From Syncephalis fuscata S228 (lineage: Eukaryota > Fungi > Zoopagomycota): a stretch of DNA of 64,000 nt. Shown here piece by piece: positions 1 to 64,000 of this stretch; positions within the stretch are counted from its first letter, which is position 1; the number at the start of each line of letters is the position of its first letter. The notes below the pieces were generated by a model that ran no database searches, was not told where the DNA came from, and saw only the letters and a program-made list of their open reading frames with translations. The position numbers and the translations under genes are program-made. Location: the NCBI GenBank assembly GCA_025786725.1, contig JAHLTZ010000008.1, forward strand, positions 372,001 to 436,000. The letters run 5' to 3'.

Positions 1-270
1 GTTACAACAACAACAACAACAACAACAACAGCAACAACTACAGTTGCAACAACATATGCAATTACAACAACAACAACAACAACAACAACAACAGCTGCAA
101 TTGCAACAGCAACAACAACAAATGATGTTAATGCAACGAGCAGCTGTAAATAATGCTTTACAACAACAACAGTTACAACAACAGCAACAGCAACTTTATT
201 TACAACAACATTTGAAAACAAGGCAGTATGCCGAACAACAAGCTTATGTTAATGCGTTTTCACAACAACA
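1..270 (+). repeat. (CAA/CAG)n coding poly-glutamine tract
   Basis: Long imperfect CAA trinucleotide run visible directly. Confidence 0.9.
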
Positions 271-2610
271 GCAACAGGCAGCCGGCCTAGCTAATGCAAC
301 CAATTCACCTATGGCTGCTTTACAAAATAAGCAGTTATTAATGCAAATTCAACGTATGCAATCAGCCAACTTACTAATGCAGCAACAAAATGCCACATCT
401 TCTATGGTAATTATTCATAGTAATAACACTAATTAATACTAATATGTTACTATTTAATAATAGACACCCAATAAAGGAGGACTTGGCATTATGACACCAA
501 CGATAGCTACACCCACAATGTCAGTCAAAGATGAACAACGATACTCGCCACGTATCATTCCATGTGGTATTGTAGCAGCCAGTACAGGAGAACCTTGTCG
601 TCGTCCTGTCAATCAACTAGGTGACGTATGTCGACTTCATTACCGATTCCAACGAACACCACAACAAATTGCGGCAATGGAAACAGCTGCATCTAATACA
701 GCATCGACAGCAACACCACCTATTGCATCACCACCACCGGCCACTTCAATGATACCATTGGGTGCTTCAATGCCTCCTACACCTCAACAGGCATTAATGA
801 TGGGTCAGCCACAGGTAAATGTCGATTATACATGTTTAAAAGCTAACTAACAATACTATATCTGCACTGTTCCATTAGTCAAATACGTTTACTTGGAAGG
901 TTAATGTGCCATCGGCCAAAAGACCATCTAACTTTATTAATCAGCAATTATCACAAACTTCCATGATGCATATGATGAATGGTGCAGCTGGACAAATGAA
1001 TCAATTACCCGCTGATATTTGTCCATTCTGTGGCATGGACGAGTCACCAGTTGAAGATGATGAGGAACAGTTAGGCAATAGAGCGGTAACGGGCAAAGAT
1101 CGTGTACGTTGTGTGCAATGTCGTCGATCTCATCATTTATTGTGTACACATCTGGATAATGCCACGGTAGCTGCCGCCGTTAAAAGCTATCCCTGGCAAT
1201 GCAATGATTGTAAAACGTGTGTTGTTTGTAAAGAGGCCGGCGATGAATCCGAATTATTAATTTGTGATGGATGTGATCGGGCCTGGCACATGGGCTGTTG
1301 TGATCCAGCTGTAAAAGCATTACCAGAAGGTAAATTACTATTTGTTATCTAATTACATACTGATTACTAACTATTATTTACCATTTACCATTTAATATAC
1401 AATTACTTTTACACCATTTATTTTAGGTCGTTGGTATTGTGGATTATGTGCACGATGCCATAGTTGTTCTTTAAGATCGCGTAAATCACATGAACGAGCT
1501 ATGACATTATCATCGGATGCATTCCATCCTACAACTATGACCAAGGCAGGTACTGAAGGACGTGAAGTATTTGTGACCATGTTTTGTAATTTATGCCATC
1601 GTGACTATGAGGCTGATCGTTACTGTCCTGTATGTATTGAGACATACCACGCACCATCAACACAAAGCTCGCCAAATGGATCGGTAATTGGTGAAGGTGA
1701 AGAGGCAGCTACACCAGTTATTAATGATGTTGAAACGAAATCAGAATCAGTACCGGCATCAGTAACGGCATCAGCATCGGAATTGGTACCGACATCAGCA
1801 TCATCACGTCCACAAAGAACTGTCTCAAAGCTAACTAATGAACAAGTAGCAAAAGCATTAGCAGAAAGCGATGAAGATGACGAAGATGACGACGACGGCG
1901 AAGATGACAATGACAATGGCCCAACAAACAAGTCAGCCAATGAAGGAAGTCTATTACCACAACGAGGTCGTCCACGTAGATCACGTCTCCCACCACAACG
2001 TTATCCAGCTGGTGGTGAAGAGCCAATTGTCAATACAGCAACAGGCACTCATGGCCGAAAACGACGACGACCACCTATTCCACCCCAATCACCTGACAAT
2101 GACGATACAACAACAACAGCGTCAAGTGGTGGTACTGATAAAGATATGGTATGTTGTGATCGATGTGATCGCTGGGTCCACGTTACTTGTGATCCTTCAA
2201 TGACTGAAGCAGCCTACGAACGATTAGCCAATGATACGGGTGCCCACTATGTATGTCCATTATGTGCACGTTATACAGAAGTGCAATTAGCAGTACGACG
2301 ACCATTACAACATGGTAGGGCAGGTCGATATCCACGTAATGCACATCTAGTAGGCGATGAACAAAGTATAAAGGATGATGCACTTGCTGTACCGGTACGT
2401 GAAGTACTTATTGATGTAACTGGTCAGCGTGGATTGGCAGCACCAGCCTTACACGCCACAGGTCATGGCACATTTGCCGGTGATGGTCGATTTCGCGATC
2501 AACCTTGGCAGCAACAAAAGCAACAGCAACAGCTGCAGTCACAACAACAGCAACAGCAACAAGTAATGGCAGCGACCATTGGACTACCATCGACGAAAGG
2601 TGTATCTTAA
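1..2610 (+). CDS. Poly-Q, multi-PHD-finger chromatin reader (DPF/PHF10-like double PHD plus MLL-like extra PHD); 5' end lies outside the window
   Basis: CPFC..CVQCRRSHHLLC..WQCNDCKTCVVC..LLICDGCDRAWHMGC..WYCGLC, then CPVC..CCDRCDRWVHVTC..YVCPLC. GT-AG introns at 407-463, ~814-879 and ~1330-1425. Confidence 0.85.
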
Positions 2611-2775
2611 TAGTATTATTCATTTGATAAACCATTGATTAATAATAATAATAATAAAAATAAACTATTAATAACATTGGCAACAATAGTAGACCATTAG
2701 CAATAGTGACTACTCTAATACTACTAGATATTACAAATAATACCAAAGTATTTATTTAATTACTAATTAATCAAT

Positions 2776-5700
2776 CTAGAACAGTCCAACAACACGACCA
2801 TTCTCGATATCGACATCATAGAAGCAGGGACGAGTAGTTAGACCAGGCATGGTTTGCATTTCGCCAAGTAATGGATAAAGGAAACCAGCCCCGACACTGG
2901 CCCGAATATCACGAATAGGCACAGTGAATCCAGTGGGCACATTTTTAAGATTTGGATCATGTGATAAACTTAAATGAGTCTTGGCCATACAGATGGGCAG
3001 ATGAGCAAAGCCTTGACGTTCATAACGAGCAATTTGTTCACGGGCTTCATCGCTAAAGGTAACACCATCGGCACCGTACATCTCTCGGGCAATGGTTTCA
3101 ATCTTTTCGGGAATACTTGCATTGACATCGTATAACAAGCGGAAAGTATCGGAATTATCGGATTTACGATTACATACTTCAACTAGACGTTCAGCCATAG
3201 CAACTGCACCCTTACCTAGTCATATGTAGAATAAAATTAATATCTATACTGCAGAATATAAAATAGAATACAGTGCTACTTACCACCTTCGGCCCAATGA
3301 TTGCAAACAACAGCGTCATCGGCACCGGCTGCCTTGGCCGCAGTACGAATGGCTTCAACTTCGGCTTCGGTATCGGTGGCAAATCGATTAATGGCCACTA
3401 AAACAGCCACACCGAATTTACGAGCATTTTCAATATGCTTAGCAAGATTAGCCGCACCCGCTTCGACTAGTGCAACGTTTTCTTTTAGATACTCGGCGGC
3501 CAATGGACGACCAGGCACGACTTTAGGACCACCGCCGTGCATCTTCAATGAACGGACAGTTGCCACAAGTACCACAGCATCGGGAATAAGTCCTGAGGCA
3601 CGGCACTTGATATTAAAGAACTTTTCCATACCAATATCGGCACCGAATCCAGCCTCAGTTACAACATAGCCAGCCGATGATGGATCTTGGTCATCGGTAT
3701 AGCCGGCCAATTTAAGGGCAATGGCATCAGCAAGAATGGATGAATTACCATGGGCAATATTAGCAAATGGACCAGCATGCACAAATACAGGTGTGCCCTT
3801 TCGTTATAAATAAATAACATTATTATTATTATTATTATTAATGACACTATTATTTATAACTTACCTCCAGTGTTTGCATTAGATTTGGATTAATCGTATC
3901 TTTCATAAGTACAGTCATTGCACCACCTACACCCAAATCATCGGCGGTAACAGGTGTACCTGCTTTGCTGCTTGCTACAACAACACGGCCCAATCGTTCA
4001 CGCATATCCTCTTGCGATGAACTGAGCGCTAGAATGGCCATACATTCACTGGCCACGGCAATATCAAAGCCAGTCTGGCGTTCATGGCCTTGTTCGGTGG
4101 CATTCTGTCCAATGGTTATCTTGCGTAAGAAACGATCATTTGTATCGACGACACGACGCCATGTAATGGTATCGGGATCGATATCGAGACGCACAAATTG
4201 TGATCGTTCCTCTTCCGTTAAATCTTCTGGTCGGGTCTTATCAATGCCTAGTTTGCGCAGACGACGCAACATAATATTTGAGAATTTACGTTCGCCTTGC
4301 TTAATTGGACAAAGACGATTAAATAATGCCTATTAATAGAATACATATGATTAGTATGATTAGTGTTGGTATTTCTATTCATTACCTCATCGCTTTGTGT
4401 TGCCTCGTGGAATATACGCGTATCAATAGCTGCAGCTAATAGATTATTGGCTGCTACAATGGCATGTATGTCACCAGTCAAGTGCAAGTTAAACTCGTCC
4501 ATTGGAATGACTTGCGAGTAGCCACCACCTGCTGCACCGCCTTTAATACCAAATGTCGGTCCTTGTGATGGCTGGCGTACACAGGCAAATGCCACTTTAT
4601 TAAGATGCGCACCCAATGCTTGGGTCAAACCGATGGTTGTTGTTGATTTACCTTCACCGAGTGGTGTTGGCGTGATGCCCCAACGACAACATACTTGCCA
4701 TTACGACGATGGCGAAGACGATGCAGCACGTTAACATTGACCTTAGCCTTGTACTTGCCATATGGTTCAATCTAGCATAATTGAATGAGTAAATCGGTTT
4801 AATCATAATATCTGTGCTTATTATAGCTTACCTCGCTTGGGAATAGAGCAAGTTCACGAGCCAACAGCTGAACTGGCTTGGGTGTTTGGGCCATAGCAAT
4901 ATCGATATCGCTGGGTACAGGTTCTAGTGGAATAAGCGGTAATGGCGTTGGTACACCGACATGATTTTCAAGTTCTGCATGCTTCGCCGCAATGACTGTA
5001 TTGTTCATTAGCATGGCGACAGTCATTGGTCCAACACCGCCAGGTACAGGTGAAATGGCACTGGCCACTTCTTGAGCTGAAGCAAAATCGACATCGCCCA
5101 CCCAACGAATGCCTGATTTGCGAGTTGTGTCGGTAACAGCGTTCATACCGACATCGATAACAACAGCGCCGGGTTTTAACCAGCTGCCTTTAATTAATTC
5201 AGGCTTGCCGGCTGCTGCAACAACAATATCAGCACGTCGAACCTACCCATCTACTAGTTAGCAATGCATTAAACAAGTTATCCTATCGATCACCTACTTG
5301 TTCTTCTAGGTTCTGGTACGTGCATGGCAAAGTGTTGCCGTAGCATTGTAATTACAAAGTAGAGTAAATACCGGAAATCCCTAGAATAATGCTATTAGTA
5401 TAATCTAATATTAATGTACTCAGCAAGTATATCTAGCTACGTACAACAATATCACTACGACCAACGACAACAGCATTTTTGCCTTCAATCTCAACACCTG
5501 GTTCATTTGGTTAAATACAATAAACTATTTTTTAAAACTACACTTACCAGATCGAAGAAGCATTTCAATGACACCCTGTGGCGTGCAAGCCACAAAGAAT
5601 GGTTCACAGCTACGTTTGGTAAGCTGCCAATATTGATAGGATGGAATCTATTTATAATATTAATACAATGACTGTGTCAAATTATTTGTAATTATTGTAC

Positions 5701-6240
5701 TTGCCCATCCACATCTTTACGCGGATCAATTGCATCGGTGACAGCAAATGCATCAATACCATTGGGAAGTGGCAATTGAACCAATAGACCGTGTACTGTT
5801 GGGTCATCATTTAGCGCTTGAATTTTACCAATAATCTAAGTTAAATAACATTAATATTAAATAAAGCAATTATTATTATCATTATTAAGCTATCCATTCT
5901 TAATAATAGAAAATATATTTACTTCAATGAGTGTCGCTGTTTCCGGTAAATGAATATGAGAAAAGCGAACGCCAATCTAAAAACAATAACACGTATTATT
6001 GTTCATTAAAAATATAATTAATAGTGCGCTTGTTAGATCGGTAGTAAAACATACCTCTTCGGCAGCACGCTCTTTTTGACGAATATACAAGCTTGAGTCT
6101 TCGCGTCCGCCAACTTGCACAACGGCCAAGTGAGGTGTGAAATCTCCGTGGTCTTTACGTAGCGCCAATACCTGCTCTTTCAAATCGACACGAATGGCCT
6201 GCGCCATTGCTTTGCCGTCGATAACAGTGGCGGTAGTCAT
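2776..6240 (-). CDS. ADE3: C1-tetrahydrofolate synthase (trifunctional dehydrogenase/cyclohydrolase/formyl-THF synthetase); possible in-frame N-terminal extension to ATG 6567
   Basis: [78 protein letters not shown] and TMPGL motifs across about 10 exons, with a few single-base indels. Confidence 0.97.
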
Positions 6241-7269
6241 ATTTGACGTGGGGGTTGCGTTTGCGGTAGAAGAGAAGAAGTAGCGCTGTACTGTAGCTAA
6301 CGTCGACAGGATGGGGCACCTGAAAGACCACGACTTTATTAGTCGCCCGTGCGTATCCACACAGCTGGGCTTATGATGCAGCGGACAATTGAATGGCACA
6401 CGTCTTGGCCCAATTAGGCCTTGCGCAGAAAGAGCAGCGACAGGCGTCCATCGCGTGCCCAAACGTGCTTGCAATCGACTAATATGGGCAACTGTATGAC
6501 GTAGTGATGCGTTGGAAATCAAACGATAACGCGAGTACAATGCAACCTGTTGGCAAGTAAGGGGCATGATAACAAGAAGATGAAATGCCAATAATGATAT
6601 GTTAAAAATAAATAAAAGATTAAGATGGATAGTCATCTATGTACTAATAAGGGCAATAAACAAGATCGTTTTTCTAGACATGGAAATAGTGTTGGACAAT
6701 AAATACGGTTTATTACGACGGTTTACCTGAATAGGCCTTTAGTTTATTGCAGATTTACCAAAATTGCTTCATAGTAACATGCTTGGCATAACAGGGTGTA
6801 TTAGTTGTGTTTAATAAATAATGCAATATTATAAGTTAATTTATAAGTAATGGTATAAATAAGAAATAAGACTGGTTTGTTGCTATGCAATGCTATTAGT
6901 TTGTAGCATTTGTAATAGTTGTTAATTTATTGATAAAAATACTAAATTTATATTAGCAAAAATAAAACACTGGTTTTACTACTCTTAGCATATTATGTTT
7001 TTAGCTCATACAAATATACTAATATGTCATTATAAATAAAATGTATACCAAAATCACATAGTCACAGTGAGCTATTTGTGAATTTATACAATACTTTAAA
7101 TTATTCAATGGATGACTTATTGCTAAAAATATAGTTCTATTTTAATAGTTATCTATCATAAAAACTATGTATAAACACATTAATAATAATGTGTTTAGTA
7201 TTAATGGTCGCGTTTTAATGCAATTGTCAAATGATATTGCTTTTTTGTCAAATATATATAAAGTACATT

Positions 7270-7647
7270 AAACAAACAGCCTAAATATTTGCTAATGCAG
7301 ATGTCTTGAGAACACCGGTTAGTCTATGTTTATAAATAACTATAGTACATGGCATATAGTTAGCGTATAGACTAATATTATATATCTATACCTACTCTCT
7401 ATTAATATAAATTACTAGCCGAATACAGCACATATCATGTAATTAGTAAATGATTAATTAATATACAATGCCACTTGCTCTTTATTAATATTATTTTGGT
7501 TATATAGACGATGTTTAATTAAACTAATATCTAATTATTGTAATTGTAACTTACTACGACAAACTAGAATTAAGGTAGCATCCACTGTGGATGTAGCGAT
7601 CACAAAAGCCACAAAGATGGTGCAGATGCGGCAGTAGAAAGTTTCAT
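7270..7647 (-). CDS. Putative small secreted Cys-containing peptide (not in the ORF track)
   Basis: ATG at 7647. One 1-nt correction gives MKLSTAAICTIFVAFVIATSTVDA|TLILVCR, followed by a GTAAGT donor at ~7554. A downstream segment after a TAG acceptor reads TNRCSQDICISKYLGCLF. Middle exons are unresolved. Confidence 0.45.
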
Positions 7648-7927
7648 GATGCTATTGATTTGTTAAAACAAACAAACAAGTAGAATTGATATAGAGTGTG
7701 ATGATGACATCATTAGTTATCTGTGCTTATTTTATTGGCAATTACAGTCTTCAATATCCGCATATATCTCAGATAGCACATAAACACTGATGCAACAATA
7801 AAAGTGTAATAATGCGCAGTATCCATAGAAATCGTACTCTATGATCAAAGTACTTCATTTTATATAAGCAAAAAACACGATTGCAATCTATTGAACTGTT
7901 TCTTTTACTTTATTATAAATAAAACAA

Positions 7928-9171
7928 CTATTTATACGTTGTTGCTGCCATTAGAAATGTGGCCACACCAAAACCAACCGTAATCAACGACCGCTGTGTC
8001 GTTGTACGTTGGCATAAATGTCGTGCAAATGCTGTTATTAATGATCGAAGGTGTGCTAGTTGGTAGAATAGCATCTGTCGTCTCATTGCTAGTTCACGAC
8101 TTGAGCCATTACGTTGGTGTTTTAGAAATAGTAAGAATAGGTTCACAGATGACTTGGAATTACAAGAAAGCCTTACGGTTAGTTTTAAATGGCGGCGACA
8201 GCATGGGCATCGTATTGAATTAGTTGGTGATAATTCTCGGTTCCTAAGATTTCTTTCTGCCGTAGCTGTTGTTGTTGCTGCACGGTTAGGCGTGTCCATT
8301 GGTGTAACTTCAGTTAGATTGAACTGTGGTAATGGCGATAGTGGCGGTGATGGGGGTGCTGTGGCCTGTTGTTCGCTCTGTGACATCCACCATGCACGCA
8401 TACATGCGCGATGAGCTACATGATCAGGTATAATACAAAAAGACTCAAGTAAATCGTCATGATCGCTCATTTCTGTTGCGTAGACATCATTAAGCTCATA
8501 CAGCTCATGTAGATAGTGTTTGTCACTTATATTTTCTCCCTCCTCCTCCTCTTCAGCTTCTATATTTATTCCAAAAGATCGCGAATGCTGTCGATACTGT
8601 TGTTGCTCATAATACTGCTGTTGATTATGATTACGATGGCGACTAGGTGGTAATGCATTCCTATTCTCGGTATTGGTGGCAGTTGCTGTTGAAGTGTTTT
8701 TGGCGAAGAGTAAGGCTGCATATCGCCTAGACCAACGCCTTGACATATCATGCAGTCGTCATCGGTTCGTTCTATGGGAGCCGGTCGGCCTACACATACC
8801 CAACGACGCCGTTCACGCTCAAATCGACGGTTAATCGTCCAGTGGATCCATTCATCGACGACAATCACTAGTGCCAATAGCAGCGATGTACGCCAAATAT
8901 GTTGACGCTTGAAGAATATTGGGAAGCGCGGTAAATTGGGCCGTATAACTCTTAGAATGACAACAGCTACAAGCAGGTAATAGCTTGATAGGTATCGGCG
9001 TTCTTGGTCCGAAAAGCGAACTGGTATCCAAATTTGCTGACGACGATCAAGTAGCGAGACTTTAGCCCACGCAGAAAACGACCAAGCTAGCGCGGCTACT
9101 CGGATAGACGGATGCCACAAGTGTCTCAAGACAGGCTTGAGCGGTTTACTAAGAAAAGCCATGCTAGGCAA
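7928..9171 (-). CDS. Membrane-anchored RING-H2-type protein (probable E3 ligase), one frameshift near 8720
   Basis: CMIC in the upstream frame; C-IIPD-H-VA-H-RA-C...CPCC in the downstream frame. Hydrophobic segments at the N- and C-termini. Confidence 0.7.
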
Positions 9172-9702
9172 TGATAGTGACTATTAAACGGACAAGTAGC
9201 GCACCAACAATGACAGACACAAAAGTAGCAATAGTAGCAATAGTGGCAATAAATGTTTCTACATAGAATAAACGTAGAATGCACTCGAGGCGACAGGTAA
9301 TGTTGTTCAAAGTTATTCAATGGCTCAATGTTAATGCCAGTATAAAATGACAGCAAAAGAGAAGGCGTTAACTTTCGAGGTGTGTGTGATACACATTCAA
9401 GTAATCTTTAAAGGGAATGACTATTTATGGTTGCGCACTTTTTCAAATAGTTTCAAATTTATTTGCTTGTCACCTGTGTGTAACTATTGTAGTATATTAA
9501 TAGCTGTAAAGAAATAACCCATAACTTTAATTAATAAAACAACTAATTAATATTACATATTTTGTTGTTGCTTAAGCGTGTATCCATTACCAAATTATGT
9601 TAAACATTTAAAAATGGTATTTTTATACTTTTATTCTCAATTATCAAGTGCCGTTATTGTTATTAGCATATGCGGGTGTTGTTAGAAATAAATGAAATCC
9701 AT

Positions 9703-11545
9703 TTAAGCAAAAAGCCAACGATTAAATTGTTCCAACTCTGTATCAATACAACCAATGTGCACAGGAGATACAACTGATGGACGCCATGCTGATGAATCTG
9801 CCGAAGAAACAGCTGTGCTTAAAGTATTGCTGTTTGCTTGAGTAATTAATGCAGCAGTATGGTTTGAACTTGATTCTGCCATCGATAGTGTGGTCAATTT
9901 ATTGCCTGTGATTACATCAAGTAAAACGCAATTTTGTTGGCCGTGCTTTTCAAGTACGACTATAGAACCAAGTGCTCGTTTCAATTGAGCATCCACCGGC
10001 CAACTATCTTCGTATCGTGGTAATCCATATTCAAGTTGGCGTATTAAATAGCGTTTCTTCGCATCACATAACACTATCAGATCTTGTTCCGGCAGTGAAA
10101 TGACCTGACGAATGAATAAATGATTAAACTCCCATTTAAATCGATTTGCATTTAGACAAAGGGCAGAAAGACAAGTGTGGGTCGTTGTGTAATTATTATT
10201 ATTAGTTGAATGTTCAAGCAATACCATAGATTCATGGAGAAATGTCGTTTTTGCATCGCGTAAAGGCCCGTTATTAGGTATGGGCAGCATACCGCGAGCA
10301 ATGATCTGTGTTTGTCGACAATTATGTTGTTGCTTATTGTCTCTATTATTTGATGAAAATAAATGATGATGATTTAATTCCTTGATCGGCGTAGTAACTG
10401 TGTGTTCTACAAGCTCCCAGCAAAAAGAACGAGATAATCCACGGCATTGGAATATTTGCACTTTATCGTGGTCTACATGATGCAAATGCGCTGTATCAGC
10501 AATGACTGCGCCTTGTATATCTGTTTCTAGCTCGATATAATTAGCATATTGATTTGCTTCTAGCAATACTGCTGTCGAATGCCGGATATCATCCTGGGTT
10601 AATACTGGACGGCAGCTACCATCGTCTAAATCGCAAATGCAATGGGTCATGGGTCCTGGCTGGATTGGATGGCGCCACAACGCCCAACGGCCACGCACAT
10701 CCAACAACTGCTTCCCGATTTGATTTCTATACACTGATGATAAGAAAGAGCTATGCCGTTAAGCTGGTATAGCCATAAGTAATCGGCAGGAGAAGGCATT
10801 TCTGTAACTTCTGTAACATTTTCCTCTGATGATATTGCAGTCGATGCTAATGACGGCCGACCATGAATAATTACACTTCCCTGCGCCGTCATAAACGTTG
10901 AGAGAATATGGATGGTAGCTGATTTTGTTAATAAAACCGATGGCAGTTTAAGATCAAGCTGCTGCAGTGGCGATACCGGCTGTCCAGCCACATGAATAAT
11001 CGCCCAAATTTTGGCTGCATCATAAGCAAATAAGGTTCCCCAAGCACGTGTATTCAAAATGCTTAGTTGGGAGGGTATATTGTCTTTATTCTGCTTTAAT
11101 TCATTAAACGATAAGGATACCGAGGATGTTGTAAATCGACCTTGTCGCCAATTATCATCTAATTGAACACGTTCACAGAATATTTGCCACCAATCAATAT
11201 CGATATGCTTGTCAATGATAGATGCCCATTGACTGTGGCTTGCTTTTTTATTTCTGTGACTTGATCTTGCCAAGGATGATGCATGAGACTGTTCTTCCGA
11301 TAGCTGGCTGGCCAGCCGCCACGTCAACCAGTCCTCCTCGGTGTCACAAGTGGGGAAAGAGCGATATAATAATTCACGCCATATAAGGCGATCTGACTTG
11401 ATAATCCATATAGCTGCTTATTAGCACGTATTAAACGAATTAAATCAGGTGCAGGCAATTGTAATAGAATATGCTGTCGTATTTCTGTTGGTATCCTGAA
11501 CCAACTGTAATCATAGTTGATGCTGCTATAGATAGTAGTAGACAT
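9703..11545 (-). CDS. F-box protein (split by 2 indels)
   Basis: N-terminal WFRIPTEIRQHILLQLPAPDLIRLIRANKQLY F-box motif. Three overlapping ORFs continue into a beta-rich C-terminus. Confidence 0.8.
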
Positions 11546-12325
11546 GTTAGTGTAGAATGTATTAATCTATTGCGCTTGCTAATTGTAGGTGGATAGCTAA
11601 TAGTATATGGTTTATATGTAATGAATAAATGGATAATGAAGTCTGAAGAATGAGTAAAAGAATGAGGTCGGCCGCGATAAGAAAACCTGTAAATGGTACC
11701 AATAAAAAAGCAAGGAACAAGGCCGTTCTAATATTAGAGCAACAACATGCAGATGGTGGAATAAGCTGCAGCTATAAAGGATTAATCACTATTGCTAGAT
11801 CAATATAAACTTATTATTAAAGCAACTAAGCAATGATATACTACGAGTTGTAGTCATGAAAAATCATGGTCATATCACTTGCTTGTTTCGACCGATTAAA
11901 AAAAGGGACTGAACAAAACTGTTTCATTTCGAATGTAAAACATTGTTGTCGTTACGATGCTGACTGTTATTGTTATTGTTATTTTTGTTTTTGTTTTGTT
12001 ATCATAATATCAGCTAATCTTTCTTTATTTATTTCTATAAATTTAAATGTTACGATTTAAAATCTAAGGGGTTTGCTATGTTGAGTCTGGAAATAAATGT
12101 TGATTCGTTATGTCAATTCTAATTCACTAATGTCATTTCTTTCAATATTAACACCAACGCAAAATACAATAGTAATAGCTAGTTTTATAACGATATATCG
12201 AGTGCTGGAACTATTAGATATTTAAAGCTCAATTGTTTATAGTGACATACAATTATTAGCTACTAAACATCCAAATCGCATTACTATAATAGTTGCATAC
12301 TTGCAAAACGACAATCAATAAAACT

Positions 12326-14085
12326 ATGCAAAACTTTAATGGTACTCGTCAATTAGGCGGCGGTAACACTAGCTGTATAGAGCTATTGGCAATAGAGATA
12401 CAATACTTAATACTAGAGTTTATTAATCCTTTATCAGCACTAAGACTTGCACATACAAGCCGTAAGTTGTATTGTGTTGTCCGACATAATGATGCCATTT
12501 GGCGTCAACGTTACGAAAAATCTTATATACCAGAATCAGATCTCGAAGCAGATTTACCCCGTCTATTAAATCGTACGAATATTGAAACACTATCGTGGTT
12601 TGATATTAATGTACGACGTGAGCTGATAGAGAAACGCTGGCGTAAGGGCACTCTTGCAGCATCAGCGAGCATTACTCCATTTCCAGATGTCCCGATTGCT
12701 CAGCTACTCTTAGAAGCACCAGACGTGTGTGTAACAACAGAATATACGGCTGTGAGTTGCCAAAACCGTCTATTTTTCAAAAGTCTACATTTAGAACAAT
12801 GGAGGGAGATCCATTTACCTGGATACCACCATCGATACAATGAGGCACCAATACCGAGCCAAGTACAAAGTGAAACAAATTATACGCCAGAAACTATAGC
12901 AGATAATCGGTCACGTACTTTACTCGGCGCATTTCATTTACGAGGACCATTTCTTCTAGCGTATATTTGGGGTCGGACGCGTCAATGTAAATTGTGTGTA
13001 TGGGATTTACGTTACGTAGCAGCTGAAATCGACTGTTCATTGGCTTGTAAACCACTAGCTCGCTACTCAGGCTACACATCCATTTTAGCCGGAAATTATT
13101 TGGCAACTGAAGAAAAAGACTCTACAACGAGCAGAATGCAAGTTCGTGACTTGGCCGCCGCTGCCCGCCGCGTACCCTACAATCGTCCATTTTGTTCAAA
13201 CGATCCAGAGGTCCGGCAGCTTGTTTGGCCAGCTGGGCTAACATCATTTGGCCATTGTCATGACGTTGATGATCGCCATGAACCAGTTTTACTATGTGTT
13301 GGAAACAGACAGCCGACCAAAGAAGTTCCAACAACATTGTCAACATTAGAACGAGCGCTTTGGATATCGACAGCTGATTTAATTTCTCCGCCTACAATTC
13401 AAAAGATAGAGATGAAAATGTCATTTGGTGGCGTTCTCCAGTTAAAGTGTCGTTAAATGAACAACCTTGTTGGGATGTAGCACGATTTGCGGCCGGCTAC
13501 GAAGATCAATTGATATTAAGCTGTCGTATATCCACTCAGCATGATCGCCGCACTCCAATGGGATTTGTTCTTGTCTGTTGTTCGTTATTCAGCGGCAAAC
13601 ACATTTGGTGTCGTGATGAGCCTAGTAATATTTGCGAACTTTTTTCATTTCGTGCTGCCAACAGACTCGTTGCCGCTACAACTAATCACTGTATTCGTAT
13701 ATTTAACCTAAAAACGGGTGCATTGCTACAAGAATTGGTACCAGAAATATTTGCCGATCAGCCACAGCATTATCCTATCACTCTACACCGAGTGATTGGT
13801 AATCTACTGGCCATTACCTTTCATGGAGATATGTTTATAAATAACAATGCAACCAAAACGGTAGGACAGCTACGCTTGGCCATGATGGATGTAGCAGATG
13901 GCCGTATTTTGTGGAGAAAAACACTTGCACAATCCTCAGAACACAATAACAATGCTAATGTAGCTCGAAATCGTTACCAATGTGACTATCCCACAGAAGC
14001 TGCCTTTTGCGCAACTCGGCTTTGCGTATATCGCCCTGATATCAATGGAATATTTGAGATGGATTTTGCACGTAATCTAATATAG
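12326..14085 (+). CDS. F-box protein with beta-propeller-like C-terminus (1 indel near 13447)
   Basis: IELLAIEIQYLILEFINPLSALRLAHTSRKLY..DAIWRQRY F-box motif; apparently intronless. Confidence 0.82.
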
Positions 14086-15178
14086 CTCGAAATAGCTAGC
14101 ATATTCTAATGTATGATTAAACGTTTATACATATTTAATAAAATTCATTGTTTTTATACGATTATAAATACAGTGTGATAATTTGTTTTTATTCAAATAT
14201 TCGTCTTTAAACCTGATAAGCCTTTATTTTAATACGTTAGCTTTCACATTTTTACTATTTTGTTTGAACAAAATAATAAACGGATGGCCAAAGTTATATC
14301 AGTCTTGAATAGTCTATAATATTATTGTTAGTATTTATAAATTCTTACTATAAATTTAATAAAGGATTGTTAATTTTTAGCAAAAGATATAATAAAGTAA
14401 TAAATGGCTAATGCAAAGTTAGCTAAATAAATGTGTTAGTCGAATCTAACCATTACTGATAGACTGGATGACAAATAGTCTCAAATGCAACAATATAAAA
14501 TTGAATTCAAAACCAAAAGATAAACAATTTTTATTAAAATGTAAATAATAGCGCCATTCTATATTAAATGGTCGATTAACAATATTAAGCAAAAAGTTAA
14601 ACTTATTATTTGTTCGCTGTCTTTTTAATGGCTAATTGGATACTAGCCTACTTAAAGGCATATAATACTTATGCAATGGATTGTATGGTCCATTATAATT
14701 AGTATGTTTTTTACAGAAGATGTGAGGAGATTATGTAATGGCCGAACATTGATATCGATCCTATATAATCATGTCAAGCTAGATACTATGTCGCGTGCTG
14801 ATATAAAAAGCGACATTAGTAAAAATTATACACTGTTATTATGGATAATTAATACAGAAGGTAAACTGTGGCAATGGGATATTATTATGTATTTCACCTT
14901 ATAGCTATATAGTCACTAAAATATGATTAAACTAGTGTTGAATTAAGTGTACACTACTGATTATATCTCTGGCATGATCACTTCATGGTATTTCTATTGG
15001 TCTGTGAGTAATTACAAATAATCGTGGTTTTAAATTTTTAAAATTTACTGCTTTTTACGTTCAAGGCGTTTGGTTGTGTAAAAGCTTTTTTATTCCAATA
15101 TATCGATAAAAACGTAACAAACACATCTTTTGCAGCAACAATTAACAGTAATACTATTAGAACTTGTCTACTTTAGCA

Positions 15179-16931
15179 ATGGCAGCACATTCTAATAAAG
15201 AAAAAGGTATACAGCTAAATTACTCGTAATGTTCAAAGACGGGTAGTTTACTAACAGAACACTTGTAGGACAAGCTGTATATTCTACGCTGTCTGTTTTT
15301 GGGCTGCCTGCGAACTTGCACAGCTGTGGCATTTGTTACGAACCATTTATTACAAATGCTGCAACAACGAGTGCCAGTACTGCACCCAACCATGGACAAT
15401 ATCTTGCTTGTTTGCATTCATATTGCGATCCATGCCTATCCACCTATGTCTCCACAAAGCTACAGGGTAATGTCAATCCATTTCCGCTGCACTGTCCCGA
15501 GCCGGAGTGTTTATTCGAAGTGGCTGATAAACATATTAAGTCTATTCTATCGAATAAAGACTATGATTTGTGGATACGCAAGAAGGCTGAGAGTGACATG
15601 TGCGGTAAGGTGAGTTGATGTCGATGAATTATAGCATAGATACAAATGCATATGATATTACAGATGTATTGTCCTAACAAACGATGCAGCGAGCTGTTAA
15701 CAGTAGCTAATTTGTCAAAAGCCGACAATTGCTTGGCGGCATGCACAAGTTGTTACCATGCAATTTGCGTTAGATGTAAGCGCCTCTGGCATAATGGTAA
15801 GAATTGGTGTTTATTTATTTAATCTATACACTAATAATTGTCACTAACAACTAGGCTACTCTTGTAAAGAATATAGCCAGCTTTCGACCAAAGAAAGGCT
15901 TGCTGACGATTATGATGTGCTGGTAATGGCTCAAAGCAACAAATGGCGTCGATGCACAAAATGCAAAACATTAGTTGAGCTGAAATACGGTTGTAATCAT
16001 ATTACCTGTCATTGTGGCCATCAATTGTAGGTGGAAAAATACAACTGGCTAAATTATAATCTCATTTTTTATAGTTGCTACAAATGTGGCGAAGACTGGG
16101 ATCTTATGAAAAAGCTGTGTAGCTCGGGAGGATGTGAGCTATGGGATGAGGATATGTTAGTAAGGGCACGGGTGAGCAAGTACCAGACCCACAGCCACAA
16201 ATACAGCAACAAATACAACAAAACATACAACGGATACATCAAATCATCAGATACAACAAGAAGTACGACAACGAATACAACAACAACAGCCACAACCACA
16301 GCGACAACAGCCACAGCCACAGCGACAACAGCCACAACCACAAATGCAACGACAACAGCCGCAACAAATTCTTTTTCTCCCAACTTTAATGCTAGATGAG
16401 CCAGTGAAGCGAGACTTAGGCGTAGATTTAAGATATATCGAGGCACTTCCTAGAACTATGATATCTAAATGGCTATATAGTAGTGTGCATGGATGCTATT
16501 GCGGCTATTGTGATAAGGACTTTATTAATTTACATGCATTGCAACAACACTTGGAGACTGTTCGTTCGCATGATGTCTACTATTGCTGTGGTAAATTATT
16601 CCCAAATGAACAGTCTTTTCAAATGCATCAAGACAGTAGCGGATGCCAAAACAATTCTGATGCTGGTGATGAATTAGTTAAACGAGATTTAGGCGTACAT
16701 TTGAGTTATATCGAGGCACTTCCTAGAACTATGATATCTAAATGGCTATATAGTAGTGTACATGGATGCTATTGCGGCTATTGTGATAAGGACTTTATTA
16801 ATTTACATGCATTGCAACAACACCTGGAGACTGTCCGTTCGCATGATGTCTACTATTGCTGTGGTAAATTATTCCCAAATGAACATTCTCTTCAAATGCA
16901 TCAAGATAGTAGCGGATGCCTAATGATTTGA
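15179..16931 (+). CDS. RBR (RING-IBR-RING) E3 ubiquitin ligase with Q-rich linker and duplicated C-terminal zinc-finger module
   Basis: CGICYE..CLHSYCDPC..HCPEPEC (RING1); YCPNKRC..CTSCYHAICVRCKRLWH (IBR); RRCTKCKTLVELKYGCNHITCHCGHQFCYKC (RING2). Confidence 0.88.
16395..16920 (+). repeat. Two tandem copies of a 273-bp (91-codon period) zinc-finger module
   Basis: 16395-16647 and 16668-16920 are nearly identical (DE.VKRDLGV.L.YIEALPRTMISKWLY...CGYC...HLETVRSH..YCCGK..F...HQDSSGC). Confidence 0.95.
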
Positions 16932-17555
16932 CTCTGTCTAAATGACATTTATTTATTTCTAACGACATACATATATGCTAATAAACAAGAGACTCATACA
17001 ATTAGCAATTATTATCGCATGAGTCCGCTGTTTTAGGCATTAGCTTATTGTCAGCCTCAGTTACAATAGATGTATCAATCCATTTCAGCTATTTATTTGT
17101 CAGTATTTACGATGAATACAAAGCGTCATTCTTCTTCTTACCCAAGTATGACACACGTGAAATAGATCGCGTGGTAATTACTTATACGTTGGCAATTATG
17201 TGCCAAACGTTCAGTCTCTTTTTCCAAAACTGATATATGCTGCTCCAAATCTATTTGTAGTTAATTACCAATAGAGTTAAATGAATAGTATATCAATAAA
17301 TAAAACAAACCTTGCAATTGCTTTTCCATTTTAATAAATGTCAGTGAAATGAAGGTAAGGTGCGAGAGTGTACAACCTTAACATTTGTAACGCAGACAGG
17401 TTGCCTTGGCCTCATCTCATTTCTTACGCATCACCGCCATCGCCACCACCACTATTACCGCTACCGTTCTGTTTCTACTATTAGTATCCATCAAGCGTAT
17501 ATAGCAATCTGTACCCGTTGACTCTTGTACTCGTTTTTATTGTTTAAATTGAAAT

Positions 17556-18925
17556 ATGCCTTCAGATAGCGGCTTGGCACCGCTAAGTGGCGTATCTGCA
17601 ATATGTACCGCGGTAGACCCGTATGCCGCTTCCTTTCGACCCATCGACCGTGAAATCTCCGCCGACACACGTCGTCTTTTAATCTATGCACAATTGGGAA
17701 ATCTTTCAGGTATTAAGCGGCTGTTGGCCAGTGGACGTGCACCGCCAAATTTACGCGCTATTAATCCGTCTGATGGATGGTAAGTTCAAGCCGTTAAATT
17801 ATGGCATCGATAGTACAGAATCAATTATATTTAACTGATTTATAATATTATAGGACTACATTGATGCTAGCAGTACTTAATGGTCATGTCGATTTGGTTA
17901 AATTTATTCTTGAAAGAGGACATGACGATAATCGTCTTTCCCAGGTACTAATACAATCTATATCTATATTAATTAATACTCGGCTAACAGTATTTAAGAG
18001 CTATTCTATGAAAACTGTATTAGTATTGGCCGCTGAAAAGAATCACCAGGAAGTAAGTAATTTAGTTTATAGTAATTGATGTAATTAAGCAACTGTTTAT
18101 TACAGATATTTATTATGTACGCCTATCGATATCCACATTGTATGAGTATGACGGATGAGTTTGGTCGGACACCATTGATGTATGCTGCCAAACACGGTTG
18201 TGACGGCATTGTTGAGGTAATTTAGTCGATGAATATAATGAAGTAGTTTGTTGAATTAAAACTACTCCAGTTTCTACTTGATTCTGGTCTAGGCCCCGAT
18301 GATGTTGATGAAGATGGATCGACAGCATTGCATTTGTAAGTAAAGTAAATAAAGCATAAACTGAATTGATAATAACGATTTGCTAAATGTAACCACTAGT
18401 GCTTCGGCATTTGGCCATATCAAGGTAGTTTGGCTGGTATACATTAAATAGCAATCACTTATACACTATATAGACCATTAGACTGCTCGTGATACGTGGC
18501 TGTCGGTATGCCACCCGGAATCGAACGGGCTGGTCGGCAACCGATTGGGCCTACTCTCCACTGGTTCAGGCTGAATTAGAAAGTAAGCTATTTGTTGTAT
18601 TTTATTGAATCAATATTAATGGTAAATAGAATGTGCCGTGGACGAGTTCGAAAGAAGAAGAAACAACGTGAAGCGACATGGACGACGAGATACCAACGAA
18701 TCGGTACAAAGAAGGCTATCGGCCACCAGCTATACGTTATCGGCATCTTCACCGTTAATGGCAGATCGTCAGCCGAATCTATTGCCATTGTCTCGTCATC
18801 GATCACCCATGTCAGCATCGAGTGCAGTTGGTCCGGGTAGTCGACCAATGCCAATACCATTGTCGAAATCACCAAGTAACTCTCATCGTCGCCAGGCATC
18901 TAAATCTGATCCAATTCCAAATTGA
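17556..18925 (+). CDS. Ankyrin-repeat protein with S/P-rich tail
   Basis: LIYAQLGNL, TTLMLAVLNGHVDLV, GRTPLMYAAKHG and DEDGSTALH motifs across multiple short exons. Confidence 0.85.
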
Positions 18926-18957
18926 TTGTATTTTTTGTTTATAGTATATAAAATGAA

Positions 18958-20752
<1,795 letters not shown>

Positions 20753-21780
20753 AGTGTTTTTTAAAACAAACGTCGGGATATTTTGTCGATTGTTTTCGTT
20801 ATGCCTTTTTCAAATAAAACTATGCTGCTAAGTATTTTCCAATAAGTCAAAATAACAGCATATCTACAATTCAGGTTTTAGAAGTAGAATGATACTAGCG
20901 TTTACTGTTAACTAGCATTGGTTAAATACTAGTGGTAGTCATGGTATATAAATGCAACTATTTTAATGGATATGTATTGTTTTTAAAATCTGCACAATAG
21001 TTACTTCTTAGTGACCAAACTTCAAAATAAACGCATTATTGTTTTTAAGTTATTATGTAGAAACGATTCAAAGCGTTTAATTGGCTGCTCTTATTTAATG
21101 TTACTATTAGTGAAAACGTTTTTGCAATCTCATGCAATACTATATACAGTAACATTATTATTTGTATTGGCACTGTACACTTTAAAATATAATATATTTT
21201 AATAACATACCTCATATATTTTAATAATACATTATGCTATTTATAGGTAGTATAATATTACGCTGTCATTTTTATTATATATTAGCCTATGCTGTGATAA
21301 CAGCAACATTCAAATAGAAGCGGTATAGTATTGATAAATAGTGCTATTTGAATCAGTAAAAAATAAACATGCTGTTACATAGCGTTACTACCAATGTAAC
21401 AAATTAACGCCACATATTACCGACTAACTGACAGTCAAGCATGGAAAGTACTAATAATGATAATTGCTTATACATAGATTTAGATAGTGGATTCAATAAT
21501 TATAAGGTAAATTAGCAAGCACGTATAAAATACAAGGAATGTAGATATAAAGTGTACAATTTAGTCTGCTAGTTACTGTAATATAATTTCTTTATAGAAG
21601 ACATATAGCCGCATCTACTTGATAATATAACGTGCTTGAATAATGCTATCTATTATAAAATATTTTTTTTACAATTAACATACATATGTGCAACATCATT
21701 ATTTTAGCATAGGTTACAAAAGCATATTTTATTTAACTTTTAGTATATTAGCTAGCACGCTGTGTACCAATATGTCAGTT

Positions 21781-23154
21781 TTATTTACATAACACAATGT
21801 TGGCTCGTTTGCACACAGCTTCACGACTTTTCCGACCTTGCTTAGTACGGACCGCTGCGATCCATACAACATTTCCTCAAGCGGCTATACCAAAAGTAGA
21901 GCAACATAATGCTAATCAGTCGCCCAATAGTCCTTCATTTGACCCGAAAGATTCCGCAGAATTAGCAGCCCGAGCCGCTAGTCTGCAGCTTTTTATGTCG
22001 CGTTGGGCTTCGGAACTGTTTCATAAGCAACAGATCGAAAAGAACGAGCGGTATGAGCAAAGTAAGTTATTTTTATTAATGCCACTGTACAGTATAGAGC
22101 AACACGTCTATTAACGCGTATTGTAGACGAACAGCTTGTCAATGCTAGCGAGGCAATAACAAGCACTGCCATTGTTACCGATATAGTTGATTTTATGACG
22201 GAGGAGGTAATGCTAAAGATAATATATCCACTCACTTCTCATTACGAATAACTAGGAGCGATCATTAATTATGAACAAATTTGGCACTTGGGACGAAGAT
22301 ACGCTAATGAAGCATATGTGGGGCTGGGAAGCAATGGGTGAATACTTTATACTATTAATTTGAAATAAGCATTATTAAACGCGTATCAATTAGGCACTTT
22401 GTTATGGAAATTAGGTGTTATACCCGAAATACCAAGTTATTGTGAAACGTTCGACAGGAAAGAGCTACTGATATCGACGCAAATCCAATCAAAGCAACCG
22501 GAAACACTTGCAATGTTTATCGACCGTGTTACTTCAAATGACGTACAAGCACCTGAGGACAATGCAGTAGTGTGTGCCGGAGCAGTGGCCGAGATATGGT
22601 ATTGGCGCTCGACTGCCCATAGCTTGCTTCAGTTGCAGCAAGCATCGGCATCTAACAAGGCTCATGCATCGGGACTATCGCTTAATAGGCTGCCACCAAA
22701 GTTTCGTGAAATGATACGTGGACTTCCGCAAGAGATTACCTCGATGACTGCCCGTGCCCACGCTAATGGCATTTTATCTGATAAAATCGACGACGATTTC
22801 GCCGTATCTTTTACGTCCGAAACTACAGGCGAACTATCAGCTCCTATGCCTTATCGATCGATTAACGAGCATCAACACCAAAAGCTTCATGGAATTGCAA
22901 AAACACGCCGTCAAGCATTTGCTTGGATATCAGGTCGTATTCCAGAATGGAATGACACGGTTCCTGGGGAACTGATGCACATTAATCAAAATGATGGTGT
23001 TTGGGCTACACTGAAAGAATGAATAAATAAATGATCATTATTTATGAATACTGATCATCAGTTGATACTATGTTTAATAGCCATTACATTATTAATTAAT
23101 ACACTCTAATGATTTATTGCGTACAATATATAAATTGTATATAATGAAGAATAA
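21781..23154 (+). repeat. Segmental duplication copy 1 (partner 49757-51127)
   Basis: About 1.37 kb nearly identical to 49757-51127. Confidence 0.97.
21797..23022 (+). CDS. DUF4272-like protein with mitochondrial-type presequence, copy 1 (appears intact)
   Basis: Spliced reading MTEEERSLIMNKFGTWDEDTLMKHMWGWEAMGTLLWKLG resembles the DUF4272 W-x-x-E-A..L-L-W-x-L-G motif; RRQAFAWI..W near the end. Three GT-AG introns (~22062-22126, 22207-22255, ~22338-22393). Confidence 0.65.
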
Positions 23155-24893
23155 AACTAGAACACATTCTATTTGCAAAAGTACGCTTTAACACTTGCTG
23201 TCAAATTCACTTTTTAAAAATTCGCTAAGCTTACGTGTTAAGGTTTATTGTTTTTATTAATGTTAGAAGTTTTAGCAGTGTAGCTTAGACATTAAATGTA
23301 CATTAGTGCAATGTATTAATTATTCTTGTTGCTTTAAATCACTTGCGCTTTTTTATGCACTTGCTGAACATTCGAATATCATCACTTTGTTACATAACCA
23401 ATAAATTAGGTTTGTAGTATGTGGATATGTTGTGTAATAGCAAAATTTAAATAGATTAGTGTTTTCAGGCTATGCATATTTTCTTGAATTGCTATTACTA
23501 TGTCATTTTTACAAATACTGATGGTTTTATTGAAGACAAATTATAATAGCTTGGATTTTTTTTTAAGCAACATGAGCGCCATATAACCATATAGAAATAT
23601 CCTGGTTGGTATAAGCTGTATTTGCATGATGCTCTTTAAAATCTTTGTTTTTCTGGTGTAACTCCATTTAATTATTCTTATGGCAGCAATCTTATTGATA
23701 TTGTCGTATACATAGCGTGCTATTTACAACAAACAGTATTTATTCAATTGCAACTACCATAGATTTAAATAGCGTTTAACTCACAACCAACATTGGACTT
23801 TATTAACTTTCTCACACAATTCTCTCTCTACATTGCTCTCCACTATATATCACCTACTTTTAGCTCATTTCTTAGTTTAATAAATTAATATTTGTCATAG
23901 GTTGTAAATTACATGGCAAACTATTATTAGCAATACTTGCATATGTTACTGGTTGAACATTGTCAATAGAAATAAGGGCATGACAATTAATATTAGTAAT
24001 ATTTATGTATTCTACTTAACAAGCAATTTTATAACAATAAATACATTACGCCATAATAAATCTACTGAGTTAAACCTTTAGTCTTGTTTTTATTTATAAC
24101 TGCTATTGATATATATCCATAAATAATTGAATAGTTGGATACTAAGCAAAGCAAAGATATAAGGAATAATAAAAGCATAACGAAGCTACAGCAATTATAA
24201 TGGAAGATGATCAGCAATTATATGATGGAAAATGCCTATTATGTTTTTGTATTGTTATTATGAGTATATAGAATGTAAATCGGCATATCAAATCAATTGC
24301 AATTAGGATTCCTGAACACTTTTAACCGTATTGACACGTGATAAAATGCATATCTTTTATACCGTTGCATGAATACACTGTAATGTAGCTCAATAGTAAA
24401 AATGCTTTAGAATGTACACTATAAATCCATAACATATCAAATCACATAGTAAACTCTTTGCATTATATACTTGAACATAATATAGCGCCAAGTCAACAAA
24501 CATTTCTTATATTAAAAAAGTATTAATTCCAATAAACAAATTGAAGAAATTGAATAAAAAGGTAAGATTAAAGAAACGGTTTGATGAATAAATGGAAAGT
24601 AAAAGCGGTGATGTAGATTGTCACTTGTGCAATTGACAAATAGTATACTACTGCTGTACACAGCTATATTCTTTTTTATATGTAATAATATGCTTATTAA
24701 TACTTGATTGGATGCTTACTAATACTTTTAGTGAGTTTTCATATTAAGCATGCTTGCGTTTTATTATAAAAGATGAAACTGTTGTGGAACAGTGGCCGTC
24801 ATCATTTGCAAAACATTGCTTTTTCGTCTGCTCGTGTTTTTCTGTTTCTCTACTGTCATTACTTATATGGTATATAGCAACACTAAGTCTACG

Positions 24894-26342
24894 ATGCAGG
24901 CCGTTATTCTACTTGAACCTACCTCCAGTGGTGCTGACGAACCGGTGAAGCGCTACCCAATTAAAACGCTAACGGTACCCATTCCTATTCCAAAACCAGG
25001 ACAAGCACTTATCAAACTACCGCTGCTGCCCTCAACCACCGGTAAATAATACTTACAGTTTAATACTTATACCAACGCTTTGATGCCATGATACTTAGTG
25101 ATGAATGGATTCGACGTGGACTTTATCCCGGTATCAAAGTACGCTAGAGAAGTAGATACCAGTCGATATGTTAACTGTTAATGCTAGTTTAACTCGATTC
25201 TTGGTGCTGACGGTACTGGACAAGTAGTGAGTCCATCAAGTCTTGGTATTCAGGTCGATCCAAGTGTAGAGGAAAATCCACGCTATAAGGAACTTTTGAA
25301 CAAGCGCGTTGTTATCCAACCTGGCGTTGGATGGGACAAGAATCCACGCAAACCTGAACAGTTCTTTTCCATTATGGGACTACTGCCAAATGCTGGTAAG
25401 TTAAAGGTAGCTTTATTGAATAAACATTAATGGTTATTGTATTTATTAGGAACATTTGCTGAATACGTGGCAGTATCAGTCAATGACATCTTCCTGGCTC
25501 CAGAGCATTTGAACGATGCAGAGGCTGCTGCACTACCACTAGCCCATTTGACCGCTTATCGGTAACTTTATTTATTCTAGCTGCTATCCATTACTTATCA
25601 AATCATTTACAGTGCTGTCGTAACAAAAGGAGAAGTAGCTCGTGGCGATCGCGTCCTTATTACGGGTATTGGTAACTAGCCAACAGCAATAACATTAAAA
25701 TGTTGCTGACTATTAATCAATGGTATTATAGGTGGAGGTGTGGCTTTGGCTGCCCTTAGAATCTGTCTAGCAATTGGTGCCGAATGCTACGTCACTAGTT
25801 CATCGCCAGAGAAGATCAAGCGTGCCGTTGAAATGGGTGCCAAAGCTGGTGTAAATTATCGAGATGGCAAGTGTAGCCAACACATTTGTACTATAGCATA
25901 TTTACTTTTTATTTAGATAAATACTTGAATGTATTAAAAGAAACTATATCTGGCCAAATAGATGCCGTTATCGATGGTGCTGGTGGTGATTTCGGTCCAC
26001 TATGCAAACTACTCAACGTTGGTGCACGTATTGTCTGCTATGGAGGCACCGAAACAGGCGCCATGTCTATTAATATGCTGGGTGTTATAAAGAATGTCGA
26101 ACTACGTGGCTCTACCATGGGTAGTCGCCATGAATTTGGTGAGATGGTTCAGTTTGTAGCTAAACATCGTCTGCCAGTTGACGTTGACACAGTCATTGAC
26201 GGCCTGGATCATGCAACTGAGGCATTTGACTCCCTGCTGTAAGTAATTTATTTATCCAAAAAGTCTGTATTAACAATCATTTAAATCTATTACATGCTAT
26301 AGCTCCAGTAGTCATTTTGGAAAATTAGTCATTCGCATTTAA
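24894..26342 (+). CDS. Medium-chain dehydrogenase/reductase (quinone oxidoreductase-like)
   Basis: AALNHRDEW, ILGADG, GTFAEYV, AAALPLAHLTAYR, VLITGIGGGVA, LRGSTMGS and HFGKLVI motifs. Confidence 0.92.
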
Positions 26343-26473
26343 ACATGCTTTATCATAGCCAATAACAAACATACTGTCATTCATGCATTTGTAAATAAAA
26401 TAAACAATTCAATGACACAAACAAACACTAGCTTTTCTTTTGGTCCTTTTAAAAGAAATCTTAATTTGATGAT

Positions 26474-27195
26474 TTACTCAAACAGTGGAATATCGCGCAC
26501 GCCATCTCTGTCGGTCACTTTACAGACAAAATCGCCTAGATTAACGATGAAACGACGACGCATTTCTTCGGCGCATAGACGTGCCAAGTGGATCACCTCG
26601 TCAAGTGTCATATCTGGCCTGTGATAGCGATCTAACAATGACATACAATAAAAAGAGCCATAGCCATGACAGGCAAATGGGCACTTAGCCAGAGTAGATA
26701 AGTAGTCAATCCAGTAAAGACCGGCCTGCTCGCCTTCAGGAGCCTTTACATCCACGCCTGCTACCAACAAGTTGACTTGATAAGGGTGCTATAGTTGTTT
26801 TGTTCAGTAATTGTTATGCCAATAGAATAGATAAAAGATTAAAAGGTTTAAAGAGTGGTTAATTAAGTAACACGGATAAGTGTGGGTCAGTCCACTATTC
26901 CGTAACTTACTCGACTGCGAAGTGATTCGGCAAGACTGCCGCGAATAAAGTTGGCAGTGCCGCGTGTACTAAGGTCAACCTGATTGCGGATGCTATACAA
27001 ACGAATATTGGCTTGAATATACTCGGCAAAGCTGATTGTATCGCCTGCCTCGCCTGAAAACACCATATGGCAGTTGGGCGACAATAAGCGGGACTTGTCG
27101 GCATCGGACTTCATCACGGTGATGGAACGAGACACCATTGGATCGGTGACAGTGAGGACAAAGTCCTTGCCGGTAATGCCAAGTAGAAACTCCAT
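26474..27195 (-). CDS. PRE1: 20S proteasome subunit beta-4 (PSMB2)
   Basis: MEFLLGITGKDFV..SGEAGDT..FAEYIQANIRLY..LRSR|PYQVNLL..WIDYL..HGYGSFY..LDR; one intron. Confidence 0.95.
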
Positions 27196-27461
27196 CGTTT
27201 AGGAGTCAGGCGGGTATAGATGGTATAAGTATAGGAGCAGCAGGTGGTGAAAGAAGTGATCGAAGAAAGTAGTAGCGATGAATAATACAACACAAGCTTT
27301 CATAGTCAGTGCTGACGTATCGTTTATTAGATAGACAAGTCCAGGTTTGCTTTAAGCCTAGAAGGTGTTACAAAATAGAAATGATTCATTTTATCGTTTT
27401 TCTTTTTTTTTGTAACTGGGCCCAATTGCCACTATTCATTTTCTTTTACAGCCTGTTTGCC

Positions 27462-29680
27462 ATGTCGGATCGGTTTTTTGCTAAAAAGTCCCGTAAACGC
27501 AGAAATCACGAGGCTGCAGCTGCTGATGGCGATGAGCATGCATCGAAAAGAGGATTGACCAGTTTAGTGGGACGTAGCGGAGGAGGACGTCGGTCGCGTT
27601 TTGGCGATGAAAAAACGACGGCGGTAGTGAATCCCGAGGCAGGTGTTACGACGTCTGGACGGCCTGGAGGCTCTGGCTATCAGCGACACCGTGGCATTAA
27701 CCGAAAAGAAAAGCCGACAAAGCGTAATAATAACAACAACAACTACAATAATGATAACCAAGACGACGACGACGACGACGACGATGCTATGAACGATGGT
27801 ATGGGAATAGATGCAGCCGATTCCGATCTAGAACTGAGCACATCGGATGGAGGACTTGATACGGACGAGGAGCTTGAGCAGAGAGAAACGGAAGCGGAAA
27901 AGCGATTGAGACTTGCCAAGCAGTATATTGACCGTTTACGCACCGAAACAGGTAGGTAGTGATACTAAGCGTAGAACGATGTAATATAGTTTAGTATAAT
28001 AAATACTAATAACTGCGTATGTAATTAAATAGCTCCTGGTGACGATGAAGTAGATGCGGCCGATTTGGATCGTGATATTATTGCAGATCGACTTCGAGAA
28101 GATGCGGTAGGTTGTTTGAATAACATATATAGATAAATGTGTATACTAAATGCTATGATAGTTGGAATCAATCGGCAAACTATATCGAAAAGTGGTAGAT
28201 CAGGTAGATTAGTTATAAGGCATATGTTGGTTAATAATATTAATAATTTATAGCTTGTATTCCCTGTAGATGAGGATAAGATAAAGTCTTTTCGTGGACA
28301 TCAGCTTTCGGTTACATGTGTTGCCGTGTCATCCAATGGTCAATATCTTTATTCTGGATCTAAAGACGGATCAATTGTAAAATGTACTAAAAATAAGCGA
28401 TACCATTAAGCATTTATTAATAAGTTTATTTGATATAGGGGACTTATTTGCTAGTAAAAAGATTAAAGTAATTTCTGGTGGTCGCAAAGGCACTAAAAAC
28501 TATCCTGGCCATACAGATCAAGTAATGGCTTTGGCTATTAGTAGTGATGACAAATATATGGTAAGCTGATTAACTATGAATTCGTAATATGTATTAACAA
28601 TATAATTTATAATAATTAGGCCAGTGGTGGGCGTGACCGTGTAATCCACATATGGTCTGTGGCTGATGATACGCTGCTGACCACGTTCCGACATCATAAG
28701 GATGGTATATCCGGTCTTGCATTCCGCAAGGGCGCCAATCAATTATATTCCGCTTCTCTTGATCGCTCTGTTAAAGTGTGGAATATTGATCAGTTATCTT
28801 ACATTGAAACATTGTAAGTTTAGTGATTAGCTAGCTATGTTGATGATACTAACCAATCTAATAGGTTTGGTCATCAGGATGTTATTACAGGAATTGACAC
28901 ATTAAGCAAGGAACAGTGCATTACAGTTGGTGCTCGTGACCGCACTTTACGTATATGGAAAATTCCCGACGAGACACAGTTAGTATTCCGTGGTGGCGGC
29001 ACAGGCGTAAAAAAGAGTGAAGAGATCAATGATAAAGCTGATTTGCCAATTGAAGGATCAATGGACTGTGTTGCTTTATTAAACGAAGAATACTCGGTAA
29101 CTGGCGGCGATTCTGGTCTATTAGCATTATGGCATATTGGCCGTAAACGACCACTGTACACATGTCCAATGGCTCATGGTGTTGATGAGGAATCTGGATG
29201 TGATCAGCCACGATGGATTACTGCAGTAGCGGCTCTTCCGTACTCAGATTTATTTGCCAGTGGATCGTGGGATGGTAGCGTAAAGTTATGGAAACTATCC
29301 GATGATAAACGTAGCTTTTCTTTGCACGCAACCATTTCAATGGTAAGTATTGATTTGATATGGAAGCTACAAAAGTTGATTATATTTCTTGTGTTTAGCC
29401 TGGTTTTGTAAATGCACTACAATTTGCTGAATTTCAAAATACAAAAATACTCGATGCTACCACCATACAGTTGGTGGTAGGTCTTGGACAAGAGCCCAAG
29501 AACGGTCGCTGGCTACGATTGCCTAAAGCAAAAAACACAACACGTACCGTACAGTTTACATGGAAGGAAGGCGCTACAATACCTCAAGTTGCCGCATTAC
29601 GGCAAAATAGTAAACGACAACGACGAAATGGTAACGATATGGATAGCGATGATGGTGGCCTAGATATTGCCGATTTGTAG
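27462..29680 (+). CDS. RRP9: U3 snoRNP WD40 protein (U3-55K)
   Basis: ETEAEKRLRLAKQY, SGSKDGSIVKW, TLFGHQD, VGARDRTLRIWKIPDETQLVF, PRWITA and GQEPKNGRW motifs. Confidence 0.93.
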
Positions 29681-29910
29681 TCCATTCTATACCATTGACC
29701 AATGCTTAATAAATCTATTTACTAGACTAAACAATATATTATTCACAGAAATCAGTTGCATAAACGTTTAGTGCTATTCAAATAGACAATGATAGGATTA
29801 AAGTTCGTCAGATTAATTATTATTAAATGTGACAAAAATTGATTGTTTTATTAGTGTATAATCAAAATTTAGTGTTGTAAAAGTACAAATAAAATAAATA
29901 ATATATAACG

Positions 29911-30842
29911 TTACCATCTGTTGTTTACTATTATTTCTGGTGTGTCTTTGCTGCGTATCGTGATTGTATAGTATTCAAATGAAGCTGGCTTAAAGAGTGG
30001 TGGGATGAAAAACACAATCCATACGAATGGTGCATAGCTTGTTAGCGGTGAAAACATAACATGATAGATATAAGTAATATGAAATTCAAGACAAACAAAG
30101 ATGTTGCTTGCTACGCGACAATTGGTTAGTCAATAAAATCCTTGAACTCAAGTTGTATATCTTACCATGTTTTTCATTTCATATATGGTCACAACTGATT
30201 TTGGCAATACATTTAGGTACCAGATAGCAACGCAGCCGTTAAATGTGACCCCAATGATATTTAAGATATGACAGATCAAACCAACAATAGCCCAGTTACT
30301 CGTAAAAAGAATGCTAAGATTTAACATCGAAATAGAAACGGAGGCCAAAATGGCTGTTTTGGAATAGCAAAGCAGCCAGCCGATTAAGCATATAAAAACG
30401 ATATGCAATTTGTCCCCATCAATATGATCTCTCATCGATCGTGCCCTACAGCTAGATTAAGACAATGAAAAGCGTTTGCTGCGTTTTAGCCTACCAACTA
30501 ACAGAATAGAATGTCGGGACACTGAGAAGTATAGCAAGAACAACAGGTCGTGAGCCATCAATATTGCCCCGGTCAAACTGAACACCAAACTGAAAAGTTT
30601 GTACTATTGTATTAAGAGTTTGTAAATAAACAAACAAACAAAACCAGCAGCTATTTACTTACTTATAATTGCTATAAGACAAAAAAAGTATCCTTTTGCT
30701 CGGGTCTGATAAAGATACCATAAATAGAGTAAACCAAGTATTGAATACAACACTATTCCAACAAATGCGCGGGTGAAGTGAGTTCAGTATAATTGAGATT
30801 TTTAACAATTAAATGATAATCCAAGCAAAAATGAATTTTCAT
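29911..30842 (-). CDS. Small multi-pass membrane protein of unknown family (indels and introns, start uncertain)
   Basis: Successive hydrophobic segments (FVGIVLYSILGLLYLWYL; LHIVFICLIGWLL; WAIVGLICHILNIIGV; YAPFVWIVFFIPP) with GT-AG introns. Confidence 0.5.
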
Positions 30843-31426
30843 TTTGGATGTATGATTTAATGGCAACGGCGAGCAACTAATAAAATACGGTATTATAAAT
30901 GGGATAAAACATAAAGATTGGACATCGCTGATTATCGATACCTATTAAGTAGCTAGGACTTGCTGTCAAAAAGTCAGGTTATCGATGCCTAATAACTTGA
31001 CATGTAAAATAGGGGTACATATTGGATGTCACCTTGGTTCTGTAGTTTAGTTTTATTGCCTGTGTTGGGTAGGCTCTGCGCTTATGCTCTTTGTTTCGAA
31101 AGACTAGTGCAACCGGAATGAGTTTCAGCATAGGCAACGACCAGTCGTGCTTCCTAGACTCGGCACAAGTCCAAAAGGGCGTATTTGGTGCGACTATTGA
31201 GCTGATAGCACAGTAGTTTTGTATTATCTTACTAAGTAGTTTAGCTGGTAAATTTGTAATAAAAAGCCCGTTTGACTATGTGCTTACTGGGCAGTAATGA
31301 ATAATGAAACATTGCAGTGTTCAAATAAATTATATTTTATTTTGAATGTTTATTAATGAGTAGCTGTGTTGCATTGTTACACTGAATAATACAAATAAAA
31401 CTAAAAGCTTGCTTTCGATTCCAGAA

Positions 31427-34400
31427 CTAATGTACAACCGGTGACATACCGTAGGTTAATAAACCGTGGATTATCAAATTGTGCGTATGCGTAAGTTTAA
31501 ACACGCGATAGATACTGCCATCAGTAACCGAGTTACAAATGACAACTTCGTGTATTTGCTGTAATGTCTGTGGACTAATTTTAATTGGGATCTTGCCATT
31601 GTTCCGTTTTGTAGCAATGCCTATTGACACCGTGTCTTCCTTGACAATAATCCTTGTTACCCAAAATAGACACCCCATTGCATCGGCCACATCAACTGTA
31701 CATACTATTGTAACATCAATGGGATTACACGGGTCGTTGGCGGCAAACATCCAGTCTAGTGGCTGGTGATCCGTATTGTCGGGATGGTCCGAGGGTAGAG
31801 CCAGTGTCGGTAGCAGTTGAGCACCAGGTGCAATATGATGGCCAATGGCTTTAACTGTTGCATTGGCCATTCTATTCACAATGGTCATTCTACAGGTAGG
31901 TTCTAAAGAATCGGATGCATTGGATGGTATTGAATATAGGCGTGGTCTTTGTACATCGCCATTCAATAACAGCGGCAACATGTCAATTTGACATGTACCA
32001 GCCGTTGATGGCGTAAATATGCCGGGGCTTTTTATTTGAGCTTTTCCTTTTTCTAAATATATTATTTAACTCAATAAACAGCTATAACAATTGTAATCGA
32101 AATACACACCTATATAGTTGGGATCTGTATTAATATTAACAGCAGGCGTGTCAGTATTGCAAAATAGCTGGAATACCTCTTCTAAACGGTAATTAGAGAA
32201 ATTTAAGGGATCTAAAATAGGTGGATTGTCCGGGACTAGACCAATTTTTCCGTAAAAACCACTTTGGTCCATAGATTTTGATGTATCTGCTGTGTCATTG
32301 GAGGTCAGTGACGAGTCCATTGGTAAAAGTTCTTTGGTCGCCGATTCATCTTGTGTAAAAGTGGCATCTATCTGAATTTCCTTTCTACAAATATAAAGCA
32401 TTAATTTAAATCGTGTAATATTGACTAGACTTACGAATGGTGTTCTTCAAAATTATATGCTTCCGATGTATCTTGACTGGCTTGATGAGTCGACTCGTTT
32501 TGTAGCTCTTGTTTTGAATTTGAAGCTGGCTCATCTTTGGTAAATAATTGTGCACAGATCGAATCATCATCGTTTAATACAGTTACTGAACCATCCATAA
32601 TAAGTATTGAACGTTCAGAGCTTGCATAGTTTTGTTTTACGCCAGCTTCTTGTTGTTGCTCAACTGCCAAATTGTTTGATCCAGGTGGTGGCCATAAGTA
32701 ATTCACATTACTTATACTTTCATTATCCACTATTTTGACTGAGGGAGTGTTTGGAATGGCCTTTTTCTTTTCAGTTTCTCTCCGTTTCATAGTTCGAATA
32801 GTTCTGCGCTGCTGTGCTAATGTCGGTGCTGCTGACAACGCGTACAAAGGCAAATTTGATGCCTTTCTTAACACAGCATGCAATAATGTAACACTAGCAT
32901 CACCATTTGGATTCGATTTATGATTCAGTGTAGCACCCAGAAAAATACCTGGTGCATTCTGAAATACCATTCGATGGTGGATAACATCTTTGCCAGCCAT
33001 ACATAAACGTGGCTCAATCAACTGTCGAAATAAACGAGCCCGGATCCTTTTATCCTTTAATCGTGGTATAGGAGGTTTTGTAAATGTCATTGCATTTACA
33101 AAGAACGTACGTTTTGTGCCTCTAGCCGCCAGGCAATAATAAGATGTACATTCCCGGGAATTGGATTACCAAATGCATTAGCAAGCTGTGCCACTATAAA
33201 GCCTTTCACTGAACCGTCCAGATTATTGGCACCATTTTTATCGTATTTTGCACGGGCAACTAGTTCGTCATTAATATGTACAGATGCCTTGGGTCTTTCG
33301 ATAACCTTTCCGGTAAAAAGGTACATCTGTGTATTTAGCATCGTTAAACCTGAATGCGTATTTTGGTGCACTATTACAAGCTCCTCGCCTATAAGGAATA
33401 AATGTTTAATCAGCACTTTTAACAATTGTTACGCGATTAACTTACCAGCCTCTTCCGCAGCTGTATTGCGCACATGTGACAAAATGTCCTCGTTTTCCGA
33501 TCTCTTTTATTTATTTTAGATGGTTAGTAAATATTTATTAAATTACATATTTGTAGGGGGCGCTCACCGACAGATTACCGGAAAAGCAAATAGTGGCTTC
33601 TAATTCTTTACGTTTCCAATGACGCCGTAGCGTAGTAGTTACTGTAAACTCCATCCCATTCGCCAAAGTGCCTTCTGACTGTTTGGCAAACATACTTTTA
33701 CGCTCGTCGTACACAGTGGAAACAAGATTTTCCGGTACAGGCATTCCATTAAACCACCGTTACCGTTGTCTTCCATAATATTAGCATGGAAAATAGCTCG
33801 TTGGTCAGTTCATTGCTTTGACGCCAGGCCACAGCAAGAAGAGGTGATTTGGCTATGGGCTGAGCGGCTTGTACGCTGAATAATAGTATCCCCAGCTGTC
33901 GATTTGACCGAGGCGTAAATACAAATGTGAGTAATCCACCACTGACAATCTCGTCGATCTCCATTTCTGGATCATCAATAGCATGCATGTAATTGCCATC
34001 TGTTGTTAGGCATTGAACATCTAGTAATGATAATGACGGGTGTGCATTTTCAATTGATATTTTGATACTAGGCAAATTGCTTTTTTGAGCTGTTAATAAT
34101 AGTAACGCAATTAATAAACTGTTATGAAATATAAATCGATCAATTCACCTTGCATTGTCCTTGTAGATAAATGTGAGTTTTGCCGTGAAAGTTGCGTCTA
34201 TATATATACACCTAAATGAGCAACTATTATAATGTAATAACAAATAACTAACCGATTTCTCAATGGAAGCTATATCTAAAAGCAAAACTGGTGACCATGT
34301 TAAACTAAGGTAGGCTGCTACAGCAATGTTGGCTTTTGATGGTGCTGGCAACACCACTTCTCGCTGGATACAATGGCCACGCTCGGCACGACTTAGCGCA

Positions 34401-35464
34401 GTTATTAGTAAAAGTGCGCAAAATCCACCGGGACTATGTGGATTTAATGGTAAGCGCGTGTTTAGTATTTCTACAGCGTATAATTGCCGGCTCATTCCAG
34501 CCGGTGTCCAAGTCACAATTAAATAGGAATATGGCATGAGCAAGCCATTTGAAGCAGTTGATGCATTCAGATTTCCCTGTTTAATAGCGTGAACAAGATA
34601 GAACGTTTGTGCATATTGAGCTGCACCGCCAAAAGCCACAAAAGCATTAGCATCCTCTGGCATTACCATCAAACTATTCGAGTTTTCTTCAAGTACCGTG
34701 GCCTCTGACAGCACGTGAGGATGGCAGGGCTCTTGGTGCAGATACAATTGCGGATGAACATTTTCCAAAATAACGATGGTGGATGGAATTTCGTTATGTT
34801 TATGATTGGCCGACAAATATTGAATCAAACGATCATTGGCCCGTTGTCCCTTAGCGGTGGTAAATCTGCAAATAATGTCATGGTCACCATTGACAATGGG
34901 TACACGAAGAGATAAGTCAACTTACGGTGGGCTGGTCGTTGTGTGCCAAAGTGGTGGCTCCAAGGTGAAATTATTGCGAAGCTGTGACGATGTCGTTTGA
35001 AGTGCTGACATTGATATTTCAATCAAGGCTGGAAACATATTTGAACAGCGGACTCGTAGTGCACAGCCAATCGCCTCTACGCCTCCCAATGAAAGATAGC
35101 CTTGCCAGCATGGATGGCCAATACCCCGACGGTGTATTTCGACAACAAGCAGCCCAGCAATATCATCTGGCCCGGCATCAACCGTTTGTTCTATATAGAT
35201 AAGGTCAGCAAAAAACAACTTTCGTTTTTTGTCATCAAATATCCACGCCATAGCGAAATAGATATGTGGGTCGCCTGGTACCGGAGCAAGCTCAGCATGT
35301 TTTACGCGATAGAAGAGCATGCCTTGGGGCGGCACGTCAAAGAAAGCGGTTGCTTTTTTGCATTGCGTGGGCTGTGGTAATACGGTCCCGTTAACATTGC
35401 GTAATTGCAAGTTACGAAAAATAAGCTGTGGGTGAGTAATATGTAATGAGACACGGCATGCCAT
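31427..35464 (-). CDS. Large multi-exon protein with five tandem ~150-aa beta-rich repeats (actinoporin/aegerolysin-like pattern)
   Basis: The ORFs join via GT-AG introns (e.g. 34866-34925, 34198-34252, 34090-34148). Repeats begin VSLHITHPQL, VILENVHPQL, ISIENAHPSL, IVHQNTHSGL and MTIVNRMANA; most share a hydrophobic G-hhh strand and an hh(A/T)W strand. Confidence 0.65.
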
Positions 35465-36115
35465 GGCCGAGCAAGATGGCGTTTACAACAACAACTGTAA
35501 GAATAAAAATAATAGTAGTAGATATAAAAAGGTGGGCCGCGATAGTAGAAACACAATAAAAGCTTTTCTTTGGTAAACTGTTTATTACAAGTGCAAGGCT
35601 TGCGGTCCGCATGGTCGTATGGCAGCAGCGTGCAACGGATAGGTTCATGCTTTTGGGCGCTACAATGAGCAGTGGCCAGTCTTGTTGCATCACATGCTCC
35701 CATTAAAATTTAGTCGGTACGAATGACCAAATTAAGTGGTGCGCGCAGTATAGGTTTTGGTTGTATTTGCTAGCGAGTAACCGTCTTGAAGCTGCAGCGA
35801 TTGGTATTTCTGGTCCCTTGTTCAATGGTACGCTAAGGATGGAACCAATATCTGGTCAGTTGGTCACACTGCATAATAGAAAGCAATGGCGTGGTTGGTT
35901 ACAGCTCGGTCCAGGAATTCAGCGCTATACGTTGTTCAATAATACCCATAAAGGTTCATTAAACAAATAGCAATACAGGTTACATAGAATTTGTCTCTAT
36001 AATTTTGTTAAATGTTAATAAATTTAAAGTTGCGTATTTTATATTAAATGAATTTATTATTTCCATATTAAGTAACTTTTTTCTTTTGCCTCTTTCACTG
36101 CTATTAACCGTTATT

Positions 36116-38681
36116 ATGTTGACAGACGCGACAACGCTACAGCAATTCCTTGCAGTTCATGCGGGACAGCTAGAAGTCATAGGATTCCCTAAGGAACTAT
36201 GGTCTCAGTTGCATCGCAAACTGTTGATTGGTCAAGTAGCGCAAACTGAACCTGAATTCAGTGTAGAGGACGTTGATGTGAAAGGACGTTGCGTTCGTTA
36301 CATAAACTCTGGCCCACTTGAACCAAGTAGTAACGTGTTTCTAGTAAGTTGTACGATTTATAACATGATAAACTAGCTTAATTCTTCTATACAGATTGAT
36401 CATTTATTAACGTTTGAACGAGAACAACTTCGTAAAAAGTTGAGCAAACAGCCAGGTAATTGTTATTGATATCAACGATAGAAACCGCAACCTTATACTA
36501 TATACTATATAATGTTTAATATTTAATAAAAAGCTTTATTAAATAGTCTAAATAGCCAAGTGTTGGTCGCGCGTGGTTTATCCATGGTAGGTAGCGTTTA
36601 TAGTGCTTATTAATGAATAATAGTAATGAAGTGCAAGTCTATTGATTCAAATGATGAGTCGACCACAGCAGCTTCTCTAAATATCGATGAGCTGATTCGA
36701 AGGCTATGGTATTTTGCTAGTGCTTATTCATTAACACTTATGAATGAAGATGGCAAACCAACAGTACATTGGTATTGGTGTAAGTTATTGTTTATTAAAT
36801 AATATCGATACTATAGAGGTGTTTGTCGACAGATATACCAGATGCATTTGGAGCTGCTCTTCAACACGATGCAAATGCCAATTTTACGGCTACTTCATTT
36901 ATGGAATTAACTACAGGTCGAGCATACACGTTGGTGTGGCCTAATACACAGATAACCTGTGGTCAATTATGTACACTTGATTTGTTATCAAGTAAGTAAC
37001 TGTTACTATTATTACTATTAACTGTTGTCAAATCATAATACTAATATTACTAATACTAATATTATTAACGACACTAATGCCTTTACTAATAACAACAACA
37101 ACAATAATGCTGATGATCACGGTAATAATATGATATTTATTAATGTAGCAACCAAGAATGCGCATGATCGTAAAGTTTTAGCATGTGCGTATTTACCAGA
37201 TGCCTTACAAAAAGAATATGCTTATTTCAAATTATTTTATAATAAGCATTGTGATACACTAGAAAAGTCGGCGCTATCCTATGCATCGACGGTAAAGACA
37301 AATCTGGATCTAGCGATGGATAATTCTATTAGTGATGACCAACATGTATCGCCACTACGCCATAAAGAGACAGTGAGTTATTGGCTAGATCCGGCGTATC
37401 GGCATGTGCAAGATGCCAGTATTCGTACATCTAATCGATTTATTCCAGCTTCTAGTAAAGAAGAAGCAGATATTGTTTGGATATTTGATATTATGACTAC
37501 ATTTCAACCAGAAGATTCGTCAACAACGAATGCAACACCAACAACATCGCAATCAAATAAGAAAAAGCGATCAAAAAACAAAAAGAAAAAACAACTTACT
37601 AATAACAATAATAACAATAACAGTATTACACTGCCTATGCTGAATCAATTCCTGGTGAACGTTGGATTACCGTTAAAGATTTACTAGCTCAAACTTTAAA
37701 TGAAGTATATGGTCCATCCGTTAAATGGATACCACGTACGTATAATCTAAATCATGAATCTGGTGCTTTTCTAGCCGACTATTATGAAACCAAAAACGCA
37801 CCAACATCCTCGAATAATGCATGGATTACTAAGCCATGGAATGGTAGTCGTAGTGAGGGTTGTGCTATTAGCGATAATGCAGCTGAATTACTTAAACAAC
37901 TGGCTATAGGCCCACGTATTGTGCAAAAGTGTAAGTTTATTAATTTAATTGACTAATTAATTGATTTATTAGCTAATGGGCTATTTATTATAGATCTAGC
38001 ACAGCCTGCTCTTTTAAATAATCGTAAATTTGATCTTCGTGTATTAGTTGCAGTCAAGTCGTTGTATCCATTGCGTGCCTACACACTACGATCGGTACCG
38101 TGCTATGCCCGAGTAGCCGATGAACCTTATCCATTATCGACTAGTAATGGCGATGTTCAATGGGATAATTTTAATCGACACTTTACAGTAATGAATTATC
38201 GATCAGATGTAGCTAAGGCACAGCAGGCCGACCAACAAGCATTACGCACTGAGCTTGAAGCACAACATGGTATTGGTGTGTTCGATGGGCGTGTTTGGCC
38301 CGCTATTCAACGCTGTTTACGTGATGTATTTATAGCTACCGTTGTACGCGGTAATCGCCATACACCATCGCTTTCGGCCGACAAAAAGATTGCCGATGGA
38401 TTACATCCTAGTGTAGTGGGTGGACTACGTCCTTATAAACGCTCACGCGCCATTTACGGTGTCGATATTATGTTGGATGACACGCTACAGCCTCATTTAA
38501 TAGAAGGCAAGTATATAGCTATTTATTGCTACACTAATACTAAATTTATTCCAATTAACAAATAGTTTCATTCTGTCCTGATATGAAAACACCCATTCGT
38601 ATGCATCCTCCGTTGATGGCCGAGTTATTCACATTTCTATACCTTGATCAAGGCGATGAACATTTTGAGTCAATTATATAA
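36116..38681 (+). CDS. TTLL12: Tubulin-tyrosine ligase-like 12
   Basis: FLAVHAGQL..IGFP..LW..LHRKL, VFLIDH, WITKPWNGSRS, IVQKYL, RKFDLRV, RHFTVMNY and RAIYGVDIML..PHLIEVSFCPD motifs. Confidence 0.88.
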
Positions 38682-39049
38682 TACACATAGTACACATGTT
38701 TGTTTGCGTTCAGAATAGAAAACATTGTTGACGTTTATATCTGCCTATTTCTCGTGATCAAAATGAAAGATGTCGTTACTGTTTAAAAAAGATTAAATGT
38801 GCGTGCGTGCGGTGCGTGTGCGTGTACATGTCTTGTCAAGTACAAAATCATGAATTTAAAGTGATGAACAAAGGGACGGAAAGTCGACGAATAACCACGA
38901 CGATAAGTGATGGTCGTTGTATTCTCAAGTACGTTAGGATGAACAAGGGGGTCGATCATTGGGTGTTAATAATAAAACAGAAACCAAAAGCGCAAAACAA
39001 TGATACGACATACAAACGAGAAAAAAGAAACAACATAATAATAGATTGC

Positions 39050-39095
39050 TAAATAGATAAATAGATAGATAGATAGGTGAGTAGATAGGTGGATA
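39050..39095 (+). repeat. (AGAT)n-like microsatellite
   Basis: atagataaatagatagatagataggt seen directly. Confidence 0.8.
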
Positions 39096-39471
39096 TCTAT
39101 ATAAATATCATTCAAGGAACCAATCAATAAGAGGGAGAAGGAACACACAAATAATCAATAAAATAGTAATAGTTGACATCTAACAAAGAATATAGACAAT
39201 AATAAGGACCAAGTATCAACTGTCCAATATACGCACACACACACATATATATATACATACCTATCATCTCTTCTTTCTATCTTGTTATTATATTCAAGCA
39301 CTGAATGTATAATTTATACTAATCATCATTGGAATAAATAGCCATTGATTGATTAATATTAATAACATCTAATCTACTATTTCTCTGTTATCATTATAAA
39401 TCAATAACGCTCTACTAATACAATAACCATTATCTGTCAAAAACAGAATAAAGTGCCAAATACTAATAAAC

Positions 39472-39473
39472 AA

Positions 39474-39505
<32 letters not shown>

Positions 39506-39525
39506 TAAGTAGATAGGTAGATAAG
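39472..39525 (+). repeat. (AGAT)n microsatellite
   Basis: About 7 perfect AGAT units plus a degenerate tail. Confidence 0.9.
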
Positions 39526-40638
39526 TAGGTCGAGTGCGTGGTATATAGACGTGTATAATACTTAAGGTAATGTATAGGCAAGATAACGAGCAAGCGATAA
39601 TGTAGTTAATAGCGGATAGCAATAATAATAATAATAGGTGTAACTCCCTATAGAACACAGAGTTATTGCGTCACATGGATCCTAGATCTTGTACATGTGT
39701 AGCAGTACTATATAGATAGTGATAGAGATGAAGCAACAAGAACAATTTGCTTATCGGTTGACATTGCCATGTCGAATAGCTGCCATGCTAGAATAAAGGC
39801 CGGACCAATTATACATTTATACGTATATAATGTGCCATTATTTGTAGTATTGCTCTATTCTAATAGTAATAATAGTAGTAATAGTAATAATACGCTCTAT
39901 AAAATATGAAAAGAGCCATGATGAAGATGTCCATAGCACCGATACTGTATTTGGTGCTGTATCCGTGTATACGTGCTGTGCCACGATTGGATCCGTATCG
40001 ATTGCCAATAGACTCTAGTTCACCAAAGGCCAAAGGTAGATCGTATATATAACAAGAATAAGTGGATGGGTGTGGAGTGAACATATCCACAGATAAAGTG
40101 TAAATAAGCTAATAATATATACCGCTGTATCGTTTGAGTATGATCAACAAGAAACTGAACCATTGTGGTGCGCAGTAGACAACGCTTAAATAACCGGAGA
40201 GCAATGCATCAATTAGAAACTAGTACAACAATCCTCCACAATTATCTAGTGGTCCATCAATCAAACTTTACTACATCTTTGTTTGATTGAAACCCAATCT
40301 AGATTACATTGTAGATCCATCGACCGTATAGCTCTATCTCTTATTACTCTATGTTAAACAAGGCTATGACCGCCCCCGTCAATTGAACAACTACTTATCG
40401 CCATAACCTGCTCCTTCTTCCTCTCTCTCCCTCGCTTCTCTTCTAATCAGTCTACTAAACCAAACTACCATTAATCTATTAATGATAGTAGCCGTCATGG
40501 TCGTTGTGGTCATCACTGGCGGTGTAGGATTCATACCGAAATGATTGCCGTTCGGCGTCAGTGTACCAGTTACCATAGTAGTGTGCGAAATGGCATTGGT
40601 CAGTCCTCTTGAATCCTTGGACAGTGTAGCATTTTGAA

Positions 40639-42876
40639 CTAGTAGATTCCATCCATTAAGCTTTGCGGCTTCAACTGTCGTGTTGGCCGTAGAGGATAGA
40701 TGTCGATTAGAATTAGGCGAGGAAGATGCAACATAGAAGGCGTGGCGTTGCCTCGACTATGCTGATTTACATTGTTGTTATCAACATGGTCATCATCGTC
40801 CTGTGAAGTAATTTCCATACGTCCTAATGGAGAATGTCCATGGAGTGACATACTGCTACCACTGCTGCTACGTCGGTGATCATGATTAGCAACAGAAGAG
40901 GGTGGTGAAATGGAAATGGGCGATGATGCATCAGATATACCAGAATGGGCCGTTGGTGTATTTAGTGGAGAAATACCGGCTCGTTCACCAGATGCACCTG
41001 GCCGTTCACTTTGATTTTCGGCTGCCGTAGGTGCGCAACATCCGTTGGGTGACTCTACTAAATAACGGGAAGAGTTGATATCCGTGGGTGTTGTAGCACT
41101 TGGTGGGGCCGTTATAGGGGTCGACAATGACGCCGATGTTGTCGATATCGTTACCGATGTGGGTGCTGTCAACTGAGAGCCATTAAACATCATCATTGGA
41201 TGATCGGATGACATTGCTGAAGAAGGTGAGGCTGATGACGGTGACAAGGGAGAAATGGCCTGTTGTTGTTGAATTGAGATAGATTTACGCGACATAGGAG
41301 CAAGTGTCGATAATGATGATGTACGATAGAGGGACGATAACGAAGACGTAGCCGGATTGTTGGCATTAGCAATATTGAGTCGATGCAATGCCTGTTGTAG
41401 ATTGGCCGATGGTACCGAAGCCATATTGGTAGCTGTAACAGTCGTTGTCGTCGTCGTTGTTGATGTGGACATGGCTGAATGCTGCTGCTGTTGTTGTTGT
41501 TGTTGTTGCTGCTGCTGCATGCACATTTGTTGTTGTTGTTGTAATTGCTGCTGTTGTAGGCGTGCAGCCATATGTTCCGCCATAAACGGCTGGTGATAGA
41601 CATTGGGATACACTTGGTTTCCCGGGTGGGCATAGGAGTGTCGATGACTAATCGGCGCACCTGATTTAGATTTGGACAGCGTGCCGGCCGTGTAGATCGA
41701 CGACGAGGACGATGAAGTCGATGAAGCCGGTGTTGTTGCCCGGTCGGGTGTCAGGGCGAAATAGCCACTGTCACCAGAAGTGCGGCGCATTGGACTATTG
41801 GCTTGCGATGCCGGCTGCTGCAAATGCTGCAAATGAGCAAGTGCCGTCACCTGGGAGGGTGGATGGCTAAACGAGCTGGCATGGGATAGCGAATGTGAGT
41901 GCTGGTGTCCATTGCCGTGTACCGCATGGAATGAATGCGGTGGCTGTTGATGATGAATACCAACGCCGTTACCTGTAACAAACGACTGGTGACTCATCTG
42001 TGGATGATAGCTATACGTGCGGAAATGGCGAGGACGTGCTTGAAGTGGGCCTGTATGTTGGGCAAAGTACTCTGTGGGTGTACGGGCAAATGGACTAGCC
42101 TGTCCCATGATTGAGCCAGGTGTTGACGTCATTGGACTTTCTGGACAATGTCGCCATGCTACCGCAGCAATGTCGTATGGAGAGGTGGGCGTAGGCGGTT
42201 CTGACGCGGCCATACTGATAGGCAGTACAAGTGGCGGTGGTGCAGGTGCAGTAGGTGGTCGACGATAGTTTAATAAGCGATCGCCCATTATTTGCAGCTC
42301 TTCTACTGGAATTGAAAGCTGGAAGTTACACAGCTTCAAAAAGATAAGCTCCAATTGATTCAGCTCTTTGGTAGGTAATCCGCCAACCTTGGCATACCGA
42401 GAGTTGGTAAAGAAAACGTCAGAGAAGAATTTACTGGCCACTACAACACCGGTAATACAGAGACGATGAGCACTGAATCGATCTAGCTGTACCATGCCAG
42501 AGTTGCATGCTCTTTCAACATAGATTACTAGAGCAATAAAGCATTCACTGGCACATGGACAGTATTTTAACACACGTGCCAAATACGTGGCTAGATCAAT
42601 TGATGGAATAGCCGATGCGTGAAATGGTGAACAATGGGCGGGATGAGCACCTCCATTGCTATTGACATCTATGGCTGATGCACCTGAAGCACGTTGTAGC
42701 TGTTGCTGTTGCTGTAGTGCCTGGGCGTGTGTTGTAATTGGCGAGGGAGTCGAGTTGGACACCATGGCCAATCCATTCATGCCCATAGGTGCAGCTGCAC
42801 ACAACGCATCAATGTGTCGTGCCACTAGACGGAGTGTATCCGCAGGTGGGAAGGTAGCTAGATCGAATGACGGCAT
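40639..42876 (-). CDS. PHO80/PCL-family cyclin with long disordered S/Q/H-rich tail (true C-terminus may extend to ~40391 through an indel)
   Basis: FHASAIPSIDLATYLARVLKY..IALVIYVER..HRLCITGVVVASKFFSDVFFTNSRYAKVGGL..ELNQLELIFL. Confidence 0.92.
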   Translation of the reverse strand: MPSFDLATFPPADTLRLVARHIDALCAAAPMGMNGLAMVSNSTPSPITTHAQALQQQQQLQRASGASAIDVNSNGGAHPAHCSPFHASAIPSIDLATYLARVLKYCPCASECFIALVIYVERACNSGMVQLDRFSAHRLCITGVVVASKFFSDVFFTNSRYAKVGGLPTKELNQLELIFLKLCNFQLSIPVEELQIMGDRLLNYRRPPTAPAPPPLVLPISMAASEPPTPTSPYDIAAVAWRHCPESPMTSTPGSIMGQASPFARTPTEYFAQHTGPLQARPRHFRTYSYHPQMSHQSFVTGNGVGIHHQQPPHSFHAVHGNGHQHSHSLSHASSFSHPPSQVTALAHLQHLQQPASQANSPMRRTSGDSGYFALTPDRATTPASSTSSSSSSIYTAGTLSKSKSGAPISHRHSYAHPGNQVYPNVYHQPFMAEHMAARLQQQQLQQQQQMCMQQQQQQQQQQQQHSAMSTSTTTTTTTVTATNMASVPSANLQQALHRLNIANANNPATSSLSSLYRTSSLSTLAPMSRKSISIQQQQAISPLSPSSASPSSAMSSDHPMMMFNGSQLTAPTSVTISTTSASLSTPITAPPSATTPTDINSSRYLVESPNGCCAPTAAENQSERPGASGERAGISPLNTPTAHSGISDASSPISISPPSSVANHDHRRSSSGSSMSLHGHSPLGRMEITSQDDDDHVDNNNVNQHSRGNATPSMLHLPRLILIDIYPLRPTRQLKPQSLMDGIY

Positions 42877-42986
42877 GATTACGGTGTAATACTAACGTCA
42901 AGATAAGCAAGAGTAACTATATATATATAATATAAGGTAGGAATAGGATATAATAATAGACAAAGCAGGATAAGGAAGAGTAGTTA

Positions 42987-43003
42987 TGTGTGTGTGTGTG
43001 TGT
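42987..43003 (+). repeat. (TG)n microsatellite upstream of the cyclin gene
   Basis: tgtgtgtgtgtgtgtg seen directly. Confidence 0.85.
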
Positions 43004-46000
43004 GGTATACTTTTAAGTTGTCTGTTTAAGGATAAGTGTTAGTAGTGAATAAACGAATAGATGACTGAATGATGACGAATAACTGTGGTCAGGTCAATTG
43101 GTCGGTTAAAGTATATGCGGATAGTAAGCGTTGCCTTTTGTTGAAACAAGAGTAACTACAAAAAAGCGAAGACGTTATAATCAAAAGATCTTTTGGTTCA
43201 GAAAAGATCAATGTGGAATTAGGCGATAAATCGCGTAGAATAAAAGCAGAGAAGCGCGTATGTGAATATGAGTGTGGTGAGAATGAATGGATGAGTTTAA
43301 GCCGAACAAGGTGGTCCTCGCTAGCAATAATAACAAATAGTTAGTTAAATAGTAAATAGATAGTTAAATAGATAATAATAGCAATAGTAAATAAATAGTA
43401 ATTAACAATAATAGATCATTATCATTATAATCATTATAATAGTAAATTTGTATTATTGTTATTATTACTCATCTAATTAAATAGATCAAAGTTAATATAC
43501 TTACATTATTGTTTCGCTTTCTTCAATAGCAGTGTCTCAATGAGTATTGATCAGTATTAATTAGCATAAAAATACTTGATCAATATATCAAAGTACACAA
43601 CGATAGGCACTAGTGCAAAAGACGAAATCGACACAAATTCGATCTATAATAGATGCAAATAGAATATTAGTCAATTTGTTGTTGTTGTTGTTATTAGGAC
43701 GGCTCGTTTATCAAATGCAGGATATATTTGTATCCCGTACACATACACGCAGGCAGAGTATTCGCTATTAGTACTCTGTATCATACATGAAACATATCAT
43801 AAAGGCCTCTGCTTGATTGATAGGCACGGTCAAGACCAGCAAGAATAACAACAACACAATTCAGCTACAATGTAGTAAATAATAATAACAGCAACAACAG
43901 TATTACAAGCGCTGTTATTGTTATCGTTGTTGATGCTAAATAAAGATCGTGGTGGTACTATTACGAAAAGGGGTGGGTTCAATAACACAATTTGTGTTGT
44001 TGATTAGACGTCAATGGTATGGAGAAGGAAAGGGACAGCGAGGAGAACAGAGTTGAATGAGGAGGTAAGGCAGTGGAGGTATTGGTAGAAGGAGAGGAGG
44101 AGAAGCGAGTGACAGAGGTAAAGAGAAAAGAGACGCAATGAAAGAAAAGGGACGCAAGATCGTCAAAATCGGCTATTGTCAATCGTGACTATACCAAATA
44201 GACAGGATAGAACGAAAACGAAAACGAATGAGAAGAGAACGGGGAATGAGTGCCGACTAGTAATAATGCAAGCGGAGTGTAACTTGTAATTATTGTAGCA
44301 GTCTGTGTTGTTATATACGTGTGCTATATATTGCGTGTGCGTGTGTGCGTGTGGTCGGAGATATAAATCCAAAGACCACTATCAACGTAAAAACCAAAAA
44401 TAACAATACAACTAATTGGCTTACAAGTGAACAATGCAATAACAGCACAATTTAGCCCCCAAAGAACGTGTAATAGAAGCGAGGGAAAGGCATACGATTA
44501 CTTGTAAGAGTGAAAAGCTTTTTTACAATTACGATTGAAACACACACTCATGGCATTCTTGGCCTTGTTTGCGATGATAATGATTGTGTTTGTTCTTAAG
44601 AACATTAGAACAAGGCGGTGGTGGATAACGAGAAACCAGAAATGGAAATGGAAATGGTTTCAGCGTGTGTAATGAAGGCAGGTGATCGTGCAATGTGTTA
44701 CCATATATCCACCACATGGAAAGGGCGTAATTACTATTAATACCGTGTCTAGACTGAGACGGAGTTATAGCCACACTGATGACAGTGGCGGCGTTGTAAA
44801 TACCCACGCAGCCAATAACCAAAACAAAATTCGGTAAAAATTACCAGATAATGTTGATGTGTGTGTGCGTGTGTATGTGTATAAATATCAATTCAAGGAG
44901 TCAAGACAATCATTATTTGGTTACTGATCAATATTTAAGACAACAAAGTATAGTATGGCTACAATGTGTATCTAATCATCCCATACAAATCTATACACTT
45001 TACGCTCATTATTTACTTTTCCCCTTAGTAACCATGATGTAGCCACTACTGCCGCAGCAGCTATGGTAGAACGTGGAAACGGAGATTCAATATAGAGTAA
45101 CCGGGAACACAGATAAATTGGGATAACAGTCTAATACTTACTGAAATAATACACTTTTTACGGCAAATGGCAACAAATGCAGACTTGAATTGCAAATCTA
45201 AAGTGTTATCGAGTAAAATAAAATAAGTTAGATTAGCCAATGTTATTAATAGAAATGTACAATATAGCTAATATCATTATTGTCATGGATTAGCAGAGGA
45301 GTGTTAGTATAATCTGCCTACCACAATAGAAGCAAGCAACTATTGCTTGTGCTATGATGCTACTGTTGTATTACGAATGTTGTTTTGTACCGTTGCTAAG
45401 CGGCTACGTACGCGTATACACGACAGTCGACACCACTTTTGAATGAATAACAACGGCAATATAAAGCAAAATGCCAATAACAAGCAAAATATCAAGGAGT
45501 ATCACAAAACTGCAACCAGTACCGCCACCACTAAAACTACGCTGGTCAGCGTACGAGCAGCTCGGTAAGGAAAACGAACCAGAATACACACGCACACAAA
45601 AGGGGTCTAAAAAACGGGGAAAGGAAATCCGTGGCGAAACGTTGAATGATGGAGATGGTAAAGCGCTATTGAGAGTGACTAGGTAGAGAGAGAGAGAGAT
45701 GAAGGCACAGAATGAGCCAACTACTGAAGGAGAGAAATAGAGTGAGCGAGAGAATAGAGCAAATGTAGCCGGTAGAAAGGATAAGGCGGAGTAGCAAATC
45801 TTATGCAGATGGTTTGTCTACTATTGCGAGCTAGTGAATGAGTGAGTGTAAAAAGATCGCCCAACGGCAAAGGCCAGTATAAATATTGCTGCCACTACTT
45901 GTCAGTAGATATAAAATGATTGGTCAAGGTGCCAGACTTGAGACGCGCGTGTGGTGTGGCAGTTTACTTGCAGGAGACATTGTTCTCACATACTCACCAA

Positions 46001-47915
46001 ATAGTGGCCGTTGGCGTAATTTGGTCGTTACTATTACAGCAATAACAGTAGCAGTAGCAGCGATGATGGTAGCCGTAACAGCAACAAACACAACTGCAAC
46101 GTAGATAGCAGAAATTAAAAAAAAATCAACTAAACGAGCAATACGAAGACGACAATAAGCGCAATAAAAGGAACTACAATTCTGTGTTGCTCGTCGCAAA
46201 GGAATCGTTGTCCGCTGACCTAGGACTGCTATCACTGTAAAACAAGCGTAATTGTAACAGTAACAATAACGATAACAATAATACGCAAAAGGCCAATATT
46301 GTAAATGGAAACGGTAATAATTGCTGTAGCTGCAGCGCTTAAAACTCGGCAGTGACGAAAGAATAAAAATGCAGCCAGCTGCACCTGTAACGAATGAACA
46401 GTACAGTAGATGGTTCCAATAAAGAAACTTACAATTCAATACGCTCAGCGGATTGATCTGTTTTGTGTGAAGAGGCGGAAAGTAAAACTATTTGGCAGTA
46501 GTAGCAATGATAATGATAACGACGACAATGGAACCTATCAAACAAAAATGCTACGTCCAAATTGATATAGGCAACAGCAAGTGTCGAACGAATAGCATGA
46601 AAGCATGGATTGAATGTCACATGTAGCCATGCAGGCGAAACATGTCGGAAATGTGTGCGTGTCGTGTGCATATGAAAGCAGCAATAGGAATAATGACATG
46701 TACGAATGTACTATCTCCGACACGGAGCACAGACGATGGATGTCATATTCATCGTAGGATTATGACTGTACAGCACAAATTATAATCTGAGTAATTTGCC
46801 TTGATTTGCTGTAGTAACATGTAAAATAACAAGTCTAAAACAAATTGTATTGCAACAACAATGACAAAGATAGTAAAGTGTACATTATTACACTATTACG
46901 CTATTATACCATTAAAATTATTCAATCACATTGTATAAATTCAATCCATAACAACAACATTAGGCAGCAAACGCGTGTCCATTTCAAACATTGTACTATG
47001 ATTTGACTTACCAGAAAATGAAATAGTTGTTTTGTTATAGTGATTTGAGTGGATTAATAACGAAAATAGAACTGGATTGCCGAGCGGGCACGGCGCGGGA
47101 AATTAGAAATAGTGATAGAATGTCAAATGCCGGTGATGGATTTTAGTAAATGTTTTCAAATAAAAGCTGTATAGGCAGGCAATTAAGTAATCTAATAATA
47201 ATACTAATAATAGTTCAAAATAGATTACGAAGATCTAACTTTGGTTATAACAATACTATGTTTTGTTTTGTTTCGATTGTCGTAATAGTAATGGGTTAGC
47301 GATTGCAGTAATTGCAACAATACTAATAGTAGCGTTTCTTAAAAAGAGAAAAGGAATCTATTTGTGCTACAAGCAGCAATCGGATACTGATGCAAAGAGC
47401 AAATGGAAAGGTGGACAGTAAGCGATAGAGCGGCAAGAGTGGCGGTTAGTCCGGCAATTCAAAGTTGTTTATTAGATTTCACTGCATACTGGTCGCTGTA
47501 AGATAGCGTGATGGTCCACATGAACGTCGCCGCATGTCGCGACACATGTCTTTGGGCCAACAACCGTGACGGCGCCACACGGCACCAAACAGGTAAACAA
47601 GGTAAGGAAGAAACAAGAATTGGACCTTGGCAATTAAGATAACTTAACCGATACGCCAAGGTCCAATTAAATCGCTGCAGTGGCGATAATAATTGATGCT
47701 ACTGCATACCACTATGCAAGATGTCAGGGTTAAAATAACGCTGATAGGCCAGATAACTACTCTAATATTATCGGTTTATAGAAATAATGACTTCTATTTT
47801 TGGCATAATTAATGAGCGTATTGGCCAAGACCGTCGATCCTTTTTTTCCTATTCACTTGGCTCTGCGTGTACTTTAGATTCTATCTTTTCATTCAACTAA
47901 ATTATTATAATTTAA

Positions 47916-49164
47916 ATGAGCTCGGGCACAACCAAACAAAAGGGTGGCTTGGGTGCCGTGTTGCCCGTGCTCGTCTACTGCTCGGCGTCAATTATGATGA
48001 CCATGGTTAATAAGTATTGCATGTCTCAATTTAAATTCCACGTGGCATTTCTTATGCTTGCTGTTCAGGCAAGTGTTAATAGTTACGATAGTAGAATACA
48101 TGGGTCTAACATGTAGCCACGAGGCGTACAGTCGACGACCTGTGTTCTATTCATGTGGTTATTTGGTATGCTGGGCGTCATAAACTACCGAACTATCAAC
48201 TTGAGCGATGCTAGAAAGTGTAAGTCTATCGTAGCCATTTGATAGCTCACTAATCATTCATGCCATTCAGGGGTACGCGTATCTTTAATGATGTCTGCAA
48301 TGCTGTATACAGGTGGAAAAAGGTAAAATAGATGTTTACCTAAGTAAATATTACTAATATTCATTTAGTTTACAATACTTGACCGTGCCACTTTTTACTA
48401 TTTTTAAAAATTTGACCATTATTATCGTGGCTTATGGCGAACGTGTTATGTTTCAATCAGAAGTAACAACACTAATGCTTGTTTCGTTTCTCCTTATGGT
48501 TTGTAGATTATCCATGCTATAATTATACTTTCTAATGGTATGAACTTTTCTATTAGGCCATGAGTTCAGTTATTGGTGGCTGGAACGATATTACATTCTC
48601 GGTAGCCGGCTACTTTTGGATGGCCTCTAATTGTATCTCATCTGCATTGTACGCCTTGTTTATGCGCGGCGTAATTAAATCAATGGAATTTAAAGATTTC
48701 GATACTGTTTATTATAATAATGTAATGACAGCACCAATCTTTTTGGTCTTAAGTGCATTAACGGAAGATTGGCCTGAATTTGCCAACTATTATTTCCATG
48801 ACAAGGCTAATGAATCTGAATTTAACGCATTGGTGCGAGCACTTCTTTTAGTGGCGTGGCCTCGTTTGCCATTAGCTATGCTAGTTCATGGTGTATTCGT
48901 AAGACAAATTCGACGACATATAGGTATGTAAACCATTGCAAGTAAAACAGATGCTTATTAATTAAATTTAGTATGGCTGGTGCCTTGAACAAACTGCCTA
49001 TTGCGGTGTTTGCCATGTTTTACTTTGACGATGTGGTCACCATTGGCGGCATTGCTGCCGTGATACTAGGATTCTTGGCTGGACTGGTTTATACAAAAGC
49101 AAAAATCAACCAGCAAGAAAAGAAAGAAAAAGCTGACTACATTCCTTTGCACAGCAAAGACTAG
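47916..49164 (+). CDS. VRG4: Golgi GDP-mannose transporter
   Basis: [47 protein letters not shown] and the GALNK signature. Confidence 0.95.
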
Positions 49165-49756
49165 TTATAATATTTTTGCATTAAAGCTAAGCTGTTTTTT
49201 ATTGATGATTTATTAAATTTATTTGTTTAGTAATATTTCAAATGTCAATTTTAAAAGTATTACTGGTTAATTTTATTTCGTAATGCACTTATAAGTACAT
49301 ATAGAAATAAAATAAATAATGGCAAGTATTTAGCTTATATGAACCAAATATTTAATGATAATAGTATCACAACGTAGCGTTTTTGATAAATCATTTAGAA
49401 CTGACCATGTATTGCTTAATTACATGATGTAACGAATTAAGCTCAATAATCAGTAAGTTTTAATTTTAAATGATTACTGCAATGTTAACTGTTAAATACT
49501 TATGCTATTATGCAATTAAGTTTTATAGCAAGTCAACGGCATGATCATTTATATATGTTACTAATTGTTAATTATAGACTATAGGTTACATAGCAACTTA
49601 CTATCAATAGTGTTACATATGGAATAGCTAGTATAAATCTAACATAAATGTGTGGGTAATGTTATTCTTGTAACATGGGTCATAAAGCCTATTTATTTTA
49701 TTTGTAGTGTATACTAGTTAACACACCACATAGTAATACATCGGCTTGGTTCTACT

Positions 49757-51127
49757 TATTTACATAACACAATGTTGGCTCGTTTGCACACAGCTTCACG
49801 ACTTTTCCGACCTTGCTTAGTACGGACCGCTGCGATCCATACAACATTTCCTCAAGCGGCTATACCAAAAGTAGAGCAACATAATGCTAATCAGTCGCCC
49901 AATAGTCCTTCATTTGACCCGAAAGATTCCGCAGAATTAGCAGCCCGAGCCGCTAGTCTGCAGCTTTTTATGTCGCGTTGGGCTTCGGAACTGTTTCATA
50001 AGCAACAGATCGAAAAGAACGAGCGGTATGAGCAAAGTAAGTTATTTTTTATTAATGCCACTGTACAGTATAGAGCAACACGTCTATTAACGCGTATTGT
50101 AGACGAACAGCTTGTCAATGCTAGCGAGGCAATAACAAGCACTGCCATTGTTACCGATATAGTTGATTTTATGACGGAGGAGGTAATGCTAAAATAATAT
50201 ATCCACTCACTTCTCATTACGAATAACTAGGAGCGATCATTAATTATGAACAAATTTGGCACTTGGGACGAAGATACGCTAATGAAGCATATGTGGGGAT
50301 GGGAAGCAATGGGTAATACTTTATACTATTAATTTGAAATAAGCATCATTAAACGCGTATCAATTAGGCACTTTGTTATGGAAATTAGGTGTTATACCCG
50401 AAATACCAAGTTATTGTGAAACGTTCGACAGGAAAGAGCTACTGATATCGACGCAAATCCAATCAAAGCAACCGGAAACACTTGCAATGTTTATCGATCG
50501 TGTTACTTCAAATGACGTACAAGCACCTGAGGACAATGCAGTAGTGTGTGCCAGAGCAGTGGCCGAGATATGGTATTGGCGCTCGACTGCCCATAGCTTG
50601 CTTCAGTTGCAGCAAGCATCGGCATCTAACAAGGCTCATGCATCGGGACTATCGCTTAATAGGCTGCCACCAAAGTTTCGTGAAATGATACGTGGACTTC
50701 CGCAAGAGATTACCTCGATGACTGCCCGTGCCCACGCTAATGGCATTTTATCGATAAAATCGACGACGATTTCGCCGTATCTTTTACGTCCGAAACTACA
50801 GGCGAACTATCAGCTCCTATGCCTTATCGATCGATTAACGAGCATCAACACCAAAAGCTTCATGGAATTGCAAAAACACGCCGTCAAGCATTTGCTTGGC
50901 TATCAGGTCGTATTCCAGAATGGAATGACACGGTTCCTGGGAAACTGATGCACATTAATCAAAATGATGGTGTTTGGGCTACACTGAAAGAATGAATAAA
51001 TAAATGATCATTATTTATGAATACTGATCATCAGTTGATACTATGTTTAATAGCCATTACATTATTAATTAATACACTCTAATGATTTATTGCGTACAAT
51101 ATATAAATTGTATATAATGAAGAATAA
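49757..51127 (+). repeat. Segmental duplication copy 2 (partner 21781-23154)
   Basis: Direct sequence comparison. Confidence 0.97.
49772..50995 (+). CDS. DUF4272-like protein copy 2 (1-nt deletion near 50752; degenerating duplicate or sequencing error)
   Basis: Near-identical to 21797-23022; ttatctgata becomes ttatcgata, shifting the frame. Confidence 0.6.
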
Positions 51128-51157
51128 TATATAAAATGTATATAGTAAAGAATAAAG

Positions 51158-52261
51158 TTAAAACTCATACCATTTGCGATTCTTTTCACGCTCTGCTATT
51201 TGTTTAGCAAGATCAGCAAAATTTGATGCACTTGCTGCCAAATCTTCTGTGCCATGTTCAAGTTGATTCAAGCGTTCACCACGCTCGTTAACCTGATCAA
51301 ATGCCTCGCTAAGTATCTCTTTAGTATTTTGGCTAGTTTTGGCAATAGCTTCACTGGCCTCTTCCGTATCACTAGCCGCTGCCGATGTTGTGTTTGATGG
51401 ATCGCGTGACTTTATCTTGGCAAATGCATTTGCAGAAATGCGCTTTAACTTGCCAAATCCACTTTTTGAAAGTCCACTAAATTTACGTGTTAAAGTTGAT
51501 TGTTTTTCATGAATATAGAGGTTGCAGCAGCGTCATTCGTTGTAGTCGCCGCCGTCGTTTCTACCACTGGCTCTGTTTCTGGCACAGGTGATAGTGCACC
51601 CACGTCAGTAGCAATATCCGATGCAATAGGTGTGTTAATTTCTTCGGGAATGGTCGGTTCTACCGATGTAGCTATACCCTTATCCGTTTCGGCAGCTTTA
51701 GTCTCAGCTTCATTATCGGTCTTGGCATCGGCGCCAGCTTCAGTTTCGGCCCCTGCCTCGGCCTGCCAGCCACTAGCGAAACGCATTATTGCATTGGCTG
51801 TTGCTTCAATTAAACTGGGTGCTCTGGCAATTGGTATTTGTTCAACCTCAATACTATTCTTTTTTTCATCTATTGATTTATTTTCTATCGCCACTTCATT
51901 TGAAATAGATACTGATGATTAGATAACTGATTTTCTTCTTCTATCGCAGTGATTGGCACATCTTTGATTGAAGATGGACGTGGAGGCAATGGCGGTAATT
52001 CTCTAGTTGCTACTTCGTCGTCTAATACTGATTCTGTTACTGTATGTTCTACTTCTTCTCTAGCTTCTTTGTCCTCTTCTTTGTTTTCAGTGGTATTTAG
52101 CTTATTGTTATTTCAGTGGTCGTTTCTTGCGCTTTAGTATCAACCTCATCAGATGCAGTGATGACTGTGTTCACTTTCTCTTCATCAGGTAGTGTGTCCG
52201 AAAAGGCAGTAGCTATTGCTTCTGCCAATGTAGAAGCAGTTGTGTCATTGTGATCTGCCAT
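51158..52261 (-). CDS. Acidic disordered protein ending in a tomosyn/amisyn-type R-SNARE motif, no transmembrane anchor (indels)
   Basis: C-terminus AFDQVNERGERLNQLEHGTEDLAASASNFADLAKQIAEREKNRKWYEF*. Confidence 0.78.
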
Positions 52262-53364
52262 GTTTAGGCTAATAACTATGAATACGGTGAGTGTCAAGTA
52301 AATGAATAATCATTCGCGAATAAAAAGGAGAATAAAGAGATAAAGGAGACGATGCTGTATCACAACAAGATTATGCTTGTGAGTCTTCATGCCTACCGAC
52401 TATTAATGTCTTTGTACTAATATACCAATTTTAGTGTATCAGTAACTGCTATTTTAAACATTTATTTTACTCAAATGGTGTGCTGAGTATGATCATTTAT
52501 ACTAATATTTTTATTAACTCTTTCTCTTTCTCTCTTAATGGATCAATATTTAATTGTATATACAAGGCATAGTTTAAAATAGGCATGCTTATAAGTATTT
52601 TATTCAACATTTAATAAGAGTTATTATTTACATACTAAATCTAATGCTTACAAGTTTAACTATCAATTATAATATTATTCTATGATAATGACATTTGTTT
52701 ATGCATTGATATTCATCCTTTTTATTTACCAGTGACATTGTTTTATAAATATACTTAATTTTATGCAATTAGTTTTTATTCTTTCTTTTATTCCACCACT
52801 TGAACAATTCCTTGTTTGTATTTTAATTTATTCATAGCTTTATATGTACAATGCCACTTGATTTATGGCTTGTATAAATCATTTCATTTACTATTAAATA
52901 AATATAGCCATTTTTGTACATTAAACAATTTATTAATAATTTAATCTAATCTGATGTTAAATGACTTAATTTGATACTAAATCTACAATGATGAGTATTC
53001 AATGATTGATGTCACTCACCACTCACCACCATGTTCAATAGATTAAATGTCATCGAATCCAGTCATTTAACACCAACTTACATTAAATAGTTAATAAACA
53101 ACTTGAAATTATTGTTAAAATGAGCACGTCAATATCGCTGTATTAAATGCAACTAACTGCAATATGTTGATTTATTTTTTATTTAATTAATGAACTAAAT
53201 AAGATATACGATAGCATATGGTTACTATTCTGCTTGTAATAAAGCAATAAGCATACTACTAGTGTTGCACTGTTCGAATAACCTATAATAAAGCTTGTTA
53301 GTATTTGATAGTACTTTTATTATATTCGGTTGAAACGGAGTGTGAGTCCATATTTTTATTTTCA

Positions 53365-54192
53365 AAAAATATGAAGCTTAAAGTAGAATCGTTTTGAAAT
53401 GTGGTTTAGAAGCATTCTGTGTATGGTTTTGCCAGTAGAATTATCGTTAAACTTGTAACTCTATACAATTTCTTTACTTGCTTGTATTAATAGCTAGTGG
53501 CTGCGTTGATGTAAAAGTAATTACATTCCAAGATCAATAGTTTGGCTTTGCTTTTTAAAGTTAACAATATATTATGCTGCTTTATACAAAACAAAAACCT
53601 AGCCATTATAATTCAATGTAATTCTGTAGAATTAGTTTGAGGTCAAAGGGGTACAAAATAAGGCAAATAAATCATTAGCTCAAATGATAACCGAAAATAG
53701 CTACAATATATATATATATATGAAACGACATTACATATTTGTGTTTCATAATTACATCAATCATACTTGGTAAGGTACAACTTTTAAGTAGCCAAATGTA
53801 AATAGCATATGTAGAATAATCTGCTATACAAATCAATAACAAACATAGAGATATAATTACTTACTGATTGCACTACATTTATAAACCAGCTAATTATATA
53901 TTTAAAGCACATTTATCATAAATGTAATAAATTGATATTTAAATCATTTGTGTTTATTCTGTTATTTATATAAAACAACGCAATTTATTGCCAGTTTTAA
54001 AAAGCAAAGTCAAATTTGATAGTCTGGAGTGTAATTGCTTTTACATCAACACAGCCACTAGTCATTGAATTAAGCAATTAAAGAAATCATATAATGCTAT
54101 AAGTTTAAAAATAGTTTATGACAAAACTGTACACAAAATGCCCCTAAATTATATTTTTATGATTACATACTATGAAATAGTACGTATATTTT
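53365..54192. repeat. Second-family foldback/MITE-like inverted repeat (arms ~53365-53595 / ~53958-54192)
   Basis: tagtggctgcgttgatgtaaaagtaattacattcca pairs with tggagtgtaattgcttttacatcaacacagccacta. Confidence 0.85.
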
Positions 54193-54433
54193 TAGATATT
54201 GTTTTAAACGATAACCAACTAGTCCTTTGCATGGGATCATAAACAGGTAATTGTTACAGAAATACCGGTTACATTTGAGAACTTTTACATATTACAATCC
54301 AATTATCTACCCAATATCTTATTTAAATAGAGCAACGATTTTTAATTTGTAAAACAATAACTCGCTACCAACTAACATTGGGATTACTAATTAATCTATT
54401 TTTTAAATCTTCAATACTCCTTTAAAACCTACG

Positions 54434-57076
54434 ATGCATTTGTCACTTTCTAAGCTACTTTTTGTGCTGGCACTAGCAATCGAATTGAATTTGCCTATTA
54501 TAAGTAAGTTTTAAAACTTAAATATCATGTTTTGTCGTAATTACTAATATTTACTGAACACTAAACAATTTTGGTAAAAACAACGGCCTAATTCCTGCAG
54601 AAGCCACCCCGCTTGATCATGGCGATTCGGCTCAACCACCCGTCGTAGCAACAAACCCTGACACCGGTAACAAGGCTTCACCCGCCCAAAGTCGGTAATC
54701 TCACCCGAACCCGCCAAGCCAAGCCAAACTGCACCAGCAAAAATACACCTTCAAAACCAGGTCAGGTCAATTGGAAGTATCCTATTGTACGTCGAGATCA
54801 GTCTGTTGTCGAGACTATTCATGGCCATAAATTGCCGATCCATACCGATGGCTGGAAGATGCTAATAGCAATGAGACCAAGGTTAGATTTAGTCTAATTG
54901 GCTTTTAATAAAACTAACAAATAACTAGGCATTTGTCAAGGACCAGAACAAGCTGACAGACTCTTATTTAAGCCGAAATAGCCAGCGCAATGCTTATATA
55001 AGCGCGTAGGTAGCATTAAATGTATTAACAAAATAGCTACTAATTATTTATTGAATCGTTAGAGTTACTAAACTATCTAGCGGCAACTTGATACGCGCGC
55101 CAATGAAAGCTGGAAATTATTACTATACGATTTATCAATCTAATCCAGATAAGCAGAGTATTTTGTATAAGCAGAAGTCATTGGATGCTGAAAAGACGGT
55201 TTTCTTTGATCCAAACAAATGGGACAAGAATGATGTTATTTCTATCGATCGAACTTTGTTTTCTAGTTCCGGAAAATATTTTGGTTATATTATGAGAAGA
55301 ACTGACAACGACTGGGGCACCATACGCATACGTTGTGTTGAAGACGGCCCACATTGCAAGGCTGGCCAGGATGCAATTGATGAAGTCAAGTGGACCAAGT
55401 TCTTCACATTGCCTGGTCCCACGATGATCTCGGCTTTTTTTACACAGTAAGTTATAGCTATTATCCACATTGTTTTATTTATTTATTTACAATTGATTAG
55501 CGTTATCCAGAACCAAGTGGTGGCGACAAAGCTGCTAACACTGGGGCAAGCGGCAGAAAAAATTCTAAAGTTTACTACCATCGTCTTGGTACACAGCAGT
55601 CGAGCGATCAACTAATTGCTGAATATCCTGAAGCTCCTACATATACTATATTCCCTTTGACAAGCAATGATGGCCGCTGGCTAATAGTAAGAGTTACTGA
55701 TAATAAACGTAACGAAGATGTATGGATGGCTCGTATGGGTGAAGATGGAAGTGTACCAAAAAAAATTACATTCAACAAGATAGCAAATGATATGAACGGC
55801 TATCATAATTAGTAAGTAGCAATATACATATATTTAACTTAACTAAATCAATTTTATAGTATTACCAATATTGGAGATCGCCTTTATTTTTATACCGACA
55901 AAAATGCTCCTCGTTCTAAAGTTATTACATATGACATGGCAGCTCCAGAAAAGGGATTTGTCGATTTGATTCCTCAGCATGAAAAAGACGTTTTATATTG
56001 TGCATATCCTGTAGGAGGCGATTATCTTTTGCTTGAATTTATAAAAGATACAAAAAGTGCTTTATCGATCCATCAGCTTAGCACTGGCAAAAAAATCCGT
56101 GATATATCATTGCCTATGGGCACAACGAACGATATTTACACAAACTATAAACATACTGAAGTATTATTTTCAATAACTCTTTTTTGAGCCAAGCCACCAT
56201 TTACCGCTATGACGTTAAATCAGATACATTGTCTGTGATAAATGAATTGAAAATACCTGGATTTAATCCCAAGGAATTTGAAACACGCCAGGTATTCATT
56301 AAAAGCAAAGACAACGTAAAGTTTTCTATGTTTATTACAGCACGCAAAGGAATTTCACTCGACAAAAGTCACCCAACTATCTTATTTGGTGACGGCGGCT
56401 TCTCTTATTCACAAATGCCACAATTCACTACGCTATGGGGTGCTTTCCTCAAACATTTTAATGGCATTGTGGCTGTCGCGAATATACGTGGTGGTGGTGA
56501 ATACGGCACTGAGTGGCGTAAAGCTGGTATGTTACAAAAGAAGCAAAACACATTTGATGACTTCCAAAGTGCTGCCAAATATCTTTCTGAGCAAGGCTAC
56601 ACCAAACCGTCATTACTGACACTTCAAGGCGACGGTACCGGTGGCCTAGCAGTTACCGCTACTGCTAATCAGGCACCCGAATTGTTCGGATGCGGTCTAA
56701 CCAATAGTGGTCTTACGGATATGCTACGATTCCATAAGTTCCCCTATGGAAGTGCCTGGCTAACAAATTCGGCAATCCTGATGTTAAAAGTGAGTTTGAA
56801 TATTTATTACGGTATTCTCCATTACACAATGTCGATGCCAGCAAAACTTATCCAGCACTACTTTTAAGCACATCAGGTCAATTGGATCATATATCATCAT
56901 TCAATTCATATAAGTTAGCTGCTGAACTTCAATATAAACTACCAAAGAATCCCAACCCATTGATGCTTCGTGTTAACTATGACGCTAATGCACAATCATC
57001 AACGACCCAAATTAATCAAATTGTGGATAAGCTTTCATTTATGGCAATGTCTCTTAATCTAAAATGGCATGATTAA
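54434..57076 (+). CDS. Secreted prolyl oligopeptidase (S9A) homologue lacking its catalytic residues
   Basis: ADPYRWLED, KVYYHRLGT.Q, NIRGGGEYG.EW..AG...KQNTFDDF and DMLRFHKF motifs; hydrophobic N-terminus MHLSLSKLLFVLALA; nucleophile motif reads GDGTGG. Confidence 0.9.
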
Positions 57077-58317
57077 GTAAATAATTAAATGGTTATCAGA
57101 ATTGATAAACCATTAAATATAGCTTCTTATTATTTGATTAATAAAATGAAACTATTAAAACACAAATACAAATGTATCATATAAGATTGTACTAAAATTT
57201 ATTGTTTTTTAAATGTTATAGCATTCATTGTTACTATTTCGCATATTCAATAATTTGATGTTAAAGCTTGATTATATCGATTACCAAATTGGTGATCTAA
57301 ATTAATTACTAATGCTATTATCATATAATTTGCATCACATTAGCAATAATCATAATTAGCTTGCGAATGAACACCCGGTCCTGCCGACTTCAAGTAACAA
57401 TTTCAATTAATTGATGTTTTACCAACAGTCCAGGTCCTTTATAAGATAGTTTCTGATTGTTATCAACTATGCAACCTATTGTAAGCATATTATTTACTTT
57501 AATAAATAGAATAATACCCACACTAATTGCTAAAAGAAAAGAACACATCATAAATCTAAATTCTTTCAATTTATTGTTAAAGTTTATTGATTATAAAAGT
57601 ATTATCAAATACTAACAAGCTTTATTATAAGTAATTCGATTAGTGCAATGCTGATAATATGCATATCATTTTACTCCAAGTAGAATAGTAACAACATGCT
57701 ACCATATATCTTATTTAGCTTATTAATTAAATAAAATAAATCAACATTACAATTAGTTACATTTAATACAGCGATATTGACGTTGCTTATTTTAACAATA
57801 ATTTCAAGTTGTTTATTAACTATTTAATGTAAGTTAGCGTTACATGATGGATTCAATGACATCTAATCTATTGAACATGATGATGGGTGTTAAGTGACAT
57901 CAATCATCAAATACTGTCATCATAGATTTATTGTCCAATATGCATATATCATCACAATATGTGTTATTGCTATGTATACCCGTCCTTTTACTGATTAACA
58001 TTAAAATTATAACTAATTGCATGATCTAGTTTATTTATAAATAATTTTAATAGAATCCGCTATATTCATATTATTTGTTCTACCAATATAACTTAGTGAA
58101 CAAACTAAGTGCGATAAGTCAATTTATTAATAAAAAGTTGTAACTGTACCAATAAAAGTTATAGACAGCGTATATCCAATATATAATAAAATGATAAATA
58201 TTATAATGAATATGCAATATTGAACGAAATTAGCGATGTTCAAGCTACTGAGCATTATACATGATCAATAAGCTAAATTAGTCGACATTTGTTAATAATA
58301 AAGCTAAAGCAATAACG

Positions 58318-59288
58318 AATCTATGATAATGAGTATTTGATAATTAATGTCACTCACCATCCAATATCATGTTCAATAGATTGGGCGTTATTAGATGTTA
58401 GTCATTTGTCCCCCAAACAAACAATAAATGACTAATAAATTTAATTAAACTGCCTAATAATATTAAATAACACACAATATTTTATATGATGATGCAGTCT
58501 ATTTAACTCAATTAACAGTACTAAAGTTAAAAGCAAAATGGAATAATACATAGCATGTATATATTAATGCAACAACAACGAATGTGGAACGATATGGGAT
58601 TGATCATATGGCTTTTATTAACATTCAGTTAATCTTTCTACATGTGACCAACAATAGTCGGTCAAGTGTTCCAAAAAAATCAAATAGTTGTTACATTATT
58701 TATTTAAATCAATTTATTAACAACATTTTAGTTTGATTCCCACATTTGAAGTCCTCAAAACAAAATTCGTTCCAATCAAGTTATATTGTTATGCACAGCA
58801 TAGTTACATTACTTCCTATTAAAGCGTTGTTAATAAATTGATTCAAATAAATAATGCAACATACTATTTGATTTTGAAACATTTAAGACTGATCAGTGTT
58901 GTTGTTGGTTATGTGTAAAAAAATCGATTAAATATCGACATATACAATGAGTTACATTCACTGCAATTACAACTATGTTAGCTATTTTAAAAATGATATT
59001 AGTAATATTTAGTTAATTGCTCTATTTGATTGTGTTAGTGGTGTTGCACTAATATATACATACTATGTACCATTTCATTTTTAACTTTTACTTTTAACGC
59101 CTGTTAATTGAGCTAAATAAACTACATTATCATATAAAATATTTTGTGTTATTTAACATTATTAGGCAATTTAATTAAATTTATTAGCCATTTATTGTTT
59201 GTTTGGGGGACAAATGACTATTTTAATAATATTGAACATATTGAACATGGTACTAGGTGGTGAATAGCATTAGATATCAAATTATACT
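58318..59288. mobile_element. ~970-bp foldback (near-complete palindrome) MITE-like element
   Basis: agtcatttgtcccccaaacaaacaataaatg (58400) vs catttattgtttgtttgggggacaaatgact (59189). Inner arms ~58620-58730 / 58820-58930. Shares its outer motif with the 52978/57930 arms. Confidence 0.8.
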
Positions 59289-59819
59289 GGTTTGAATACT
59301 TTGCAACAACGACAATATGGATTAGAATTTACCTATTTATTATATTTTATTGTAAATAACATAGAATATTATTTAACATTTATTAACACTAATATCAAAT
59401 ATTGAAAATAGTGCGGACTGCCTCATTTTCACTTGAACTAACTGGAATTGATATAACACTATCTTAACAAATAACAATTCTCAGTATTAAAAATTGATTG
59501 ACGGTTTATTATTCAAATTATAAATCTTTTGTTTCCAATTTGAAGCTAAGGACACAAAGTAAAATGGCTTCTATAGTTTAATTATATAGTACTTTGTGTA
59601 TTCTTTTGTTTACTTATTCATTTATTTATTTATTTGTATGTTGTTTTAATAAAGTTGAATGTAGTAATAGTACCCTCGCTGTACTTTGTTACAATTCGTC
59701 AAAAATATTCGCATTGATAAAAAGAAAAATACGGATTAATCAATCATTTCATTAATAAACTGCGTTTAAAAGTCATTAAAACAATAGCGACGGTAATGAT
59801 TCATAAGCAAAAAAACGTA

Positions 59820-61012
59820 TCAAGCAGCTGGAGCGGCAGCTTGGGCTGGAGGTGGCACATCCAAAAGAGGATTCTTACGCTCACGACCATAGAGGCATTG
59901 GCGCTTACCAACAAACATACCGCCATACCAGCTATGATTTGTCCAGCCAAGCTTTGTGCATGGTATACCAGCACCGCAACGTGTATCGTCGGCCTTATCA
60001 CAACGTACAATAGTGCGTTCATGCGGCTTTGGCAAGTAAATAACTTGGCCGGTACTTGCATGACCAAACTCGCCATCGCTAGTGCGAATCCATGGAGCAA
60101 TATCGTCGGATGAAACAACACGTACGTAGCGATCGCGTCCAATGCGTTCGAGCGACCAGCTAGCCATTGTTTCGCTCATTGAGATTGGTTCGCCATAGGT
60201 AAATACGCCAATAAGATTGACATTTGCCATACTTGCACGCAAATGCAAACCAAATAGATGGGCAGCTACACCACCAAGTGAATGACCCGTCAACACAATA
60301 CCGTAGCCAGGGTTATTAGCACGAGCGGTTTCTAAATCTTTCATTGCTTCGGTAAATTGGGGGTAATGACGCTTTGTAAGCCCGAATAGATACGGCTATT
60401 GGCGGGTGATGCACCTAGACTAGCATCTGGATCAACCTTACGCGAATCAATATCGGCTAGCATATCGTTGATTGAGGCGGTGCCACGGAATGAAATGGTA
60501 ATAATGCGTTGTTTATCAGACTTTGCAATAAAATAGTTGTTCTCCTTTTTGTTATTCCAATTAAGAATGCGCATATCAGCAGTCAAAAGAGACGTTGAAT
60601 TGGGTCCAACAACAATGTCGGATAGACTGCGTGCATCTTGTTCATCGCAATAAGCAATGCCGGCATACATACCGTAACGATACATCATTTCCTCGGTGAA
60701 TGGATTTGGAGCAACGTCAGCCTTAGCTGATACTAGCATGGTTGGTGTCGACACAAGTTTCAAGTATTGCTCCTCCTGGGCATCTGGCGAAATCTCTGGT
60801 GGTGGCTTAGTGAATTTGTTAAGTGCGCTTTTCAACGTTGATGAGGCAATATTGATACCACAGCGTAGCTTATTGACTGCTCCAAGTAAATCAAATGGCG
60901 CAGGGATAGCAGTGGCTGAATCTGCTTGGAAAGATAACAACAAAGCGAATAAGATGGTGTATAGTGATAACGTTAGCGCGGCCAGCGAAAAGCGGTGATT
61001 AATACGGCTCAT
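59820..61012 (-). CDS. Secreted class-3 lipase (intronless, 1 indel near 60343)
   Basis: Signal peptide; YAGIAYC; ITISFRGTAS; LTGHSLGG; FTYGEP; RVVSSDDIAPW; NHSWY. Confidence 0.92.
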
Positions 61013-61594
61013 GGCTGATAATAATACAGCCTTAACACGGCTATCGCTATAGCTTCAATACTGGTATTCGTAATAGCAAGTAATAAAAACAGTAATACTT
61101 GTAGTGTTAAATTGTTTATCGTAGTATCAAGTTGGTTGGTTGGTATATGTGTTTGTTCAGGTATTTAAAATGTTGTAGTCTGACGGTAGGTGATATTTGG
61201 TTCAATGCGCAGACGCACTAAAATGCTAACAAAACACTTTGAAACAGCGCTCGCCAGCGTGCGCCGCACAAGAATCCGAAAAAGAGTAGATAGTATAGTG
61301 GTGTGGTGAGTTGAAGTGAGGAATAAGAGAAGGAAGAGAGAGAGAGAGAGCAGGTCAGTGTAAGGCGAAGACGAACGAGTAAAAGCAAAAAAAAGCAAAG
61401 ACGTAAACGAAAATGGTATTCAACTTATGATTGCCAAACTGGAGCATGGCAAATCCGTTTCTAAATAAATACCAACGCAGCTGTCATTGTTTAAAATACT
61501 GTTTTAGGACCGGCAAGGGGTAAGGTGTCCAAAACAAGAGACCTTCAGTCGGTAAACTTTTAATTACCGCTCTATTTGGGCACCACATGCTTTA

Positions 61595-63100
61595 TTAACA
61601 TAATAAGTGTAGACAGGTATCATGATCAACAGATAATAATAATAATAGAGTTAGATGCATGTAACAATATGAACTATGCCGTCTTAAGATGGTTGACGCT
61701 ATCGTACTGTTATTATTGGTGGTGGTAACAATAGAATTCGTAGAAACAGTAACAGATCCATCACAAATCGTAGTACGTATACGGGGTAATGAACAAAACG
61801 GGCCTACCCTTTGTTTCGTTTTATGGATATTGTCATACAAAGTAACTGTCACAGAATCAGATGCTGATGGTGGCAAATAAAGGTGGCCGCTCATGACAAG
61901 ACAAAGTTGCTCCTTGACTGTACCACATAAAGCATCTACTGCACCCCAGTTACCCGCACTCACTGTAAAGGTGAGTTGTTGTGCTGATGCAGTACAAGCT
62001 GTAACCTATAATGGCCCATAGCATTGTTAGTATTGACCCATTAAAAAAACAAGGGCTGTTTAGAAGCTGTTCATTTCTCCTACCGATACACTTGCTATAC
62101 GGCCATCCCAGTTAGTAGAACCGCTTCTTTGGCAAATCTCCACGAGCTGCTTGCGCCATTGTTGAACATCGGACTTGAAATCAACCCACAACTGGATATC
62201 TCCGCAAACACCGTTCAAAGCCCGAGCACGTGTTTCGTATGCTACACTTAACATTCTTTCAATAGGAATAATACGGCGACAGTCATTATCTTGTACAATC
62301 ACGATGTAATCCCATGCAATCTCTTCTACTCGGTTCGGTTACAATTAGCAATCGTTAGTTTTGGTCATTGTATACTGAACAATGGACATGCTATTACTTA
62401 CCAACAATGCCGCGAAACCATCGACGGTAAGTTCGTCGCCGATTGAAAATGGTTCGGCTACTGATAACTGGATGGCGTTCAATAATGATCGCATAAATGG
62501 TTGTAGCGTAACACCGGCAAATGCGCCCACAAGACTGACACTGGCATAAAGCCAGGCTCCAATCTGGTTGGCACCAGGCAATAACATGATAATGCCTATA
62601 GTACAGAAAATACCACATATCACTTCCCATGAGCGTTTTAATAGCATCAACGTCGTTTTAATCCGTTTCATTTCTTTTACAGGCTGTTGGTGGCCATTGG
62701 GTAGTCGTTGATGGCTACGTATATACTCTTCGACTACACCTTTACTCAAATTAGACAATAGCCAATATGCTGATATAATTAGGAATACACCGATAATACG
62801 GCGTAGAATCGTAAGTAGTTGTCGATCAATGTCTGGAAACACAAGCTGTAGTGTAATGTAAGCCGCAGTTAACGGTAGTAGTGGTAGCAATGGCCATTTA
62901 CTAAATACAACACAAGTATCAGCATAAAAGTCTAAATAAGCTGAATTTAGCCTAATCTACCTGTAAGCTACAATAACATCGTCCCATAGTGTTGTCGTTT
63001 GCTCAGCAATGAGCGTCAAGACTAGATAAATAATCAAATGTACAATAAGTGCGCCAATAATGGCAGCACACAGAATCGTTAAAGCAAGATACCACTGCAT
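61595..63100 (-). CDS. MscS-family mechanosensitive channel, bacterial-type
   Basis: TM helices, then AIQLSVAEPFSIGDELTVDG..G.VEEIAWDYIVI..D.RRIIP, then LWVDFK...NWDGRIASVSV..VSAGN. Three introns. Confidence 0.85.
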
Positions 63101-63542
63101 ATTAAAGACAATAAAATATAAAGAAAAGCGGTGTTATGATAATGCCCTGTTTTACCCTAGCTAGCCAAATAGCAAGTGACCATCATGTGATCATATACAG
63201 TGCGGGTGGTGTAGCTGCCATCGTGTTGGATTAATACCACATGCTTATCGTCTAATATGCTTGTATATACATATTATTCATACCATTTGTATCTTGATAT
63301 TTCAGTTCATGTACCATGCAATTGTATATCATATTTAATTACTTGTTTAAAGACGCAATACAAGAACTAGTATAGTCTTAATCATATAACATATTGTGTG
63401 TTATTTGACATTAGCATATCATTTGTTTATAAACAGTTTATTAACAATCCATTCATTTAGCGAGCTATATGTACCTAAATATATAAACAATAGAATGTGT
63501 TTAGTATAGCATATAATGATATATGGTAGTATGGAATAGAAA

Positions 63543-63790
63543 TGATATATGCATACTGGATAATAAATCTACAATAATGAGTATTTGATGATTGATGTCA
63601 CTCACCGCCCATCATCATGTTCAATAGATTGGATTTTATTTGATATTAGTCATTTAACTACCAAAACAAAGCAATAAATGTGATGATGTAATGATGTAAT
63701 GATTAAATAAAGCTCACCATTTGTTTCCATGTTCAATAGAACGAAAATGTAGTTCAACTACGCGAATGTTACAAAAATAGTCATTTGGCC
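63543..63790 (+). repeat. Further copies of the foldback terminal motif (one long at ~63543-63680, one partial at ~63712-63790)
   Basis: aatctacaataatgagtatttgatgattgatgtcactcacc..catgttcaatagatt..agtcattt matches 52980 and 58318. Confidence 0.85.
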
Positions 63791-64000
63791 TCCCCTCCCC
63801 CAAATCATGTTAAGTTGTTGATAAAATTTTTAATGGTATAATAGAAATAAATAACTAATAATTGATATTAGGGCAATTTTGAAGAATACATCGTTTTTGC
63901 TTTTAATTACAAAATACTCTTTTTTAATTTATTTTATTTTTTCATTTTTCTATTTTTTATAAAATAAATAAACCGCTTTTCAATTCATTTAGAAAAATAC

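Follow-up and report, generated by a model that had tools for sequence, protein, structure and literature searches.

A gene related to prolyl oligopeptidases (POPs) lies between two long inverted repeats in the window, a stretch of 64,000 nucleotides from Syncephalis fuscata S228, and the locus raises the question of whether the gene is the cargo of one mobile element or is flanked by two. An earlier note had described a single Foldback or Pack-MULE-like element with arms at 52978-53320 and 57593-57930. With repeat finding and gapped self-BLAST, we confirmed that the arms are reverse complementary, the left arm at 52947-53323 (forward strand) matching the right arm at 57590-57959 (reverse strand) with 84% identity over 378 columns (E=7e-98). 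In a search of the 29-Mb genome of Syncephalis fuscata they were mutual best matches, closer to each other than to any other genome copy. Each of the two arms contains one core motif (53015-53042, forward strand, and 57867-57894, reverse strand) and a terminus motif (53283-53310, reverse strand, and 57603-57630, forward strand). No tandem repeats of note were detected in the window arms, and no known RNA families in a search across 52300-59600. A weak extra match of about 52742-52775 with about 58005-58040, noted previously, arises because the arm symmetry in the gapped alignment runs on weakly outward to 52641/58233 (72% over 689 columns). The match of the right arm near 63543 was likewise recovered (63542-63658, 84%), and a further family copy begins at the window's end (63542-63740, forward strand, with tandem core motifs at 63601 and 63713). 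Inner arm sequence absent from the element at 58.3 kb had been taken to mark the arms as one pair; this sequence is real but not private to the pair, being a subfamily arm domain present at 15-20 other loci. The inverted arms belong to two separate foldback-type repeat copies, each arm being the end that faces the gene.

We counted 1,222 core motifs of the repeat family across the genome, on many contigs, compared with 0 in a reversed control. Long inverted repeats within single elements, internally repetitive arms and a dispersed multi-copy distribution are hallmarks of Foldback elements, and the family is abundant, old and Foldback-like in Syncephalis fuscata. All sampled non-POP loci with both marks showed the ordinary layout of terminus, approximately 320 nt, core motif, loop, core motif, approximately 320 nt and terminus, with a conserved loop and with unique DNA outside the termini. 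Closely spaced motif pairs in the loop-type configuration outnumbered others 8 to 1 by our own count among the matches listed. The arms of single elements are 97-100% identical, as exemplified by the C24 element (437-nt arms, 98-100% identical, and a 613-nt loop) and the C146 element (327-nt arms, 97% identical). In many family arms the core motif occurs two to three times in tandem, spaced by about 100-120 nt; the termini fall into at least two length classes, and half or hybrid copies are common. Large near-perfect inverted duplications with ends inside family arms were also observed on C157, C26 and C35.

At the POP locus, the repeat termini on both sides (about 53405 and 57597) point toward the gene. 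What had been taken for the outer ends of the arms leads into loop sequence conserved in a complete family element (57597-58557). Given that both termini face the gene, it occupies the flank position between two elements and not the loop of one; as each family element is near-palindromic, two neighboring copies necessarily offer inverted arms to the DNA between them. With the family termini at their inner ends, the arms do not look like the two arms of one element, as had been proposed. Of the original interpretation, membership of a Foldback-like family is supported; the single-element architecture and the Pack-MULE assignment are not.

The left element (FB_L, 52550-53405), as delimited by matches to reference family copies, is internally deleted; its parts are a tail-type arm in reversed orientation (52550-52976), the core module (52973-53098), the arm domain (53099-53323) and, from 53324 to about 53405, a terminal extension, with the terminus facing the gene. 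Repeat coverage rises at 52550 and drops to paralogue level at 53350-53450. On this side family homology stops at about 53320-53405, followed by unique DNA in non-POP copies, with homology to the left element ending at about 53405 in the non-POP copies L003, L008 and L022. On the right side it ends sharply at 57597, and nine independent non-POP copies break off at 57586-57603 with unique DNA beyond. The right element (FB_R, 57597-58557) is complete and of normal layout, as judged from colinearity with reference copies and the repeat-coverage profile: terminus, arm, core motif, loop (57960-58311), core motif (58353-58380) and arm. A loop deletion of approximately 250 nt is the sole break in colinearity with the reference copies, and the two arms of this element are of different subtypes and just 65% alike. 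The second, nested foldback that had been recognized between the arms is indeed present directly upstream of the gene (53439-54116, with arms at 53439-53590 and 53965-54116, 75%); it was found in POP copies only, and its loop is inverted in the copy on C309. The structure at 58312-59288, previously regarded as an "empty" relative of the POP element, is a palindrome (inner arms 58399-58518 and 59101-59220, 93%) made up of the right arm of FB_R, a partly palindromic low-copy spacer of approximately 500 nt and a solo family arm (59059-59288). Its kinship to the family is genuine, but it has in common with the POP arms only the core module of approximately 125 nt and is thus a family-level relative, not an empty site.

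The gene itself (54435-57076, forward strand) contains introns, and its hydrophobic N-terminal exon, judged by eye to begin at 54435, is predicted to encode a secretion-type, signal-peptide-like N-terminus. In exon-by-exon searches, single exons matched Peptidase_S9_N and Peptidase_S9 in Pfam, bearing out the claim that an entire intron-containing POP-like gene lies between the arms; one exon aligned with solved POPs at E=1e-62. The predicted product resembles S9A POPs (porcine POP, PCY1 and OphP) in its beta-propeller and alpha/beta-hydrolase domain but differs from them in its N-terminus, in belonging to a five-copy family and in its active site: in the alignments to solved POPs, Gly takes the place of the nucleophile Ser and a gap falls at the position of the catalytic His, whereas the catalytic Asp may be retained. 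The gene is therefore predicted to encode a catalytically dead POP homologue with an incomplete S9A Ser-Asp-His triad. Compared with three paralogues that stay in frame, the window copy shows an apparent one-base frame break near 56765; an apparent frame break is also present there in the C312 copy. In RNA-like contigs of one small public run, the only one found to contain the stretch, the GT..AG intron at 54880-54926 was removed, and the gene or its family is transcribed. Divergence was about 0.12, 0.08 and 0.13 at codon positions 1, 2 and 3, respectively, compared with 0.12-0.155 in non-coding DNA, values that suggest weak selective constraint on the gene.

The POP segment (53405-57596, forward strand; approximately 4.2 kb), which comprises upstream non-coding DNA, the gene and 3' non-coding DNA, is confined to five paralogous copies on five contigs: the window copy (W, on C350) and those on C290, C312, C257 and C309, which are 84-90% identical to it. 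The gene is accompanied by 1.0 kb of upstream and 0.5 kb of downstream DNA, and together with the proximal arms the unit measures about 4.2-5.5 kb. The dispersed amplification of the gene with its arms, to five copies, is real; that secreted genes are mobilized or amplified had been part of the earlier note's inference. The neighbors differ among the copies (lipase, P450, MULE remnant, ornithine decarboxylase and MBOAT), and five dispersed tight units lacking neighboring genes resemble a mobile element more than an ordinary segmental duplication, a point against spread by recombination. Identity between copies is 84-90% in the interior and just 66-82%, the family level, in the arms, and neutral divergence between copies is 12-15%. 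The outer ends are ragged and differ in every copy, with no boundary common to all five, and the distal halves of the flanking repeats belong to different subtypes in different copies. The C312 and C290 copies are 97-100% identical upstream and 88-92% identical in mid-gene; those on C257 and C309 agree at 98-100% across 3.4 kb, although each retains an end missing from the other; and those on C290 and C309 have the right arm in common (99% identical). The copies are thus mosaics, a pattern indicative of gene conversion. Arm pairing is strongest within a locus (W, 85%; C312, 86%), compared with 75-78% for left arms between loci.

We also looked for the signs of transposition that the earlier note had failed to find, a target site duplication (TSD, of 8-10 bp for Foldback elements) and a transposase, and likewise found neither. 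Alignment of family termini yielded no usable TSD, the ends being too variable and the copies too old for one to be excluded, and a k-mer search for a TSD outside the C312 block returned only AT-rich chance matches. No transposase with family ends was found in the approximately 250 kb of the genome read in detail. Longer inverted motif pairs enclose an MFS transporter, ORFs that are F-box-like or unknown, and a 503-amino acid zinc-finger ORF. The last of these was not recognizable as a transposase, having no Pfam domain and, as homologues, uncharacterized Mucorales proteins. The MULEs of the genome, with terminal inverted repeats (TIRs) of 100-220 nt (four best loci with uninterrupted matches plus several decayed ones), were rejected as a partner: in BLAST comparisons their TIRs resembled neither the arms nor the reference copies of the family. 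The one long joint in the RNA-like contigs, skipping from 52945 to 57865, was considered as a deletion allele and discarded, as it contains 37 unrelated letters and a 24-nt side and was read as a family copy elsewhere.

We consider it somewhat probable that a gene for a dead POP lying between two foldback elements has spread, and been homogenized, by recombination on the foldback repeats, a mechanism inferred from sequence patterns and not observed. The gene would sit between two foldback copies with their termini toward it, and the gene and the proximal arms would form a discrete unit copied to five unrelated chromosomal sites. Copying would have proceeded through homologous recombination, with the dispersed foldback repeats serving as portable homology; candidate routes are ectopic gene conversion, template switching and a circle integrating into another repeat, with a transposase acting on the arms being less likely. 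The same repeat-based recombination may later have homogenized the copies, and within a locus, the inverted arms would be kept alike by conversion between them. A fuller version, in which the gene caught between foldback repeats is a recombination cassette copied into other repeat sites, perhaps via a circle, and then exchanged by gene conversion, and in which the duplications on C157, C26 and C35 stem from the same repeat-driven recombination, is tentative and on balance doubtful.

Alternatively, the block may be a composite (macro)transposon, in which both flanking foldback elements moved together with the intervening DNA by means of their outer ends. Pairs of FB elements in Drosophila move large intervening segments, and the POP unit is discrete and scattered among unrelated genes, is flanked on either side by a foldback element or its remnant in three of the five copies (W, C290 and C312) and, on C290, is bracketed by 316-nt inverted repeats that are 97% identical and 5.8 kb apart. 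However, one arm is missing in the other two copies, the flanking elements resemble one another only at the family level in their distal halves, with subtypes that differ between copies, and neither a TSD nor a transposase linked to the family was found. We regard this explanation as possible but unlikely.

It is very improbable that the foldbacks inserted independently beside already dispersed paralogues, with a preferred target next to the gene. The arms of paralogues are no closer to each other than to unrelated family copies, the left arm of the window copy, for instance, being 83% identical to L003 and 78% identical to the left arm on C312, but the paralogues have their junctions at identical nucleotide positions. 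Moreover, the terminal approximately 80-100 nt of the left element (53324-53405) are conserved at paralogue level (84-91%), and this element was therefore in place before the copies diverged. Least probable of all is a single Foldback or Pack-MULE-like element with the arms of approximately 340 bp as TIRs and the peptidase gene as central cargo, an interpretation already largely contradicted: the arms are mutual best matches and accompany the gene in several copies, and Foldback elements with unrelated middle domains are known (PMC4079207), but the polarity is opposite to that of every ordinary family member examined, the sharp termini face the gene, the five copies share no outer boundary, the arms are not related to the MULE TIRs and the searches yielded no TSD.

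The family shares with Foldback transposons and FB-like elements (Drosophila FB, Tetris and Galileo), as defined in PMC4079207, a dispersed high-copy distribution, long inverted arms that match almost perfectly within each element and contain tandem core-motif sub-repeats about 100 nt apart, a non-coding middle domain, many rearranged, half or hybrid copies, and an association with inversions and duplications. It differs from them in that the middle domain is conserved across copies and not variable, in its zoopagomycete host, and in that no TSD or transposase was found here. No described foldback family in zoopagomycete fungi was found in the literature searched. With regard to the POP unit, the resemblance to Pack-MULEs lies in host-derived coding sequence between inverted repeats in several copies; Pack-MULE status was rejected given that the unit has no TIRs in common with the MULEs of the genome and includes a complete gene, with promoter and introns, rather than captured fragments, and that this gene lies outside the repeat termini. 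In maize Ac/Ds macrotransposons, a host gene lies between two transposon copies and is multiplied with them. The "TE" of Ising is reportedly an FB-flanked composite element of Drosophila. The POP block resembles both in that a host gene between two transposon copies multiplies together with them, but its flanking elements vary by copy, its ends are ragged and its copies are recombination mosaics.

These results show that a zoopagomycete fungus, from a group whose mobile DNA has hardly been described, has an abundant family of foldback-type repeats. They also provide a concrete case in which such repeats border the five dispersed, recombining copies of a gene family for a predicted secretion-type dead enzyme. 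Given that foldback elements are palindromic, a pair of them makes any gene in between appear enclosed in a single large inverted-repeat element, and the polarity of the family termini needs to be checked before any cargo is called. If the recombination-cassette reading is true, a secreted gene family of a mycoparasite would have spread and diversified without a transposase, and such spread of parasite gene families would be testable. Distant POP paralogues were also located at C24:310967 and C175:1097.

A repeat search and self-BLAST showed that the two segments bracketing a prolyl oligopeptidase (POP) gene at 54435-57076, namely 52947-53323 and 57590-57959, are reverse complements with 84% identity over 378 columns (E=7e-98), and that this symmetry, with gaps allowed, extends weakly outward to 52641/58233 at 72%. 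On a search of the whole assembly of S. fuscata (29.4 Mb, 371 contigs; the window is C350:372001-436000), a zoopagomycete that parasitises moulds, the best match of each arm was the other arm, the next full-length copies being 70-71% identical. One multi-copy ORF of this assembly has 99% identity to a protein assigned by NCBI to S. fuscata. The reverse-complementary arms described in the earlier note were thus borne out, as were a nested foldback between them (53439-53590/53965-54116), a palindrome at 58.3 kb (58312-59288) and a match of the right arm near 63543 (63542-63658). The palindrome joins the far arm of the right-hand element, through a spacer, to a solo arm. Since only the core module is common to it and the gene-flanking arms, it is a relative at family level and not the "empty" one that had been proposed.

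The arms belong to a dispersed Foldback-like family with two sequence marks: a core motif (CTCACC, nine bases, CATGTTCAATAGA), with 1,222 genome-wide occurrences against 0 in a reversed control, and a 28-nt terminus motif (n=14 at up to three mismatches), located here at 53283-53310 (-) and 57603-57630 (+). At sampled non-POP loci with both marks, element order was invariant (terminus motif, arm of ~320 nt, core motif, loop, core motif, arm, terminus motif), with a conserved loop of 460-900 nt. Among the closely spaced core-motif pairs in the matches listed, a manual count gave 8 to 1 for the loop-type arrangement versus the opposite. Arms within single elements were 330-440 nt long and 97-100% identical, with a likeness of only 60-85% between different elements. 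Many arms contained two or three tandem core motifs ~100 nt apart, and in each copy unrelated DNA started past the terminus motif or, in a longer end variant, ~100 nt farther. The same anatomy defines Foldback-type elements (PMC4079207). The consensus and ends of the family are defined only roughly, with ~250 kb of genome read in detail; neither a target-site duplication at ends so defined nor a transposase of the family was found in those ~250 kb.

At the window locus, the core motif of the left element lies at 53015 (+) and the terminus motif left of the gene at 53283 (-); to the right of the gene are a terminus motif at 57603 (+), the core motif of the right arm at 57867 (-), the loop of the right-hand element at 57960-58311 and, beyond this loop, a core motif at 58353 (+). 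Homology to the right arm ended at 57586-57603 in nine independent family copies, and left-side homology to family copies ended at 53315-53334, or near 53405 in the long-end variant. The coverage profile of all fetched loci showed high-copy DNA at 52550-53400 and 57600-58550, with paralogue-level matches alone between them. On these homology limits and this profile, the right arm is itself the left-hand arm of a complete family element spanning 57597-58557, whose sequence is colinear with reference copies save for a ~250-nt loop deletion. The left arm likewise is the right-hand arm of an element (52550-53405) that has an internal deletion, and the POP gene occupies the position of flanking host DNA rather than of a loop. 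Because each element is nearly palindromic, DNA between any two adjacent copies is bordered by inverted arms.

Four further full-length copies of the 4.27-kb interior, 86-88% identical, were found on contigs C290 (inverted), C312, C257 and C309, together with two more distant POP paralogues that matched in the coding part only (64-65%). Neighbouring genes differ at each of the five full-length loci: a lipase-like gene (identified by eye) in the window, a P450 at C290, a decayed MULE directly abutting the left foldback element at C312, ornithine decarboxylase at C257 and MBOAT at C309. The POP unit is therefore a tight, dispersed unit and not a large segmental duplication. Family elements stand on both sides, termini towards the gene, in the window copy, C290 and C312; C257 has part of the left arm only and C309 the right arm only.

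Identity to the window copy was 84-89% in the non-coding interior, 88-90% in the gene, 84-88% in the left terminal extension and 66-74% in the left arm domain (C309 is without both of the latter), and 78-82% in the right arm domain (which C257 is without). Arm identities among POP copies did not exceed matches to unrelated family copies, the outer homology limits were ragged, being different in each copy, and the flanking elements were hybrid, with distal halves of different subtypes. Arms were most alike inside one locus (85% in the window, 86% in C312), compared with 75-78% for the same side across loci. The copies are also mosaic: C312 and C290 were 97-100% identical upstream and 88-92% mid-gene; C257 and C309 were 98-100% identical over 3.4 kb, each retaining an end absent from the other; and the right arms of C290 and C309 were 99% identical, with identity breaking off sharply within the core module. 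Mosaic copies, ragged limits, the mixture of subtypes and arm pairing within loci indicate repeated ectopic gene conversion among the POP copies.

We infer that the POP unit most likely spread by homologous recombination, with dispersed foldback repeats as the homology, that the same process keeps the copies homogenised, and that the two arms within one locus convert each other. Composite transposition by a pair of foldback elements is a live rival because the POP unit is so discrete; it predicts that identical complete elements flank every copy, with target-site duplications, but the distal halves differ in subtype, C257 and C309 each lack an arm, and alignments of termini and a k-mer search outside the C312 block gave no target-site duplication. 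The single element with the gene as cargo, favoured in the earlier note, conflicts with the polarity, since family termini face the POP gene and not outward. A Pack-MULE, also suggested there, conflicts with the MULE terminal inverted repeats (TIRs) of this genome, which are unrelated to the arms.

The gene between the arms is a POP homologue interrupted by introns. Its exons, searched singly rather than as a joined spliced model, matched Pfam Peptidase_S9_N and Peptidase_S9 and solved POPs at E=1e-62; in alignment with the latter, Gly replaces the nucleophile Ser and a gap takes the place of the catalytic His. Read by eye, the first exon, which begins at 54435, gives the protein a hydrophobic N-terminus resembling a signal peptide. 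In the one public run found to contain the stretch, RNA-like contigs, some exact to the window copy and many at 90-95%, covered the exons and left intergenic DNA uncovered, and the GT..AG intron at 54880-54926 was removed; the POP family is therefore transcribed, and the window copy itself probably so. Different one-base frame breaks, six bases apart, occur near 56765 (56760-56770) in the window and C312 copies and may be assembly errors or real decay; C290, C257 and C309 are in frame there. Differences among copies at codon positions 1/2/3 were ~0.12/0.08/0.13, versus 0.12-0.155 in non-coding DNA; protein-level constraint is weak.

Several further features of the copies and the genome were observed. 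The nested-foldback loop is inverted in the C309 copy (L038 4639-5207 versus window 53392-53959), which suggests flipping via its own inverted arms. GC-rich insertions of ~200-290 nt interrupt the nested foldback in C312 (L032 ~2330-2620) and in C290 (L031 ~6760-7050) and, in C290, also the loop of the right-hand element (L031 ~1924-2122); they may represent another small element family. RNA-like contigs of run X1 stacked to a summed depth of up to ~1,500 on the core modules at 52900-53073 and 57772-57945, with 0 on the arm DNA beside them; RNAs with the core module seem to be abundant from somewhere in the genome. MULE-type transposons of ~2.3 kb with TIRs of 100-220 nt, four with uninterrupted MULE-domain matches, lie at L054 (C312:138446-141586) 461-2844, C90:23312, C351:15327, C336:21728 and C339:307853.

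Large near-perfect inverted repeats seem plentiful; those of L042 (C26:14300-23800; 3.4 kb, 98.8%) and L044 (C35:63000-67500; 778 nt, 99.5%) carry family core motifs. An MFS transporter gene in L033 (C157:28000-37000) lies within a perfect inverted duplication of 2,203 nt (112-2314/6799-9001) that may be longer. The arms of this duplication contain protein-kinase fragments, their inner edges lie 68 nt beyond a foldback core motif, and either a recent fold-back inversion or an artefact of assembly could explain it. L028 (C359:18455-21579) and L029 (C24:224617-227741) are 99.7% identical over 3.1 kb that include a family element and its flanks; they reflect either recent segmental duplication or redundancy of the assembly. 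In L045 (C26:4800-9700), inverted arms with 99% identity (1-1205/3634-4834), in which foldback-family sequence is present, enclose a 503-aa ORF (1968-3476) that lacks introns and encodes a C2H2-like finger. Several copies of this ORF exist (C26, C217, C99 and C263 at 97-98%; decayed ones on C313 and C304), and it yielded no Pfam domain. Its only homologues were uncharacterised proteins (~32% identity) of Mucorales, the hosts of Syncephalis, and it may encode an unclassified mobile-element protein.
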